64,000 nucleotides of DNA from an uncultured delta proteobacterium (lineage in GTDB: Bacteria; Desulfobacterota; WTBG01). Numbering within the stretch: position 1 is the first letter of the stretch; the number at the start of each line of letters is the position of its first letter. Location of the stretch: assembly GCA_963793865.1 (NCBI GenBank), contig CAWCBP010000004.1, positions 64,703-128,702 of the forward strand, given 5' to 3'. The position numbers and the translations under genes were made by a program. The notes below the pieces were generated by a model. That model was given only the letters and a program-made list of their open reading frames with translations. It ran no database searches and had not been told where the DNA came from. Below, in pieces: positions 1 to 64,000 of this stretch.

Positions 1-270
1 GCCGAACCGCCTCTCAAATTAAAGGGAGCTGCCGACCACTGGAATTTCCGTGAAGACGATAGTGATTACTACACCCAGCCGGGCAAGCTCTTCCGCCTGA
101 TGAACGCGAAGGGGCAAAAGGCCCTCTTCGGCAACACCGGCCGGGCCATGGGGGATGCCCCGAAGGAAGTCAAGATCCGACACATCGGCAACTGCCTGAA
201 GGCCGATCCCGCCTACGGCAAGGGCGTGGCCGACGCGCTGGGTATCAAGCTGAGCGAAATACCCAAATAA
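1..270 (+). CDS. katA: catalase (C-terminal 89 codons; gene starts left of the window)
   Basis: Frame 1 is open from base 1 to the TAA at 268-270. The translation ...[59 protein letters not shown] matches the conserved C-terminus of clade-3 monofunctional catalases (KADPAYG, FRLM motifs). The minus-strand ORF 19..312 is its shadow. Confidence 0.8.
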
Positions 271-392
271 GGATTTAATCTGAACGCAGCTTATGCGGCC
301 ATGACAGAGCATGGCCCTCCATCATCAACGTCATCCGGCGACTTGATCGCAGTTTAATATATATCAGCCGGACAGCAAAGGGGAGAAGCGCC

Positions 393-1811
393 ATGTTCGT
401 TCAACAGTTTTTTGTCAAGGGCATTGCCCACAGCTCATACCTGCTGGGAGGCGCAAAAACCTGCGCCATCGTTGATCCCCGGCGCGACGTGCAGATATAC
501 CTCGATGCTGCGCAGGAGATGGGGATGCAGATAACCCACATCCTGGAAACTCACCTGCACGCCGACTTCATTTCAGGTCACATTGACCTCGCCGAAAAAA
601 CCGGTGCCGCTATTTATGCTCCCACATCGGCACAGTGCAGCTTCGACCACGTACCGGTTGCCGAAGGTGACACCTTCAGCATCGAGGACATGAGCATAAC
701 CGTGCATGACACCCCCGGTCACACCCCGGAGCACATCAGCTATGTGGTCACGGACCATTCCCGGGGCAGGGAGCCGGCAGCCCTCTTCTGCGGCGACACA
801 CTCTTTGTCGGGGATGTGGGCCGTCCCGACCTTTTCCCGGGCAGGGCACGGGAGCTGGCATCAAAACTCCATGCCAGCCTGCACAAAAAGCTGCTTGTCC
901 TTCCCGATTTTTGCGAGGTCTATCCCGCGCATGGTGCGGGCTCGCTCTGCGGAAGGGCCATGGGCGCGAAGCGAACCAGCACCATCGGGTATGAACGGCT
1001 CTACAACGCCGCGCTGCAGATAAAAAACGAGGAGGAGTTTATAGCGTCACTCACCACGCACATGCCTGCCGCGCCGGACCATTTCAGCAGGTGCAGCGCA
1101 ATCAACGGGAAGGGCCCGTTTCCTGTCAAAGACCTTCCCGAAGCGGTCCCTCTCGCCCCCGCTGCATTCCGGGATAAATTGTCCGGAGATTTGTGCGTGA
1201 TTCTGGACACGCGCGCGTTTGAGGCGTTCGGCGGTCTTCATGTTCCCGGATCATTGCATATTGACTTCAGAGGCAACTTTGCCACCTTTGCAGGCTGGAT
1301 CATGCCTCCCGACAAGGATATCCTGCTGGTATCGGAAACGCCGGGGCAGGTTCAGGAGGCAACGATGTGGCTGAGAAGGGTTGGACTGGACAGGACCGTC
1401 GGGTATCTCAAAGGCGGCATGGCTGAATGGACCAAGGCCGGCTTTGCCACTGCGCATCTGCCCCAGCTCTCCGTGGAGGAGTTGCATACCATGACCACGG
1501 GCAACAGGGCCATGACCCTGGTTGATGTCCGCGCACCGGCTGAATATGCGGGTTACCATGTGGAGAAGGCCATCAACATCCCGGTGCAGGACCTGCGGAC
1601 GCGATACCGGGAACTGGATAAGAATCTTCCCGTTGTGGTGGTGTGCAGCACCGGCATCAGGTCAAGCATCGGGGGGAGCATTCTGAAGATGAAGGGGTTC
1701 TCTGATGTCTTCAGCGTGGCCGGCGGCATGACCGGATACAATGCTGCAGGGTACGCACCCGAATGCCCCGTGTGCGTGATGCCCCATGGTTCTTCGTTTT
1801 TAGGGCGCTAG
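393..1811 (+). CDS. MBL-fold metallo-hydrolase fused to two rhodanese-like domains (persulfide dioxygenase/sulfurtransferase-like, CstB/Blh-type)
   Basis: The N-terminal metallo-beta-lactamase signature THLHADFISGH plus downstream metal-binding His/Asp are present. The C-terminal half has rhodanese-fold motifs including the active-site loop VVVCSTGIRSS. An SD-like GGGGAGAAG precedes the ATG. Confidence 0.75.
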   Translation: MFVQQFFVKGIAHSSYLLGGAKTCAIVDPRRDVQIYLDAAQEMGMQITHILETHLHADFISGHIDLAEKTGAAIYAPTSAQCSFDHVPVAEGDTFSIEDMSITVHDTPGHTPEHISYVVTDHSRGREPAALFCGDTLFVGDVGRPDLFPGRARELASKLHASLHKKLLVLPDFCEVYPAHGAGSLCGRAMGAKRTSTIGYERLYNAALQIKNEEEFIASLTTHMPAAPDHFSRCSAINGKGPFPVKDLPEAVPLAPAAFRDKLSGDLCVILDTRAFEAFGGLHVPGSLHIDFRGNFATFAGWIMPPDKDILLVSETPGQVQEATMWLRRVGLDRTVGYLKGGMAEWTKAGFATAHLPQLSVEELHTMTTGNRAMTLVDVRAPAEYAGYHVEKAINIPVQDLRTRYRELDKNLPVVVVCSTGIRSSIGGSILKMKGFSDVFSVAGGMTGYNAAGYAPECPVCVMPHGSSFLGR

Positions 1812-1836
1812 ATTATTTCGCGGCCGGAGGCCGCTC

Positions 1837-3195
1837 CTACCAATCCAGCTTCACCGACGGGTAGCGGGAAAGCTTTTCTTTGACCAGCTCTTTGATCTCC
1901 TCCATTCTCCCCCGGGTTTTGGCCTCGAAGCGCAACACCAGGATGGGCTGGGTGTTTGAGGCCCTGATCAACGCCCAGCCGTCCTCAAAGCGTATGCGGA
2001 TGCCGTCAATGTCGATCGTTTGATACTGCCGGCCGAACTGTTTGACGAGGTCTTTGACGATGCCGAACTTTTCCTCCTCCGTGCACTCGGCCCTGATTTC
2101 AGGGGTCGACCAGTAAAAAGGAAGGGCGCGGACCAGCGCGCTCAGCGGCCGCTCCGCGTTTGAGAGCAGCTGCAGCAGGCGGCAGGACGCGAATATCCCG
2201 TCATCAAAACCGAAATAGTCATCCATGAAATAAAAGTGGCCGCTCATCTCTCCGCCCACCGGCGCGTGAACCTCTTTCATCTTGGCCTGGATGTTGGGAT
2301 AGCCGGTCTTCCACATCACCGGGGTTCCCCCGGCCCGGGTAATAGTCTCTATCAGCGCCTCGGAACATTTGACATCAAAGACCACCGGCGCCGGATTACG
2401 CGCCAACACCTCAGCGGCGAAAAGAGAGAGGAGCTGGTCCCCGCGCACAATCGCCCCCTGCTCATCAACCGCCCCCAGCCGGTCCGCGTCTCCATCGTAG
2501 GCGACTCCCGCGTCCGCCCCCGCCTCCCGTACCCGCGCGCTCAGCTCAGCCACGTTTTCATCCACCGTGGGATCAGGCAGATGGTGAGGAAAGGCGCCAT
2601 CAGGCTCGCAGTACAGTTCGACCAGGTCACAGCCCAGCTCCTTGAGCAGGCGCGCCGCCAGCGGTCCCGCCGTTCCGTTTCCCGCGTCGGCCACCACCTT
2701 CAGACGGCGCTTCAGGCGTATTCTCGCCTTGATGGCAGCGAGGTACTCATCGACAATCCCCCGCGCCTCGCTGCTTCCTGTGCCGGCCGCATACCTTCCG
2801 GACTCAATAATCGATGCTATCTTTTGAATTTCCTCCCCGAACACCGCCGTTTCCCCCAGGCGCATTTTAAAGCCGTTATACCGGGGGGGGTTGTGGCTCG
2901 CGGTGACCATGATGCCGCCATCGGCTTTGTAATGCATCACCGAAAAGTAAAAGGCGGGCGTGGGAAGCTGGCCGACATCATAGACCCGGCACCCGGTTGA
3001 GAGCAGGCCTTCCATTACTGCACCCTGCAGCTCGCGTGAGCTCAGCCGGTTATCCCTGCCAAGCGCAACCGAGTGTCCGCCCCTCTCTTTGAGGTAGGTG
3101 CCGAATCCCCTGCCGATGCGCACGGCATCTTCACCGGTGAGGGTTTCACCCACCTCACCCCTGATATCGTATTCCCTGAAGATCTCCCTATCCAC
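1837..3195 (-). CDS. phosphomannomutase/phosphoglucomutase (alpha-D-phosphohexomutase family)
   Basis: Active-site phosphoserine loop TASHNPPRYNGFK; sugar-binding EMSGH; N-terminal IFREYDIRG. The start is moved to the GTG at 3195, preceded by AGGAGG, which gives about 453 aa. The longest ORF extends to 3270. Confidence 0.85.
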   Translation of the reverse strand: MDREIFREYDIRGEVGETLTGEDAVRIGRGFGTYLKERGGHSVALGRDNRLSSRELQGAVMEGLLSTGCRVYDVGQLPTPAFYFSVMHYKADGGIMVTASHNPPRYNGFKMRLGETAVFGEEIQKIASIIESGRYAAGTGSSEARGIVDEYLAAIKARIRLKRRLKVVADAGNGTAGPLAARLLKELGCDLVELYCEPDGAFPHHLPDPTVDENVAELSARVREAGADAGVAYDGDADRLGAVDEQGAIVRGDQLLSLFAAEVLARNPAPVVFDVKCSEALIETITRAGGTPVMWKTGYPNIQAKMKEVHAPVGGEMSGHFYFMDDYFGFDDGIFASCRLLQLLSNAERPLSALVRALPFYWSTPEIRAECTEEEKFGIVKDLVKQFGRQYQTIDIDGIRIRFEDGWALIRASNTQPILVLRFEAKTRGRMEEIKELVKEKLSRYPSVKLDW

Positions 3196-3232
3196 GCCAG
3201 TCCTCCTCGTTATTGCCGGATTAATTTTCTCC

Positions 3233-4327
3233 TTACTGCTTTTCCCCGTCTCCCTTCGACAGCTCGGCAAAGTAAGAGCGCACTGCCTGGTACACAGCCT
3301 GAGCCTCTTTCCATGACTTTACATCCTCATCCCCGGGCACTTTTTTACACCTCCGCTCTCCGAAGCTCACCGCCACCGCGGGCATGCCGGTATGCACAAT
3401 GAGAAAATCAGTGCTTTCACCCAGGGACACACGGCTGCAGGAAAACCCGTCGGAGATCTCCTTCCTGAGCAAACCGGCAAGCAGCTTTCCTTTACTGCTG
3501 TTGTAATAGTAGGCTATCCCGGACCGTTTCGCGTGGTCAAGGGAAATGACCAGGTCAGCAGACACCTCCTCTGATTGTAAAACCTTCTCCGCGGCCCCGG
3601 GTGAAGTTTCATCCCTTCGGGTCAGCACGACACCGGCGCCGGCAAACCTGAGCAGCTCTCCTATGTGAAGCGCCAGCTTGAGATTGTCGGCGAACCGCTG
3701 CCGGTCGCGGGAATCGCCGATCACGGGCTCTTCATTTGCCCCGCGGGGATCGAGCATGATGACCTTTCCCCGGAGCAGCCCCCCATCCACCGGCCGGAGC
3801 GTCACCTCCTCTTTCTGAACCAGCCCCGCTCCTCCCCCCTTGAGCATACCCATGACCGGCCGGTAACCATCCCGCTGAACGGTAAAGGGAATGCCGGCGG
3901 CATCAGACTGAAACAAGCAGTACCCAAGGCGATCGGTTTCGCAATATCGCTCCTTCCCCCATGCCACTTGGGCATGCTCGACCGGACTGCCCGCGGGATC
4001 GTGAATATATATCTCTGCCTGACCCCACGCCGGTGAAGCAAACCTCCCCTGATACGAAGCTGACACGGTTCCGCACGCCGCCGTCACCAGCACGCTGCCC
4101 GGATGAACATCCGCCTCGAAATGGGTAACTGCCACTCCCTCCCGGGTCGGCACCACCGTCTCCACCAGCCTGCCCGCTGAAACAGACAAGCTGACCGGCG
4201 TGCCGTCAGCCACCGGGTTGCGGTTGTCATCCAGAACCAGCGCCGTTACCCTGCACCGTGAGCTGCCGTCAGGAGGAATGATTTCAGGGAAAATGCCGCC
4301 TTCTATGCTTGCGGGCGGACGCGACAT
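3233..4327 (-). CDS. Amidase_3-like protein with N-terminal Ig-like (Big) domain; first zinc-ligand His replaced, so possibly non-catalytic
   Basis: The C-terminal half aligns to the Amidase_3 fold of the upstream gene, but the DPGHGG motif reads DPRGAN. The SLDHAK and LGEST motifs are retained. Confidence 0.55.
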   Translation of the reverse strand: MSRPPASIEGGIFPEIIPPDGSSRCRVTALVLDDNRNPVADGTPVSLSVSAGRLVETVVPTREGVAVTHFEADVHPGSVLVTAACGTVSASYQGRFASPAWGQAEIYIHDPAGSPVEHAQVAWGKERYCETDRLGYCLFQSDAAGIPFTVQRDGYRPVMGMLKGGGAGLVQKEEVTLRPVDGGLLRGKVIMLDPRGANEEPVIGDSRDRQRFADNLKLALHIGELLRFAGAGVVLTRRDETSPGAAEKVLQSEEVSADLVISLDHAKRSGIAYYYNSSKGKLLAGLLRKEISDGFSCSRVSLGESTDFLIVHTGMPAVAVSFGERRCKKVPGDEDVKSWKEAQAVYQAVRSYFAELSKGDGEKQ

Positions 4328-5397
4328 GGTAAACTCCGCTCTGCCGGGCCGGGCGCTGTTCCCCCCAGATTCCGTGCCTCCAATCTGATGGAATGTGTGC
4401 CGCCGGCAAGAGGCTTCTCCGGCACATAACGCACCAGACCTGCCTCCGCCTCATAGCGGTGGCTGACCGGCTTCCCGTCAAGGTACAGCTTGATGGATGA
4501 GATATCGATGCCTGTCCCGTGCTTATCATCAGCGACCCCGGCAACCACCTCGGGCCTCGCGTCTTCAACCACAACCCCCGAAGGTGAAATGCCGCTCACG
4601 GAGGGAATGCCCCGCGCGCAGTAGTCACGTATACCCGCGAAATATGCCTCGGCTTCCATTTTGAGATAGCCGTGGAGGTGGAGCCTTTTCTCGTTTTCCC
4701 GGTGGGTGAGATAGGATGCCTCACCCAGAATTGCCGTGCATTCGGTTTTTCTCAGCACGCTGAAATTTCCGGGAAGCACCCGGGCATTCGGCGCGTTAAG
4801 GCCCTCTCTCATGCGCTCCATGACGCAGGTTGCCAGCTCTCTCGAGGGGTCAGCCGGGGAAAGCTGATAGAAAATGGCGAGGTCATTTTTTCGCTGGTCA
4901 TGAATATTGGAATTGTGATGGATGCTGATAAAAAGGTCGGCGGCGTTGCTGCCGATCCTGCTTCTGGCCAGCAGGTCATCAGGTAAACCTTTGGACGTGC
5001 CGCGGGCAACCGCCGTGTCGGCAGTGCGCGTCATAACCGGATGAGCCCCGGCGTTATAAAGCATGCCCCAGAGGTAGAGGGCCACACCCAGATTTACCTC
5101 CGATTCCTTCATCCCCAGTGTTCCCACCGCTCCCCCGAACTGACCCCCGTGCCCCGGGTCTATGACAATGACCTTATCCCTCAAGGCGGCGGTATCGAGT
5201 TCTGCCGCCTGGAAGGGGGAGGGCGGTATCTCCGGCAGCGAGGTGCAGGACGAGATAAGCATCAGGAACACCGCGGCCAGGAACAAATCTATCAGGAGAT
5301 TTATCCGCCCGATGCGTTTTGATCTCCTGTTGCTGCCCGGTGCGTGCCTTTTACAATGCGCCATTGTCGCTAAGGGAATGGGCACAATCCTGCTCAC
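4303..5397 (-). CDS. N-acetylmuramoyl-L-alanine amidase (Amidase_3, AmiC-like) lipoprotein
   Basis: IDPGHGGQFGGAVGTLGMKESEV...ADLFISIHHNS...ILGEASYL is a canonical Amidase_3 zinc site. The N-terminal signal with LISSC lipobox is followed by a C-terminal Ig-like domain. It overlaps the downstream paralog by 25 bp. An alternative start lies at 5364. Confidence 0.8.
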   Translation of the reverse strand: MSRIVPIPLATMAHCKRHAPGSNRRSKRIGRINLLIDLFLAAVFLMLISSCTSLPEIPPSPFQAAELDTAALRDKVIVIDPGHGGQFGGAVGTLGMKESEVNLGVALYLWGMLYNAGAHPVMTRTADTAVARGTSKGLPDDLLARSRIGSNAADLFISIHHNSNIHDQRKNDLAIFYQLSPADPSRELATCVMERMREGLNAPNARVLPGNFSVLRKTECTAILGEASYLTHRENEKRLHLHGYLKMEAEAYFAGIRDYCARGIPSVSGISPSGVVVEDARPEVVAGVADDKHGTGIDISSIKLYLDGKPVSHRYEAEAGLVRYVPEKPLAGGTHSIRLEARNLGGTAPGPAERSLPCRVRPQA

Positions 5398-5544
5398 AGT
5401 TTTTCCACGGGTAAGGTGACTCCAGCCTGCATGATCATATCACAAAAGCCCTGACCGGGGCATCCGGAATGTTGACCGCAGCGCCGTATATATAATAAGG
5501 TTGCAATTATCCTGGTTATTAGCTATAGTAACAGCCGGGTAGCA

Positions 5545-7860
5545 TTGTATAAACTCCAGTTAAAACGAGCACTTGTTGATAACCCCCGCACAGGATATGT
5601 AGAGGAGTTCCATCTTGTGAAATTTCCTGAATTTCATAAGCCGAAGGCATCGTCGATACTGCAGGAAAAAACCCGGCGCAAGCGGGAATTATTCATTATC
5701 ATTGCCGTCGTGCTCTCCATTGTCGTCCTCACCCTCTTGCAGGCATCCATTACCGCTTCCGAAAGCCAGCTGCCCACGACCAAAAACATCCTCATTTACG
5801 GTCTCATCAATATTAATATAACCCTCCTGCTGCTGCTCATTTTTCTGGTGGTGCGCAATGTCGTCAAGCTTGTCTTCGAGCGCAGGCGGGGCATCCTCGG
5901 CGCAAAGCTGCGGACCCGGTTAATAGCGGCATTTGTCGGCCTGTCCATCGTTCCCTCCGTCCTCCTCTTCTGGGTCGCCGCGGAATTTATAACCGCCACC
6001 GTAGAAAGGTGGTTCAGCTCCCAGGTGGAATACTCCCTGTCGCAATCACTCGAGGTCGCCGAGGTATATTACCAGAATACCACTGATAACGCCATGCACT
6101 ATGCCCGGCAAATCAGCAGGATCATTACCAGGGACAGGCTTTTAAGCGAGGCCAATCTCAAGCAGCTCCAGGATTTCATCAATCAGAAGCAGGAAGAATA
6201 CAACCTCGGGGTGGTTGAGGTCTTCTCCTCAACCCTGGAGGAACTGGTAAAGTCCATGAATCCCGGCGTGCCGGTAAAGGGCTTTGTCGGTTCCGATTCA
6301 GCGCTTGTGCAAAAAGGTTTGGAGGGAAAGGAGATTACCAAAATCCAGCCGGCAGGTTCAGGTGATCTCATCAGGGGAGTGGCGCCCATCTACTCCAGCT
6401 GGAAAAAGGACGAGGTGGTCGGGACGCTGGTGGTCAACTACTATGTACCCAAAAGTCTCGTTTCCAAGATGTCCACCATTTCCTACGCCTTCAGGGAGTA
6501 CAAGCAGCAGGAGCTGCTGAAGAATCCCATAAAAACGGCGAACCTGATGATTCTGGCCATTGTCACCCTGCTGATTATCTTCTCCGCCACCTGGTTCGGC
6601 TTTTTTCTTTCCAAGGGACTTACGGGACCTATCCAGCAGCTGGCTGAGGCGACCAACCGCATCACCCAGGGTGACCTGGATTTCACCATAGAAACGGGCA
6701 CTGATGATGAAATGGGAAGCCTGGTTACCTCCTTTAACAAGATGACCGCGGACCTGAAAGCGAGCAAAATCAAAATTGAACAGGCCACCCATGATCTGCA
6801 GGAAAGCAATCTGGAACTGGAGCGCCGGCGGCGGTACACGGAAACCATCCTTACCAACGTCGCGGCAGGAGTGGTCGCCATCGACGAAAGGGGCCTCATA
6901 ACCAGCATAAACAAATCCGCTGAAAATCTCCTCAGGACCACTGCCGGGGTGTCCCTCTCCAAACCCTACGAAGAGGCATTTGCCCAGGAGCAGGTTCAGG
7001 CTGTGCGGCAGCTGGTCAGGGACATACTCTCCTCGGGGAGGAACTCCTTCGACCAGCAGATCAGGCTCAACTTTCCCGACGACAGCATCGAGCTGCTGGT
7101 AAGCGGAACCATGCTGCACGATGACCAGGAAAACTATCTGGGACTGGTTCTGGTGTTCGAAGACATAACCCACATCCAGAAGGCGCAGCGGGCGGCGGCA
7201 TGGCGGGAGGTGGCGCGCAGAATTGCCCATGAAATCAAAAATCCCCTGACCCCCATTCAGCTCTCCGCGCAGCGCCTGAGGAAAAAGTACATGGACCGGT
7301 TCGAGGCCGACGGGAAAATCTTCGATGAATGCACCCGGATCATCATTGACCAGACGGAAGAGATCAAAAACCTGGTCAGCGAATTTTCAAACTTTGCCCG
7401 GATGCCCGCGACCACGCCGCAGCCCAACGATCTCACCGAGGTAATCAATGAGGCAGTCGCCCTTTTTACCGCCTCGCTGAAAGACATATCCATAACGGTG
7501 ATAGAAAAGAGCAAGCCGCCCGTCTTCAGCCTCGACAAGGACCAGATGAAGCGGGCGATCATAAACATCATCGACAATGCCATTGATGCCATGAGCGGCA
7601 AGGGAAGCATCGTCATTGAAATATCCCATGACCAGATATTCAACATTGCCCGGATCGAGATAGCCGACACCGGCTGCGGCATACCCCACGGCACGCGGGA
7701 AAAGCTCTTCGAGCCCTACTTTTCCACCAAAAAGTCAAATATGGGCCTCGGCCTGTCAATCGTGAGCACCATCATTTCCGATCACAACGGCTACATCAGG
7801 GTCAGGGACAATGATCCCCGGGGAACCAAATTTATTATCGAGCTGCCGGTCAGGATGTAA
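5545..7860 (+). CDS. ntrY: sensor histidine kinase, NtrY-like (TM-HAMP-PAS-HisKA-HATPase)
   Basis: N-terminal TM helices, HAMP, PAS, the H-box HEIKNPLTPIQLSAQRL, and N/G1/G2 ATP-binding boxes (DNAIDAM, DTGCGIP, GLGLSIV). The annotated start codon is TTG, so the true start is uncertain. A -35 TTGCAA / -10 TATAGT sits upstream near 5485-5525. Confidence 0.8.
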   Translation: MYKLQLKRALVDNPRTGYVEEFHLVKFPEFHKPKASSILQEKTRRKRELFIIIAVVLSIVVLTLLQASITASESQLPTTKNILIYGLININITLLLLLIFLVVRNVVKLVFERRRGILGAKLRTRLIAAFVGLSIVPSVLLFWVAAEFITATVERWFSSQVEYSLSQSLEVAEVYYQNTTDNAMHYARQISRIITRDRLLSEANLKQLQDFINQKQEEYNLGVVEVFSSTLEELVKSMNPGVPVKGFVGSDSALVQKGLEGKEITKIQPAGSGDLIRGVAPIYSSWKKDEVVGTLVVNYYVPKSLVSKMSTISYAFREYKQQELLKNPIKTANLMILAIVTLLIIFSATWFGFFLSKGLTGPIQQLAEATNRITQGDLDFTIETGTDDEMGSLVTSFNKMTADLKASKIKIEQATHDLQESNLELERRRRYTETILTNVAAGVVAIDERGLITSINKSAENLLRTTAGVSLSKPYEEAFAQEQVQAVRQLVRDILSSGRNSFDQQIRLNFPDDSIELLVSGTMLHDDQENYLGLVLVFEDITHIQKAQRAAAWREVARRIAHEIKNPLTPIQLSAQRLRKKYMDRFEADGKIFDECTRIIIDQTEEIKNLVSEFSNFARMPATTPQPNDLTEVINEAVALFTASLKDISITVIEKSKPPVFSLDKDQMKRAIINIIDNAIDAMSGKGSIVIEISHDQIFNIARIEIADTGCGIPHGTREKLFEPYFSTKKSNMGLGLSIVSTIISDHNGYIRVRDNDPRGTKFIIELPVRM

Positions 7861-7869
7861 GGAGAGGTA

Positions 7870-9222
7870 ATGAAACGAGTGAAGCTGCTGATTGTCGATG
7901 ACGAAGAAAAGATCCTTCAAACCATGAAGGGAAGCCTGGAAGATGAGGATTATGAAGTGCTCACCGCCAAGGACGGGCAGGAGGCCATGGAGAAAGTCCG
8001 CTCGGAAAATCCCGAACTGGTTTTTCTTGACATCTGGCTCCCGGGGATGGACGGCATGGAAACCCTCAAGGCCATCAAGGAATATGACCAGAACCTCGAC
8101 GTGGTGATCATGACCGGACACGGGACCATGAATACCGCCATCCAGGCCATCAAGCTCGGTGCCTTTGACTTTCTGGAAAAACCACTTTCCCTGGACTCCA
8201 TCTTCTCCGTCATTCACAGCGCCCTGGAACAAAAAAGGGGCAGGGCCGAGGAGGCGGAGCCGGCGATTGAGGAGCCGGACGATTTCATCGGTGAAAGCCT
8301 TTCCATCATGCAGATCAAGAAGGAGATAAAGAAGCTTGCCAAAACCGGGAAAAACCTCTTCATCACCGGGGAGAGCGGAACGGGAAAGGAGTTTGCGGCC
8401 CGGCTCATTCACCACGAGAGCCCGCGGAGAAAAAACCCCTTTATCAAATTCAGCTGCACCATCTATTCCCCCGAAGAAATGAGCCACAATCTTTTCGGGA
8501 CGGCGGCGCATGCATCCAGGAAAAACCTGGTTCGAAAAGCCGGCGAGCTGGAGCGGGCGGCAAAGGGGACCCTGTTTCTGGACACCATCGAGGAAATGCC
8601 TCTTTCCATCCAGGAAGAGTTGGCGGAGGCGCTCAAGAAGAAAAAAAACAAGGGGGGCGGCAAACAGGACAAGGCAAATGAGCCGAGAATCCTGGCATCG
8701 TCGAATGACGATCCGGCCTTAATGGTCAAAGAGGGCAAGTTGAACCAGGAGCTTTACGGGCTGCTGGCGGAGGGCACCATCATGCTGCCTCCCCTGCGGG
8801 AGCGAAAGGATGATATCCTGAAGATCTTTACCTTCTTCATGGAGGGATTCTCGCAGAAACACGGCCGGAAGATAAAAGAGCTGGATGAAGACGCGCAGGA
8901 AGCGCTGATGAACTACCACTGGCCGGGCAACAGCAAGGAGCTCAAAAATTTTGCCGAGCGGCTGGTAACATCCGTGGTGACCACCGCCAAAATCGGCCTG
9001 GAAAGCCTGCCCCTTTCCATGCGGGGAGAGCTCGCCGCTTCAAAAACGCGCGCCTTCGACAAATACACTTCCATGAAGGAGGCGGAAAATGCCTGGAAAA
9101 AGGAGTTTCTCATCTTCCACCTGAAGAAGCACAACGTCGACATTCCCGCAACCGCGCGGAGCCTCGGCATGCGCCAGGACACGCTGAGGCGCCATATAGA
9201 CACCTTCGGCATCAAGCTGATG
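7870..9222 (+). CDS. ntrX: sigma-54-dependent response regulator (NtrX/NtrC family: REC + AAA+ sigma-54 activator + Fis-type HTH); no stop codon, reads in-frame into lpxC
   Basis: Receiver LLIVDDEE...DIWLPGMDG; the AAA+ Walker A motif GESGTGKE; a GAFDF-like motif; and a C-terminal HTH ATARSLGMRQDTLRRHIDTFGI. It is 451 aa, a typical NtrC-family length, but the ORF continues without a stop into the next gene. Confidence 0.75.
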
Positions 9223-10083
9223 CCCGGCAAAAAAACCGCGGCGGGTCCCCGCCAGAGAACGCTCAAGAAAAGCGTGGTCTTAAGCGGTGAGGGGCTTCAT
9301 TCAGGGATGAAATCGGGGCTGATACTGTCTCCCCTTCCGCCCAACAGCGGGATCGTGTTCGGCAACATCACTACCAGCGATACCGTGCCCGCCCACCTTG
9401 ACTTCGTGGAATCCACCGACTACGCCACCTCCCTGAAGAGCGGGCAGGCGTATGCCCGGACCATCGAACACTTCATGGCGGTGCTCCATGCCTACCACAT
9501 CAGCAACCTTCAGGTCAAAATCAGCGGCGAAATCCCCATCATGGACGGCTCGGCGCTTGAATTCTGCCAGCTTATCGAGGAGGCGGGCATCGATGAGCAG
9601 GACGCCCCCCTCGAGGAAATCGTCATCGAGGAGAAATATGTGGTCGGCGACCCCTCGCCGGACTCCAAGTACATTTCCATAGAGCCGCACCCCTCCTTCA
9701 CCGTCAAATACCTGCTCAACTACCCCAGCCCGGTGGGCAAACAGGAATTCTCCTTCACCTTAAAGGACGCTCAATCCTTTAAGGACCTCATCGCACCGGC
9801 ACGCACCTTCGGCTTCCTCAAGGATATTGGTGAGCTGCAGAAGCGGGGTTTGGCCAGCGGGGGAAAGCTGCTCAACTGTATTCTCATCGATGATGAAAAG
9901 GTGGTGAACACTGAGCTGCGCTTCCCGGAAGAGTTTGCCCGCCACAAAATCCTTGATCTCATGGGCGACTTTTACCTGCTGGGCAAACCCATACGCGGCC
10001 TGGTGACCGCCCAGATGACCGGCCACACGGACAACAGCGAGCTCTTAAAAAAGATACGTGACAGCCTCGGCGCCTTCTGGTAA
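9223..10083 (+). CDS. lpxC: UDP-3-O-acyl-N-acetylglucosamine deacetylase
   Basis: MPGKKTAAGPRQRTLKKSVVLSGEGLHSGMK...EHFMAVL...IPIMDGSA...ARTFGF..GGKLLNCILIDD...HKILDLMGDFYLLG aligns along its full length to LpxC (about 287 aa). It sits in the same frame as ntrX with no intervening stop. Confidence 0.8.
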   Translation, partial: PGKKTAAGPRQRTLKKSVVLSGEGLHSGMKSGLILSPLPPNSGIVFGNITTSDTVPAHLDFVESTDYATSLKSGQAYARTIEHFMAVLHAYHISNLQVKISGEIPIMDGSALEFCQLIEEAGIDEQDAPLEEIVIEEKYVVGDPSPDSKYISIEPHPSFTVKYLLNYPSPVGKQEFSFTLKDAQSFKDLIAPARTFGFLKDIGELQKRGLASGGKLLNCILIDDEKVVNTELRFPEEFARHKILDLMGDFYLLGKPIRGLVTAQMTGHTDNSELLKKIRDSLGAFW

Positions 10084-10173
10084 AAGGGTGCGGGGCGGTT
10101 CACAATGATACCGATCCTTGAAGGGCGGCCTTCAAGGATTTTCCATGCCACAACGATGCGGACAGGAGGAACC

Positions 10174-11828
10174 ATGGCGGGCATAAAGGAAGAGACAGAA
10201 CGCTGGGAACAAACCATCGTTAAAAAGTCCCTGCAGAAATTCCCCGAGCGCAAGGAGCAGTTCCGCACCACCTCGGGGATCACCATGAAGCGGCTGCATA
10301 CGCCTGCGGATATCGATGATGCAGACTATGTCACCGAGCTGGGGTTTCCGGGCGAATATCCCTTCACCCGGGGGGTACAGCCCACCATGTACCGGGGCAG
10401 GTACTGGACCATGCGCCAGTACTCCGGTTTCGGTACCGCCGAGGACACCAACAGGCGCTACAAGTATCTCCTGGATCAGGGACAGACGGGCTTGAGCGTT
10501 GCCTTTGATCTGCCCACCCAGATCGGATACGACTCGGACCACCCCCTGAGCACGGGGGAGGTGGGCAAGTGCGGCGTGGCCATCGACTCCCTCGGGGACA
10601 TGGAGATCCTCTTCGACGGCATACCCCTGAACAAGGTGAGCACCTCCATGACCATCAACTCCACCGCAGCCACCCTGCTGGCCATGTACATGGTGGTGGC
10701 TGAAAAACAGGGGGTTTCCCCGGCAGAGCTCCGCGGCACCATCCAGAACGACATTCTGAAGGAATACATCGCCCGGGGAACCTACATCTACCCGCCGCAG
10801 CCGTCCATGAGAATCGTCACCGACATATTCGCCTTCTGCAAGGATCATCTCCCCCAGTGGAACAGCATCAGCATCAGCGGGTACCACATCCGGGAGGCCG
10901 GCTCATCGGCGGTCCAGGAAGTGGCCTTTACCCTGGCCGACGGCATCGCTTACGTGGACGCGGCCATCCGGGCGGGCCTGGATGTTGACGAGTTTGCCCA
11001 GCGGCTTTCCTTCTTTTTCAACTGCCACAACAATTTTTTCGAGGAGATCGCCAAGTTCCGCGCCGCGCGCCGGCTCTGGGCCCGCATCATGAAGGAGCGC
11101 TTTAACGCCAAAAAGCCCGCATCCTGCATGCTTCGCTTTCACACCCAGACCGCGGGCTGCACCCTCACCGCCCAGCAGCCGCGCAGCAACGTGGTCCGGG
11201 TCGCCTACCAGGCACTGGCCGCGGTGCTGGGCGGAACCCAGTCCCTGCACACCAACTCCTTCGATGAGGCGTTCTGCCTGCCCACGGAAGAGGCCGTCAG
11301 CCTGGCCCTGAGGACGCAGCAGATCGCGGCCTATGAAACCGAGGTGGCCGACAGCATCGATCCGCTCGGCGGCTCCTACCTGGTGGAGTCCCTGACCAAC
11401 GACATCGAGCGGGAATCAAAGGGCTACATCCAGAAGATTGACGCCATGGGCGGGATGATCAGGGCCATCGAAGAGGGATACGTGCAGAAGGAAATCGCAA
11501 ACAGCGCCTACATCTACCAGAAAGAGGTGGAAAGCAAAAAGCGCATCATCGTGGGGATGAACCAGTTCACCACCGACGACCCCTTTTCTGCAAGCTGCTC
11601 AAGGTCAGCACCGAGGTTGAAAACCTGCAAACAAGCAAGCTCAAGAAGCTGAAGGCGGATCGCGGGATGGTGCCCGGGCAAGCAGAGGCGCTCGGCGCCC
11701 TGAAAGCAGGCCGCCGAAGGAACCGCCAATCTCATGCCGCCGGTGGTTGATGCGGTCAGGGCCTATGCGACCCTGGGCGAGATCGCGGACGTGCTGCGGG
11801 GCGTGTTCGGGGAGTATCGCGAGCGCTG
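10174..11828 (+). CDS. methylmalonyl-CoA mutase family, catalytic (substrate-binding TIM barrel) subunit without B12-binding domain; two frameshifts near the 3' end
   Basis: [60 protein letters not shown] is an MCM signature. The ATG at 10174 follows AGGAGGAACC. After residue ~470 the conserved C-terminal sequence ([23 protein letters not shown]... then [37 protein letters not shown]) continues in the other two frames, at about 11580 and about 11690. Confidence 0.7.
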
Positions 11829-12066
11829 AGGAAGGTTTTTTAGGATCCTGCTGGTAGTGTTTGGCCGTTTTTCCCTATTCGCGGATTAACATGTAGTCGC
11901 AGGCTTAAGCCTGCGTTCAAATAAAGGAGGGCGTTTAATTCTGCGCGAAGCAAGGAAGTCAATGCACAAAGAAAACGCAAGCTGAAGCTTGCGGCTACCT
12001 GGCGCCGGTACCCTTCAATTCGTCCAGGGCTAGAACATCATAGGCGGAGCTGTTGGACGCACTTTG

Positions 12067-13162
12067 CTACTGGCTGAACTTGAAGTGGAGCATGTCCCCG
12101 TCACGGACGGTATACTCTTTTCCCTCCAGGCGCAGGTGACCTTCCTCCCGGGCCGCTGAAAGGGAGCCCGCTTTCACAAAGTCATCATAGGACACCACCT
12201 CGGCCTTGATGAAGCCGTGCTCCATATCGGAATGGATTTTTCCGGCGGCCTGCGGCGCTTTGGTCCCCCTGGCCACGGTCCACGCCCGCAGCTCCGTGCC
12301 CACGGTGGTATAAAAGGTAATCAGGTTGAGCACGCCGTAGCCGGCCTTAACCAGCTGCTCCAGGCCCGATTCCGCGAGTCCCATGTCCGCCATAAATTCC
12401 TTCCGCTCCTCCTCGCTCTCAAGCAGCGCGATCTCGGCCTCAAGGTCACCGCAAATGACAACGAACCCCGCCTGTTCCCGCCGCGCCCTTTCTTCCACCG
12501 CTGCCGAGCGGCTCCTCTGCCCGGAGGTCCTCCTCGTCCACATTTGCCACATACAGGAGCGGCTTGGCGGTCAGGAGGGAGAGCTCGTGCAGGACATGAA
12601 GCTCCTGCCCGTCCCACTCCATGGTTCGCACCGTCCTCCCCTGCTCCAGGCCCGACTGCGCCTTGCGGTACACGGCCATTTCCTCCTCCGCTTTTTTATC
12701 CCCGACCCGCAGGAGCTTCCCCGCTTTTTCCATCCGCTTTTCCACCGTCTGCAGATCGGCCAGCATCAGTTCCGTGGCAACAATCTCCATGTCCCGCCCC
12801 GGATCAAGATCCCCGTAAAGGTGAGAAACATCATGTTTTTTAAAGCAGCGGACCACGTGGGCGATGGCATCCACCGCGCGGATGTGCCCCAAAAACTGGT
12901 TTCCCAGCCCTTCCCCCCGGCTGGCGCCTTTGACTAGGCCGGCAATATCCACAAATTCAATGGTGGTCGGGGTAACCGCGGGCGGCTTGATCATCGCCGC
13001 GATGGTCTGCAACCGCCGGTCCGGGACGGCAACCGTCCCCTTGTTGCAGTCGATGGTGCAGAAGGGATAGCTGGAGGCGGGCACCTGCGCCGAGGCCAGG
13101 GCGTTGAAAATCGTCGATTTGCCCACATTGGGCAATCCTACAATGCCGCAGGTGAAACCCAT
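12067..13162 (-). CDS. ychF: ribosome-binding ATPase YchF (Obg-family GTPase); one frameshift around 12446-12552
   Basis: The N-terminus MGFTCGIVGLPNVGKSTIFNAL (P-loop) and the C-terminal TGS domain ...KIHSDMEHGFIKAEVVSYDDF... lie in two overlapping ORFs (12446..13162 and 12067..12552) that together span 365 codons. Confidence 0.8.
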
Positions 13163-13354
13163 GCGTCAGGCTCCCCGGAGTTTTAAAACCTATTAATAGT
13201 ATGGTACACAATCACTCTTCAGGTGACAAGTCAAATGATTATCTGAAGCACAGGATGCCCGGCTCAAACCTTAAAACTCCTGCCGGAACAGAAGAGGGGT
13301 GTGACCGTCACCCTCACCATGCGCCCGAAAAATGAGCTTTCGGCAAAATTTTTA

Positions 13355-13382
13355 TTGCTATATTTCCCCGCCGTACTATAAT
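13355..13382 (+). promoter_or_regulatory. sigma-70-type promoter for hup (-35 TTGCTA, 16-nt spacer, -10 TATAAT)
   Basis: TTGCTA at 13355-13360 and TATAAT at 13377-13382. The SD GGAGGGAG and the ATG at 13447 follow. Confidence 0.55.
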
Positions 13383-13446
13383 GGGCGCGCAAGATTGGGT
13401 CGCGTTCATAAACAAAACCAACTAACAAAGATGGAGGGAGTACGGT

Positions 13447-13749
13447 ATGGCAACCAAGACAAAACCCATGACCAAGGCACAGCTGGTAACGGAGCTTTCC
13501 GAAAAGCTGGGCGCCAAAAAGAGCGACGTCAATGGATTCCTTGACACGCTTATCAATGTCGCCTATGGGGAAACAAAGAAGAAGGGTGTATTTACCATGC
13601 CCGGCATGGGCAAGCTGGTCCTGGTGAAACGGAAGGCCCGCAAAGGAAGAAACCCCGCGACCGGCGAAGAGATCCAGATCAAGGCCAAAACGGTGGTGAA
13701 GTTCCGCGTGGCCAAGGCCTGCAAAGACGCTATCCTTCCGTCCAAATAG
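13447..13749 (+). CDS. hup: HU family DNA-binding protein
   Basis: The protein is 100 aa. MTKAQLVTELSEKLG...NGFLDTLINVAYGETKKKGVFTMPGMGKLVLVKRKARKGRNPATGEEIQIKAK is the HU/IHF fold including the arm. Confidence 0.9.
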   Translation: MATKTKPMTKAQLVTELSEKLGAKKSDVNGFLDTLINVAYGETKKKGVFTMPGMGKLVLVKRKARKGRNPATGEEIQIKAKTVVKFRVAKACKDAILPSK

Positions 13750-13780
13750 CTTCTGCGCATCAGGGACATTGAATACGCAG

Positions 13781-13813
13781 CCCGGTACCCCGCATCGGTA
13801 CCGGGTTTTTTTA
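13781..13813 (+). terminator. rho-independent terminator after hup
   Basis: Hairpin CCCGGTACC-ccgcatc-GGTACCGGG followed by TTTTTTT. Confidence 0.8.
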
Positions 13814-14054
13814 TGTGTTTGAGACAGGAATGAAATTAGCGCGTGATAGTATGCGGCCTGCCCCGGCAATAAGATGCCTTACTTCTTCATCATGCCTGAT
13901 GAGGTCATCTTGACAGTACCCCTGCAACCCTATATAATCTCACTCGTCATAGAATACATATGGAAACGCTTAACCGCGCCGTTGCACCGGAAGGTCCATA
14001 AGCCCGCCGCTGGTCAAGAGCATTGCGCTGCGCACAATAAGAGGATCAGCACCT

Positions 14055-14267
14055 ATGGATAACATACCAAGGCTCAATAAGAATGTCATTACCGTCACTT
14101 CATTACATGATATTGAGGAAGAAAAACAATATTGGTTATCGAAGGGATCACTGAACGGATTGAAGCAATTGAATTGCAGAGAAGGATGGTTTATGGAAAA
14201 GATCGAGTTGCATCAAGACTTCAAAGACTTCTTGAGACTGCTGAACTCATACAACGTTGAGCTGTGA
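14055..14267 (+). pseudogene. short ORF/gene fragment inside a low-GC insert (13.87-14.30 kb); resembles the N-terminus of a larger protein
   Basis: The 70-aa ORF ends ...FKDFLRLLNSYNVEL*. Local GC is clearly lower than the flanks. No recognisable complete domain. Confidence 0.25.
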
Positions 14268-14304
14268 CTGATTATCGTACTTTTTCCACCAGAAGGAGTA
14301 ATGT

Positions 14305-15399
14305 ATGGCCAAGGCAAAAGTAGCAATCCTGAGAACAAAACCGGAAACGGTAGTGAAGGATTACCAGCGTCTCTGCGAGCTTGCGGGACTGAAAAGCGCC
14401 CTCGATCCATCCGCCAAAACCATTTTGAAGGACAACATCACCTGGCACAATGTCTTCCCCGGCGTGAACACCACCCCCTGGCAGCTTGAAGGCACCATTG
14501 AAAGTCTCAAGGCGGCAGGCCTCAACGACCTGGTCACCGTCCACAACCACACCGTTGTCACCATACCGGAAAAGGGGGAGCAGGATTTAAAGTTCAAGCC
14601 CATCTATGAACGGTACAAGATCCCGGTGCTCTTTAACTTCAAAGAATCGGACATGCGCTGGGTAGAATACAAGCCGAAGTTCAAGACACTGGCGCTGCAC
14701 AAGATTTTCCCGGAGGGGATACGCATCCCGGATTATTTTCAGGGCAAAAACATTGTGCATATGCCCACGGTAAAAACCCACTCCTACACCACCTACACCG
14801 GGGCGCTTAAGAATGCCTTCGGGGGCCTCCTCAACTACCATCGCCATTATACCCACACCTGGATCCATGAAACCCTGGTCGACCTGCTTGCCATCGGCAG
14901 GGAGATTCATACCGGCATGTTTGCCACCATGGACGGGACCACCGTGGGCTCAGGTCCGGGGCCGCGCACCGTAGTACCCCACGACCGGGGAATCATCCTG
15001 GCATCGGCTGACCAGGTGGCCATTGATTCGGTAGCCGCGCGGATGATGGGATTCGGGTGGAAGGATCTGCCCTGCATCTACCTGGCCCATCAGCATGGCC
15101 TTGGCATAGGAGACCCGGCGGAGATCGAGATTGTCGGTGATACGGATGCGGCCGGGGAAAACTGGAACTTTAAGGTAGGGGTCAATCTGGCAACCGGGGT
15201 GGGGAGAATATTCTGGTTTGACACGCCCCTGAAGCACCTTCAGAAGCTGTTTTTTCAAACATTTATCGTTAATATTTTCATCTTTGCCTCGGAGTTTTAC
15301 CACGATTCAATCTGGTACCGGTTCAAAGGGATGCCGGTTGTCCGGAAATGGGAAACAGAGTCACCGTGGGGACAGCTGTTCGCCCGGTATCCCAAGTAG
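14305..15399 (+). CDS. DUF362 domain-containing protein
   Basis: HMPTVKTHSYTTYTGALKNAFGGLL...MDGTTVGSGPGP matches the DUF362 family. GAAGGAG lies 6 nt upstream of the ATG. Confidence 0.65.
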   Translation: MAKAKVAILRTKPETVVKDYQRLCELAGLKSALDPSAKTILKDNITWHNVFPGVNTTPWQLEGTIESLKAAGLNDLVTVHNHTVVTIPEKGEQDLKFKPIYERYKIPVLFNFKESDMRWVEYKPKFKTLALHKIFPEGIRIPDYFQGKNIVHMPTVKTHSYTTYTGALKNAFGGLLNYHRHYTHTWIHETLVDLLAIGREIHTGMFATMDGTTVGSGPGPRTVVPHDRGIILASADQVAIDSVAARMMGFGWKDLPCIYLAHQHGLGIGDPAEIEIVGDTDAAGENWNFKVGVNLATGVGRIFWFDTPLKHLQKLFFQTFIVNIFIFASEFYHDSIWYRFKGMPVVRKWETESPWGQLFARYPK

Positions 15400-15420
15400 G
15401 CTTTTCCCCCTCGTTTAAAC

Positions 15421-15481
15421 CTGGACCAATTTAGGGTCACCCCCCCCTGTGATTGCCCGATCATTCAGGGCAGGCACGGGG
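15421..15481. repeat. REP-like palindromic element (copy A), 3' of RAYT
   Basis: TAGGGTCACCCCCCCCTGTGATTGCCCGATCATTCAGGGCAGGCACGGGGGCCTACCCCTACC. The core GGGCAGGCACGGGGGCCTGCCC is palindromic. Near-identical copies lie at 15743-15803 and 16088-16148. Confidence 0.8.
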
Positions 15482-15489
15482 GCCTACCC

Positions 15490-16083
15490 CTACCATATGT
15501 GCTCTTGTTTCATAGCATTCATGTTCTCAGGATTATCCTGATCCAATTCCCATTGCAATGGATTATTGAGGATGTACTCGCGTGCACGGTTTAACTCTTC
15601 TTCCCTGCGGATAACATGTTCGTAGTAATTGCGCTGCCACAATTTCCCTGAATAACGGGGCCATTTCAATTGTTTCACACCATCTGAATACCGTTTGATG
15701 GTCATGGTTTTAAAGCTTTGTACCAAGTCCGGTAATCCCTTTGTAGGGGCAACCCCCCGTGGTTGCCCATTATGCGCAGGGCAGGCACGGGGGCCTGCCC
15801 CTACCAAGACAATGATTCCATGCACATGATTAGGCATCACAACAAATGCATCTGTTTCTACCCCCTGATAATGTGATGACAATTCTTCCCAGATCACCTG
15901 AACCATCCCTCCAGCAGTATTTAAAAGCATCTGTCCTTTAATAACTTCACCAAACAAACATTGCCTATTCTGTGTGCACAGGGTTATAAAATACGCTCCC
16001 GACTGGGCGTAATCGTATCCGCTTAACCTTATTGAACGGCGTCTATTTCCTGGCCGGGTGTTTATGATTATGTCCTGTATCAT
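15490..16083 (-). mobile_element. REP-associated tyrosine transposase (RAYT, IS200/IS605 TnpA_REP-like) carrying an in-frame internal REP copy
   Basis: HUH motif NHVHGII, catalytic-Tyr region WQRNYYEHVIRREEELNRAREYILNNPLQWE. Residues VGAGPRACPAHNGQPRGVAPTKG are the translation of a REP copy (15743-15803) lying inside the ORF. Confidence 0.8.
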
Positions 16084-16087
16084 CTTG

Positions 16088-16148
16088 TAGGGTCACCCCC
16101 CCTGTGATTGCCCGATCATTCAGGGCAGGCTCAGGGGCCTGCTCCTGC
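16088..16148. repeat. REP-like palindromic element (copy C), immediately 5' of RAYT start
   Basis: Same roughly 60-bp sequence as copy A, with 2-3 substitutions. Confidence 0.8.
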
Positions 16149-16149
16149 A

Positions 16150-16243
16150 TCAAATACCCCCTTTTCCACGCCATTCATATGATCCGCGGTGTCCTCATGC
16201 AACGCCCATCGCAATGGACAATTGTAGGACCGGCCGGCCATCC
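16150..16243 (-). pseudogene. remnant of a second RAYT (C-terminal 30 codons only)
   Basis: The minus-strand translation NCPLRWALHEDTADHMNGVEKG parallels the intact RAYT C-terminus NNPLQWELDQDNPENMNAMKQE. At the DNA level, ccatcgcaatgg matches ccattgcaatgg. Confidence 0.6.
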
Positions 16244-17173
16244 CTACTTCATCTCCACGGTGACAGGAACAGGGGCCGAAGCAACATCGCTCAATACTGT
16301 CAGTGCTTCTTTGTTCTTTTGAAGCGTGCCGCTGAAAAATGCCGCCAGGGTACCGCCGGTAAGGGCGCGCATGCCGTCGCGGTCTTCACCGCCCGGGCAA
16401 GCCGGTGAAAAGTCCTCTTCATCGATCATATCCGCATGACCCAGTTCGGTAGCTGTGACCAGCCAGGAAGGACTGGGGTTGGCTTCGTAGAAATGGCGGG
16501 GCCCGATTTCCTCCGGGGCACAGGCCAGAAATCCCCCCACGACAATCGGCCCTAAACCGGTTCCCAGGACGTACGTCGGTATGTTAAAGGTCAGGGGTCC
16601 TGTTATTGCCAGGGTCTGCCCGAAGATTTCAAGTGCGTCCACCGGATCCACTCCCGCCAGCGCATCTATCTTTCTCGGAACTTCAAGGGCCATCCGGTAC
16701 GCTGTCTGCCCTCCGCGCGAATGACCCGCCAGGCCGAGCAGCCTCATATCAGCACTGACCGGAACAACCGCTTGCAGGTTCTTCTCGAGCCAGCGTATGA
16801 TCTCCACCCCCAGAGCTGCCTCCTCCTCGGGCGAGGGTGCTAATGACCCGTCCCCGGGAGGGTACATCTGCGGCGCAACAACAACAAACCCATGGCTGGC
16901 AAGATGGGTCATGATCGTTTCATATCCCTTGATGGATGCCGTAAAACCATGCTGAAACATGACCACCGGGTATCTTCCGCAGGCTGTCGGCGAATAGATA
17001 TCCATCTCCACCGGCGCATCATCGCCGGAAAGGGAAATCACCTCCACGGAAAGCGCTCCCGGTTCATAAAAGTCACCCGGGCTGACATAGAGGTCAAACT
17101 GACAGCAGCTCATGAGCGCGATTATGGTTCCTGCTACGATTACCATTATTTTGCACGGCCTGTATTTCCTCAT
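16244..17173 (-). CDS. alpha/beta-hydrolase lipoprotein (esterase/lipase; dienelactone-hydrolase or PAF-acetylhydrolase-like)
   Basis: Signal peptide with ALMSC lipobox; nucleophile elbow GHSRGG; 309 aa. Confidence 0.7.
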   Translation of the reverse strand: MRKYRPCKIMVIVAGTIIALMSCCQFDLYVSPGDFYEPGALSVEVISLSGDDAPVEMDIYSPTACGRYPVVMFQHGFTASIKGYETIMTHLASHGFVVVAPQMYPPGDGSLAPSPEEEAALGVEIIRWLEKNLQAVVPVSADMRLLGLAGHSRGGQTAYRMALEVPRKIDALAGVDPVDALEIFGQTLAITGPLTFNIPTYVLGTGLGPIVVGGFLACAPEEIGPRHFYEANPSPSWLVTATELGHADMIDEEDFSPACPGGEDRDGMRALTGGTLAAFFSGTLQKNKEALTVLSDVASAPVPVTVEMK

Positions 17174-17557
17174 ATAAACCTCCCCCGGCGTAAATTTTTA
17201 CTATTGATTAGAAAATAAACTACATGGAGGGACGCGCTCCGTCGCGTCCGAATAATACATGCGGCCATGACAGAGCATGGCCCTCCATCATCAATGGTCA
17301 TCCTGCGACTTGATCGCAGGATCCAATAAAATATAATAATACCAATTAAAAATTTAATGCAACCTTTTAATGCCCCAGACAAGGCGCGTGCAGCGGCAAG
17401 ATAGCGTTTGACATAATGAGACAGAATGCTACTGTATTTAACTATCAGCATCCGGTAAAGCATTGCCATGCACGCGCTCGCAGGGACGTTCAGCGCAAGG
17501 GAATGATCCGCGCACCCCGTCTCTGTTCCGGGCACACATACTGAAAAGGGAGGTCGC

Positions 17558-18491
17558 AATGATTCTCATCACCGGCGCCGCAGGCCACATCGGGAAAAGA
17601 ATGGTGGACAGATTTATCAAAAAGGGCATTACTGCATGGGCATCGACTGCGTCGGCAGCGGTCGGTTTCCGGAAAAGATCGTGCGTGCCATGGATATCAG
17701 AGATCCCTCCCTGGGGTCATTGATTGAGAAGAACGGCATTGACTCCATAATCCATCTCGCCTTTTGCACCAAGGCGACGAATTGACGACCGGGCACGCGA
17801 TTCCATCGACCTGGACGGATCCCAAAACATCGCCGACTGCGCGGTGCGGCACGGGGTGCGGAACATCGTTTTCGCGAGCAGCGGAAGGGTATACGGGGAC
17901 CGGAGAAAGCCCGGGGGATTGTATGACCGCTGCGGGAATTACCTTAACCCGGCGGATGATCGCTATGCCCGGAACAAGATAAAGGCTGAATCCCTGTTCT
18001 TCAAGGCGGGGGATGAGCACGGGATCAGTGTTGCCGTGCTCCGCCTGGCCATCGTCTGCTGGAGTGGCGGGGGAGCAGGCATGGGTGACATGCTCAAGGC
18101 AACCGCGAGAAGCGGACGCTTCATCACCCTGGGGAAGCACAACCCCCCGATCCAGCTGGTGCACGTGGATGACGTAACCGATGCCTGCTTCAATGCCATC
18201 GGGAAAAGCGGCATATTCGATATCGGCTCCGAGCAGACCATGCCGCTCCGGGAGATGTTCAGCGAAGCCGCCCGGCTTGGAGGGAAAACACCCTCCCCCC
18301 TTAAACTCCCTGAGGGACTTACCCTGGGCCTGGTGGGCCTTCTCTGGCGCATCGGCCTCTGCCCCGTTCCGCCCCTCTATCTTAAAATGTTCGGCTACGA
18401 CATCACCAGGGACATCTCGCCAACAGCCGCCCTGCTGGGCCGGCCGCACTATTCCATGAGCTCCATACTCAGGGAAATCGTTGCAGGCTGA
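17558..18491 (+). pseudogene. NAD-dependent epimerase/dehydratase, disrupted by at least two frameshifts
   Basis: The N-terminus MILITGAAGHIGKRMVDRF (Rossmann GxxGxxG) is at 17558. The C-terminal two-thirds (ORF 17844..18491, ...NIVFASSGRVYGD...) is in another frame, and the middle segment is in a third frame with stops. Confidence 0.65.
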
Positions 18492-18710
18492 TCTGCTCCA
18501 TCCAGCACCCGGCAGGGTGCGGAGGGACGCTCACACTGATTATCGGAGTTAAAGCAACCGATAGCGCCATCATATCGGCATACCGCTTCCTATTACCCCT
18601 GACATCATGACACAGGCCTGTCGATGGGATTATTCCTCCAACCTCCTTCTCCCGTTTATTTTGCGGACGATAAAAAGGATGTGCGCACGGGACCGCGTCT
18701 TCCTGATATT

Positions 18711-18726
18711 TGGTACACAAATTGCT
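18711..18726 (+). promoter_or_regulatory. candidate sigma-54 (-24/-12) promoter upstream of the kamA operon
   Basis: TGGTACacaaaTTGCT has exact GG-N10-GC spacing of the TGGCAC-N5-TTGCW consensus. It lies 58 nt upstream of the ATG at 18784. The window also encodes a sigma-54 activator. Confidence 0.45.
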
Positions 18727-18783
18727 TCACACTTCAGCGGGCATATATACACGCTGGATGCACTTTCACCTGTGGAGACATGC

Positions 18784-20055
18784 ATGGAATCACACACAAG
18801 ATCGCTGGCCCGATGCAACCGTCACAAGAAATCCTATCTATTGGAGGAGGCAGACAGTCCGGATGACAAGCCCCCCAGTCATAGCAGGCTTACCGTCCCG
18901 CAGATGTTCCGCGGCGTTACTGCTTCACAGTGGAACGACTGGCGGTGGCAGTTTCGGAATCGCATCACCACCGTTGATCAGCTTAACCGCTACCTCCCGC
19001 TGACCGCGGATGAAAAGGCGGCCCTTGCGCTTACCATTGCAACCTACCCCATGGCCATAACCCCCTATTATTTTTCCCTCATTTCCGGCGATGATCCCGA
19101 CGATCCCATCAGGCTTCAGGCAGTCCCCCGCGTGGAAGAGATCGCGCTCAGCCAGTACGGGCAGGAGGACCCCCTGGCTGAAAATGAGGATGCCGTCGTC
19201 CCCGGCCTGGTGCACCGCTATCCCGACCGCTGCCTGATGGTTCTGACCAACATCTGCCCCATGCTCTGCCGGCACTGCACGCGCAAGTGGGCGTGGAAAA
19301 GCGGGGCCTGGGTGCGCACGCAGCAGGAGGTCCAGCGCATGCTGGGCTACGTTCGCTCAAACACCTCCATCAGAGATGTGATCATATCCGGGGGTGACGT
19401 GCTGAGCCTCTCCACCCGGAGGCTTGAATCGATCATCGCCCAGCTGCGCTCCATCCCGCACCTGGAGATCATCCGCATCGGCACGCGCTACCCGGTGGTG
19501 CTCCCCCAGCGCATCGATGAAGCCCTCTGCTCCATGCTGGCCGGGTACGGGCCCATCTGGGTCAACACCCATTTTAATCATCCCCGGGAACTCACGGCGG
19601 AGGCGGCAGCGGCCTGCGACCGCCTGCTGCGGAGCGGCATCCCGCTTAACAACCAGTCGGTTCTGCTGAAGGGCGTCAACGACACGGCGGAAATTCAGCG
19701 TGCGCTCTGCCAGGGGCTCCTGCGCATCAAAGTCAGGCCCTACTACCTTTTTCAGACCGATGATGTGGAGGGGACGGAGCACCTGCGCGTCCCCATCGAA
19801 ACCGGCATCGCCATCATGGACGCCCTGCGCGGCCACACCTCGGGTCTTGCCGTACCGCAGTTCGTTGTCGACCTGCCGGGCGGAGGGGGAAAGGTGCCGC
19901 TTCAGCCCGATTACCTGCTGGAGCAGCATGAAGAGGAATTCGTGTTCCGCAACTACGAGGGCCGGGTCTACCGCTGCAGAAATCCCCGAAGGCAGAAGGA
20001 GCCCGGCAGGGTCCCGTTAACCGTCATGCACAAGCCGCATACAACCCTCATGTAA
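18784..20055 (+). CDS. kamA: lysine 2,3-aminomutase family radical SAM protein (KamA/AblA-like)
   Basis: Cluster motif CPMLCRHCTRKW (CxxxCxxC of the KamA type), N-terminal WNDWRWQFRNRITTVDQL, and a PLP-region GGD motif. The longest ORF starts at 18607; the start is set at the ATG at 18784. Confidence 0.8.
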   Translation: MESHTRSLARCNRHKKSYLLEEADSPDDKPPSHSRLTVPQMFRGVTASQWNDWRWQFRNRITTVDQLNRYLPLTADEKAALALTIATYPMAITPYYFSLISGDDPDDPIRLQAVPRVEEIALSQYGQEDPLAENEDAVVPGLVHRYPDRCLMVLTNICPMLCRHCTRKWAWKSGAWVRTQQEVQRMLGYVRSNTSIRDVIISGGDVLSLSTRRLESIIAQLRSIPHLEIIRIGTRYPVVLPQRIDEALCSMLAGYGPIWVNTHFNHPRELTAEAAAACDRLLRSGIPLNNQSVLLKGVNDTAEIQRALCQGLLRIKVRPYYLFQTDDVEGTEHLRVPIETGIAIMDALRGHTSGLAVPQFVVDLPGGGGKVPLQPDYLLEQHEEEFVFRNYEGRVYRCRNPRRQKEPGRVPLTVMHKPHTTLM

Positions 20056-20081
20056 CTGCACAGCTCAAGGTGCGCATTTAA

Positions 20082-21092
20082 ATGATACTGGGCCTGGCAT
20101 ACGATCTGAAAAGCGATATCCTCCCCGGTGAGGCCGATCCCGATGACGCGCTGGAGGAGTACGATTCGGCCGAAACCGTGGACTCCATAGCCGAAGCGCT
20201 TGTCTCGCTGAAGCACACGGTGGTTCGCCTGGGGGGCGGAAAATCCTTTCTCACCTCGGTCCTCAGCCAGCGGGTGGACATGGTCTTCAACATCTCTGAA
20301 GGACGGGGCAATTACCGGAGCAGGGAGGTGCAGGTGCCGGCGGTCCTGGAGATGCTCGACATCCCCTACGTCGGCTCTGACCCGGCATGCCTTGCCGTCT
20401 GCCTGGACAAGCCCCTGGCAAAACACCTGGCGGCATCGGCCGGCATTCCGACGCCCCGATGGCGTTTAATAGCCGACCGGAAGGCACTTGACAGCAGCCC
20501 GTCCGGCTTCACCTTTCCCGCTTTTGTCAAACCCGCCTGGGAGGGATCCAGCAAAGGCATCGGCAAAACCTCCAGGGTGACCGGGTTCCCGGAGATGGAG
20601 CGTGAAGTCATCCGGCTGCTCACCCTGTACCGTCAGCCGGTCCTGGTGGAGGAATTTATTCAGGGAAGAGAGCTTACCGTGGGCATCGTCGGTACCCCGC
20701 CCCGGGTCATGGGCATTATGGAAGTGATTCCCCGCCGGGGGACTGACCCCGACTTTTTTTACTCCATAGACATCAAGCGCGACTGGCGGCGCCAGGTGCG
20801 CTACCAATGCCCCGCTGATTTGTCCGCCGGACTGGAGGAACGTATTGTCGCCCACAGCCTGAAGCTGTTTAAAATCCTGGGGTGCAGGGACATGGCCCGC
20901 ATTGATTTCCGCCTCGACCCGCAGGGACAGCCGTATTTTATTGAGGCCAATCCCCTGCCCGGGCTCAAGCCGGGCCACGGCGACTATCCCCTGATCGCCC
21001 GGCACCGGGGTATTGACTATCGTACACTCATCGGGTCCATCATTGACAGCGCCATCAGCCGGCAGCAACCATGCGCACGGATGTCTGCATAG
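20082..21092 (+). CDS. ATP-grasp ligase, D-alanine--D-alanine ligase-like
   Basis: Ddl-type N-domain followed by an ATP-grasp fold (...GRELTVGIVG..., FIEANPLPGL). 336 aa. Its end overlaps the start of the next gene. Confidence 0.7.
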   Translation: MILGLAYDLKSDILPGEADPDDALEEYDSAETVDSIAEALVSLKHTVVRLGGGKSFLTSVLSQRVDMVFNISEGRGNYRSREVQVPAVLEMLDIPYVGSDPACLAVCLDKPLAKHLAASAGIPTPRWRLIADRKALDSSPSGFTFPAFVKPAWEGSSKGIGKTSRVTGFPEMEREVIRLLTLYRQPVLVEEFIQGRELTVGIVGTPPRVMGIMEVIPRRGTDPDFFYSIDIKRDWRRQVRYQCPADLSAGLEERIVAHSLKLFKILGCRDMARIDFRLDPQGQPYFIEANPLPGLKPGHGDYPLIARHRGIDYRTLIGSIIDSAISRQQPCARMSA

Positions 21093-22114
21093 TATATAAT
21101 GAGCCCTTGCCCGGCGCGTTCGAGGCCGCGGGCGAAAGCACCGCGGTTGCCAGCGTGCTTGACGCGGTGAGCGCCGTGGCCGAGGCCCTTCGCTCAAGGG
21201 GATACTCCTATTATCTGCTTCCCATCAAACCGGGCGGGTGCAGCGACATGCTCCGGCGCCTGGCCCGGCTGAACCCCGGGATAATTTTCAACCTCTTTGA
21301 GGGCTTTGACCGGGACCCCGACAGCGAGGGAAGGGTTGCCCGCCTGCTCGAGGAAACCGGCATTGCCGTCACTGGCGCACCGTCGGGCGCCCTCACCGAC
21401 TGCATCAACAAGGTGAAGACCAAGTCACGCCTGCGCAGCCTCGGCCTGCCGACTGCCGACTGGCAGCTTTACCAACCCTGTGCCGCCATGCAGCTGCCGG
21501 CACCTGCGCTTCCCTTCCCCTGTGTTGTCAAGCCGCTGGAGACGGACGCAAGCCACGGGTTAACCGAGCGGAGCCTGGTCGGCAACCTTCATGAAATGCG
21601 TGAACAGGTTGAGCTGGTGCACGCCCGCTACGGGCAGGCGGCGCTGGTGGAGGAATTCCTCCCCGGCCGCGAGTTTAACATCCTGGTCATGGGTCCGCCC
21701 CTGCGCCTCTTCTCCGTCGCCGAGATCTGCTACAGCCTGCCCGCAGGCAAACCGCAGCTGCTCACCTACGCATCCAAGTGGGAAGAGGATGATGAATACT
21801 ATGCCGCAACCCGGGTGCAGTGCCCCGCTCAGCTGTCTGATGCCGATGCCCGTGCGATTGAAAACCTGGCCGCCCGCACCTTTGTCGAGCTGGTCGGGAG
21901 GGGTTACGCGCGGATCGACATGCGCGCAGACAGCTCGGGTGAGATTAACATACTGGAAATAAACCCCAATCCTGACATTGGCCCGGCAAGCGGCGCCAAG
22001 AGGGAAGCAGAGGCGTCCGGCATGAGCTATGACGACTTCCTCTGTAATATCATGGCACAGGCCCGGTCCGGACGGGATTCCGCCGCCCCCGGCGCCTGTG
22101 CATACCTGTCCTGA
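21071..22114 (+). CDS. ATP-grasp ligase, D-alanine--D-alanine ligase-like (second paralog)
   Basis: VCIVYNEP..., KTKSRLRSLGLPTADW, GREFNILVMG, ILEINPNPD give the same architecture as the preceding gene. Confidence 0.7.
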   Translation: MRTDVCIVYNEPLPGAFEAAGESTAVASVLDAVSAVAEALRSRGYSYYLLPIKPGGCSDMLRRLARLNPGIIFNLFEGFDRDPDSEGRVARLLEETGIAVTGAPSGALTDCINKVKTKSRLRSLGLPTADWQLYQPCAAMQLPAPALPFPCVVKPLETDASHGLTERSLVGNLHEMREQVELVHARYGQAALVEEFLPGREFNILVMGPPLRLFSVAEICYSLPAGKPQLLTYASKWEEDDEYYAATRVQCPAQLSDADARAIENLAARTFVELVGRGYARIDMRADSSGEINILEINPNPDIGPASGAKREAEASGMSYDDFLCNIMAQARSGRDSAAPGACAYLS

Positions 22115-22123
22115 TGACATCCC

Positions 22124-22666
22124 ATGCAGAAAACAACCGACCCGCCGGCACCTTCGCCGCTTCAACCCCCTCAGTCCGTACCGCCCGCATATCTCCGTGA
22201 AATGAGGGCCGACGACAAGGAGCCGCTGCTCGCCATCCTGCGCGCGACGCGGGAGTTCAAGGCCTCGGAGGTGCCGGTTGCCGAAGAGCTGCTCACCGCG
22301 TTTCTTGAGGGGCCGCTGACTTCGGGATATTATGTCTGGGTGGCGGTGGAGGAAGGCTCATCGGTCAGGAGGGGATATGTATGCTTCGGGCCGACTCCCC
22401 TCACCGAGGGGACCTGGGACATTTACTGGATCGTGGTGGACAACGCCTTCCGCGGCACCGGCATCGGCAGGGCGCTCCTGCGCCATGCCGAGCAGGAGAT
22501 TCGAAACGCGGGAGGAAGGATGATCCTGATTGAAACCTCGTCAAAGGAAGAGTACCGCGGTACGCACCGGTTTTACGAGGAAATGGGATACCGTCAGGTC
22601 GGGTTCATCGCCGATTTCTACACGCCGGGCGACGGAAAGATAACCCTGCAGAAACTGCTGCGGTAG
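22124..22666 (+). CDS. GNAT family N-acetyltransferase
   Basis: Acetyl-CoA binding motif A, IVVDNAFRGTGIGRALLRHAE. About 180 aa. It is last in the same-strand cluster. Confidence 0.75.
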   Translation: MQKTTDPPAPSPLQPPQSVPPAYLREMRADDKEPLLAILRATREFKASEVPVAEELLTAFLEGPLTSGYYVWVAVEEGSSVRRGYVCFGPTPLTEGTWDIYWIVVDNAFRGTGIGRALLRHAEQEIRNAGGRMILIETSSKEEYRGTHRFYEEMGYRQVGFIADFYTPGDGKITLQKLLR

Positions 22667-22774
22667 AACAGTGCATCATTCATTACCACATGCCGATGGT
22701 TCTTCTCATCCTCTCACGTGTCATTCTGAACCCTTTACGGATATTTTCTCCTAACCCTCCTCGGTTTTATTACC

Positions 22775-22960
22775 GATACAATTATAGTAAACAAGTTTAA
22801 AAAATTGACTTTTGAATGTCATTGCGAGCATCAGCGAAGCAATCTCATCAGATTGCCGCGTCGCTTGCGCTCCCTGGCCGGCAAGAGTTTCTAAACCGCA
22901 TCAGTTATGCGGGCAGGCCTCGCAATGACTACTTTATTTTGTCGTTTACTATACTTATGA
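22775..22960. repeat. MITE-like element with terminal inverted repeats ATTATAGTAAACAAG / GTCGTTTACTATA and internal hairpin GTCATTGCGAG...CTCGCAATGAC
   Basis: The inverted repeats were read directly from the sequence. The internal GCGAAGCAATCTCAT is shared with the element at 52.5 kb. Confidence 0.5.
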
Positions 22961-22985
22961 AGAACAAGACAAGGAGGACAAGAAA

Positions 22986-24759
22986 ATGACTGGTAAGAGG
23001 ACTTATTTCATGAAGACCGCGCTTGTTATAATAATTATGGTAAGCCTGACGGCAGCACTCTCATGTAAAAGAAAAATCTCCTGCAACCCGGATGAAGGGT
23101 CGGTGTGTCCCTCGGGAACTGTCTGCAAAGCCGTGGCAGCCAATAAGGGCCAGTGTCTTTACACCTGCGAACCCGGTGATGACAACCCCTGCGTCCTGAA
23201 AAACGAGGTGTGCCTGCGCTATGCCGACGACACCTATGCCTGCACGCCCCGATGCACTCCCGGCGTCATAAATACCTGTCCGGCCGATTGGGTATGCGTT
23301 CCGGTGATGGGTGATGAGCACGTGTGCCGGCCGGAGTGCGACCTGAGCACCAATCTCTGCGAAGACAACGAGGTCTGCCAGCCGCTGCCCGACGACACGG
23401 CCGCCTGCATGGCCCAGTGCGACCCGCAGGGGTCTGATTGCGGTGAGAACCAGGTATGCGAGCTGAGAACCGACGGTCTGTATGCCTGTTACGAGCCCGT
23501 GTACATAAGAGGGACCATTTTTGATTCCGCCTCGGAAAGCCCGGTAGAAGGCGCTCATGTCATCGCCATAGACAAAACCGGGGCGGCCGCGACCGATGTC
23601 GCGGTAACCGACGGCGAGGGAGCGTATGAACTCCAGGTCCCGGTGGTGAGAAATCCCGACGGCACCCTCGACGAAGGGACATTCACCCTGCGCGCTTCAG
23701 CGGCTGATTACCTCCCCTTCCCTCATGGCATCAGGCCGGCCATACCCGTTGATGCAGCGACGGCATCACAGGATGAAGGTGAATGGGTTCTGGAAAATGC
23801 CGCAACCGAAATCGCCCTGATAGCCCTTCCCCCGGAAAAGAGGGGACAGGGTAGCATCGCGGGAAACATCGTAACCGATGAAGACGATGTCAGCGCGGGA
23901 GGAGTGATGGTTGTGCTTGAAGGCGCAACGCAGGATCAAACAATTGGCTTCAGCGACAAAAGCGGTGCCTATACCCTCTTCAACGTACCCGAAGGCAGCT
24001 GGGAGATTCACGGGTACAAGGCATTTTTGCAGCTTACTCCGGTGGCGGTGACGCTGGCCGCGGGAGAGGACAGGACCGGGGCGGATCTCATTTCCAATGA
24101 CAAACCCTACGGGACGGTCAGTGGGTCAATTAATATAGTCAACGCGCCGGGTGGTTCAGTCACCAGCGTGGTGCTGGTTCCGGAGTCAACCTTCAACGAT
24201 ACCTTCGTGAAAGGAGAGGTGCCTCCCGGCTTGCGCGCGCCGGCGCCTCCGGAGGAACCATCAATAACAGGAGCATTTACCATCGAAGGGGTTCCCGACG
24301 GTCGATACGTGGTGCTTGCCGCCTTCGAGAATGACATTCTGGTGCGCGATCCGGATTCTCAAATTGCGGGCACAGAAATTCTCCACCTGCAGGTGCCCGA
24401 CAGGCACCAACTACAGCATCGACATAGCAGACTCTTTCAAAGTCACTGAGGCCCTGGTAATTGTTTCGCCGGGCGCCGGCGAGCCGGAACTCATAACCGG
24501 TACCCCCGATTTTGTATGGAGGGATGATTCAAGTGAAACCAGGTACGAACTGGTAGTGTATAATGCTTTTGGCGATGAGGTGTGGAGGAATGACAATGTG
24601 CCCAAGGTCACAGGATCGGAAACTGTAACGGTTACCTATGCGGGAAGCCCTTTGCAGCCGGGCATGTATTACCAGTTCAGAGTAAAAAGCTGGCGGGACA
24701 CCGGTCCCATCTCCCAGACCGAAGATCTGCTGGGTGTTTTCTACACCGCGGCAGAGTAG
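22986..24759 (+). CDS. Cys-rich secreted lipoprotein with carboxypeptidase-regulatory-like beta domains; frameshift near 24395
   Basis: Signal peptide with lipobox-like AALSC. N-terminal repeated C-x-P-x-x-x-C modules (CNPDEGSVCPSGTVCK, CEPGDDNPCVLKNEVC...). ORFs 22986..24449 and 24316..24759 are two frames of one gene. AAGGAGG lies upstream of the start. Confidence 0.6.
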
Positions 24760-24910
24760 GCGAGCCGGAAAAGGTGAAAAATACGTAGGGGCGACCGGCC
24801 GGTCGCCCCTACATGTTCAGATACGGAGGGACGCTCTCCGTCCCATCCGATTATTGTACGCGGCCATGACGGAACATGGCCCTCCACGTGACATATTCGC
24901 GCCATCTGCG

Positions 24911-25348
24911 CTATCCCAGCAGCACCACGCCGCCGACAATCAGTATCACCCCGATGCACTTTTGCAGGGTTATCTGCTCTCCCAGCAGGAGCAGCGAAAA
25001 CAGGAAGGCAAAGAGCGGGTAGGAACCCACGATGGGCACGACCCGGGAGGCCTCACAATATTTCATGGCGTTGAAATACGACCACATGCCCAGCAGCCCG
25101 GCCACAATGCCGCTCATGACAAGAAAGCCGACCGTTCGGGCATCCGCCCGGATAATCTCCGTATGCACATTGGTGAAGAGCATGATCAGGATCAGGATGA
25201 TGGTGGCAGAAACTGTTCTGATGGTGAGCCCCGCCAGGGGGCTGATGTTGATCAGCCCCAGTTTTTCAAACACGGGTGCGATCCCCCACAGGATTGCCGC
25301 CAGAAGGGCGTAGATCAAACCTGACCTGTTCATTACCGCTGCTCCCAA
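24911..25348 (-). CDS. EamA-domain small DMT-family transporter
   Basis: 145 aa with 4-5 TM helices and an EamA-type sequence. Confidence 0.6.
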   Translation of the reverse strand: MGAAVMNRSGLIYALLAAILWGIAPVFEKLGLINISPLAGLTIRTVSATIILILIMLFTNVHTEIIRADARTVGFLVMSGIVAGLLGMWSYFNAMKYCEASRVVPIVGSYPLFAFLFSLLLLGEQITLQKCIGVILIVGGVVLLG

Positions 25349-25380
25349 CAGAGAAGGCAGCTGTTTGCCGCCTGTAAATT

Positions 25381-25543
25381 ATTAGAAGGTTGTTGAAAAA
25401 GAAGTTTTCCTCAGGCTGTTCAAAAACATCGAGATGCAAGGCACGCGAAATCCTGAGGAATGAGGCGTACATACGAGTACGCTGCAATGACGAAGGATGA
25501 GTGTAACGCAGCAGATGGGTGTTTTTCAACAGCCTGTTAGTGC
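25381..25543. repeat. MITE-like element, TIR CACTAACAGGTTGTTGAAAAA (second copy at 49834-49932)
   Basis: AGGTTGTTGAAAAA ... TTTTTCAACAGCCTGTTAGTG form about 20-bp terminal inverted repeats. The right TIR abuts the yqeY stop codon. Confidence 0.6.
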
Positions 25544-25986
25544 GCCTTCTCCAGCTCTTCCCTTACAATCCTGCTCATATCACCGCCTGACGCCTTGCCC
25601 GATAACTTCTTTGACAGGATCCCCATGACCTTTCCCAGGCCTTTAAGGTCGGCAGCGCCGGTTTCGGCAATAACCGCCCGCGCCTCCGTCCGGATTTCAT
25701 CGTCGGTGAGCTGTGCGGGCATATAGGCCCTGATGATGACTGTTTCTTCCCGCTCCTTCTGCGCGGCATCTTTTCTATTCACCGCCTCAAATTGGGTGGC
25801 GGCATCCTCGCGCTTCTTGATCATGCTGAAAAAAACCTTCACCGCCGCGTCCTCGGTAATGGGATCTCCCTTTTCCTTCTCTTTATAAACCAGCTCGGCG
25901 AGCATCATCCTCAGGGTGGAAACCTTCAGTTCCTGCTTCTCCTTCATTGCCGCCGTCAGGTCCTTCCTGATTTTTTCCTTTATCAT
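25537..25986 (-). CDS. yqeY: GatB/YqeY domain-containing protein
   Basis: 149 aa; ...LRMMLAELVYKEKEKG...DDEIRTEARAVIAETGAADLKGLGKVMGIL. Confidence 0.8.
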   Translation of the reverse strand: MIKEKIRKDLTAAMKEKQELKVSTLRMMLAELVYKEKEKGDPITEDAAVKVFFSMIKKREDAATQFEAVNRKDAAQKEREETVIIRAYMPAQLTDDEIRTEARAVIAETGAADLKGLGKVMGILSKKLSGKASGGDMSRIVREELEKAH

Positions 25987-26029
25987 GGCACTCCTTTTTT
26001 AACCCCTCAGCAGTCGTTGGCGCGAGCGC

Positions 26030-26485
26030 TCATTCCACTTTCGGCGCATCAGCAGAAGCCGTCTCGGGTGCAGGGGGTGGAGGGGGTACAGGTGCGGGGG
26101 CAGCGGCCGCGGGGGCTGCCTCCTTCCCGACTTTTTTGGCTGCGGCGATTACCTCTGCCTTCTCTTTTCCGACTTTTCTGCTTTGCCGCTTCAGCACCTT
26201 GATCTTCTTTCGCAGCCGGTTCGTCTCTTTTCTGCTTTTGGACTTCCGCCCCTCCGCCTTTTCCTTCCTCAGCGTCTTGATCTTTTTCTTGAGGCCGGCC
26301 GCATCGACGTCCTTCTTCTTTCTGGGTTTCTTTTTCCTGATCTCGATAGGTTCTCCCCGGGCATCGGCGATGGCCTTGATGAGATCTTCCTTCTTCATGG
26401 CGCTGACACCTTCAATGCTGGTGTACTTTTTTGCCTCTTCCCTCAATTTGGTCACCGTCATCCTGGTCAAATCTTTCTCTTCCAT
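26030..26485 (-). CDS. Lys/Ala-rich histone-H1-like protein with Rho-N-terminal-like helix
   Basis: The N-terminus LTRMTVTKLREEAKKYTSIEGVSAMKKEDLIKAIADA is Rho_N-like. A KKK/AKK-rich tail and a poly-Pro/Ala C-terminus follow. Confidence 0.6.
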   Translation of the reverse strand: MEEKDLTRMTVTKLREEAKKYTSIEGVSAMKKEDLIKAIADARGEPIEIRKKKPRKKKDVDAAGLKKKIKTLRKEKAEGRKSKSRKETNRLRKKIKVLKRQSRKVGKEKAEVIAAAKKVGKEAAPAAAAPAPVPPPPPAPETASADAPKVE

Positions 26486-26770
26486 TCAGCCCTCCTGTGA
26501 GTGTAGTGAAATCAATTGTCTCAATCCTGGTTGAAACCATTTAAAATGACTCTTCATAAATCCGAAGCACGAAATCCTAAATCCGAAACAAATTCAAATG
26601 ATCAAAATTCAAAAAAGGCAGTCTGTGGTCCACAGCCCACAGTCGATAGCAGAGACAAAAAGAAACCCTGCTGTTGTTCTTCGTGTTCTTCGTAATTCTT
26701 TCTTCGTGGGCTTCGTGGTTGCGGTTTGGAACATTTGGTGTTTGGATTTGGGATTTCCCTGTAAGGGTTA

Positions 26771-29296
26771 TTATAGCAAAGAAACCGGATCCACATCCAC
26801 AGAAAACGCCACTCCGCTTCCCTTTATCATCTCCGGCGCCCGGCTTATCAGCCGCGAGGCGAAGCCGCGAAGCAGGGTCAGGGAAGATCCCTTCACCGCC
26901 ATCTGGAAGCGGTATTTTCCCTTTATCTTTTCCCACGGGGCGGCAGCGGGCCCCAGCAGCTCGATGCCGTCACGGAACCTGCCTTCCTTGCGCAGCAGCG
27001 AGTGGGCCAGCGCTCCCAGGCGATCGGAAAAGTCGGCCGTTTTCTTCCTGCTTGCCCCTTCCATCCTGAAGTTGATGAGCCTGCTGAAGGGCGGATAATT
27101 GAGTTCTTTTCTGAATTTTACTTCCTCCTCGTAAAACAGGGAATAGGCCTGCTTCCTGGACGCCTCAATGCTGTAGTGCCGGGGATTAAAAGTCTGGATA
27201 ATCACCTCTCCGGCGATATCGCCCCTTCCCGCCCGCCCTGCAACCTGGGTGAGCAGCTGAAAGGTTCTTTCGCCCGCGCGGAAGTCGGGAAAGTTCAGGG
27301 ACGAATCGGCGGACACGACGCCCACCAGGGTGATGCCGGGCAGGTCATGCCCCTTGGCAATCATCTGGGTTCCTATAAGAATGCCGGCGGCGCTGGCGCT
27401 GAAGCGATTGAGCACGCTCCTATGTCCCCATTTGCCCCGCGTGGTATCGCGGTCCATGCGCTCCACCCGCGACTGGGGCAATAAAGCCTTTACCTCGTCC
27501 TCGAGCCGCTCCGTGCCCCGCCCCATGAGATTAAGACGAATGCCGCCGCAGCCGGGACAGGTATCCGGCGCGGCAATGGCATAACCGCAATAGTGACACT
27601 GCAGCTTTTTAATCCGCTGGTGGTGAATAAGGGATACGCTGCAATTGGGGCAGCCGAAGACATGGCCGCATTCCCTGCAGATGATGCAGGGGGCAAAGCC
27701 CCGGCGGTTGAGGAAGAGCAGGCTTTGCTGGTTCTGCCGGACCCGGTCCGCCAGGGTTTCTTTCAGCCTGCGGGAAAGCTCCCGGGCGGTTTCAGGGTGC
27801 TGCAGCCTCTCCTGCTTCATATCAACGATTTCGATGCTGGGCAGCGGCCTGCCTTCCACGCGCCTGGTCAGTTCCAACAGGGTAAGCTTTCCGGTCCGCG
27901 CGTTGAAATAGGACTCCACCGATGGTGTGGCCGAACCCAGGATGACCACGGCATGGTCCATCCGCCCCCTCACCAGGGCCAGGTCGCGCGCGTTGTACCT
28001 GAGTTTCTCCTCCTGCTTATAGGAGGTGTCGTGCTCCTCATCGACAACAATAATGCCGGGACGGGTAAAGGGCGCGAAGATGGCGGAACGGGTGCCGATG
28101 GCGACTTTCACCAGGCCCTTTTTAATCCGCCTCCATCCGTCATACCGCTCACCGGGGGACAGCCTGCTGTGCAGCACGGTAATGGCATCACCAAAGCGGG
28201 ACTGGAATCGGCCCACCAGCTGGGGGGTTAGGGAAATTTCCGGGACCAGAACCAGCGCCTCCCTGCCCTGCTTCAGCACATCTTCGACGGAGGCCAGGTA
28301 AACCTCTGTTTTCCCGCTTCCCGTAACACCATGGAGCAGAAACGGTGCGTACGCCCCTGAGGCAATCGCCTCCCTGATGCGGGTAAGAACCTTTTGCTGC
28401 TCAGGTGTCGGGGCCCGCCTTTCTTCGCACACCACCGTCTCCCCGCTTAAAGGATCGCGGTAGACCTCCCGCATCTCAAAGCCGACACAGCCCTTTTTTG
28501 CAAGGCCGCTGAGAAGGGGTGCGCATGGCCCGAATTTTTTATTTATCAATGCCAGGGGAATGATACCCGCCGGTTCAAGGAAGCGCAGCAGAGAAACCTG
28601 CCGGGGGGCTTTTTTCCCCCATACCTCCAGGAGCTCGGGGGCTTTGAGAACCTGACACCCCTTTTCTTCAAGCCGTATCCACTTCTCTTTTTTTATCGCG
28701 ACCGGTTTGCGTCCCTCCTGCATTTCCCGTCGGACCAGCCCCTCACGATCAAGCTGCGCCAGCACGCTCTGCAGCGCGTCACCCCCCGCAATCTTTTGCA
28801 GGGCCTTCAAGGAAATTCCTTGTTTCTCCCTCAGAGCTTTGAGCACGTTCCCGGCAGGACTGTCATCCCCGGCAGGCGGGCCGTTCTTCCCTTTTTCTGT
28901 CAGGGAGATCACCTGCCTGCTGGTGACATCGATGCTGGCGGGAAGGGCGGTTTTAATCACTCCCCCGAGGGGGGAAAAATAGTAGTCGCTGATCCACCGG
29001 TAAAAGGCGAGATGATGGGAGGTAAACAGCGGCTGGTCGTCCAGGACCTCAATAACGTCCTTGATCTCAAGCCCTTCAGGCTTGGCGTCACTGCCGACCA
29101 CATACCCCGTCACCTTTCGCTTGCCCAAAGGTACGAGGACCCGTTTTCCCACTTCTATGCCGGACCTGAGACCCTCCGGAACGCGGTAGGAGAGCAGCTT
29201 GGCGAGGGGTATGCCCAATGCCACTTCTATAAAAAAGTCTTCCCGTTCACTATTCATCCCTGACGACTTCGCGCAACCACTGCTTGAATCGATCAC
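26771..29296 (-). CDS. priA: primosomal protein N' (replication restart helicase PriA)
   Basis: 841 aa. Walker A GVTGSGKT; DEEH box; the Zn-ribbon pairs CRECGHVFGCPNC and CHYCGY...CPGCG; and helicase C motifs. Confidence 0.9.
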   Translation of the reverse strand: MIDSSSGCAKSSGMNSEREDFFIEVALGIPLAKLLSYRVPEGLRSGIEVGKRVLVPLGKRKVTGYVVGSDAKPEGLEIKDVIEVLDDQPLFTSHHLAFYRWISDYYFSPLGGVIKTALPASIDVTSRQVISLTEKGKNGPPAGDDSPAGNVLKALREKQGISLKALQKIAGGDALQSVLAQLDREGLVRREMQEGRKPVAIKKEKWIRLEEKGCQVLKAPELLEVWGKKAPRQVSLLRFLEPAGIIPLALINKKFGPCAPLLSGLAKKGCVGFEMREVYRDPLSGETVVCEERRAPTPEQQKVLTRIREAIASGAYAPFLLHGVTGSGKTEVYLASVEDVLKQGREALVLVPEISLTPQLVGRFQSRFGDAITVLHSRLSPGERYDGWRRIKKGLVKVAIGTRSAIFAPFTRPGIIVVDEEHDTSYKQEEKLRYNARDLALVRGRMDHAVVILGSATPSVESYFNARTGKLTLLELTRRVEGRPLPSIEIVDMKQERLQHPETARELSRRLKETLADRVRQNQQSLLFLNRRGFAPCIICRECGHVFGCPNCSVSLIHHQRIKKLQCHYCGYAIAAPDTCPGCGGIRLNLMGRGTERLEDEVKALLPQSRVERMDRDTTRGKWGHRSVLNRFSASAAGILIGTQMIAKGHDLPGITLVGVVSADSSLNFPDFRAGERTFQLLTQVAGRAGRGDIAGEVIIQTFNPRHYSIEASRKQAYSLFYEEEVKFRKELNYPPFSRLINFRMEGASRKKTADFSDRLGALAHSLLRKEGRFRDGIELLGPAAAPWEKIKGKYRFQMAVKGSSLTLLRGFASRLISRAPEMIKGSGVAFSVDVDPVSLL

Positions 29297-30122
29297 GTAA
29301 CTCCGGCCTTTTCAGGGCGTAACCGACAGTAGCCTGGACATACCCCAGCTTGTCGCCGACGTCATACCGGGTACCCGAGAACTGATAGCCCAGCACCCTT
29401 CCCCGCCGGCTTAACTCCGCCAGGCCTTCCGCCAGCTGAATTTCTCCGTCCGCGCTCGGTCGGAGCTGCCTCAGGACAGGAAACATCTCAGGGGGTAGAA
29501 TGTAGCGGCCAATGATGGCAAGGTTTGAAGGCGCCTTTCCCCGGGGGGGCTTTTCTACAATGCGCCTGACCAGGTAGAGCTTGTCCTCAACGCGCTCACC
29601 TTCAACGATCCCGTAGAGATGCGTGTCTTCTTCGGGAACTTCCCGCAGCGCGATCACCGCCGCCGATTGATGGCGCTCATAGACATCGAGAAGCTGACGG
29701 GTGACCGGCACCTCCGCGTCAATCATGTCGTCGGGGTACAGAACGGCAACAGCCTCTCCTTCCGCAACAGGCGCCGCGCACAATACCGCGTCACCCGTGC
29801 CCAGCTGCTGCTTCTGCCTCACCGCGATGATGTTGACCATCCGGGAGATTTCCCTGACGGTGGCGAGCAGCTCTTTTTTGCCTTTTCTTTCGAGGATGTC
29901 CTCCAGCTCCCCTTGGATGTCGAAATGGTCCTCGATGCATCCCTTGCCCTTGCCGGTAACCAGGATTATCTCCTTAAGCCTGGACGCGACAGCCTCTTCA
30001 ACAATATACTGGATTCCCGGCCTGTCCACGACGGGCAGCATCTCCTTGGGAATCGCCTTGCTCGCGGGCAACAGCCGCGTTCCCCATCCCGCGGCAGGAA
30101 TAATGGCCTTTTTAACGATCAC
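29250..30122 (-). CDS. galU: UTP--glucose-1-phosphate uridylyltransferase
   Basis: MIVKKAIIPAAGWGTRLLPASKAIPKEMLPVVDRP is the canonical GalU N-terminus. 290 aa. Confidence 0.9.
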   Translation of the reverse strand: MIVKKAIIPAAGWGTRLLPASKAIPKEMLPVVDRPGIQYIVEEAVASRLKEIILVTGKGKGCIEDHFDIQGELEDILERKGKKELLATVREISRMVNIIAVRQKQQLGTGDAVLCAAPVAEGEAVAVLYPDDMIDAEVPVTRQLLDVYERHQSAAVIALREVPEEDTHLYGIVEGERVEDKLYLVRRIVEKPPRGKAPSNLAIIGRYILPPEMFPVLRQLRPSADGEIQLAEGLAELSRRGRVLGYQFSGTRYDVGDKLGYVQATVGYALKRPELRDRFKQWLREVVRDE

Positions 30123-30378
30123 TATTAAGACCCCTTTTATAAATTCGAGAACAAAGAAATCATTTGCGGTTTATCAGGCGAAATCCGAAATACGAAACAA
30201 ATCAAAAATTCAATTTTCAAATGACCAAAACATCAGGTGTCAAAGAAACGCTATTCAATTGAATAAAAAGACGAACGTTGAACATTCAACATCCAACTTT
30301 GAATGAACAAGATTTCTTCTCGTTGGATGTTGGACGTTAACATTCTCACTCATGACCACTTCTTTACATCCAACTAAG

Positions 30379-31299
30379 TCATTCACCCTCTTCCGGTTGC
30401 TCTCCCTCAACTTCCTTTGCGGTCAGCGTCAGGGTTATCGGCTGAACAGACTGCGCCCCTTCGGGGTCAATGGCGATAACCTCGAAATTGTAGGTGCCCC
30501 CCTGCTGCTGATCACTGATCTGCCACCTGACCAGTCCTGAATCGGAATCAATGGTCATGCCTTCAGGGGCCGAAGAAAGACTGAATTTCACCTCATCTTC
30601 ATCGGGATCCTCGGCAGTGACCGTGTATTCGTATGAAGAAACTTCCATGGTCTCCCCGGCCGGATTGGAGGTGATAAGAGGAGCGCTGTTGAGAATAACC
30701 GCTTCGCTGGAATAGTATGAAACTTCGGGCGACTCACCATCGCTGACACGCGCCTGACAGCCGATTCTGTCGCCCTTTTTGAAATAGTCAGTTGACAGCG
30801 TCGATCCTGTCGCTCCCGGAATGTCCTCCTTGCCCTTTTTCCACTGGTAGGATGTCCTGACATACTCGCCGTCGGCATCAAACACATCCAAAAGCGCCGT
30901 CAATTCATCCTTGGAGTGTGCCGGCATCGGCTCGACAGTGAATGACCTGAGAACAGGAGGGCTGTTTGCAATGATTACCGGCTTGGACGGAACCGGCTTG
31001 CCTTTCATCTCATTGACATAAGGAGTTACCTCAACCGTAATGGTATCTCCTTTTTGAAAGTTGTCCTGCTTAAGGGTGCTCTCCGTTTCCCCCATGATCT
31101 CTTTTCCGTTTTTCATCCAGCGGTAACTCACATCCGCCGTTTCCGCCTGATCAAACTTCACCACCGTCTCCAGCAGGCTGCTTTTGGAAGGATTCTCAGG
31201 CAGTATTTCAACCGAACTGATGGCAGGAACCGTCACCGTATCAGCACTTTTCCCTTCTCCTCCTTTGTGCCGCATGAAGTAACCACGACCAGCATACAT
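30379..31299 (-). CDS. secreted protein with three tandem Ig-like beta-sandwich repeats
   Basis: Three repeats of about 90 aa carry Y(R/Q)W(M/K)KNG.EI.G.T.STL...FQKGD.I..EV. The N-terminus is hydrophobic. Confidence 0.5.
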   Translation of the reverse strand: MYAGRGYFMRHKGGEGKSADTVTVPAISSVEILPENPSKSSLLETVVKFDQAETADVSYRWMKNGKEIMGETESTLKQDNFQKGDTITVEVTPYVNEMKGKPVPSKPVIIANSPPVLRSFTVEPMPAHSKDELTALLDVFDADGEYVRTSYQWKKGKEDIPGATGSTLSTDYFKKGDRIGCQARVSDGESPEVSYYSSEAVILNSAPLITSNPAGETMEVSSYEYTVTAEDPDEDEVKFSLSSAPEGMTIDSDSGLVRWQISDQQQGGTYNFEVIAIDPEGAQSVQPITLTLTAKEVEGEQPEEGE

Positions 31300-31889
31300 C
31301 CCAAGACAACCAGTCTGTACCAGCCCAAACTAGTCCGCTTCATCTTTTGATCCCTCCCCCGTGCCCTTTCGGGGCGCCATCAATCATGATAATGTAATTC
31401 TATAGACATGTCATTCTGCGGCTCGACCGCAGAATCCAGTTTGAATTTTTTATTGGATCCTGCGATCAAGTCGCAGGATGACCCGGCACTTTGAACAGAA
31501 GAAAGATTTCTCGCTCACGCTCGAAATGACATGGGGGAGGCATCAAAATAATACGGTAGGAGCGGCTTCAGCCGCGAAACCTATCCTTTCCCGCTGCCTT
31601 TCGAAGGAGCTTTCAACCTTAATCCTCTTCCGCCCTCCCGGTCATTTCGAAGAAGCGAAGCGACTGAGAAATCTTATTCTATGTTCGCGTTAAACAACGA
31701 GATTGCCGCACTCAATTTGGTCTCTCGCAATGACCATAAAATATCGCCATTTTCATGCATCATAGTGCAAATAGCTTTTTTGTCAAGCAATCAATTATCG
31801 CAGATAATCGCGTTTTCCCCGCAAAAAAGATCCCTCAGCAGAGGCTCTGCTGAGGGGTCCCCCTCCTTATTAAAGGTTAGTGAAAGATA

Positions 31890-34800
31890 CTAATTCGGGT
31901 AGCTGCACCAATCGGGTTCTGCGCATGTAGGAGACTCAGGACAGGGATTCTGTATGCTGTTCCTGCCAAAGTCCGCCTTGAACCTGCTTGCATCAGTCCC
32001 ATCCACATCTGCGTCGCAATCAAAATCGCCGCGGCAGGGATTGAAGCTATTACAGGGAAAATTAAACTGGCCTCTACCAAAATAGAGTTTGAAGATGGAT
32101 GCATCCGAACCGTCGACATCTGCATCACAGTTAAAGTTTCCTTCACATTCGCAGGCATCACCCACTGTATTACCTCCGGGCGGAAGGTTGTCTTCCTGTC
32201 CGGGATTGTAATTTATGGGACAGTTGTCACACCCATCTCCAAAGCCATCGCCATCCGCCTCCGCCTGATCTGCATTAGCAACAGTGGGGCAGTTATCGAT
32301 GTCACCGCAAACGGTATCACCATCAACGTCGTTGTTGGGATCATTTGGACAGATGTCGTCGAAATCGCATGTTCCATCCCCATCCGTGTCACCGCCGCCT
32401 GCGGTAATACAGACGCCGCTCTGGCATTGATCAGGAATGGAGCAGGTGTCACCATCGTTGCAGATGGTTCCGTCGGGCAGCGGATCGGCTGCACAGGTTC
32501 CGGCAGGTTCTTCACAGACACCGGTATTGCACTGGTCGGTCAGGGAGGAGCAGTCCACCGTCAACCCTGCCTGACACATCTCAGTCAAGAGGTTGCAGGT
32601 CTCGGTACCGTTGCACGCAAGGCCGTCATCGCAGTCCGCGTCATCGCCGCAATTTACGCAGGGCGGCACGGACGTCGCCCAGGGCGTGTAGTCAACGTTA
32701 CCGGAAACCGCATCGCAACCGGCGGCTCCAGGTCCACTCACGCAGCCCCACCAGTTGTTTTCAGCAGTTAATGTTGCAGCCAACTGATTATTAACACCCG
32801 GCGTGTTTCCGTCTATGCTATTGTTTTCAATTAAAATTGTACCTGGCCAGCCATTATCCATATAAATACCATCTGACGCGTTGTTTTTAATCGCATTACA
32901 TTGAATGGAAACATCCTTGGGTCCGTAGGTTCCATTCACTGTCAACGCAGCATCAGCAATGGACTGAATATCAATACCCCACAAATTATTTTCAATAATA
33001 TTGTTTTCAACTACTATTGTTCTGGCATCAACAATCCAGATCGCATCATTGGTTGCATTATCATGGATGTAATTGTTTTTCACCTCAAGGGCTCCGGTAC
33101 CTGCAGTAATGGATTGCAGCACGATGCCGGAACACTTGGTATTAGTTACCTCATTATTTTCAATTAACAGCCCCGAATAATCCAGGTGGGCCGTTAAATC
33201 AGGGCCAGGAAAGCCCTCTGACTCATATCCGACATAAATACCGAATCCCCAATAGCCCGGCTGGATATTTGATACTTTGCAATTAGTGATGTGAATATTC
33301 TGCAAGTTATCCAGCGGTTTGGGGTCATATCCGCATACCATACCGTCCTGGGTGAAATTGGTTACATCAATATTGTTAAATGTAACGTTGCCCGATTTGA
33401 TTTTAACGCCGGTTGTCCATGTCGGCACCAGACCGGTTCCATCGAGCACTGCCCCGTCGCACCCGGTAGCCGTCAGCGCCTTGGGAATGATTACCTGTTC
33501 CGGGTAGGTGCCGGCGGCAACATATACCGTACCACCCGGCACCACTGCATCTACACCGAGCTGGATGTATTTGAAAGACTCGTTAAAGTTACCTCGTGCC
33601 GGATGCGCTGCGATGACCGTGCTGTCATCGTTTACAAAGATGTGGCTGCGGTTGCCCTCCGCTGTTCCATCTGCTGCGCGCCGGTCCAGCACAAAGGCGT
33701 CATTGTTGGCAACCGAAAGTGCCAGCACACTCTGTTGGTAATCCGGGTCAAAGAGTGCACCGCCCGTATTCCAAACAATGTCCCATTCGTTGTGGGTGGC
33801 TTCGAAGCTGGGACATTCACCGTGGGTCCCATATTGTTCCCCAGGAGTTGTTACTCATCGTCCTGTTATCGGCATCCGCCTGATTATTGGTATAGTTCAT
33901 TATCCCGCCCTTGGTGTCGTAAATTGTGTTGTTGCTGATGGTGACAGTATTGTTATACTGGACCACCACACCATTGCGGGTGTTGTAAATTGTATTGCCG
34001 GTGATGCTGATGCCGGTGGCGGCACCGGAACCGACACAGATGGCGATTCCGCCCCAAGTGCTCATGGCTCCCGACTGGGCAGGTACATAGATTGTATTAT
34101 CCGTAATCGCAATTCCAGAAAGGCCCAGGTTGACGGGCACCCGTATCAGGGAGTACACCAGTTCATTAAATGCCGGCAGGGGTGCCGGGGGAGGATACGG
34201 GGGCATTGCACTGTGTGTAATCTCCAGATCCTGCAGGGTTACATTATTTGCCCTGATCTCGAAGACCGAGACGGCGGCAGTGGTGCCCTGTACAATGGCT
34301 CCCCCGCCGGAAGGTCCTAAGATGGTGACCGGCTTATTCACAATTATAGTTGCTGCAACATTGTATGTTCCCGCTGCCACATTAATTATAGTGGCATCTG
34401 CACCATAAACAACGGTACGGCCCCAGAGCGCCTCAGCGGTAATTTCGTTGTTTTCTCCGCTGCCTATATAGTTTTCCCAGCCGCCCGTTCCCAGTTGTAC
34501 GCTTCCCATGTAGTCTGCTGCTCCCTGTATCTCAACTATATAACCGTCACGGTCAACCTCATTCAGGGCCATTATGGCATAGGCGGTTTCCTGGATAGTT
34601 TCATCGCCGTCGTTTGGAATTACGTAGTTTGAGTTCCAGGCAAAGCCACCCCCGGCTATCTGGTAGCCGGCAAGAATCGCCGCCAAATCACTTAAGCTGC
34701 CGGCTGCCGCATGCTCACCTGCAGTCGGGTCAAACTCCTCACCCACCAATGCAAGTGCATATACAGCTCCGGCAAGTCCTATGACATCATAGTATGCATC

Positions 34801-35556
34801 ACCATCAAGTTCATCAATCTCTCCCTTGACACCGGCAATCCACTCGGCGGTGCCGGCTCCTGCGGAGGCCGCACCAACCAGGCCCATGGCTACATCCCAG
34901 GCTGCTAAATTTGCTATGCCCTGATTAAAACGGTCATCACGGATCTTCTGTACATAGCTCGCCGTGCTATAGAGTACGCCTAAGTTTAGTCTGTCATACG
35001 TGCCGGCGGCCAGAGGTCCATAGAAATAGGTATTGACGTGGTCAGTGTAAGTGGTTCCCCCGAATATCTGGTCAAGCTTAGCTGCCAGATATCCGTCCGA
35101 AGGTGAGAAATTGTAAACCTTTGTTAAAAGGAAAGTACCTGCATCCTGCAGGGCTGCAAGATGATCAGGATCTGCCGTGTGTGAATAGGCCTGGGCAAGA
35201 CCCATGGCGATGGGACCAACTGTATTGGTGGGACTTGCGGAAGCGGGATTACCATCATTAAGCGGCCAGTCCCATCCTCCATCATTGTTCTGCAAAGCAG
35301 CAAGCCTGTCGGCACCGCTCTGCATTGAGGTATCAATTGCGACGCTCGCGTCAATGGCGGCCTGAATGGTTGAATAGCAACCACCTGTTCCGCCGGTATT
35401 AACGCACAACGTTTCCGCACTTGCGGCTCCCAGTCCCAAAGGGATGAGCACTGCCGTAATGACCACAGAAGAAAATATTGATGTAAGCTTTTTCATTCTT
35501 CCCCTCCATCGTGAATAGGTTTTAAAGCAAAGCTTCGTTGAAAATAATCTTCTCAC
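31890..35556 (-). CDS. large secreted protein: signal peptide, alpha/alpha-toroid-like region, two right-handed beta-helix (NosD/pectate-lyase-like) segments, thrombospondin type-3 Ca-binding repeats, Cys-rich modules and C-terminal dockerin-like repeat pair; frameshift near 33730-33830
   Basis: ORFs 33817..35556 (MKKLTSIFSSVVITAVLIPLGLGAASA signal, NNTIYD beta-helix turns) and 31890..33728 (IENN/VENN beta-helix repeats; TSP3 DTDGDGTCDFDDICPNDPNNDVDGD...DGDGFGDGCDNCP; terminal CDADVDGSDASIFKLYFGR and CDADVDGTDASRFKADFGR) are contiguous in different frames. Confidence 0.65.
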
Positions 35557-36108
35557 TGCATCAAGTCCGTTGCCTCACCCCCTTTCGTGAAATCGTTGCT
35601 CAGTAAAATTTAAAACCTTCTTTAAAATGAAAAACCCTTTCATCTATGTTTAATGCATGAAAAAGGGTTAAATAAAAATAAGCTGCCCTGGGAATGGCAT
35701 ATGAAGTCATGGTAGTCGACACAGGAATGCCATTCACGTACGGGCAGCGGAAGGCTACAGGATTAAAACTAAAATTTCTCAGACTTACGCTCCTATAGTT
35801 TCAACTCTGAAATTTAATCTGCACAAGAATTATTATACTTTTAATACTATCCCTGGGCAGGTATGGATCGGAAACAATAGCAAATAACATATTGCATATA
35901 CATATACCTAAAGGCCATATTGTTTTTATCTTTTTTTTCATATTTTGTATATAGGCAGAAATCTGATTTACCCATTCGAAATTCCTGATTTTTTGCTTCG
36001 AAAAACCTTAGATGCTGCTTCGAATATTCTTATAAATAATTAATCAAATAACCTCAAAAATACAAAAAATGCATATGTATATAATTGGTTCGGAAAACTT
36101 GTAATTAC

Positions 36109-36151
36109 CCACAAAAAAAAGACCCATCAGCAAAGGTTTTGCCGATGGGTC
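36109..36151 (-). terminator. rho-independent terminator of the giant Cys-rich gene
   Basis: Minus strand reads TAAGGAGGGGA-CCCATCGGCAAAACCTTTGCTGATGGG-TCTTTTTTTT. Confidence 0.7.
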
Positions 36152-36199
36152 CCCTCCTTATCAAATATTAATTTGCTATTGAATTAACCCGGAGATGGA

Positions 36200-39100
36200 T
36201 CAGTATATCTCCCCGAACAGGCAATAATCACAGCAGTTCATTCTGCCCAGGGCTTTATCAATCATCACCAGCACATCAAAGATGTCTATGTCATTATCGC
36301 TCTCACAGTTCGGGGTACCGGATGGATTTCCGCAATAGGGAGGCAAACCATTGGGCACATCCCCGTTACCAATCTGGCAGTCAGTAGCCGTCTGGAGATT
36401 CAGGATAATATCAACCGCTTCAAGGATATCAAACAGGTCCACTATGCCGTCGCCGCAGCAGGTCGGAGCACCGCAGGTCCCGCCGATGCAGTCCTGGGGA
36501 TAAATATCACCGCAGGTGGTGAAGCAGACCTCGCCCGGGCTTTCGCAAACGCACAGATCCTCGTTATACTGATCTGAAATCTTGCTGGCAACCGGACAAA
36601 GATCAACGCAGGCGTCCTCGCCACAGGTATCCTGCTCAGGCCCTGCTGAATAGACTATCCGGGCAACGGTTCCTCTTCCCTGTGTAATAATGGCCGACGG
36701 ATCGGTCGAGTACAGGACTATCCTGCAGCACCCGTCTGCCTGCTCATTAGCTGAGCAGCTGAAATCGAGGGCGCGGTCAGGATCAACCACACACTGGGTG
36801 CATACCAGGTTGTCCTCCCCGCCTGCGCACTCACAGATATCCGTGACCATCGCCCGTATACTATGTTCCGGGTTAATGAGATTCAGATCAACCAGCCCCG
36901 ACTCGCTGTTGGGCTGCATGTTGGTGTCGCCAATATCCACAATCACCTTGCCGATGTCGATTTCTACACTATCAGTACCCCATTCGCAGGTGTCGGTTAC
37001 CGTTATTTCGTATTGCGCAATTTTATCAAGCTGCTGGCAGGAATCGTCAATGGTCAACCTCCAGCAGCAGTTATCGATCTGGTCAATGCTTAAGAATGGT
37101 TCTGCCGGATCGATTGACCACGCCAGGCACGACGGATCGAACGGGTCGCAGTCAGAGCAGACAGTAAAATCGATGACATCATTACATGTGGCGGCAAGTC
37201 CGCGCCTTCCCGGCCGGTTGTATGCGGGATCATTAATCTCTTCACCGGGGCACGTCCTGCCCCGGGCAATTTCAATACCGCACACACAGCCCGGAATCTT
37301 GGTTCCAACACACGTACCGGCAACGCAGACATCGTCTTTGGTACAGGAGTCGGCATCATTGCAGGGTAGTGTATTGTTGGGATTGCTGCAGCCCACTCCT
37401 ACTGTGCATATGTCGCCAGTGCAAACATTATTGTCGGAACAGAGTGTATTGTCAGGCGTTCCGTTACAGGTACCGTCTGAGCAGGTGTCGTTCTGGGTGC
37501 AGGCCAGCGTATCATCGCAGGGCAGAGTGTTGTTAGGATGGGAGCATGTTCCGGAACCGTTGCAGACGTCATTGGTGCAGACGTTGCCATCGTCATCGGT
37601 ACAGGTGGTACCGTTAGCGGTATAGCAGTTATCTGCGGATTCGTTACAAGTGTTGTTGCAATCAGGCCCGCTGCTGCAGGGATCGCCGGCATGGACTGAG
37701 CAACTCCCTACGCCGCAGGTATCGGTACCGTTGCAGTATAAGCCGTCATCGCAGGCGGTACCGTCAGGAGGATAGCAGTTGTCGGCAGTCTCGTTGCATG
37801 TATTGTTGCAGGCCGGCCCGCCAATGCAGGGGTCGCCGGCATGCACTGAGCAACTCCCGCCGCTGCAGGTATCGGTACCATTGCAGTATACGCTGTCATC
37901 GCAGGGCAGAGTGTTGTTAGAATGGGAGCAGGTTCCGGAGCCGTCGCAGACATCGTTGGTGCAGACGTTGCCGTCATCGGTACAGGAGGTGCCGCTTGAG
38001 GTGGAGCAGTTATCTGCGGATTCGTTGCAGGTATTGTTGCAATCAGGCCCGCTGCTGCAGGGATCGCCGGCATGGACTGAGCAACTCCCGCCGCTGCAGG
38101 TATCGGTACCATTGCAGTATAAGCCGTCAGTGCAGGCGGTGCCGTTAGGGGGATAGCAGTTGTCGGCAGCCTCGTTGCAGGTGTTGTTGCAGATGGGCCC
38201 GCCGCTGCAGGGGTCCCCGGCATGAACAGAACAACTCCCGCCGCTGCAGGTATCCGTACCAGTGCAGTACAAGCCGTCATTGCAGGATGCGGTGTTGTTG
38301 GTATGCACGCAGCCGGTCGAGATATTACAGCTGTCAGTTAGTGCAGATGTTGCTGTCATCACAATTTGGTGCCGCTCCTCCAACGCATGTCCCGCCTGAA
38401 CAGGTGTCACTGGTGGTGCAGGCGTTTCCGTCATTGCAGGATGCGGTGTTGTTGGTATGCACGCAGCCGGTCGAGATATTGCAGCTGTCGTTGGTGCAGA
38501 CGTTGCTGTCATCACAATTTGGTGCCGCTCCTCCAACGCATGTCCCGCCTGAACAGGTGTCACTGGTGGTGCAGGCGTTTCCGTCATTGCAGGATGCGGT
38601 GTTGTTGGTATGCACGCAGCCGGTCGAGATATTGCAGCTATCGTTGGTGCAGACGTTGCTGTCATCACAGCTCAGTGCCGCTCCTCCAACGCATGTCCCG
38701 CCTGAACAGGTGTCACTGGTGGTGCAGGCGTTTCCGTCGCTGCAGGATGCGGTGTTGTTGGTATGCACGCAGCCGGTCGAGATATTGCAGCTATCGTTGG
38801 TACAGACGTTGCTGTCATCACAGCTCAGTGCCGCTCCTCCAACGCATGTCCCGCCTGAACAGGTGTCACTGGTGGTGCAGGCGTTTCCGTCATTGCAGGA
38901 TGCGGTGTTGTTGGTATGCACGCAGCCGGTCGAGATATTGCAGCTGTCGTTGGTGCAGATGTTGCTGTCATCACAATTTGGTGCCGCTCCTCCAACGCAT
39001 GTCCCGCCTGAACAGGTGTCACTGGTGGTGCAGGCGTTTCCGTCATTGCAGGATGCGGTGTTGTTGGTATGCACGCAGCCGGTCGAGATATTGCAGTTGT

Positions 39101-41069
39101 CGTTGGTGCAGACGTTGCTGTCATCACAATTTGGTGCCGCTCCTCCAACGCATGTCCCGCCTGAACAGGTGTCACTGGTGGTGCAGGCGTTTCCGTCATT
39201 GCAGGATGCGGTGTTGTTGGTATGCACGCAGCCGGTCGAGATATTGCAGCTGTCGTTGGTGCAGACGTTGCTGTCATCACAATTCGGTGCCGCTCCTCCA
39301 ACGCATGTCCCGCCTGAACAGGTGTCACTGGTGGTGCAGGCGTTTCCGTCATTGCAGGATGCGGTGTTGTTGGTATGCACGCAGCCGGTCGAGATATTGC
39401 AGCTATCGTTGGTGCAGACGTTGCTGTCATCACAATTTAGTGCCGCTCCTCCAACGCATGTCCCGCCTGAACAGGTGTCACTGGTGGTGCAGGCGTTTCC
39501 GTCATTGCAGGATGCGGTGTTGTTGGTATGCACGCAGCCGGTCGAGATATTGCAGCTATCGTTGGTGCAGACGTTGCTGTCATCACAATTAGGTGCCGCT
39601 CCTCCAACGCATGTCCCGCCTGAACAGGTGTCACTGGTGGTGCAGGCGTTTCCGTCATTGCAGGATGCGGTGTTGTTGGTATGCACGCAGCCGGTCGAGA
39701 TATTGCAGCTGTCGTTGGTGCAGGCGTTGCTGTCATCACAGCTCAGTGCCGCACCACCAACGCATGTCCCGCCTGAACAGGTGTCACTGGTGGTGCAGGC
39801 GTTTCCGTCATTGCAGGATGCGGTGTTGTTGGTATGCACGCAGCCGGTCGAGATATTGCAGCTATCGTTGGTGCAGATGTTGCTATCATCACAGCTCAGT
39901 GCCGCTCCACCAACGCATGTCCCGCCTGAACAGGTGTCACTGGTGGTGCAGGCGTTTCCGTCATTGCAGGATGCGGTGTTGTTGGTATGGGTGCACGTTC
40001 CGGAGCCGTCGCAGAGATCGTCGGTGCAGACATTGCCATCATCGGCGCAGGATGTCCCGCTTGTGGTGTAGCAGTTATCTCCGGATTCGTTACAGGTGTT
40101 GTTGCACTCAGAGCCACCAGTGCAGGGGTCTCCAGAGTGCACACAGCTCCCTCCGCTGCAGGTGTCGGCGCCGTTGCAGTATAAGCCGTCATCACAGGAA
40201 TACCCATCCTCTCTCGGGGTGGAAACGCACTGACCAGTTCTGGTGCTGCATACACCGACGCTGCAGGCATCATCCAGGTCTGAACAGTCGACATTCTGGC
40301 AAATATTAGGATCGGTTGCAGTGGTGACACAATCTGACGGGTCAGAATTCGGCTGCTCCGAGGCAATAGCACAGGAATCGGAAATTGGCACACAATCACT
40401 GTCTACGCCACAACTAGCTCCGCTTACGGCACACATGTTATTTTCGCAACGCTCGCCATACACGATGTCATCTATTTCTATCAGGCATTTGACGAACGCA
40501 TCTTCAGTAGTACAGTCTGTCCCAAAACAAGTGTGTGTAATACCATAGGGATCAGCATCTTCTCCTGATGGTTCGCTTCCGCCCACATTTACATAACAAA
40601 TGGAAGTAAATGCTTCAATTTCAACGCTATTAGTACACCTATCATACCTATCATCGTTACACTGGAAAAATCTCGGGCTGAAAGAGCTCTGAGTCGCCGG
40701 AGGACCACCCTCAACGGTCACACAGAGTGCATAGTTCGCGTATGTGTCAAAGTCCGAATCGAAAAGTATACAGCTATTACCCGTGTTAGCACCAGACCAT
40801 CTTGTGTCATCAAAGTTGAACGTCACAGTCAGTTCAAACTGATTCTCACCCGGTCCCACACAGTACTCGGTTACGTCCTTTTGACCCGGTTCGTCATCCA
40901 TCCCTTGCAGGTCTACGCTACAGACCTGCGCCGCTACCGGCAAAACATCGATGGATGAGTAGCCCAAAACGATTGCAAACGTGAAGATCAGTAGTATGAG
41001 AAAGCTTTTTGTTTCTTTCCCGATGATTATTGATGATGAACGTTTTCCCGCTACTTTTCTCAATATCAA
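36200..41069 (-). CDS. giant secreted Cys-rich repeat protein (about 1620 aa) with about 11 tandem 50-aa repeats and a C-terminal dockerin-like domain; one 1-bp frameshift near 38340
   Basis: N-terminal TM/signal sequence. Repeats are CDDSNVCTNDSCNISTGCVHTNNTASCNDGNACTTSDTCSGGTCVGGAAPN. The downstream modules are diverged (CNGTDTCSGGSCSVHAGDPC...). The terminal region GDGIVDLFDILEAVDIIL...SDNDIDIFDVLVMIDKALG resembles paired dockerin Ca-binding segments. ORFs 38334..41069 and 36200..38668 are joined by removing one inserted T in the last repeat. Confidence 0.7.
38340..39960. repeat. tandem array of about 11 near-identical 150-bp coding repeats (in-frame, inside the giant Cys-rich gene)
   Basis: Copies show more than 95 % nucleotide identity with scattered point differences (AALS/AAPN/AALN variants). 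Every alternative-frame ORF in the six-frame track across this span is repeat shadow. Confidence 0.9.
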
Positions 41070-41309
41070 AATACCCCCATCCTTTGCTCTATACTACCAT
41101 AAGTAACGAGATCCTGGAAAAAGAGCAAAGAGTCAAAAAATGGTAAATTATTAAATCTAGTATTAAATATACTATGAAATACTATGAATGGTTTCCCACG
41201 AATTTTACTAAATTTTTCCTTTTTGTCAATAGGAAAAACCCTGATTTTTGGCTTCGAAAACCCTTAGTTTTTCTCCAGCAAAAATTGATGAGCACTATTG
41301 AGTATCCTC

Positions 41310-41343
41310 AAAAAGACCCCTCGGCAAGGGTTTTGCCGAGGGG
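41310..41343 (-). terminator. orphan hairpin terminator module (same TAAGGAGGGGA-hairpin-T-run unit as at 36.1 kb)
   Basis: An 11-bp perfect stem CCCCTCGGCAA/TTGCCGAGGGG with a T5 run on the minus strand. There is no ORF of 60 aa or more upstream of it on that strand. Confidence 0.55.
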
Positions 41344-41687
41344 TTCCCCTCCTTATTTCGTGTTTTTTATCATTAGATTATAAAATTTATATTCTATCTG
41401 CTCTTCTCGACCACTAAGAAAAAAGGCTAATAACAAACGAAAACGATTTCATTTATAAATGACTTTAGCTTATTTGTCTATAGGCAAAACCCTGATTTTT
41501 TGCTTCGAAAACCCTGATTTTTTGCTTCGAAAAACCTTAGTTAAAATAGCGAAAGCTATCTATGGACATAAAAGCAAAACTTTCATCAAGTTTTATAATC
41601 AGTTACCGATAACAGTATGCGGGTAGACTCTACCTGTTATATAATTATAGATAGTAAAAAGCTCAGAAGCAGGTTAGGAAAACTTCT

Positions 41688-44102
41688 ATGGAAGGCATAT
41701 CAAAAAAACAGCTCATGGAAGAAATAGATGAGCTGCGCCGTCAGGTGGCTGAGCTGCAGGGGGAAAAAGAGCGACTCAAGCAGTGGAAAACGGAAGAAGA
41801 GCGCAAATGGGACCGCTACCGCCTCATAAACGAAAACACCAGTGATCTTATTGCCGTCACCACCTTCAGCCTGAACCCCACGTACACTTACGTAAGCCCA
41901 TCCCATAAACAGGTTTTGGGTTATGACCCTGAAGAGCTGATGGGAAAACAGGGTATTGATTTTGTGCACCCGGACGATAAAAAAAGACTGCTCCCGTTAC
42001 TGCAAAAATATATCACCCTCAAGGCATCGAAATTACTGGGCTTCAAAAATCGTGAACTGTCAGAACTGCTGGATTACCGGGTCAGAGACAAGTCCGGAAA
42101 TTGGCATTTTCTGGAGAGCACCGTTAACATGATCAACGATGAGCTCCTCTTCATTTCACGGGACATAACCAGGCAAAAAGAGAAAATAGAATCAATCAAG
42201 CTGGCCTATGCCGAACTGATGCAGATATTTAATAACATCGTCGAAGGGGTGCGTGTCATCGATAAGGACTACAATGTGCTCCTGGTCAACAAAACCTTCG
42301 CCAACCTGGCCGGCATGAGCGAGGAGGAAATGGCCGGGAAAAAGTGCTTCGAGGTATTCAGCTGTTCCCTCTGCCACACCCCCGACTGCTTTTTAAACCG
42401 AATTCTCGGGGGTGAAGCTCATATTGCCCTCGACACAGAGATCCATCGCAAAGACAACCGCACCATACCCTGCGCGGTCACCGCAACACCCTTCCAGGGC
42501 AGCGCCAACGAGCCCATGGGCATTGTCGAAAATTTCCGGGACATAACCCAGAGGAAGCAGTCGGAAAGGGAACTGCGGGAGGCCAATGAATTTTTAGAGC
42601 AGGTCATTGAAAACAGCAAGGATGGAATACTGATTGTAGATACCGGGGGCAACATAATTGCCTGCAACACTGCCCTGGCGCAGATGAGCGGGTTCAGCAA
42701 GGAAGAGCTGATGGGCAAACATGCGTCCATGCTGGTCATCGAGGATAAGGAAATGAGGAAAACGATCCTGGAAAAGACGGCGGAGCTCTTTGAAAAAGGG
42801 TTTGCCACCTATGAACCGACCTTCAAGTCAAAAGAGGGAAAAAACATCGAGGCCGAGTGCCTGTCCTCAATGGTATGGAACGCTGAAGGAGAGTATATTG
42901 CCGGTGTATCGATCATACGGGACATCACCGAAAGAAAGCAAATGGAACGTCACATCATCCAGTCCGAGAAAATCAAATCGCTGGAGGAGCTGGCCGGGGG
43001 AGTGGCCCACAACTTCAATAATATTCTTGCCGCCATCCTGGGAAGGGCCCAGCTTCTGATGATGAAATTCACCGACCAGCCGCACGCGCAGGAAAGAAGG
43101 AAGGCGATGCTGGAGCTGAAGAAGAGCCTTGAGGTAATCGAGCAGGCCGCCCTGGAAGGAGCCCGCACGGTGAAGCAGATCCAGGACTTTTCACGCAAGC
43201 GGGAGGAAACCAACTTTACCAGGGTCGACCTCAATGAAATTATAGATCAGGGCCTGGAACTCACCCGCGCCCGATGGAAAGACGAGGCACAGTTAAAGGA
43301 CATCACCATCACCATCAAAAAAGATTTCTCCCCGATTCCTCCCGTAGAGGGGAATGTCTCCGAGCTCAGGGAACTTTTCACCAATCTTGTCAACAATGCC
43401 TTTGATGCCATGCCCGGGGGCGGTGAACTGAGCTTGAAGACCTTCAGCGAAAATGGACAGGCGGTTATTAAAGTGGAGGATACAGGAGCCGGCATTCCCG
43501 AAGACATCCGGGACAGGATCTTTGATCCGTTTTTCACCACCAAGGGCGTCCAGGCAACAGGGCTCGGGCTGAGCGCCTCTTACGGGATTATCAGCCGGCA
43601 TGGCGGAACCATTGCGCTGGATGGCCTGCAGGGAAGAGGATCATCTTTTACCATCAGGTTTCCGGTTGCAGGAAAACCGGTCGAAGAGCACAAGACGCAG
43701 TCTGTACCCGGAACAATGAAAAAAGCGTCCATTCTGGTGATTGAAGATGAGGATGATTTGCGCAACCTGCTCACCGACATCCTGAAAATGGAGGGCCATG
43801 AGGTTGAAGCGGCGGCAAACGGCCGGGAAGGAATCGCGTCATTTGTCAACCGGCACTTTGACCTGGTTTTCACCGACCTGGGCATGCCCGAAATGTCCGG
43901 CTGGCAGGTGGCCAAGGAGATAAAGAAACTGGATGACAGGACGCCGGTCGCGCTTATAACCGGCTGGCACATCCAATTAAATGACGCGGAGAAGAAGGAA
44001 AAAGGGGTTGACTTGATCATCAACAAGCCGTTCAAGGTGGAAGAAATTTTCAAGCTGGTTGAAGAAGGCCTGAAGATCAAAGACTCCTATAACGGAACCT
44101 GA
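41688..44102 (+). CDS. hybrid sensor histidine kinase/response regulator with multiple PAS domains
   Basis: 804 aa: a coiled-coil N-terminus, three PAS modules, HisKA with HNFNNILAAILGRAQLL, HATPase (DTGAGIP, GLGLSASY), and a C-terminal receiver (LVIEDEDDL...DLVFTDLGMPEMSG). Confidence 0.85.
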   Translation: MEGISKKQLMEEIDELRRQVAELQGEKERLKQWKTEEERKWDRYRLINENTSDLIAVTTFSLNPTYTYVSPSHKQVLGYDPEELMGKQGIDFVHPDDKKRLLPLLQKYITLKASKLLGFKNRELSELLDYRVRDKSGNWHFLESTVNMINDELLFISRDITRQKEKIESIKLAYAELMQIFNNIVEGVRVIDKDYNVLLVNKTFANLAGMSEEEMAGKKCFEVFSCSLCHTPDCFLNRILGGEAHIALDTEIHRKDNRTIPCAVTATPFQGSANEPMGIVENFRDITQRKQSERELREANEFLEQVIENSKDGILIVDTGGNIIACNTALAQMSGFSKEELMGKHASMLVIEDKEMRKTILEKTAELFEKGFATYEPTFKSKEGKNIEAECLSSMVWNAEGEYIAGVSIIRDITERKQMERHIIQSEKIKSLEELAGGVAHNFNNILAAILGRAQLLMMKFTDQPHAQERRKAMLELKKSLEVIEQAALEGARTVKQIQDFSRKREETNFTRVDLNEIIDQGLELTRARWKDEAQLKDITITIKKDFSPIPPVEGNVSELRELFTNLVNNAFDAMPGGGELSLKTFSENGQAVIKVEDTGAGIPEDIRDRIFDPFFTTKGVQATGLGLSASYGIISRHGGTIALDGLQGRGSSFTIRFPVAGKPVEEHKTQSVPGTMKKASILVIEDEDDLRNLLTDILKMEGHEVEAAANGREGIASFVNRHFDLVFTDLGMPEMSGWQVAKEIKKLDDRTPVALITGWHIQLNDAEKKEKGVDLIINKPFKVEEIFKLVEEGLKIKDSYNGT

Positions 44103-44332
44103 GAACACCCGCCTTTCCCCCTTCCCTTTAGAATCCCCTTCATGCAAGCCTGCGGGTTTCTCTCTCAGACCTTTATAGAAATGGTAGGAGCGGCTTTAGC
44201 CGCGAATATTTTTCACCTTTAGATTATTGCCCTCCTTATCAAACAGCCCTCGAAAAGGTCTTGCCTTTCCCGTATACTGGTGATACATAATAGAATAAAT
44301 TTCTATTTGGAATTGTTGCCAAATGTTGCCAT

Positions 44333-44409
44333 GCGCCCATAGCTCAGCTGGATAGAGCGGCAGACTACGAATCTGTAGGTCGGGGGTTCGAATCCCTCTG
44401 GGCGTACCA
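44333..44409 (+). tRNA. tRNA-Arg (anticodon ACG)
   Basis: Cloverleaf: acceptor GCGCCCA/TGGGCGT, D-arm GCTCAGCTGGATAGAGC, anticodon stem GCAGA/TCTGT with loop CTACGAA, T-arm GGGGGTTCGAATCCCTC, and a 3' CCA. Confidence 0.9.
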
Positions 44410-44483
44410 GAAAAATCAAGCACCTGCAAAAGCTGTAGGTGCTTGTTTACGATTGACCTTCCGTTTCTCAACTGACAAAGCTT

Positions 44484-45662
44484 CTATTCCGCTATCAACC
44501 TCTGAATGTGGCGCCAGGACAGGATCTGTGCATCAGATCGCTGCTGGGAATCGTCACCGCCATAAACAACATGGCTTCGAATAGTTCGTTTCCGGGTTTT
44601 CCCCTCCATCTGATCAGAGAAGCGCTTGAGGTTCTTGAAAAAGTCCCCGTTAATCGTAGCCCCTGATTTTATCTCGACGGCAGCAAGTGTATCGCCGTGC
44701 TCGATAAGCAGATCAATTTCCGGTCCCCGGGCTTCCCGATAGTGAAAGAGGCCGGGCTGTAAGCCACTGTGCACAAGGGCTTTGTAGGTTTCAGAGATAA
44801 CCCAGCTCTCAAATATGGCTCCGCGCAGGGGGTGGTGGAGCAGCTGTCCCGGTTCGCGAATACCCAGCAGATAACACACCAGTCCGCTGTCAAAGAAATG
44901 CAGCTTGGGTGCTTTGACAAACTGCTTGCGTATGCTGGTATGCCATGACGGAAGCCGATGGATAATGTAACTTGTTTCCAGAACAGAGAGCCAGGCGCGG
45001 ACAGTATTGTGAGATACGCCGGCGTCACTTCCGAGTTTGGATAGATTGATCTCCTGAGCCGTACGCCCTGCACATAATTTGAGGAAGCCGGAGAAGGTTT
45101 GAAGGTCACCGACATTAATAACCTGGCGAACGTCCCGTTGCACATATGTGGCTGTGTAATCCGCCAGCCATTGGCCGGGTGGTATGCCGCGATCGTAAAT
45201 TCTTGGATAGCTTCCCTGCCAGAGCAACCCGTTCAGGGTGGAAGGTGCAGACGGGAAGGCACGCAGTTCTTCAAGGCTCGGTGGCAAAAGCACTAGAATC
45301 CCACAGCGGCCCGCCAATGATTGGGTAATTGATTGAGACAAGCCAAAATGCTGCGAACCGGTCAGTATGAAGCGGCCCGGATCAGGTCGGGCGTCAATAT
45401 CGCTCTGCAGGTAGGTAAGTAATGACGGGACATGTTGTATTTCATCAAAGATGGCGCCATCCACGTACTCGGACAAAAATCCACGAGGGTCACTGGCTGC
45501 AAAATCGCGAATGTCCAGCGCCTCAAGCGAAATATATGGTTTGTCAGGATATGCCATCCGACAAAGGGTAGTCTTACCAGACTGTCTTGGACCGGTAACG
45601 AGGATTGCGGGGTAATAGCCTGTGAGTTCGCGCAATTTTTTTTCAAGGGTTCTTTTAATCAT
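44484..45662 (-). CDS. AAA+ ATPase with DUF4143 C-terminal domain
   Basis: Walker A GPRQSGKTTL; 392 aa with typical DUF4143 organisation. Confidence 0.7.
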   Translation of the reverse strand: MIKRTLEKKLRELTGYYPAILVTGPRQSGKTTLCRMAYPDKPYISLEALDIRDFAASDPRGFLSEYVDGAIFDEIQHVPSLLTYLQSDIDARPDPGRFILTGSQHFGLSQSITQSLAGRCGILVLLPPSLEELRAFPSAPSTLNGLLWQGSYPRIYDRGIPPGQWLADYTATYVQRDVRQVINVGDLQTFSGFLKLCAGRTAQEINLSKLGSDAGVSHNTVRAWLSVLETSYIIHRLPSWHTSIRKQFVKAPKLHFFDSGLVCYLLGIREPGQLLHHPLRGAIFESWVISETYKALVHSGLQPGLFHYREARGPEIDLLIEHGDTLAAVEIKSGATINGDFFKNLKRFSDQMEGKTRKRTIRSHVVYGGDDSQQRSDAQILSWRHIQRLIAE

Positions 45663-45898
45663 ATATTAAGTCTCACATATAATACATAATTTGTCAATTG
45701 AAATTACAAATTATGTATTTTTCGGTAAGCAAGCACTTTTTTGCCGACAAGTGATGTTAATTGAACCATTTGCCCATACGAAACGTATTTAGATTTATAT
45801 AAAATGGCACCCACGAGCATATACACTTTGTTCCGATTGCGAAATAATGATCTTCCTGTTATAGTTTACTTATTTCCCTTTATCATGATGGAGAGGAT

Positions 45899-46792
45899 AT
45901 GAAAAATTTTACGCTTATAGCAGTGCTTGCGTTCATTGTCGGCCTGATGGGCAGCCCCGCACTCGGAGTCGAATACAGCACAGACTTTTTAGAGCCCGGC
46001 AACCCGGGAGGCGTTTCGGGAAGTTTGAAAACCTTTGATGACGGGTGGACGCTTGAAATCGGTAGTACCGTTGATGCGGACATCTGGATTAGCGACCTGC
46101 CGGAGGACATGATAACGGCAGGATTTATCCTCGAGTATGATGAATCAAGGGTATCCATTGCTAATATAGCAGTTTATGACGGTACCCTTCCCGGTCCGTG
46201 GGATGGCGATATGACTACTATTGTCGACGATCCTTCGAAACCGGGCATACTGGCGGTGATTGTAGGGAATTTTTCTTGCATCGATCCCGATGCAAGCAGA
46301 GATATTGCAATCGCCCGGGTTACTTTTGAATGTATATCAACCGAGGATGCCCAGGTCACCGTTAAACCGGTGTCGGATTTCGATACCATAGTAAGCTGCG
46401 AGGGAACAGTATATGATCCCCAAATAGCTCTTCATACCATCACCATATTTCAGGAGGGAACGGGACCGTCAACTACCACCACCTCCCCCTCAACCACGAC
46501 GTCGGCAGTAATCACATCATCAACTACCAGTTCACCGTCAACTACCACAACAACCATCAAGCGATGCCTGTCCGAGTCAATCTACGGCGGATACGCAGAA
46601 GAAACAAAACTTCTACGGCACTTCCGCGACAATGTATTACGCCAAACCGCTGAAGGCCGTGAACTGATAAATCTGTATTACCTGTGGAGCCCTGTCATCG
46701 TGAGCGCAATGGAAGGTAATGATGAGTTGAGGACATGGGTAAAGGAAATGATTGATGATGTATTGCCCGTGATACAAGAGGCAGTGGAATAG
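45899..46792 (+). CDS. secreted cohesin-like domain protein with Ser/Thr-rich linker and conserved C-terminal roughly 70-aa domain
   Basis: Signal peptide MKNFTLIAVLAFIVGLMGSPALG. The cohesin-like strands AGFILEYDESRVSIANIAVYDG and IAIARVTFECISTEDAQVTVKP. A (S/T)-rich linker. A C-terminal domain C-x4-IYG...LLRHFRDNVLRQTAEGRELINLYY... Confidence 0.55.
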   Translation: MKNFTLIAVLAFIVGLMGSPALGVEYSTDFLEPGNPGGVSGSLKTFDDGWTLEIGSTVDADIWISDLPEDMITAGFILEYDESRVSIANIAVYDGTLPGPWDGDMTTIVDDPSKPGILAVIVGNFSCIDPDASRDIAIARVTFECISTEDAQVTVKPVSDFDTIVSCEGTVYDPQIALHTITIFQEGTGPSTTTTSPSTTTSAVITSSTTSSPSTTTTTIKRCLSESIYGGYAEETKLLRHFRDNVLRQTAEGRELINLYYLWSPVIVSAMEGNDELRTWVKEMIDDVLPVIQEAVE

Positions 46793-46926
46793 TCAATCCA
46801 TTTACCCGCCATAACGAGGCGGGACCGCTCCCGACGCACCACGTAAAAGCACCTGCAGTTTATGCAGGTGCTTTTCCTGTTGCCGATGACGTAAAATAAT
46901 TTGTTAATTAACCGACGTGCCCTTGA

Positions 46927-47805
46927 TTACAAGCGGATTTCCCAGCCGTGTTTGCGCCGATAAGCGAACCAATAAACAAAACCGACCATGAACGAACCGC
47001 CCACGATATTACCCAGGGTCACGGGAATGAGATTGACAAAGAAGAAATTATACCAGGTAAGGTTGGGAAAATCAGCCGCTACCTTTCCCGCCAACTGCCA
47101 GGCTTCCGGGGGCATCCATTGCTTGGCTAAAATGGCCCCGGGGATGTAGTACATGTTGGCAACGGAATGCTCAAACCCGCAGGCGACAAATGCGGTGATG
47201 GGGAAAATAATGGAGAGGATTTTGTCGGTGTTGCTTCGGCCGCCCATGCACAGCCACACCGCCAGGCACACAAGCGCGTTGCACATGATGCCCAGGGCAA
47301 ACAGGTCTATAAACGGCTTTCCGCACTTGGCGTTGGAGATGATCATCGCGTTCAGCCATATAATGCCCTTGCCGAACATGTAGCGCCTGCAGAGCAGCAT
47401 GATATATACGGTGCCGATGGCGCCGACAAAATTCCCCAGGTAGACGATTACCCAGTTGCGCAGGAGCTGGCGTACCGTGACCCTGCCGCTGACACAGGCC
47501 ATGACAATGAGGTTGTTGCCGGTAAAGAGTTCGGCCCCCGCCAGGACCACCAGGATCAGGCCGAGACTAAAGGTAAGCCCTCCCAGCAGCCTGCCCATGC
47601 CGAAATAGACATTGCCTTCAGCGCCGGCGGTTACGGTTGTGGAAAAAACGGCCCCCAGTGCGATAAAGGCGCCCGCAAGGATGGCCAGCACAAACAGCGT
47701 CCAAAAATCCATATTGGCCTTGGTGACGCCGACATTCTCCGCCTTCTCGGCGATTTGAGCGGGTGGAAATGCATCCATACTGATTATTGGGTCATTATTG
47801 CTCAT
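46927..47805 (-). CDS. formate/nitrite transporter (FNT family channel)
   Basis: 292 aa with 6 TM helices and FNT signature segments (...LLGGLTFSLGLILVVLAGAELFTGNNL...). Confidence 0.8.
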   Translation of the reverse strand: MSNNDPIISMDAFPPAQIAEKAENVGVTKANMDFWTLFVLAILAGAFIALGAVFSTTVTAGAEGNVYFGMGRLLGGLTFSLGLILVVLAGAELFTGNNLIVMACVSGRVTVRQLLRNWVIVYLGNFVGAIGTVYIMLLCRRYMFGKGIIWLNAMIISNAKCGKPFIDLFALGIMCNALVCLAVWLCMGGRSNTDKILSIIFPITAFVACGFEHSVANMYYIPGAILAKQWMPPEAWQLAGKVAADFPNLTWYNFFFVNLIPVTLGNIVGGSFMVGFVYWFAYRRKHGWEIRL

Positions 47806-47979
47806 GCCTTAAACTCCTCCTTCTTTTTTTCCGCACGCTCAGTGAGGAAAAGGGTTAAGATTACAAACTTCCCGTCAGAAAACATCTCCTGACAGGCAAG
47901 AACATACACACGGCTTCTACCCTGGGGCGAACGCTGCCGGGTGAATAGCCTCCTGCCGGCAGCGAGTTCGCCAACGGTA

Positions 47980-48393
47980 TCATTCCCACCCGATGGGTTG
48001 ATACCCCCTCTCGCTCAGACAGCTATTCACATAATTCATAAAAACCGGGTCGGGATCTTTTATGCGGAAAAGCGCGTGCGTAACGGTTGATGCAGCTCCC
48101 GCCGCCGCTCCGGCTGCCGCCCCCCGTCCCACGTGACCGAACATCGATCCCGCGGCGGCCCCTGCCGCCGCGCCGACCACGCTGTTTTCAACCGTGTTTT
48201 TGGTAATCTCCCTGGCTTTTTGCGACTTCAGGTAGCTGTCGGCCATCAGGCAGCATTCTTCTATGTCCCTGTTCGCCTGTTCAGCACCCACGGTGTTCAG
48301 GTGCCCGTTCGGATAGAGGATGGGGCTCCTGGTCGTGCTGCACCCGCCCGCAATGACAATGCTTACAAAAAAGAACAGTATCGTTTTCTTCAT
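47980..48393 (-). CDS. glycine-zipper outer-membrane lipoprotein (SlyB/17-kDa-antigen-like)
   Basis: Signal with GGCS lipobox; AAGAAAGSMFGHVGRGAAAGAAAGAAS glycine zipper. Confidence 0.65.
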   Translation of the reverse strand: MKKTILFFFVSIVIAGGCSTTRSPILYPNGHLNTVGAEQANRDIEECCLMADSYLKSQKAREITKNTVENSVVGAAAGAAAGSMFGHVGRGAAAGAAAGAASTVTHALFRIKDPDPVFMNYVNSCLSERGYQPIGWE

Positions 48394-48647
48394 AACTGTT
48401 CCTCCGTTCCCCCTCGGGGCATTACCCTATAGCATATAATCATAAACAGGTAAACAAATTTTTCAATCCGGCAGGCACTTATCCCCGGGGTGCATTCCCG
48501 GCAATCATATCCCTCAACATTTCGGCATCTTTTGCCGATAGGCACATACGAGGTGCTGCACGGATTGGCATCTATCGGGAAAGGCAAAACGGGGTTTTTC
48601 TTAAAGGTCGCACATCACACGGATGAACGTCATACGTGAGGAAAAAC

Positions 48648-49322
48648 ATGAAAAAAACAATCTTCAGCCTGTGCATCCTGTTGTACTGGCTTTTCCTGTT
48701 TCCCTCAAGCCCCGCGGGAATTATGCCGGCTGCCGCCGAAGTGGAAATAATAGACCATATGATGACCCGCAATCCACAGTGGAACACCGGCTGCTCAATA
48801 CCGATTCCCGCTGATACCTTCGACCAGACGGACAAGGAAGCGAATTGCTGGTTCTCCTGGAATGAAGCCACGGTAGCGGACGAGATTGCCTGTCAATGGT
48901 ACAAGCCGGACGGCGCACTGTTCACCGAACAGAAAAACCTCACCTCCTATCCGTCAGGCTGCTGGTATTCCAGGATATTGATAAACGGCCATGCCCCGGC
49001 GAAACTGCCGGGTGAATGGCAGGTGAAGGTTTATTTTGCGGGCACCCTGCAATTCACCGAGCACTTTACCCTGCTTGGAGATCCATCCGCGGATGGGTGC
49101 CCCGCGGAACTGATCTATGGTCAAGACTCCGCGGAAACAAACCTGCTGCGATATCTGCGTGATGCGTTCTTGCGTCAAAGCCCTGAAGGCCGGGAGATGA
49201 TCGCGCTCTACTACCGGTACGGTCCGATTATGGCACGTGCGCTTAGAGAGGACGAAGATCTCAGGCAGGACGTGAAAATGATGGCTGACGCGCTGCTGGC
49301 ATGGTTATCTGATTTAATATAA
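48648..49322 (+). CDS. secreted protein sharing the C-terminal roughly 70-aa domain with the 45899..46792 product
   Basis: Signal MKKTIFSLCILLYWLFLFPSSPAG. The C-terminal C-PAELIYG...LLRYLRDAFLRQSPEGREMIALYY... aligns at about 45 % identity with the other copy. GAGGA lies before the ATG at 48648. Confidence 0.55.
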   Translation: MKKTIFSLCILLYWLFLFPSSPAGIMPAAAEVEIIDHMMTRNPQWNTGCSIPIPADTFDQTDKEANCWFSWNEATVADEIACQWYKPDGALFTEQKNLTSYPSGCWYSRILINGHAPAKLPGEWQVKVYFAGTLQFTEHFTLLGDPSADGCPAELIYGQDSAETNLLRYLRDAFLRQSPEGREMIALYYRYGPIMARALREDEDLRQDVKMMADALLAWLSDLI

Positions 49323-49676
49323 GCCGAGCACCATCTGCTCAGCATTATCAAGCACGTCCATCAACTTGATGCCGCACAGAAAATCCTTCTTTCCCTGCTT
49401 CACCCAGCTGACCACACCGTCCACGGTAATGATTGCTTTTCCACCCAGCGCATACATTTTAAGAGAAAGTTTTGAACCCTGCTCCATGGTTTCACGCGCA
49501 TAAAACGCCAGGCCGGTGCCGTTCAGGCTGATGTTAATTACCGTGCACTCCCTCCCCGGCAATTGCTCATTTTTCAAAAAATACCTGGCCTTCACGCTGG
49601 TAGGAATCCTGATGGCTTCTACTCTCCCTTCTATTCTTGCATGTTCCATTGTTCCATGCCCTTTTGTTCTATCCAA
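49314..49676 (-). CDS. PilZ domain protein
   Basis: 120 aa with RxxxR...D/NxSxxG-type c-di-GMP-binding motifs (RIEGR...NISLNGTG). Confidence 0.6.
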   Translation of the reverse strand: MDRTKGHGTMEHARIEGRVEAIRIPTSVKARYFLKNEQLPGRECTVINISLNGTGLAFYARETMEQGSKLSLKMYALGGKAIITVDGVVSWVKQGKKDFLCGIKLMDVLDNAEQMVLGLY

Positions 49677-49833
49677 AGGTTAGACGCACCCGCGGAAGCG
49701 AATGCCCCGCTTCAGCTTTCCACTTCCCGCTGAACAGCAATCTACCCGTTGGTTTCTTGCATCGATATCATTTTTATAGCACAGATAAAATAAAAGCAAT
49801 ATGGTAAAATGAAAAATGAGCCACATTTTTACT

Positions 49834-49932
49834 TTAGCAGGTTGTTGAAAAACGCCCATCTGATTTGCGGCTCAAAGGGGGAGGGGCCTTTGAACAGCCC
49901 TGGAAAACTACTTTTTCAACAACCTGTTAGTG
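49834..49932. repeat. MITE-like element, TIR CTAACAGGTTGTTGAAAAA (short copy of the 25.4-kb element)
   Basis: TTAGCAGGTTGTTGAAAAA ... TTTTTCAACAACCTGTTAGTG. Confidence 0.6.
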
Positions 49933-50018
49933 CCATAGATGAAAGAATGCTCGTCTTTCTCACGGATCCGGTATATACTCTCAACTGAGTAACTGAGCGT
50001 TTACCCGGAGGAAGCGGT

Positions 50019-51398
50019 ATGACAGGGCGATATGATCTGGTTGTAGCAGGTGCAGGACCGGCGGGCATCATGGCCGCGAAGGTTGCGGCCGGGAACGGCC
50101 TGTCGGTTGCGCTGCTTGAAAGAAAGCAAGACATGACTGCCGTCAGGCGGTCCTGCGCAACCATGTTCGCCATTGAAGATGATTACCTGTTCGGTGAGAG
50201 GATGTACTTTAACGCCCGGCAGAAAAAGCTGGTGTTCCCCGTGAACGGCTTCAGCGTGAACTATAAAGGTCCGCATAAAAACTTTTACGGGCAGGTGCTC
50301 TATGCCCCCGACGGTGAAACCTGCATCAGGATGGGCAACTATGAAGAAAACCGCGCCAGGGGAGACGAAGGACGTTTATCAGTAGTCTATGATAAGGAGG
50401 AACTGTTAACGGGCATGCTCACCGAAGCCGCAGACAGCGGGGCTGAAATAATATCCGGCATGAATGTGAACGGGGTGCACAAAAACAAGGAAAGCGTCAC
50501 GGTAACCACCGCCAACGGCCCTGCATTTGAGTCAACCTTTGTCATTGCCGCGGACGGTCTCAACTCAGGCATCGCCGAATGGCTGGGCCTCAACAAAAAA
50601 CGGATATGGTACGGGACCGTCAAAACAATATCTTACGCGGTAACCGGCGTTTCGCTGCCGGCTCCGCTTACCTATAAAATGACCAACATTTTCGAGAAAA
50701 AGTATGGCCTGCCCCTCACTTATGGCATCGTTCCCCGGGCCTCGGGAGATGATACCTTCTGGCTTTTTATCGGCGGTCCCGCAGATGACAGGATAGACTA
50801 CGATGGCGCACTGCGGGATTTCATGCAGGATAGTCCCTTCGCCTCCTGGTTTCCCGGGGCGCGCCTGGGCACGAAACAGTGTGCGGTCCTCAACATACTC
50901 TCTCCCATAGAGGACCCCTTCTGCGACAATGTGCTGGTTATCGGAGACGCCGCGTGGAATTTTGAAGCGGAAATTACCGGCGCCATCATGTGCGGCTGGA
51001 AGTCAGCGCACGCCGTAACCGTTGCGCTGCGGGACAACAGGCCCTCCAGGGAAGGCGTGGCACGGTATCTCACCTGGTGGCGGGAGTCATTTTTGCGCAA
51101 TGATTACCGGGGCTACTTGCGGAGCCTGGCCTTGCTCTATGTTTTCAACGCGGCGGACATTGCTTACGTGTACGGGCTGATCGAGAAGCCGCTTCCCTGC
51201 ACCCTGAACCCTCACAGGCTGCAGGAGCTGATGAATGCCGCCATCGGGGAGAAAATGGGGGTCATACAGAAGCAAAGGCCGGACATTATCGCCAAGTTCC
51301 GGCAGATTGCCACCGATCCCCTGGAGGAACTTTTAAAACCGCTGCGCTGTCTCCCCCCGGTAATAACCGCGGGGTATCTCCAGCAGGGCACTGAATGA
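50019..51398 (+). CDS. FAD-dependent oxidoreductase (geranylgeranyl-reductase family)
   Basis: MTGRYDLVVAGAGPAGIMAAKVAA contains the dinucleotide-binding GxGxxG. 459 aa. Confidence 0.75.
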   Translation: MTGRYDLVVAGAGPAGIMAAKVAAGNGLSVALLERKQDMTAVRRSCATMFAIEDDYLFGERMYFNARQKKLVFPVNGFSVNYKGPHKNFYGQVLYAPDGETCIRMGNYEENRARGDEGRLSVVYDKEELLTGMLTEAADSGAEIISGMNVNGVHKNKESVTVTTANGPAFESTFVIAADGLNSGIAEWLGLNKKRIWYGTVKTISYAVTGVSLPAPLTYKMTNIFEKKYGLPLTYGIVPRASGDDTFWLFIGGPADDRIDYDGALRDFMQDSPFASWFPGARLGTKQCAVLNILSPIEDPFCDNVLVIGDAAWNFEAEITGAIMCGWKSAHAVTVALRDNRPSREGVARYLTWWRESFLRNDYRGYLRSLALLYVFNAADIAYVYGLIEKPLPCTLNPHRLQELMNAAIGEKMGVIQKQRPDIIAKFRQIATDPLEELLKPLRCLPPVITAGYLQQGTE

Positions 51399-51532
51399 CC
51401 ATCCTTCCGGAGCGACCCATGCAGGGGAACCTGCGTAACTATAGATTGACAGGAAAGCATGTTTCTCTTACAATTGCTTCGCAAAGATGGTTTTTCAACT
51501 GTGTTTCACAATATCCTCAAGAAAGGAGATGG

Positions 51533-52388
51533 TATGAAAACGTTCACCTGCAGGCTGTTTATAGTGTTATGTGCGCTTGTCACGCTTTTCTGCAACCTTC
51601 CTGATGCCGGCGCAAAGATTGAATGGTCTATTTTAAAGAACATTCCCCTCGAGGACACCCCCCGCGATATAGCCCTTTCGCGGGAAGGCACCACCGCGTA
51701 TATTCTCTGCAGCAAGAGCGTGCAGGTGTACTCGTTAACCGACAACAAGATTACCGCAACCATTCCACTCACCGGGGAGTTTTCCCAGCTGGCCCTTTCA
51801 CCCGACGGCGAAAAGCTTTTCCTCACCCAGGGCACGGGAAAACAGCTCACCATTATTCAAATTGAGCAGGTGTACGACATTCCCAAGGGCACGTCGCAGG
51901 TCATGGGCAAAGCCGCCGCGCCGGTCACGATTTTCGCCTTCCTGGATTACCAGTGACCCTACTGCAGCAGGATTTATCCTGTACTTGAGCAGTTGCTCAA
52001 GCAGCGTCCCAATGATGTAAACATGGTCATTAAACATTTTCCTCTCCCTATGCACAAATTCGCGGAGAAGGCTTCACTGGCGGCCCTGGCTGCTGCCAGG
52101 CAGAATAAATATCAGGAGCTGAGCGCGGCCCTGATGAGCGATTTCCAGAACTTAAGTGACGAATCCATCAAGAAGCACGCGGAAACAGCCGGGCTGGACA
52201 TGACAAAATTTAACGCCGCGTACAATGATCCGACACTTAAAAAACAGATCGAGGAAGACAAGCAGTTGGGCATGAGCATCAGCGTGAGGGGTGTGCCGGC
52301 AATCTTCCTGAATGGAAAAGCAGTCAAAGACCGCTCGGTCCAGGGACTTAACCAGATGATTGACGAGGCGCTGAAGAAGGCCAAATAA
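51533..52388 (+). CDS. DsbA-like thiol:disulfide oxidoreductase; candidate selenoprotein (in-frame TGA 51954-51956 at the first Cys position of the CxxC motif)
   Basis: Signal peptide MKTFTCRLFIVLCALVTLFC after AAGGAG. Two same-frame ORFs (51459..51956 and 51993..52388) are separated only by the TGA within ...FAFLDYQ-[TGA]-PYCSRIYPVLEQ..., giving a U-P-Y-C thioredoxin-fold active site. Inverted repeats CAGGAT..ATCCTG and CTTGAGC..GCTCAAG lie immediately 3' of the TGA. Confidence 0.65.
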
Positions 52389-52415
52389 CTTTCAGCGTTC
52401 TGCGGAAATACAAAA

Positions 52416-52446
52416 CCCCCTCTCTCCACGGGTAGAGGGGGTTTTT
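52416..52446 (+). terminator. rho-independent terminator after the DsbA-like gene
   Basis: CCCCCTCT-ctccacgggt-AGAGGGGG followed by TTTTT. Confidence 0.75.
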
Positions 52447-52461
52447 ATATCAAAGCTTATA

Positions 52462-52694
52462 TGCGGGCAATGTCTTGTCCAAAAACGAGATTGCCACGCG
52501 GAGTTTATCCTGAGCGAAAAACGAGATTCTTCGCGTTGTTCAGAATGACAAGCGAAGGGCTCGCAACGACAAAATTATGTAATGACGCACCAACAGGGTC
52601 GTTGCGAGGAGCGTAAGCGACGAAGCAATCTCATGTAAAAAGTTTACTAAAATTAAAGGATGATTGTCTTGTTTTGGACAAGACTGATGCGGGC
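52462..52694. repeat. MITE-like element with TIRs GCGGGCAATGTCTTGTCCAAAA / TTTTGGACAAGACTGATGCGGGC and internal hairpins
   Basis: The terminal inverted repeats were read directly from the sequence. The internal hairpin CTCGCAACGAC...GTCGTTGCGAG plus CGAAGCAATCTCAT are shared with the element at 22.8 kb. Confidence 0.5.
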
Positions 52695-52766
52695 TAAGTA
52701 ACACCGGGGTCATACGCGCGCAGGTATTGAATGATGTCTTCCAGCTTTGTCTGCGCCGCGCTTATA

Positions 52767-53315
52767 TCATTCTTTACCCGGGAGGAAGTTTTGGCATACC
52801 CGATCCCCATGATAAAGGTATCTTCGGCAGAAATCCTCCTTTAACCCCCTTATTACTTCGTTCACCTCCTTGATATATTCATCTCTCGGTACCACTATCT
52901 CGGCGACCCGCTTATTTTTCAGCTCGGAAATGCGGACCAGCCACGACCGCACGACCTTGCCGCTGACCCCGCCCCCCTGCCCGGAGGCGGCTATTTTAAC
53001 AGACTGCTGCTGAAGCTTCTCCACCATGTACAATAGCTGTGCCTTATCTTCCTTCAGGCTGTCCCGCTCCTTCGCGGTCAAACGCAATTCTTCCTGAAGC
53101 TCCTTAACCCGGGTGCTCAGTTCCTGATTGGATTCTTTCAACTGCTCTGCAGGATTGTCCGCGCCACCCTGCGCTGATCCGGAAGTGCCGGGCGAAGCCG
53201 GATCTCCGCCCTGTTTATGAACACCGTACAGGACTGCAGCAATAAGCACTGCCAGGCAGGCGCAGATAAGCAGCCGGGCAGAGCGTCTGCTCCACCACGA
53301 ATTCGATGACGGCAT
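52767..53315 (-). CDS. secreted coiled-coil protein (hypothetical)
   Basis: N-terminal TM/signal (LLICACLAVLIAAVLYGV). The heptad-rich segment LKESNQELSTRVKELQEELRLTAKERDSLKEDKAQL. The start is ambiguous and the ORF extends to 53381. Confidence 0.4.
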   Translation of the reverse strand: MPSSNSWWSRRSARLLICACLAVLIAAVLYGVHKQGGDPASPGTSGSAQGGADNPAEQLKESNQELSTRVKELQEELRLTAKERDSLKEDKAQLLYMVEKLQQQSVKIAASGQGGGVSGKVVRSWLVRISELKNKRVAEIVVPRDEYIKEVNEVIRGLKEDFCRRYLYHGDRVCQNFLPGKE

Positions 53316-53344
53316 GGTCAATCGGTACCCCGCATCATGATGCT

Positions 53345-53992
53345 TCACTCGTCCCAGAAAAGGAAATCCGGCACCGGGCAATGCTGCTGAATGGGATATA
53401 TCGCGGCGATGCCCTCCCGGTCATAATCAGATATGATAATGTCCTGGTCCGAACGGAGTTCTCCGTAGTCGAAGAACGGATACATGAGATCGGAGGGATC
53501 ATCGCTGTGACGCAGTCCCAGCGCATGTCCGAGTTCGTGGCGGGCAACGCTGCGCATGCCGGCGCCGCTCATCCTCCGCCCCAGGGCCTCCGCATTAAGT
53601 TGAATCAGCGCGCTTCTCAGGACACACCCGGACTGCCCCACAGTCCTGGTCAGCGTTTGGCCCAGCGGGTAGCGATCGCCGGTTCTTATTATGATTGCCG
53701 CGTCCGCCTTCCTTACATCATCAGCCCAGGTGAGGACGGGGGCATCGTCAATGTCAGCCAGCACATCATTCCAGTCGTTTACCGCGGCCTCGATATCCAG
53801 CACCATCTGCCGGGGCTGCCGTTCCGAATCTTTTATGGCAACCGTTACCTGCGGTTTATTCCAGCCTGCACCGAGGAGATCCAGGGTTGAGGCACGGCCC
53901 ACCCCTCCGCCTGCCACCGCAAGATATAAGGACATGCACAAAATCGCACCTGCTCTGCAAAGACTTCTCATATGCGCCAACTTTCTCCTCAA
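53345..53992 (-). CDS. matrixin-type zinc metalloprotease (M10 family)
   Basis: HELGHALGLRHSDDPSDLMYP (HExxHxxGxxH plus Met-turn) and a signal peptide. Confidence 0.75.
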   Translation of the reverse strand: MRRKLAHMRSLCRAGAILCMSLYLAVAGGGVGRASTLDLLGAGWNKPQVTVAIKDSERQPRQMVLDIEAAVNDWNDVLADIDDAPVLTWADDVRKADAAIIIRTGDRYPLGQTLTRTVGQSGCVLRSALIQLNAEALGRRMSGAGMRSVARHELGHALGLRHSDDPSDLMYPFFDYGELRSDQDIIISDYDREGIAAIYPIQQHCPVPDFLFWDE

Positions 53993-54285
53993 TCAATTCG
54001 AAAACGGGAAGAAGCATGCGGTTTTGGATTGCCGCATCCTCATGCATCACACATCCGGCCGAATGCTCCACACTGCTTCGTGAGCCATCAGCCTTCATCC
54101 TGTGCTTAACTATAGAACATATTATCCCTAAAAAGCAATAGGCAAAGCCCCCCAAGCAGCGGGACGGCATGATCATCCCCGGGCAAGACCGGCGAGAGCT
54201 TCTTCTTTACCCTCTCACGCTTGTATGCTATAAATGCAGCATAGGTATCCCCGTTTGCGGAAGCCGTAAAGAGCATCCTGTGATG

Positions 54286-54597
54286 ACAGAGAAAAGAAGC
54301 CATCCCCGTTTTGTCACTTCGGTGAGAGTTCAGGATGTGGCTACTTTATGCACCGGACTGACAAAAAACATCTCGCCGGGAGGCTGTCTGGTGGAGAACA
54401 CGGAAGGGTTTCATTACCTGCCGGTTAACACGCCCCTGATGCTTAAATTCGACATCCCGGGAGTTGTGGAGAACATAATCATTCAGGGTGAAATAAAGCA
54501 CTGGGGGAAAGAGGGGGAGGCGTTCGGGGTGCAGTTTAAGGAGATTGATAAAAAATCAGCCTACTACATCGGCCGTTTCATGGGCATTTTTCTGTAA
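54286..54597 (+). CDS. PilZ domain protein
   Basis: RSHPRFVTSVRV...KNISPGGCLV gives RxxxR and DxSxxG motifs. The longest ORF starts at 54169; the start is set at the ATG at 54286. Confidence 0.55.
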   Translation, partial: TEKRSHPRFVTSVRVQDVATLCTGLTKNISPGGCLVENTEGFHYLPVNTPLMLKFDIPGVVENIIIQGEIKHWGKEGEAFGVQFKEIDKKSAYYIGRFMGIFL

Positions 54598-54670
54598 TCA
54601 GGAGCAGAGGTGATCCGGGTATTGTCTAAATGCGGGGGCGACCGGCAGGTTGCCCCTCCTTATTTTCGAG

Positions 54671-55057
54671 TCAAAAGGCTTCAAAGAGGACACCTAAAAA
54701 CAGCGCAAGGAACAAGTGATTTACCATGGCCCGGCACGGGGCAGGATCCAGAGTTTCCACACACTGCCGGCCATAATAAATGAACATAAAAGTATTATAT
54801 AACGCAATCCACCCCACCACATCCACGTCCATCACCCGGATACGATCAAAATCCTCTTCCCCGATATATGCTTCATCACTGCGGGAATCATCAGGCAACG
54901 CCATCGGTTCATAAAGCTCTTCAAAAGCAGGGTTGCTTATTGCTCCGCAACAGCAATTCCCACCCTTTTCCAGGGCACCTGCCTGCGAAAACAGAGAGCC
55001 GGACAGGAAGCAACAGACAGTCATTAAAGAAAGAGTGCGGATTCTTTCGGCAGGCAT
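54671..55057 (-). CDS. small exported hypothetical protein with CCC motif and C-terminal hydrophobic helix
   Basis: 128 aa with a signal-like N-terminus and GNCCCGA. No recognisable domain. Confidence 0.3.
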   Translation of the reverse strand: MPAERIRTLSLMTVCCFLSGSLFSQAGALEKGGNCCCGAISNPAFEELYEPMALPDDSRSDEAYIGEEDFDRIRVMDVDVVGWIALYNTFMFIYYGRQCVETLDPAPCRAMVNHLFLALFLGVLFEAF

Positions 55058-55142
55058 AGAACCTCCAAAGATAAGGAAACTGGTTAGCTAAAAGTCTTTC
55101 CCTCGGTGTACCGGCTCAGGCACATGCGCAGAGATACAATGA

Positions 55143-56204
55143 TTACTCTCCCGACAGCGTCTTGTCGACCCTCTCCATGATATCGGGGATGGGCAGCTTG
55201 AACGGGCATTTCTCAATACACAGTCCGCAGGCGACGCAGTCAGCCGCGGTCTTCGCGCCGCGCTCCTTCATCACCTTGTAGATGGCCCGCTTCTGCTCCA
55301 GGCTGATGGTGGAGGTCTTGAGCAAATCAAACTGGCTGAATATGTGTATCCCCTGGGAGCAGGGCAGGCAATATCCGCAGCGGTGGCAGTACTCCTGGCC
55401 GACGGGACGGGCGATTTCCTCCAGCTCTTTCAGCTCCGCGGCGGAAAGCGGTACATAGCTGTGCCCGGGCTGGATATTCTGCTTTAATTCCTCCATGGTC
55501 TTCATTCCCGGAATTATGATGTCCACATCATAGTTCATGATCCAGCGGATACACAGGTCCGCGCGCTGGGTGAGCTGGCCTCCTCCCAGGGGCTTCATGG
55601 CAATGGTGCCTATATCGTGCTCTTTGCAGTAGGGTATGACCTCCTTCAGGTATTCCTGCTCAATAACGGTAAAGGGAAATTCGGCCACATCAAAGCGGTC
55701 CGTCTTGAGGGCCTTCATGAGCACTTTGGGATTGTGGGAGGCAACCAGCACATAATCGAGCTTGCCCTGCTCACGCGCTTCTTCAACGGCGGCAAGCCCT
55801 CCCTCGCGGGAAGTAAGCAGGTCCAGCTTCTCATCTATGTCCACGTGCGCCAGGTGAAAGAGGTCAATCTTCTCCCGGCCGGTCCCCTTGAAGATGAGAT
55901 CCAGCGCCTTGTCAATGGCGCGGGCCACGTCATCCTTTTTGGCGAACATGGTTTTTATGCCCACATACAGGTCGTTTCTTCTCTTCTTGAGCACCGGGCC
56001 GAGCTTGTTCCGGGTATCCTCGTACACCACCGCGGGCACAAACTGGTTTCCCGCCTCATCGCAGTCGATATAATTGATCCCCTCGTCAAGCGCCGCCTCA
56101 ATCAGGGCGGTGGCCTCTTTAATCTCTTTGAAAAAAAGTGCCAGCCCGCCGTAGGATATGACCGACAGCTCCAGATTTGTCCTGCCCAGACGCTTGTATC
56201 GCAT
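55143..56204 (-). CDS. aldo/keto reductase with C-terminal 4Fe-4S ferredoxin-type cluster motifs
   Basis: N-terminal AKR fold (MRYKRLGRTNLELSVISYGG). C-terminal CHRCGYCLPC ... CVACGLCIEKCP. Confidence 0.7.
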   Translation of the reverse strand: MRYKRLGRTNLELSVISYGGLALFFKEIKEATALIEAALDEGINYIDCDEAGNQFVPAVVYEDTRNKLGPVLKKRRNDLYVGIKTMFAKKDDVARAIDKALDLIFKGTGREKIDLFHLAHVDIDEKLDLLTSREGGLAAVEEAREQGKLDYVLVASHNPKVLMKALKTDRFDVAEFPFTVIEQEYLKEVIPYCKEHDIGTIAMKPLGGGQLTQRADLCIRWIMNYDVDIIIPGMKTMEELKQNIQPGHSYVPLSAAELKELEEIARPVGQEYCHRCGYCLPCSQGIHIFSQFDLLKTSTISLEQKRAIYKVMKERGAKTAADCVACGLCIEKCPFKLPIPDIMERVDKTLSGE

Positions 56205-56475
56205 TGACCATTACCTCCTTACTTTTATGTGCCGCGCACGCAAACGTTTTCAAGCTTTTTATATAAAATTGCGGCCGGCACTGTCAAGCCATTTGCGGCA
56301 AACATGATTCTTGCTTCCAATGGACTTTACCCCGCACGCCGTTGTGTGGTATAGGAAAGGCACAGCGCTCAGAAAACGCCGCCGGTAAGGCACAACAGGA
56401 TACGGGAAGATGTCGGAAAATTTCGGGGCTGTCGGGTACATGCCAAGAGGTTAAATCCACAAAAAGGAGAGCCGT

Positions 56476-57024
56476 ATGTCAAAAATCAAACAACCCACAA
56501 TACCTTCATTTGTTCTGTCATCGTTTAAGCAATTCGGGGTGAAGATAAAACACTTTAACTCGCCGGCTGCCTTTGAAAAAGTGCTTATGCAGTTTATCAC
56601 CAGGAACAATGTGCTTCACCTCAGCACCTGCAGAAACAACATCACCAGAACCACCCCCATAGAATACCGTCCGGATGGATTTACCTTTTACATGCTTTCC
56701 GAGGGGGGAAGCAAGTTCAACAACCTGAAGGTCAATAAAACGGTCTCATTTTCCATTGCGGAGCCGTATTATCCTGACAAGGATTATTGGGGGGGCAAGG
56801 GATTGCAGGCGTGGGGAAAGGCAAAGGTCTATGGCCGGAAGGATAATCCCCGCCGCTTTGAAACCGCCCTGAAGAAGATGCGCGTCTATGAGTCACTCAA
56901 GAAAATGGGGCAAACGCAGCTTCCCGCGAACTTCAACATCCGGGTTATAGAAATTACCCCGGACCGGATGAAGTACAGGAATGTGCGCGAAGGGGTGTAT
57001 AACGTCACCTGGGAAAGGAAGTGA
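56476..57024 (+). CDS. pyridoxamine 5'-phosphate oxidase-like FMN-binding split-barrel protein
   Basis: 182 aa. ...FITRNNVLHLSTCRNNITRTTPIEYRPDGFTFYMLSEGGSKFNNL.. matches the PNPOx-like family pattern. Confidence 0.5.
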   Translation: MSKIKQPTIPSFVLSSFKQFGVKIKHFNSPAAFEKVLMQFITRNNVLHLSTCRNNITRTTPIEYRPDGFTFYMLSEGGSKFNNLKVNKTVSFSIAEPYYPDKDYWGGKGLQAWGKAKVYGRKDNPRRFETALKKMRVYESLKKMGQTQLPANFNIRVIEITPDRMKYRNVREGVYNVTWERK

Positions 57025-57069
57025 AACCGGCATGGCCTGCAGCAAGGGTGACGAAGGGAATGTGCGCGG

Positions 57070-57279
57070 TTATATGCTGGCCATCCCAACCACCCACACT
57101 AATATCGCAATCGCTCCGGATAATATGCATGCCACTTGCAGTGCTTTCTTTCTGCTCAGCTGTTCGTACGGCAGGACAATCTTTTTCTGAGCCGCTAATG
57201 AATGCAGCAGGTAACTCGCTGCAACGAACGTCCCGTAGGCCAGGAGCCACAGGATAATAACAAATAAAGCAATATGCAT
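57070..57279 (-). CDS. small two-TM membrane protein (hypothetical)
   Basis: 69 aa and strongly hydrophobic; low confidence that it is real. Confidence 0.25.
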   Translation of the reverse strand: MHIALFVIILWLLAYGTFVAASYLLHSLAAQKKIVLPYEQLSRKKALQVACILSGAIAILVWVVGMASI

Positions 57280-57589
57280 CGTTTCCTCCGTTTCTTTTTA
57301 AGGCGCATTAACCTCTCAAACAATCCGCTTGCCCCTCATCAACACCCGCACCACTTTACCCCTGCACATATGGGTCAGGGGTTGTCACGCTTGCCGATTT
57401 CCCCATGCAGATAGCATTGCATTGTAATTCAACCATGAAATGCTTATTTTTTCAACAAAAAAACCCTCGACCATGCGGCCGGGGGGGCTGTTTGAGAAAG
57501 GGGAGGCGTAGAATCCAGTCCCTCTTATTATGGATGATGTCTTTCCGTGCTCTCGTAATGGAAAGAGGGGACGTAGGTGAATAGACAAC

Positions 57590-58630
57590 TTACAGATAAT
57601 TTTTTATCTCAGGGAGTTCCTTCGAGTTTGCACTTCTATTCACTGCGGACGTCGTCATCCCCAGATACCGCGCTACTTCTGCTCCATAATAGTTGAGCTT
57701 CTTCACCGCCAGCTGACACAATATCCTGCGTGCTCGTACCGCTGCCGCGCTCCTGCTCCCTCCTCTCAAAACTTTCTCTTCCACACCTTCGCGATTCGCT
57801 ATTTCCTGGGCCAATGAATCGAGATCCCTTCCTTTTAAAGACAAGCGCAATGTCTCCTTCTCTTTTCCCTCGGCCTCACGTAACAGTCCGCTCACAAAAT
57901 CACTGCTCCCCAGTATACGGTCATCATGGACGATCTGCATCCCTTTCCGCCTCAGCGATACTACCTGCGACCAGCCCCCCAGGCTGCGTATCAATCCCCC
58001 TCCTACTAATTCAGGCCGTCTTCCCTGACCTACCCCTTCTCTTACAAATTCTTCATATTTCATAACCGCAGTTTTCCTCCTACTGCCAAAATAGCCAAGT
58101 ACCGTTTCCACATCCTGCCATTCCCGTTTTACATTTCCCAGCAGTGCTGCATGTCCTGTCCATACATACCGGCTCAGCTCGCCCATCCCTTTTACCACGC
58201 CGGCTCGCAATGGATTAAGATGGATGTATCGGGTGAGCTCTAAAAGATAAGGATCGTCTTCACAGATGATTGACTTGTATCTGTTTTGAAAAAGATGGCC
58301 ATAGCGTTTGTGCCGGCGATTAAAATTGACCACATAGCCGGTCAATAGCTTCTTCATACTATACGACAGCGATTGCCGGCATGTCCGTATCAACAGGTGG
58401 AAGTGGTTTTCCATCAATGCAAAGGCATATACTTTCCATGCTTTTTCCTGGCACAACAGGGCTACCCGGTTGAGAAAGTCTTTCCGATCGTCCTTGTGTC
58501 TGAATATGGCTGTTTTTTCTATCCCCCGGCCCATCACATGATGGAGCGTTCCGGGGGCATCAAGTCGTGCTTGTCGCGGCATACGGCCTCTCTGTTCCCT
58601 TTCAAATACCCTGTCAAGATAATTATGCAC
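57590..58630 (-). mobile_element. Y1 (HUH) transposase-like protein, IS200-like N-domain with DnaA-type C-terminal HTH
   Basis: The sequence ...ENHFHLLIRT (HuH motif) with an upstream LDAPGTLHHVMGRG. The C-terminus is RRILCQLAVKKLNYYGAEVARYLGMTTSAVNRS. 346 aa. Confidence 0.65.
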
Positions 58631-58671
58631 CTATTCACCTACGTCCCCCCATTTTTCCTATTTGACAATGG

Positions 58672-60507
58672 TTAGCGTAATGTGTCGATCAACTTGGATA
58701 ATTGGGGATTAACCTTACCACCCTGTTTTAATGCTTCATCATAGTGCATAAGTGCCCGATCATAATCTTTCTTTGAGTAGTAGGCAACGGCCAGATTGCT
58801 ATGTGCATTCGCATTATTGGCGTTGATGGCTAATGATCGTTTTATTGCCGCAATCGCACTTTCCACATCGCCCTTCATGAAGTAAGCACTGCCAAGGTTG
58901 TTATATGCCTTAGCGTTGCCTGGATTAATAGCCACAGCCTGCTTAAAAGCTGCGATTGCTTCATTAAGCCTTTCCTGCATGACGTAAATTTTACCCAGAT
59001 TATTATATGCCTTGTCGTAATTCGGCTGTAACTGGACTGTTCGCTTGAACTCAAATATTGCTTCGTCATACTTGCCGTTTTGCATGTACGCATTTCCGAG
59101 ATTATAATGCACCAGCGGATCACTTGCTGGAAAAGGAAACATAGTAACAACGCTGGTCCAAAGGTTCTCAGAATCTCGCCAGACGGGTATTTGTTGTCGG
59201 GTCGCCTGCATGAGTAGATAAATGTAGAAGGCAGGTATAAGTATAAGAGGCGTTATAATACCCTTGTGTAATCTAACGTACTTTCTGAGCAAAATCCAAA
59301 ACATACCTGTTCCCATCATCACAAAAACAGAGATGGTGGGTAGATAAGTATAACGGTCTGCAGCTGACTGACCGCCGACCTGTATGATTCCCAGAACCGG
59401 GGATAGTGTTACAACATAATAGGCCCATGCAATGAGCAGGAGATAATTTTTCTTTTTTGCCATCCAGAGTGACAAGCAGGTTATGGCTGCTATGATCAGG
59501 AAAGAAAATACATAGTGAAAATCAAGCCAGTGGGTGTGTTTGGGAAAGGGGTAAAATGGTACCAGATTGATTGGTACGATCGTTTTCTCAACGTAGAAAA
59601 GTAGAGACCTCAACGCGTTGAGTATCCTTGCATCGGCAGGCATCTCTTGCAGATTGCGGATGGCTCTTCCATAATTTTGGGCAGTGATGGTTATGAAACC
59701 AGACACTATGCTGAAAAGAAAAAGGGGCGTTTTCTCCAGCAGCGGCCTCCCTTTTTCCCGCGGTGCGTTTCCGAATCTAGAAAGTGGGTATAAATCCAAG
59801 AGAAGCAATACGACAGGCAAGGTTATGGCCATTGGCTTTGATGCCAGGGCGAGCAGGAAAAAAGCGGTGGTGCAGGCAAACCATACCCATCGGTTTGGTG
59901 CTGATAGTGGAGAATTGTAATAGAGATACGAGAGCACACTACAAAGAAAGAAAAAGGCGCATAGGAGATCTTTGCGCTCTGCCACCCATGCCACTGACTC
60001 CACCCTTAATGGATGAAGGGAAAAAAGGAGGGCCGTAATGGCTCCGGAAAGCAGACAAGAGCTGATCGGGGCATGTGATGACATTTGTCGGCTATCACTG
60101 GTTTTCCCTTCCTCCGCTACCAAAATAAGTTTTATCGTTAAAAAAAACACAAGCAGGCAGTTCAAAGCGTGCAAGATAATGCTGCTTAAATGATGGCCCG
60201 AAGGTTTTACCCCAAAGAGGTCATAGTCAACAGCGTGACTGATCCAGGTAAGCGGATGCCAGTTGCCCTGATAAAAGGTGCCGCACATTGCAGCCAGGGT
60301 ATGGAGATCTAATGAACGGATAAGTTGATTCTCAGTGATATATTGTATGTCATCCCAAACAAAGCCATTTTTAAGTGATGGCATGAAAGTAACCAGCGTC
60401 AGCACAAAAATGAAGAGAGCGACCGTACCTGCCAGAAGTACAAGCCGCCCTTTGCGTGAGGAATGGTCATCAATATGTGTTTGTTCAGTCATATGGATTG
60501 GTATCAA
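58672..60507 (-). CDS. TMTC-like polytopic membrane protein (DUF1736/GT39-like) with C-terminal TPR repeats
   Basis: N-terminal NGFVWDDIQYITENQLIRS and about 10 TM helices. The C-terminus carries 5 or more TPR units (NLGNAYMQNGKYDEAIFEFKRTVQLQPNYDKAYNNLG...). Confidence 0.7.
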   Translation of the reverse strand: MIPIHMTEQTHIDDHSSRKGRLVLLAGTVALFIFVLTLVTFMPSLKNGFVWDDIQYITENQLIRSLDLHTLAAMCGTFYQGNWHPLTWISHAVDYDLFGVKPSGHHLSSIILHALNCLLVFFLTIKLILVAEEGKTSDSRQMSSHAPISSCLLSGAITALLFSLHPLRVESVAWVAERKDLLCAFFFLCSVLSYLYYNSPLSAPNRWVWFACTTAFFLLALASKPMAITLPVVLLLLDLYPLSRFGNAPREKGRPLLEKTPLFLFSIVSGFITITAQNYGRAIRNLQEMPADARILNALRSLLFYVEKTIVPINLVPFYPFPKHTHWLDFHYVFSFLIIAAITCLSLWMAKKKNYLLLIAWAYYVVTLSPVLGIIQVGGQSAADRYTYLPTISVFVMMGTGMFWILLRKYVRLHKGIITPLILIPAFYIYLLMQATRQQIPVWRDSENLWTSVVTMFPFPASDPLVHYNLGNAYMQNGKYDEAIFEFKRTVQLQPNYDKAYNNLGKIYVMQERLNEAIAAFKQAVAINPGNAKAYNNLGSAYFMKGDVESAIAAIKRSLAINANNANAHSNLAVAYYSKKDYDRALMHYDEALKQGGKVNPQLSKLIDTLR

Positions 60508-60699
60508 TATTAAATAACGAGAGACGGGACAATTGATTTGCCCTCATTTTATGTACCACCTTTTATGTTAAGGGTCTAGGGCATTTTTCCGCCCAAGAAA
60601 CATAGACAATGATTCATCCATCCTCACAAAAAACAGCCCCTGCCTACCAGTGGGCAAGGGGGCTTTGCTAACAGAATAACCTTCAGAGAAAACAGCAGG

Positions 60700-61199
60700 A
60701 TCAAAAAGAAGAGAGGTCCGGGTCAAAAGGAGTTACCGGCGTGGCAAGTTTAACCTACCCAAGAACGGAAAGACACGCAAGGTGGACATGTCGGATCAGT
60801 TGACTGATATGCTGAAAGGACTAATGCCATCACAGTAAAAAAGAGGCACTTAAAAGCGGTACAGGTGAGTTACCTGATCTGATATTTAAGCAGGGCGGGG
60901 AGATAATGGAACAGAATTTTGTCAGAAAGATACACAAGCGGATTTTGAGGAAATCTGGGTTACGTCAGATTCGCCTCCACGACCTTCGTCACACCTATGC
61001 TTCACTCCTTCTCTCTAAAGGAGAGAGTCCTGTCTACGTAAAAGAGCAGTTAGGTCATCATTCGATCCAGATGACCGTGGATATTTGCGGTCACCTGATC
61101 CCCAGTTCAAACAGGCAGGCAGTAAACAAACTGGATGACCTATCTGCACCCCAGGTACACCCGGATTATAATAAGAGTAGTCAAGTGATTGAAAAATAG
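60700..61199 (+). pseudogene. degraded tyrosine-recombinase (phage-type integrase) gene; only middle and C-terminal catalytic fragments remain
   Basis: Fragment ...PKNGKTRKVDMSDQLTDMLKGL...* is followed by ORF 60906..61199 containing LHDLRHTYASLLLSKGESPVYVKEQLGHHSIQMTVDICGHL (the R..HxxR..Y catalytic box). Its 3' end abuts the 3' end of tRNA-Leu. Confidence 0.7.
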
Positions 61200-61204
61200 G
61201 AAGG

Positions 61205-61289
61205 TGGTGCCGAAGGCGGGACTCGAACCCGCACGGGTCTCCCCGCCACCCCCTCAAGATGGTGTGTCTGCCAGTTCCACCACTTCGGC
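61205..61289 (-). tRNA. tRNA-Leu (anticodon GAG), class II with long variable arm
   Basis: Reverse complement GCCGAAGTGGTGGAACTGGCAGACACACCATCTTGAGGGGGTGGCGGGGAGACCCGTGCGGGTTCGAGTCCCGCCTTCGGCACCA. Anticodon stem CCATC/GGTGG, loop TTGAGGG, T-loop TTCGAGT. Confidence 0.85.
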
Positions 61290-61332
61290 ACGGCTGAGGT
61301 AATCTGCGGTATGCTGCTTATATAAGACTCTA

Positions 61333-61728
61333 TCAGTTTTGCGGCGGCTGACTTTCCGGAACGGCCGGACCAGCCGCGTTGCCCGGTTCCGCCGCCGGGG
61401 CTACAGGGGCTGCCTGGACAGGCGCCTGCTCCGGGGTCTGCGGGACAGCGCTTTCGGCCGCCTGCTGCTCCACCTTTTTTTCCATTATGGTCGGCACGGG
61501 GGCCCGGCCGATGAGGTAGCACAGCATCAGCGTGGTTATCATAAAGAGAACGGCAACCGCGGTGGTCATCTTGCTCAAAAAGCCGGCCGGTCCGCTGCTG
61601 CCGAATACCGTTTGCGTGGAGCCTCCGAAAGCGGCGCCCATTTCCGCCCCCTTGCCTGTCTGAAGCAGCACCACCATGATCAGAACCACGCAGATGATTA
61701 TGTGCAAAACAGTGATAAATACAAACAT
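61333..61728 (-). CDS. secG: preprotein translocase subunit SecG
   Basis: MFVFITVLHIIICVVLIMVVLLQTGKGAEMGAAFGGS...VFGSSG is the canonical SecG. Confidence 0.85.
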   Translation of the reverse strand: MFVFITVLHIIICVVLIMVVLLQTGKGAEMGAAFGGSTQTVFGSSGPAGFLSKMTTAVAVLFMITTLMLCYLIGRAPVPTIMEKKVEQQAAESAVPQTPEQAPVQAAPVAPAAEPGNAAGPAVPESQPPQN

Positions 61729-61770
61729 GATTGATCCATCCTTTCTTCTGAAATCATGACCGCGGCGCGA

Positions 61771-62532
61771 TTACGACTTGAACCGCGCGATCCGCGCGAA
61801 ATCCTCCGCCTTTAAGCTCGCCCCCCCCACCAGTGCCCCGTCAATGTCAGCCTGCGCCATGAGCTGGTCGATATTGTCGGGCTTCACGCTCCCGCCGTAG
61901 AGTATCCGCATCCTGTCCGCGATCTCCCGGCTGAATAATTGGGCAATGAGCCTGCGTATGAAACCATGCACTTCCTGGGCCTGCTCCGGCGTGGCGGTTT
62001 TGCCGGTCCCGATGGCCCACACCGGCTCGTAGGCAATGATCACCCTCCCGATCTCATCCAGGGACAAATCGATCAGCCCGGACCTGATCTGCCGCTCAAT
62101 AATGCTGAAGGTTTTATCAGCCTCCCGCTCCGCCAGCGTCTCACCGATGCAGACAATGGGGACAAGGGAAACCTTGAGCGCCGATTTAAGCCTTCTGTTC
62201 ACCGTTTCATCAGTTTCATGAAAGAACTGCCGCCTCTCGGAGTGCCCGATAATGACATAGGCGCATCCCGCATCCTTGATCATGGCCGGGGCTATCTCAC
62301 CGGTAAACGCGCCTTTTTCCTCCCAGAACAGGTTCTGCGCGGCCAGGGCCATGGGACCGCTTTTCAGCACAGCGGCCACGGCCGTAAGGGCGGTAAACGG
62401 GGGAGCGACCACCACGTCCACCCCGGAGAGATCAGAAAGCATGCCGTTGAGCCGGGAAACCAGCTCAACACTCTCGGCACAGGTGTTATGCATTTTCCAG
62501 TTGCCGGCTATGAAAGGACGCCTCATCACCAT
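61771..62532 (-). CDS. tpiA: triose-phosphate isomerase
   Basis: RRPFIAGNWKMHNT; IIGHSERR; AYEPVWAIGTGKTAT. The start is set at the ATG at 62532, after AAGGA. Confidence 0.9.
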   Translation of the reverse strand: MVMRRPFIAGNWKMHNTCAESVELVSRLNGMLSDLSGVDVVVAPPFTALTAVAAVLKSGPMALAAQNLFWEEKGAFTGEIAPAMIKDAGCAYVIIGHSERRQFFHETDETVNRRLKSALKVSLVPIVCIGETLAEREADKTFSIIERQIRSGLIDLSLDEIGRVIIAYEPVWAIGTGKTATPEQAQEVHGFIRRLIAQLFSREIADRMRILYGGSVKPDNIDQLMAQADIDGALVGGASLKAEDFARIARFKS

Positions 62533-62730
62533 ATCCTTATCTTCACCATGAATGAACATCGCCGGTTAACTCACCGGCGGGGTGCATATTATCGACAGGT
62601 AGTGAAAAAGTCAAGATAAAACCTTCTCGGCAGCCATTTCGCCAGGGGATTGCTTCGTCGTCCCGGCGGGACTCCTCGCAACGACTGCTTGGTTTTGCTT
62701 TTCCTATATATTTATTTCCGGGACGTAACC

Positions 62731-63765
62731 TTATCCGAAGAAAAGCTCGGCAACCTTATATAAGTCCGGGTTGATTGTCTTATTGCCGGCGGCCACTTCC
62801 TTCAGGTCAATGGCTTCAATGCTGGTACCACGCAGACAGGCCATTTTGCCGAATTCCTTGTTTGCCAGCATATCCACCGCCTTCACCCCGAAGCGCGTGG
62901 CCAGCACCCGGTCGAACGCGGTGGGCGTGCCCCCTCTCTGCACATACCCCAGGGTGGTAACCCGGGTTTCGATTCCGGTGAGCTCCTCCAGCTTCCTGCC
63001 GATGATATTGCCTATGCCCCCCAGGAGCGCGTGCCCGAATTCATCGGTCTTTTCCTCCTGGACCACCACGCCGCTGTCGTGATTGAGCTCCACCCCCTCC
63101 GCCACCACGATGATGCTGAAGGTCTTGCCGCGCTTGCGGCGCTGCTTGAGCAATTCGGCCACCTCTTCAATCCTGAACGGCACTTCGGGAATGAGGATGC
63201 AGTCGGCGCCGCCGGCAATGCCGGCGACGGTGGCAATCCACCCGGTGTGCCTCCCCATGACCTCGACCACCATGACCCGGTGATGGGATTCCGCCGTGGT
63301 GTGCAGCCGGTCGATGGCCTCGGTAACGATGCTGACCGCGGTATCGAACCCGAAGGTATAATCGGTGCAGGGAAGGTCATTGTCGATGGTTTTAGGAACG
63401 CCCACCACCGGAATGCCCATTTCATGCAGCCGGCTCGCAACGCCCAGGGTATCCTCGCCGCCCACGCAGATAAAGCCCTCTATGCCGTAGCGCTTGATGT
63501 TGTTGAGCATCTTCTGCAGCGTTTCCTCGGCCTTAAAGGGGTTGGTCCGGGAGGTGCCCAGGATGGTCCCCCCGCGGGGCAGTATTCCGGTGACGGAAAA
63601 AAGGGTAAGCGGCTCCACCTGACCTTTGATCAGGCCGGCCCACCCCTCCCTGATGCCGATCACCTCAAATTTGTATGTATCAATGGCCCGTTTCACCACT
63701 GCCCGTATGACCGCATTAAGCCCGGGACAGTCGCCGCCGCCGGTAAGAATGCCGATTCTTTTCAT
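62731..63765 (-). CDS. pfkA: 6-phosphofructokinase (PfkA family)
   Basis: MKRIGILTGGGDCPGLNAVIRAVV; GGDGS-equivalent ICVGGEDTLGVA; MGRHTGWIA. Confidence 0.85.
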   Translation of the reverse strand: MKRIGILTGGGDCPGLNAVIRAVVKRAIDTYKFEVIGIREGWAGLIKGQVEPLTLFSVTGILPRGGTILGTSRTNPFKAEETLQKMLNNIKRYGIEGFICVGGEDTLGVASRLHEMGIPVVGVPKTIDNDLPCTDYTFGFDTAVSIVTEAIDRLHTTAESHHRVMVVEVMGRHTGWIATVAGIAGGADCILIPEVPFRIEEVAELLKQRRKRGKTFSIIVVAEGVELNHDSGVVVQEEKTDEFGHALLGGIGNIIGRKLEELTGIETRVTTLGYVQRGGTPTAFDRVLATRFGVKAVDMLANKEFGKMACLRGTSIEAIDLKEVAAGNKTINPDLYKVAELFFG

Positions 63766-64000
63766 AACCCGCCTCTCGTTCCTAATTTAAAGCGTCGTGT
63801 CTCTCTTCGTGCTCTTCTTCTTTTTCCTTCGTGCGCTTCGTGGTTGCCGTTTCCGGCTTCGATATTCGAATTTCGGATTTGCAGCCGCTGCTGCATCGTA
63901 TGGTATACCCGGCCCGTCAATAATTCAAGCAGTAAAATGGACACTGCCGCGCGGTGAATTTAACCTTGACTTGTCTTTTGCAGAATTTTATATAATGATT

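Follow-up and report, generated by a model that had tools for sequence, protein, structure and literature searches.

A CFI-box-CTERM domain at the end of two predicted exported proteins, one of them cohesin-like, in an uncultured delta proteobacterium

Two neighbouring genes and their products

In the window, the whole 64,000 bp stretch of DNA analysed here, two genes on one strand are separated by 1.9 kb, and their products, proteins A and B, appear from their sequences to be modular proteins exported by a Sec-type route. PriA marks the source of the DNA as a bacterium. A preliminary description of the region had taken both to be secreted, which is borne out by their N-termini, as judged by inspection.

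Protein A is encoded by the ORF 45899..46792 (+ strand, 297 aa), the start of which is preceded by a GGAGAGG Shine-Dalgarno sequence. Its probable signal peptide (45899..45967, +, residues 1–23) reads MKNFTLIAVLAFIVGLMGSPALG and is followed by VEY; the region is kept in orthologues and includes a helix at residues 2–16 in the AF2 model. The body of the protein (45968..46459, +, residues 24–187) is made up entirely of beta strands in this model, with pLDDT mainly 71–90. When this body is compared with the PDB using Foldseek, the best 21 matches are all cohesins, the closest being 6kgf_C (E 7.2e-9, TM-target 0.74, rmsd 2.9 Å). The isolated body nevertheless falls short of the gathering score for Pfam Cohesin, PF00963 (13.7 bits vs 24.1, E 0.076), and full-length protein A has no match to this family at E ≤ 1, while its homologue P0022 does have PF00963. 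The cohesin-like body first suggested for protein A therefore stands at the level of the predicted fold, and does not stand at the Pfam threshold. A PDB sequence profile search with the protein A alignment found no significant match, an exact-sequence look-up found no record of the protein, and a cluster look-up gave no names.

The body is followed by a Thr/Ser/Pro-rich linker (46460..46564, +, residues 188–222, TGPSTTTTSPSTTTSAVITSSTTSSPSTTTTTIKR), for which pLDDT is <50, and then by the C-terminal domain (residues 223–297), which starts at Cys223 and with the stop codon occupies 46565..46792 (+), as placed by the NF041770 profile, the AF2 model, and a local HMM.

The ORF of protein B (48636/48648..49322, +) has an alternative GTG start at 48636. 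The ATG at 48648 is favoured because all of the orthologues begin at the corresponding MKK and because it is served by a GAGGA Shine-Dalgarno sequence. From this start there is a probable signal peptide (48648..48737, +), recognised by inspection, which reads MKKTIFSLCILLYWLFLFPSSPAGIMPAAA and is followed by EVE. The body (48738..49097, +) is about 120 aa and has four cysteines, C53, C71, C86, and C109, that are invariant across 17 orthologues. Neither Pfam nor NCBIfam has a match for it, and the protein B alignment has no significant match in a profile search of PDB sequences. The same type of body is also present on other carriers of the C-terminal domain (P0058, P0160). In protein B this domain starts at Cys155 (228-aa numbering) and, including the stop codon, occupies 49098..49322 (+), as placed by NF041770, the local HMM, and BLASTP.

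The shared C-terminal domain

When the two proteins are compared by BLASTP, there is a single significant segment, A223–296 against B155–228, in which 32 of 74 residues are identical (43%) without gaps (E 3e-18). Outside of this segment there is no similarity, so that the picture of a common C-terminal segment on different N-terminal bodies was correct, and the motif string previously written for it agrees with the alignment. A six-frame scan of the window with the local HMM finds exactly two copies of the domain, those of protein A (122 bits) and protein B (103 bits).

In the AF2 model of a 79-aa segment containing the domain (pLDDT 93.7, pTM 0.80) there are four helices, at 6–11, 16–27, 33–53, and 57–78. 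In A the Kyte-Doolittle mean over 19 residues reaches at most 0.78, in B 0.47, and across the family 1.40, and by this measure there is no transmembrane segment in either copy; the earlier expectation of a helical domain lacking such a segment is met by the model and the hydropathy alike. The net charge is −7 in A and −4 in B. The tail of both proteins would then be an independently folding, acidic, four-helix module of approximately 75 residues, as modelled.

A divergent form of CFI-box-CTERM

The domain had been described as unrecognised, but a profile search identifies both copies as NCBIfam NF041770, CFI-box-CTERM, a profile of 69 positions with a curated cut-off of 40 bits. The scores are 55.8 bits for A, of which residues 227–288 align to profile positions 6–68, and 45.4 bits for B, and the cut-off is passed by all 44 of the relatives sampled. 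By these scores, proteins A and B are additional members of an already catalogued family, whose name, as "CFI-box-CTERM domain-containing protein", is the product name that RefSeq already gives to plasmid genes. By the preliminary description's own reckoning, a match to a known domain lowers the novelty of the finding, even though no function has been described for the family. There is no Pfam family for the domain in searches with both proteins, the isolated domain, and 44 relatives; the PDB has no significant match by sequence profile and none by fold (Foldseek); and a literature search with the family name or the box motifs found no relevant paper in the library searched, and none on function.

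Common to the window domains and CFI-box-CTERM are the length of about 69 positions, the placement at the extreme C-terminus (A and B end 0–9 residues past the profile match), and the motifs LR-x-FRD-x-x-L and G-x3-(I/V)-x-x-YY-x-x-(S)P, as well as the opening Cys and the YG, which are C223...Y229-G230 in A and C155...Y161-G162 in B. The canonical box C-F-I-A-T-A-A-Y-G, at NF041770 positions 1–9, is present in neither protein; instead the sequences in the window are C-L-S-E-S-I-Y-G and C-P-A-E-L-I-Y-G, with the spacing C-x5-YG rather than C-x6-YG. When CFIATAAYGS is grafted in, the NF041770 score rises by 23 bits, from 59.5 to 82.8, and the match then runs from position 1. Because the box is absent and yet the curated score is passed, the domains of A and B are placed in a divergent subfamily, a "polar-box" form of CFI-box-CTERM in which polar residues stand in place of F-I-A-T-A.

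Distribution of the domain

An exhaustive profile search with the domain finds 5,856 protein clusters (50% identity) at E ≤ 1e-3, of which 922 remain at E ≤ 1e-10. The domain stops no more than 5 residues short of the C-terminus in 200 of 232 carriers, and among the full-length carriers 78% begin with a signal-peptide-like N-terminus. The bodies of 142 carriers represent at least 43 Pfam families, including Lcl_C, subtilase, papain, trypsin, beta-helix, lectin, and CHAP, and in about half of the 232 family members (53%) the 25 residues preceding the domain are more than 50% T/S/P. The module is therefore promiscuously fused to the C-terminal end of many extracellular body types, usually after a Thr-rich linker, and the idea of a shared module on different cargo extends far beyond the two proteins from which it was drawn. 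Of 228 relatives, 219 have the boundary Cys, and in 193 of 232 the domain contains no other Cys; the residue before the boundary Cys is variable, and there are Cys-less relatives in which the rest of the domain is kept. In metagenome loci, copies of the domain are grouped, with 2–6 in 10–15 kb.

The secreted subfamily has a mean net charge of −7.4. Canonical CFI-box domains are also found on proteins that have no signal peptide: cold-shock-domain and zinc-ribbon fusions and small proteins of conjugative plasmids, and a kinase-like protein of Calothrix. Such signal-peptide-free copies are basic (+4, +8). The window domains differ from the plasmid examples both in charge, being acidic (−4 to −7), and in being carried by signal-peptide proteins with Thr-rich linkers.

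If the shared tail had merely been copied lately from one neighbouring gene to the other, by duplication or gene conversion, this would be in keeping with the closeness of A and B on one strand, and exchange of tails does occur, given that the tail of the A orthologue P0008 is 97% identical to that of A while the body is just 64% identical. As the entire explanation, with similarity limited to two paralogs, this is ruled out by the 5,856 clusters, and its probability is negligible. In diverged genomes the orthologues of A and B stay together as syntenic pairs, and the A domain has closer counterparts (55–63% identical) in other samples, attached to unrelated cargo, than the domain of B (43%), which would suggest an ancient module rather than a recent duplication. 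Among the A orthologues the domain is 75–83% identical and the body 45–52%.

Neighbouring genes and dockerin-like tails

The gene order in the window, dockerin-tail protein, HK, ATPase, A, FocA, lipoprotein, B, is also kept in locus L004, and the order from HK through B is kept in L001, a contig that begins just upstream of HK. A DsbA-family gene is present a few kb downstream in syntenic loci. Neighbour clustering across 88 loci (0.5 Mb), in which several "families" are antisense ORF artefacts, finds no recurrent receptor or processing enzyme, and only generic TPR proteins recur.

Two proteins encoded upstream, on the − strand, have tails in which two tandem segments of a D/N-rich loop and a helix are visible by inspection, without statistical support. 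One is a Cys-rich giant (36200..38668), in which the duplicated dockerin-like tail (36200..36460) reads CCGDGIVDLFDILEAVDIIL ... CESDNDIDIFDVLVMIDKAL. This tail has no Pfam match even at E ≤ 10; the tail of its L004 counterpart is nearly identical and shows the pattern more clearly, with DGDGDIDIFD as the second loop. The other is a beta-helix/TSP3 protein (31890..33728), the tail of which (31962..32153) has two CDADVDG[ST]DAS.F segments 37 aa apart, a pair that a regex scan of the window finds in this ORF alone; it scores below the cut-off of Pfam Dockerin_1, PF00404 (15.8 bits vs 22.9, E 0.016). For the dockerin-tailed giants that had been reported near protein A, duplicated dockerin-like segments are indeed seen on two proteins, but both miss the Pfam cut-off. 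There are no cellulases in the window, the dockerin-like proteins being Cys-rich repeat and beta-helix proteins. Elsewhere, Cys-rich and TSP3-type repeat relatives carry CFI-box tails (P0102, P0230, P0075, P0165) where those of the window have dockerin-like tails, so the two kinds of tail alternate on the same body types. Like a dockerin, the CFI-box module is a helical, non-catalytic C-terminal tag of about 70 aa on diverse secreted cargo, but it lacks their duplicated Ca-binding loops, resembles dockerins in neither sequence nor fold, and has no known receptor.

Comparison with sorting signals and anchoring scaffoldins

Similarly to PEP-CTERM, LPXTG, PGF-CTERM, and MYXO-CTERM, the CFI-box module is found at the C-terminal end of many exported cargos, in several copies per region, and often after a Thr-rich stalk. 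The MYXO-CTERM signal opens with an invariant Cys, as does the CFI-box module. A tripartite sorting signal of any of these kinds is ruled out here by the lack of a TM helix and by the negative net charge: where PEP-CTERM-type signals have a TM helix and a basic tail, this module is a folded, acidic, helical domain of 75 aa. No sortase-like gene recurs near the domain genes in the clustering of 88 loci. Identity with the T9SS C-terminal domain is likewise ruled out on anatomy, from the four-helix AF2 model and the charge and hydropathy.

Anchoring scaffoldins consist of cohesins and flexible linkers, followed by SLH modules or an LPXTG motif (PMC12484212). Protein A resembles them in its single cohesin-fold module, in the flexible, low-complexity linker behind it, and in ending with a module that is non-catalytic, as well as in the dockerin-like-tailed proteins encoded nearby. 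It differs in having neither SLH nor a sortase motif at its C-terminus.

Possible functions of the module

The layout of these proteins matches that of surface proteins composed of cargo, stalk, and anchor. The explanation that we favour, although tentatively, is that in the secreted subfamily the module may be a cargo-independent "foot" for retention or assembly at the envelope, with protein A as an analogue of an anchoring scaffoldin. Non-covalent binding, or else the single invariant Cys, would let the foot hold or assemble the protein at the cell envelope, and the Thr-rich stalk would push the cargo outward. Protein A, with one cohesin, a stalk, and a foot, would then have the CFI-box module in place of SLH or LPXTG and could dock its neighbours with dockerin-like tails. 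Both the targeting or anchoring role and the cohesin–dockerin scaffold are what we infer. Several observations run against the foot. The canonical CFI-box is found on signal-peptide-free proteins, where it is basic rather than acidic, which means that envelope anchoring cannot be the role of the whole family; there is no recurrent receptor or processing-enzyme neighbour in 0.5 Mb of loci; the TM helix and basic tail of known sorting signals are lacking; some relatives have no Cys; both the cohesin and dockerin assignments are below Pfam thresholds; and the literature search found no publication on function. A more elaborate version, in which the module is a sortase-independent device for covalent attachment or self-processing, its Cys forming a thioester or disulfide by which either the cargo and stalk are joined to some component of the envelope or the domain is released, and in which protein A is the anchoring scaffoldin of a non-cellulosomal cohesin–dockerin surface system with which an anaerobic bacterium of sediments displays giant proteins rich in Cys, is very unlikely.

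The occurrence of the family on both sides of the membrane, in signal-peptide-free fusions and in exported proteins, would fit a function that is free of context, such as self-association. The helical domain would dimerise or oligomerise any fusion partner, raising the avidity of adhesin-like proteins or enzymes, and the Cys of exported copies would staple chains together by a disulfide, with no anchor involved. A helical bundle with a single unpaired invariant Cys and no dedicated partner gene nearby is consistent with this, as is the DsbA-family gene of the syntenic loci. However, the AF2 monomer is compact and very confident without a partner, packing of the domain against itself is disfavoured by its net charge of about −7, except where cations bridge between chains, and the invariant polar set R/R/D/Y/Y is not an obvious interface; this explanation is plausible, if on the unlikely side. 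We consider it decidedly unlikely that the module is a cleavable pro-domain, an export or processing handle or intramolecular chaperone removed at or beside the boundary Cys, possibly autocatalytically, as with T9SS C-terminal domains and the auto-processing chaperones of phage tail spikes. A near-invariant nucleophilic residue exactly at the boundary of linker and domain, the location at the extreme C-terminus, and beta-helix bodies among the cargos would all suit such a device. By fold, the closest match in BFVD is a phage protein labelled "intramolecular chaperone auto-processing domain" (E 3.4, prob 0.51, TM-query 0.60, rmsd 3.6 Å, 72 columns), but this is not significant, the Foldseek search of the PDB is empty, and no match to Pfam Peptidase_S74 or any other family is present in 44 members. 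That the residue preceding the Cys is not conserved and that Cys-less relatives retain the remainder of the domain also argue against cleavage there, and the cargo folds are too varied for a fold-specific chaperone.

If the anchor reading is true, the foot would be an additional module for cell-surface retention beside SLH, LPXTG, and PEP-CTERM-type signals. CFI-box-CTERM is widespread (more than 5,800 clusters), with no Pfam entry, solved structure, or paper in the library searched, and in this window it ends both a protein with a cohesin fold and a small protein rich in Cys, next to others whose tails are dockerin-like. This pairing, together with the four-helix model and the split between acidic secreted and basic copies, gives testable hypotheses, in which the module is an anchor, an oligomeriser, or a cleavable handle. 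Among the other searches, a word-indexed homology search with the 82-aa tail returned four fragments only, a phage collection gave one weak match, and a scan of genome contigs found one locus, on a 3.3-kb contig from a MAG labelled "uncultured Anaerolineaceae", a taxon label that is unreliable.

The shared C-terminal domain

Protein A (45899..46792, + strand, a 297 aa ORF) and protein B (48636..49322, + strand, a 228 aa ORF, or 224 aa from the ATG at 48648 that is favoured by the orthologues and a GAGGA Shine-Dalgarno sequence) share one significant BLASTP segment, in which residues 223–296 of A and 155–228 of B are identical at 32 of 74 positions (43 %), ungapped, with E = 3e-18. In this comparison no part of the two bodies aligns. 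The coordinates, the motif and the identity of about 45 % over about 70 aa in the preliminary description are therefore correct, as is its claim of unrelated N-terminal bodies. These are the only two copies of the domain in the window in a maximum-sensitivity HMM scan of all six frames.

The domain had been presented as unrecognised. Pfam has no family for it, searched with both proteins, the isolated domain and 44 relatives. It is, however, already catalogued in NCBIfam as NF041770, 'CFI-box-CTERM', matching A at 55.8 bits (residues 227–288) and B at 45.4 bits (residues 159–219), over the curated cut-off of 40 bits, and all 44 diverse aligned relatives. A and B therefore add two divergent members to a known family with no described function. 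Plasmid genes in RefSeq already carry the name 'CFI-box-CTERM domain-containing protein', and in the library searched there is no paper mentioning either the name or the motifs. There is no match to the domain among PDB sequences, nor a solved fold resembling it by Foldseek.

The NF041770 matches of A and B begin only at profile position 6. The window copies retain the first Cys and the YG, but the hydrophobic F-I-A-T-A is missing and the Cys–YG spacing is one residue shorter. As a test of the missing box, CLSESIYGG in the domain of A was swapped for CFIATAAYGS; the swapped version scored 82.8 bits, against 59.5 before, and was matched from its Cys onward, at profile position 1. Within the family, both tails represent a divergent 'polar-box' form. 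The AlphaFold2 model of the domain, built with a 44-sequence alignment, is very confident (pLDDT 93.7, pTM 0.80), with a short predicted helix directly after the Cys (6–11) followed by helices at 16–27, 33–53, and 57–78.

The tail of the homologue P0008 is 97 % identical to that of A, the body only 64 %. Most A orthologues have a tail that is 75–83 % conserved, far above the body (45–52 %), while in B orthologues this is reversed (body 72–83 %, tail 55–65 %). These contrasts suggest that tails have been exchanged or converted, and that differing constraints act on the A and B copies.

Distribution and modularity

An exhaustive profile search of 1.84 billion cluster representatives found the domain in 5,856 proteins at E<=1e-3, 922 of them at E<=1e-10. 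Among 232 sequences of the family, it stops no more than 5 residues short of the C-terminus in 200, and the opening Cys is the sole Cys of the domain in 193; the opening position is Cys in 219 of 228. More than half of the 25 residues preceding the Cys are T, S, or P in 53 % of cases, the mean net charge of the domain is -7.4, and no TM-like stretch was found within the domain in these sequences. The 142 full-length carriers between them match 43 Pfam families, each of an extracellular type, such as Lcl_C, CarboxypepD_reg, beta-helix, TSP_3, subtilase, papain, trypsin, lectin, CHAP, and LRR_5, which bears out the proposal of a shared module on different cargo. Carriers that start with Met and have at least 150 aa possess a signal-peptide-like N-terminus in 78 % of cases; those without look mostly like truncated gene calls. 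The module is cargo-independent, independently folding and C-terminal, with one invariant boundary Cys, and in this subfamily it is borne by exported proteins, after a linker that resembles a stalk.

Across 0.5 Mb of loci there are 122 domain copies, often 2–6 per 10–15 kb. The domain of A resembles domains attached to unrelated cargo in other samples (55–63 % identity) more than it does that of B (43 %); the window copies are therefore old module lineages and do not stem from a recent duplication.

Canonical hydrophobic-box copies were found by tblastn in 21 plasmid records, about half typed conjugative, as in Cupriavidus ('RCFIATAIYG...LRAWRDRVL...YYAISP') and Burkholderia ('MCFIASAVYG...'). 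These are on small proteins without signal peptides, some fused to a cold-shock domain and zinc ribbon. A 644-aa kinase-like protein of Calothrix has the domain behind an S/T/P-rich linker. The canonical non-secreted copies are basic (+4, +8), and the family comprises at least two classes. Because these copies lack signal peptides, an envelope-sorting signal is ruled out as the role of the family as a whole. Canonical basic proteins lie at 4647..5228, 5809..6222, 4761..5222, and 3779..4231 of plasmid loci L089, L090, L091, and L094, from Burkholderia, Cupriavidus, Methylophaga, and Thioalkalivibrio; of these four plasmids, three are typed as conjugative. Neighbours of such plasmid genes encode DUF1173, Lar anti-restriction, orphan methylases, PD-(D/E)XK nuclease, and DUF4326.

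Cohesin-like and dockerin-like proteins

The full-length model of A has a beta body (25–185), a disordered linker (188–222, pLDDT below 50), and a helical tail. All of its top 21 Foldseek PDB matches are cohesins, the best being 6kgf_C (E 7.2e-9, TM-target 0.74, rmsd 2.9 A), and the homologue P0022, with a body 60 % identical to that of A, carries PF00963. 'Cohesin-like' is therefore right at the fold level, although Pfam Cohesin is sub-threshold on A itself (13.7 versus 24.1 bits). Bodies of this type have three different tails: the CFI-box module, Cys-rich repeats (P0022), and, in P0023–P0036, a sub-threshold relative of the module that lacks the Cys (30 bits on NF041770) and has a C-terminal extension of about 50 aa. 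This sister group shares the cohesin-like body and the Thr-rich linker, and its tail reads SSWQSAYAMMWGED...LSLLRxFR[DN]. At the mature N-terminus of A, residues 24–48 (45968..46040; EY-x-TDFLEPGNPGG...SLKTFD) are nearly invariant across all A homologues and lie outside the canonical cohesin fold; residues 32–47 are modelled with pLDDT below 50. The body of B, about 120 aa with four invariant Cys, has no family or PDB match.

Two proteins upstream of A carry dockerin-like tails. That of the beta-helix/TSP3 protein (31890..33728, - strand) has two CDADVDG[ST]DAS.F segments 37 aa apart and a sub-threshold Dockerin_1 match (E 0.016). That of the Cys-rich giant, CCGDGIVDLFDILEAVDIIL ... CESDNDIDIFDVLVMIDKAL, has no Pfam match and is nearly identical in a syntenic relative, where the second loop is DGDGDIDIFD. 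The suggested 'dockerin-tailed giants' are thus plausible, if below formal thresholds. In other metagenomes, relatives of the giants' repeat bodies have CFI-box tails (P0102, P0230, P0075, P0165), so the two tail types, dockerin-like and CFI-box, are interchanged on similar cargo.

The ORFs 38334..41069 and 36200..38668 (- strand) overlap by 335 nt, one frame apart; the upstream frame runs as far as '...CDDSNICTN*', and the downstream one is sensible only from '...TDSCNISTGC'. This looks like a single gene of about 1,600 aa split by a frameshift within repeats; an assembly error may be the cause, or the gene may be a pseudogene. The joined product would have a signal peptide, a conserved N-domain, many Dicty_CTDC-like Cys repeats, and a dockerin-like tail. 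In the syntenic locus L004 the gene is also split, with a Thr-rich stretch in place of the repeat array.

Possible function

On the leading reading, a tentative one, the module would be a 'foot' that retains or assembles exported carriers at the envelope, and A would be the counterpart of an anchoring scaffoldin. Anchoring scaffoldins have a cohesin, a flexible linker, and SLH modules or an LPXTG motif (PMC12484212); A likewise has a predicted cohesin-fold body and flexible linker, with the CFI-box module in place of SLH or LPXTG. A rival, rather unlikely, is self-association irrespective of context, for which the domain copies without signal peptides speak. Quite improbable is a cleavable, possibly auto-processing pro-domain, the only hint being a BFVD fold match, not significant, to an intramolecular-chaperone protein of a phage (E 3.4, TM-query 0.60). 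The observation in the preliminary description is thus confirmed, and its interpretation is partly supported. What makes the function of the family testable is the combination of a cohesin and CFI-box architecture next to dockerin-like proteins, a confident model of the fold, and the split between secreted acidic and non-secreted basic copies.

Genomic neighbourhood

A survey of neighbours in 88 loci found no partner gene recurring near domain carriers; only generic TPR proteins recur. They adjoin CFI-box-tailed genes in 8 of the 88 loci (among them L018 563..5927, with four in tandem; L006 11551..12348; L012 10408..11205; L064 708..2540), and one has a multi-pass membrane N-terminal half. This recurrence probably reflects mere TPR abundance in those organisms.

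A PriA marks the window as bacterial. The gene order PAS-histidine kinase, DUF4143 ATPase, A, FocA, Gly-zipper lipoprotein, B, PilZ, FAD oxidoreductase is kept in two diverged assemblies, with A orthologues 53–59 % identical to A. In all related assemblies the formate/nitrite transporter and Gly-zipper lipoprotein (lipobox IAGGC) genes lie between those of A and B on the opposite strand (46927..48393, - strand, in the window; also L001, L004, and L005). In the relative GCA_016294905.1 (L001 5254..7660, - strand) two additional genes, of which one encodes an eight-CxxCH multihaem cytochrome, separate the A orthologue from the ATPase gene; in the window this interval is just a 236-bp spacer (45663..45898). 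It is a variable spot, and in the window a tRNA-Arg (44333..44409) lies beyond the ATPase gene as seen from the spacer.

Follow-up and report, generated by a model that had tools for sequence, protein, structure and literature searches.

Bacterial selenoproteins in which selenocysteine (Sec) occupies the first position of a CxxC motif within a DsbA-like domain are well established. Such DsbA-like UxxC proteins were described from the Sargasso Sea, where nine sequences were reported together with a figure of their SECIS elements (Zhang et al., 2005, Genome Biol; PMC1088965), and from the genomes of Anaeromyxobacter, Desulfovibrio, and Desulfotomaculum (Zhang et al., 2006; PMC1794560). A 2026 review contains the entry "DsbA-like protein form 1, PF01323, UxxC" (PMC13188914). 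A preliminary description of the locus studied here had regarded the replacement of Cys by Sec in DsbA/Trx-like proteins as a known class, and the first two of these studies bear this out. In the present work, we analyzed a gene from a 64-kb window, a term that we use for the whole stretch of DNA under analysis. The predicted product resembles the DsbA-like UxxC family in its PF01323 domain, in the placement of Sec at the first Cys of CxxC, and in the wide distribution of Cys homologs. Moreover, a hairpin of the bacterial SECIS type with a G in the apical loop lies just downstream of the UGA, and anaerobic deltaproteobacteria (Anaeromyxobacter, Desulfovibrio) are among the known carriers of the family. 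On the other hand, unlike the Sargasso Sea family (COG2761, FrnE-like), the window protein matches PF13462 equally well and has an additional N-terminal module of two YVTN blades. The comparison with "DsbA-like form 1" (reference sequence NIP15863.1) is one of published description, not of sequence.

The best sequence and fold matches are ScsC and alphaproteobacterial DsbA-like structures, namely 3GYK from Silicibacter, the Proteus mirabilis ScsC (PmScsC) entries 4XVW, 6NEN, and 6MHH, 7RGV from Caulobacter ScsC (CcScsC), and 4GXZ from Salmonella ScsC. Matches of these ScsC-type structures to the window protein, or to the structural model of its ortholog, had E-values of 4e-14 to 1e-10 and TM-scores of 0.62-0.82 (normalized to the target). 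3GYK and PmScsC have the active-site context [FT]-D-Y-x-C-P-Y-C in common, with FTDYNCPYC in PmScsC facing FLDYQ-U-PYC in the window protein (E 4e-11 to 6e-11), and the cis-Pro loop of these structures is the same as that of the window protein. However, the ScsC-type structures use Cys where the window protein would use Sec. PmScsC and CcScsC oligomerize through an N-terminal helical domain, whereas the window protein carries YVTN blades. The genomic setting also differs from that of ScsC: the window has no scsABCD context or ScsB/DsbD-like partner nearby, and no scsA/B/D or dsbD-like gene is adjacent to the gene.

Based on sequence comparisons, we consider it very probable that the UGA at 51954-51956 encodes Sec in an exported DsbA-like oxidoreductase. 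The protein would begin with a signal peptide, followed by two YVTN blades and then by a ScsC-like DsbA domain in which the nucleophilic first Cys of CPYC is replaced by Sec. The locus had been singled out as a candidate selenoprotein gene, and this reading is now supported by the existence of both Cys and TGA orthologs, by purifying selection after the UGA, and by a covarying hairpin of the SECIS type.

Gene layout and protein architecture

The coding, RNA, promoter-like, and terminator-like features of the gene given below lie on the forward strand. Direct reading and translation of the sequence define a single frame that runs from an ATG at 51534-51536 to a TAA at 52386-52388 and comprises 284 sense codons plus the stop. 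The start had previously been placed at 51533, which is one base too early. The sole internal stop of this frame is the TGA at 51954-51956 (codon 141), in the context FAFLDYQ-TGA-PYCSRIYPVLEQLL. Hence, as had been noted, nothing but this TGA divides the two ORFs of the same frame. Translation, full-length homologs of 280-295 aa, and a dN/dS of about 0.14 on either side of the TGA mark 51534-52388 as a complete putative selenoprotein gene, with UGA (Sec) as codon 141.

A Shine-Dalgarno sequence, GGAG, is located at 51525-51528, 5 nt ahead of the ATG. Further upstream, a consensus scan alone identified a sigma-70-like promoter candidate at 51446-51474 (TTGACA-17 nt-TACAAT; 11 of 12 consensus matches). 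The upstream ATG at 51459 lies inside this promoter-like site and, for this reason, is argued not to be the start codon. Downstream, a pattern scan detected a hairpin resembling an intrinsic terminator and followed by TTTTT at 52418-52446, in line with the terminator mentioned in the preliminary description. Since the gene is bounded by the promoter-like site and the terminator-like hairpin, the unit looks monocistronic, and 51534-52388 probably represents one monocistronic gene. Its neighbors in the window code for a PilZ protein, an FAD flavoprotein, a Peptidase_M10 protein, a second PilZ protein, and an aldo/keto reductase. The flavoprotein gene, at 50019-51398 upstream, had been described as GGR-like; its product is indeed an FAD-binding flavoprotein (Pfam FAD_binding_3) of the geranylgeranyl-reductase type, and the proteins that share its 90% cluster go by the names digeranylgeranylglycerophospholipid reductase or flavin-dependent dehydrogenase.

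The N-terminal 27 residues (51534-51614), MKTFTCRLFIVLCALVTLFCNLPDAGA with cleavage before the following K, resemble a Sec-type signal peptide. This assignment was made by eye from the translation, which has a basic n-region, a hydrophobic core, and an A-G-A cleavage motif, and is devoid of a lipobox. In the structural model of the ortholog P0001, the N-terminal helix is detached from the domains. Residues 33-109 (51630-51860) form two predicted beta-propeller blades of the YVTN type. This stretch matches the YVTN propeller of the surface-layer protein 1L0Q (phmmer, E 8e-21) and an NCBIfam beta-propeller repeat model, and eight beta-strands are present in the model of P0001.

The DsbA-like domain of the thioredoxin fold spans residues 119-278 (51888-52367). 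When scored with Cys in place of Sec at codon 141, it matches Pfam DSBA (PF01323; 80.4 bits, cut-off 25.6) and Thioredoxin_4 (PF13462; 80.3 bits, cut-off 23.2), both with E-values of about 2e-22. Both matches span the TGA, in agreement with the earlier statement that the UGA falls on the first Cys of the CxxC motif in a DsbA/Trx-like protein. The U-P-Y-C redox motif occupies 51954-51965; the UGA (putative Sec, residue 141) stands at its first position, 51954-51956, and aligns with an invariant Cys. Val254-Pro255 (52293-52298) corresponds to the cis-proline loop of the thioredoxin fold. Both columns, V254 and P255, are invariant, and in DsbA/ScsC chains of known structure they line up with the loop G-[VT]-P.

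The structural evidence comes from an AlphaFold (AF2) model of P0001, a Cys ortholog that is 83% identical to the window protein. This model (pLDDT 92.6) consists of the N-terminal helix, the eight beta-strands, and then a DsbA fold, in this order. C152 lies directly ahead of the helix formed by residues 153-168, which places CxxC at the N-terminus of helix 1. Foldseek matched the model to 3GYK, Wolbachia alpha-DsbA2, BdbD, and ScsC with TM-scores of 0.75-0.82 (normalized to the target), and also to 6EEZ and 3EU4. As modeled, therefore, this 83%-identical ortholog has a DsbA fold, in which a helical domain is inserted into the thioredoxin fold.

Assignment to named families within the fold was also considered. 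The NCBIfam equivalogs yielded no match above cut-off. The model for E. coli-type DsbA (NF008198) scored 39.5 bits against a cut-off of 279, and that for DsbG (NF008657) scored 27.4 bits against 124; both assignments were rejected. The best NCBIfam equivalog was the Rcas_1661 family of thioredoxin-like (seleno)lipoproteins (NF041057). This family is likewise thioredoxin-like and exported, with Sec and Cys forms; however, the window protein reaches only 45.4 bits against a cut-off of 190, lacks the [LVI][ASTVI][GAS]C lipobox, and is not a member.

Selenocysteine and cysteine forms among the homologs

A search of 5.8 billion proteins retrieved more than 100 homologs that are single polypeptides of about 285 aa (280-295 aa). 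Among the 120 homologs listed, the residues aligned with U-P-Y-C are C-P-[YFH]-C in 116 cases. The four exceptions are P0111, which ends in FLDYQ; P0106, with W at a codon that is TGA in the DNA; P0065, with CPYF; and P0118, a 441-aa two-domain protein that aligns only in part. In an alignment of 30 homologs, the Cys at this position is invariant. The three closest relatives by protein identity among the matches listed (79-83%) use Cys, encoded by TGC or TGT. Alignment with Cys-containing orthologs had been suggested as a check, and such forms are thus found at 79-83% identity and in the same gene neighborhood. Around the Cys orthologs L204 and L205, we found a formate/nitrite transporter, PilZ, the gene itself, a 213-aa ORF, Peptidase_M10, PilZ, and an aldo/keto reductase, a neighborhood common to the window. 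The window gene, L204, and L205 are true orthologs that differ at the catalytic residue.

Forms with TGA are also abundant. Scanning metagenomic contigs for the codon pattern D-[YF]-Q-TGA-P-Y-C returned at least 120 contigs. In at least 115 of the scanned metagenomic or MAG loci, the TGA is flanked on either side by an open frame of 60 to more than 300 codons whose translation matches the query protein, and in approximately 48 or more the full two-domain architecture is present. In L001, which shares 80% amino acid identity with the window protein, we found the same PilZ neighbor, the same TGA, and both of the hairpins described below. L004, from the Thermodesulfobacteriota MAG PL23a_bin.71 (a GTDB representative), retains the TGA and both hairpins at 54% identity. 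L002, a contig of 914 bp, bears the TGA plus an in-frame TAA 39 codons later, and may be a pseudogene or a poor assembly.

These data bear directly on the possibility that a change from TGC or TGT to TGA, or a base-call error, has truncated a Cys-type DsbA-like gene and left its downstream part dead. The TGC or TGT codons of the three closest homologs are compatible with such an event, as are the extra TAA of L002, the assembly errors suspected in the preliminary description, and the overlapping or split ORFs in the window. However, independent assemblies with 80%, 64%, and 54% identity carry the same TGA, as do more than 100 additional loci. In addition, the frame remains open for 143 codons downstream of the TGA at 51954-51956. 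Comparison of the window gene with L001, both of which bear the TGA, gave a dN/dS of 0.144 after the TGA and 0.148 before it. Selection is therefore about as strong on both sides, which indicates that the part after the TGA is translated. A covarying hairpin that is specific to the TGA forms also follows the codon. Altogether, an inactivated gene or a sequencing error is largely refuted, and we consider it very unlikely. The position of the TGA had been judged too specific to be due to chance, a view that is strengthened by the invariant Cys in the 30 aligned homologs and by the same TGA in at least 115 loci open on both sides.

A second possibility is that the UGA is a genuine stop. The product would then be an exported, two-blade YVTN protein of 140 aa, with the DsbA part left untranslated or re-initiated at the TTG at 51993 or at a later ATG. 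Gene callers do annotate the locus in this way, as illustrated by L001, which is split into P0111 and a separate 112-aa DSBA ORF, and the ORF listing of the window includes a TTG-started ORF of 131 aa at 51993-52388. However, a re-initiated fragment would have neither a signal peptide nor the nucleophile of CxxC. No Shine-Dalgarno sequence precedes 51993, which itself lies inside the second hairpin. Moreover, the 12 codons between the TGA and the TTG at 51993 (P-Y-C-S-R-I-Y-P-V-L-E-Q) are conserved as protein in all forms, and the more than 100 homologs of about 285 aa are single polypeptides. True termination thus has only a slight probability, comparable to that of a dead gene.

Hairpins downstream of the UGA

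If the UGA is decoded as Sec, an element capable of directing this decoding is expected just 3' of the codon. The 62-nt stretch that starts at the UGA folds at -18.8 kcal/mol (z = -2.4 relative to shuffled sequences). Two stem-loops had been noticed here, CAGGAT/ATCCTG and CTTGAGC/GCTCAAG, and we recovered them at 51967-51982 and 51984-52001, respectively. Hairpin 1 (GCAGGA-UUUA-UCCUGU; -6.4 kcal/mol) starts 11-12 nt after the UGA and has no G in its loop. Hairpin 2, the predicted SECIS core, has a 7-bp stem (CUUGAGC/GCUCAAG) with an apical AGUU loop at 51991-51994 and folds at -8.9 kcal/mol. Both hairpins follow the UGA in a constant register across the two-domain subfamily.

We compared ungapped alignments of 48 distinct Sec forms (A2) and 34 Cys forms (A3), counting pairs for the same structure. 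Paired cells of hairpin 2 amounted to 93.5% in the Sec forms versus 55.9% in the Cys forms; the corresponding values for hairpin 1 were 62.5% and 45.1%. Among the 48 Sec forms, compensatory two-sided changes were seen at five of the seven pairs of hairpin 2, and one pair occurs as G-C 27 times and as C-G 20 times. Neither the covariation score nor the paired percentage observed for hairpin 2 was reached in any of 500 shuffles, and slid registers were only 35-43% paired. RNAalifold recovered the same hairpin independently. This program also proposed a stem, CAGUG/UACUG, around the UGA, which we discounted because it is built from codons fixed by the scan pattern.

The coding constraint on this region deserves attention. 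The conserved peptide L-E-Q-[VL]-L-[EK] by itself favors part of the hairpin 2 pairing, and the Cys forms are still 56% paired. Within sequences that share an L-x-Q-x-L peptide, however, Sec forms have on average 6.4 of the seven pairs, versus 5.0 in Cys forms. For the peptide LEQLLK, the probability of obtaining all seven pairs with the codon usage of the window is 0.011. In addition, synonymous Leu codons account for some of the pairing, as they change in step with the replacement of E by Q, or the reverse, on the opposite arm. This joint change is an RNA-level signal.

The published bSECIS model defines an apical loop of 3-9 nt, a stem of 4-16 bp, and a minimum free energy of -7.5 kcal/mol or lower (PMC13188914). 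It also calls for a G among the first two nucleotides of the loop, with G or U next in most cases, and for a UGA-loop spacing of 16-37 nt (PMC13188914). Hairpin 2 agrees with all four constraints, with its 4-nt loop, its 7-bp stem folding at -8.9 kcal/mol, its G at loop position 2 followed by U, and its distance of 34 nt from the UGA, which is near the upper end of the range. Folding of the region after the UGA and comparison with bacterial SECIS models, as originally proposed, thus gave a positive outcome for 51984-52001. The expectation of a SECIS about 12 nt 3' of the UGA was partly right: a covarying hairpin that fits the model is present, but it is the second one, with its loop at 34 nt, and the first has no loop G. 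We rejected hairpin 1 as the SECIS for this reason and for its weaker conservation (62.5% paired). It is probably an accessory or spacer element; a compensatory change from A-U to G-C is found in its stem in L002 and L004. An Rfam search of the whole window at gathering thresholds, and of 51850-52150 at permissive E-values, found no SECIS family, the only match being a chance lncRNA hit (E 4.7).

Hairpin 2 can also be compared with the SECIS elements of E. coli fdhF and fdnG, which bind SelB. It shares with them a location within the coding sequence just 3' of the UGA and a small apical loop with G followed by U. The minimal SECIS of E. coli is located at a distance of 11 nt from the UGA and includes a bulged U. 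In contrast, the stem of hairpin 2 is predicted to lack a bulge, and its G-containing loop is 34 nt away from the UGA, with a separate 6-bp hairpin in between. In other U-P-Y-C subfamilies, the hairpins are placed differently, as in GUCCAGC-GGUC-GCUGGAC, whose GGUC loop has the E. coli loop sequence.

The state of the hairpins in Cys orthologs is informative. The loop of hairpin 2 is AGAU in L204 and L205 and AGCU in L206, and L203 lacks one pair of the stem. L204 and L205 also have a broken hairpin 1, and the Cys form L010 keeps both hairpins intact. The decaying elements in the closest Cys orthologs, together with the intact L010, fit recent switching between Sec and Cys.

The third alternative is that the UGA is translated, but as an amino acid other than Sec, either through a reassigned code (Trp or Gly) or through near-cognate or suppressor read-through that inserts Trp or Cys. 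One pipeline did translate the homologous TGA of L002 as W (P0106). However, TGA ends 10 of the 31 Pfam-supported ORFs in the window, which therefore uses the standard genetic code, and we rejected a reassigned code on this basis. Furthermore, the position is that of the invariant catalytic Cys, and an enzyme with Trp or Gly there would be inactive; the conserved hairpin with a G-[G/U] loop is a signature of SelB-dependent decoding. Insertion of another amino acid is, in our view, the least probable of the three alternatives, which even taken together are improbable.

Decoding as Sec, the preferred reading, would follow the established bacterial pathway. SelB-GTP with Sec-tRNA(Sec) would bind the AGUU-loop hairpin (51984-52001) in the mRNA and deliver Sec to the UGA located 34 nt upstream of the loop, in competition with release factor 2. 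The hairpin at 51967-51982 probably helps to position or stabilize this element. The full-length protein would then be exported, and its U-P-Y-C center would exchange selenenylsulfide and disulfide bonds with substrate proteins.

Genes for the decoding machinery were sought within the 64-kb window. Pfam annotation of 40 ORFs identified no selA, selB, or selD there, and ARAGORN, run on the window and on 36 related loci, detected no tRNA-Sec. A six-frame scan of the window for TGA codons bridging two open stretches gave no second credible selenoprotein gene, the other matches being shadow frames of annotated genes.

Possible function and place among selenoproteins

By analogy, and speculatively, a role as a reductase or isomerase seems more likely than that of a DsbA-type oxidant. 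We favor it because the motif is of the CPYC type, as in ScsC and DsbG, and because ScsC-type proteins are the closest relatives with a solved structure. Substrate binding or oligomerization may be the task of the two YVTN blades, which is equally speculative.

Selenoproteins of this kind have been on record since 2005, and the present locus leaves the current understanding of selenoproteins unchanged. Nevertheless, the combination of a YVTN module, a ScsC-like catalytic domain, and two successive hairpins may define a subfamily not explicitly described before, as far as it can be set apart by published descriptions. A stronger proposal, which we regard as rather doubtful, is that YVTN-containing, ScsC-like DsbA proteins with U-P-Y-C form a distinct and uncatalogued subfamily of exported selenoproteins in Thermodesulfobacteriota, with at least 48 Sec members in metagenomes. 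According to this proposal, their SECIS would be a conserved unit of two hairpins, a spacer hairpin and a hairpin with an AG[G/U]U loop at the far limit of the UGA-loop distance, and frequent, recent switching between Sec and Cys would show in the decaying hairpins of Cys orthologs. If, in addition, the two propeller blades mediate oligomerization, this would make the protein a periplasmic disulfide isomerase or reductase that depends on selenium and represents a new quaternary type.

On a practical level, standard gene callers split or truncate this gene, and the annotation of its orthologs shows two items, a "hypothetical protein" and a DSBA ORF of its own, or W at the UGA. Once the gene is recognized, its annotation is corrected and the organism stands out as a likely user of selenocysteine. 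On the biological side, the gene adds to the exported UxxC oxidoreductases a well-populated subfamily with closely related Sec and Cys forms. Finally, orthologs that are 79-83% identical, that differ at the catalytic residue, and whose SECIS is decaying offer a convenient natural system for studying Sec/Cys exchange and the birth and death of SECIS elements inside a coding sequence.

Cysteine orthologs and the fate of the hairpins

Comparison of the selenoprotein gene, which codes for a probably exported YVTN and DsbA-like protein, with its relatives bears on how selenocysteine and cysteine replace one another. In L010, a Cys form of the protein, the catalytic codon is TGC, yet both hairpins found 3' of the UGA in the window are intact. 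In the closest Cys orthologs (L203, the syntenic pair L204 and L205, and L206) the hairpins are lost stepwise, the loop reading AGAU or AGCU and stem pairs being broken. On sequence comparison, these five loci look like snapshots of a recent Sec-to-Cys (or Cys-to-Sec) switch, in which the SECIS would be decaying inside coding sequence.

The TGA-bearing homolog L002, which lies on a 914-bp ENA contig and is 64% identical to the window protein, carries an in-frame TAA 39 codons past the UGA (L002 870-880), at a position occupied by Ser in the window. L002 is possibly a pseudogene or an assembly error. Its TGA was rendered as W by its gene caller.

Other U-P-Y-C proteins and pairing at the UGA

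L095, L096, L139, L184, L190 and further metagenomic loci represent U-P-Y-C DsbA-like subfamilies distinct from the YVTN type; they are devoid of a YVTN module or extend further at the N or C terminus. Only one hairpin is present in these subfamilies, and it is placed differently, for example GUCCAGC-GGUC-GCUGGAC, starting about 19 nt 3' of the UGA. GGUC is the loop of the E. coli fdhF type.

RNAalifold also returned a stem around the UGA itself, in which CAGUG pairs with UACUG (window 51951-51964). All five pairs fall in codons set by the Q-U-P-Y-C motif and by the search pattern used, and thus permit no inference on the function of this stem.

Flavoprotein gene upstream of the selenoprotein gene

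A geranylgeranyl-reductase-like flavoprotein gene (50019-51398, plus strand) separates the PilZ gene from the selenoprotein gene. Since no such flavoprotein gene is called between the PilZ and DsbA-like genes of the syntenic loci L001, L204 and L205, this gene looks like an insertion in the lineage of the window.

Fused, overlapping and repetitive reading frames

In a single 737-aa ORF (7870-10083, plus strand), a sigma-54 response regulator with receiver, AAA+ and lid domains, ending in ...RRHIDTFGIKL, runs straight into an entire LpxC (MPGKK...QRTLKKSVVLSGEGLHSG...), the junction being free of stop codons. Either the in-frame fusion is genuine, or it reflects loss of a stop or misassembly.

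On the minus strand, a 153-nt tandem repeat (38274-39989; 11.2 copies, 97% identity) lies within two large ORFs (36200-38668 and 38334-41069) and codes for Cys-rich 51-aa units, with Pfam Dicty_CTDC matches in 10 stretches. These ORFs share about 335 nt, read in different frames, which points to a single giant repeat protein interrupted by a frameshift or by collapse of the repeat. Also on this strand, a small GTPase ORF with an MMR_HSR1 domain (12446-13162) overlaps a 161-aa ORF that follows it in another frame (12067-12552); this overlap (12067-13162) may be one of the frameshifts reported in the preliminary description. Two further minus-strand ORFs, 15490-16083 and 57590-58630, carry IS200-like Y1 transposase domains; the latter, at 346 aa, far exceeds the typical size of IS200 TnpA.
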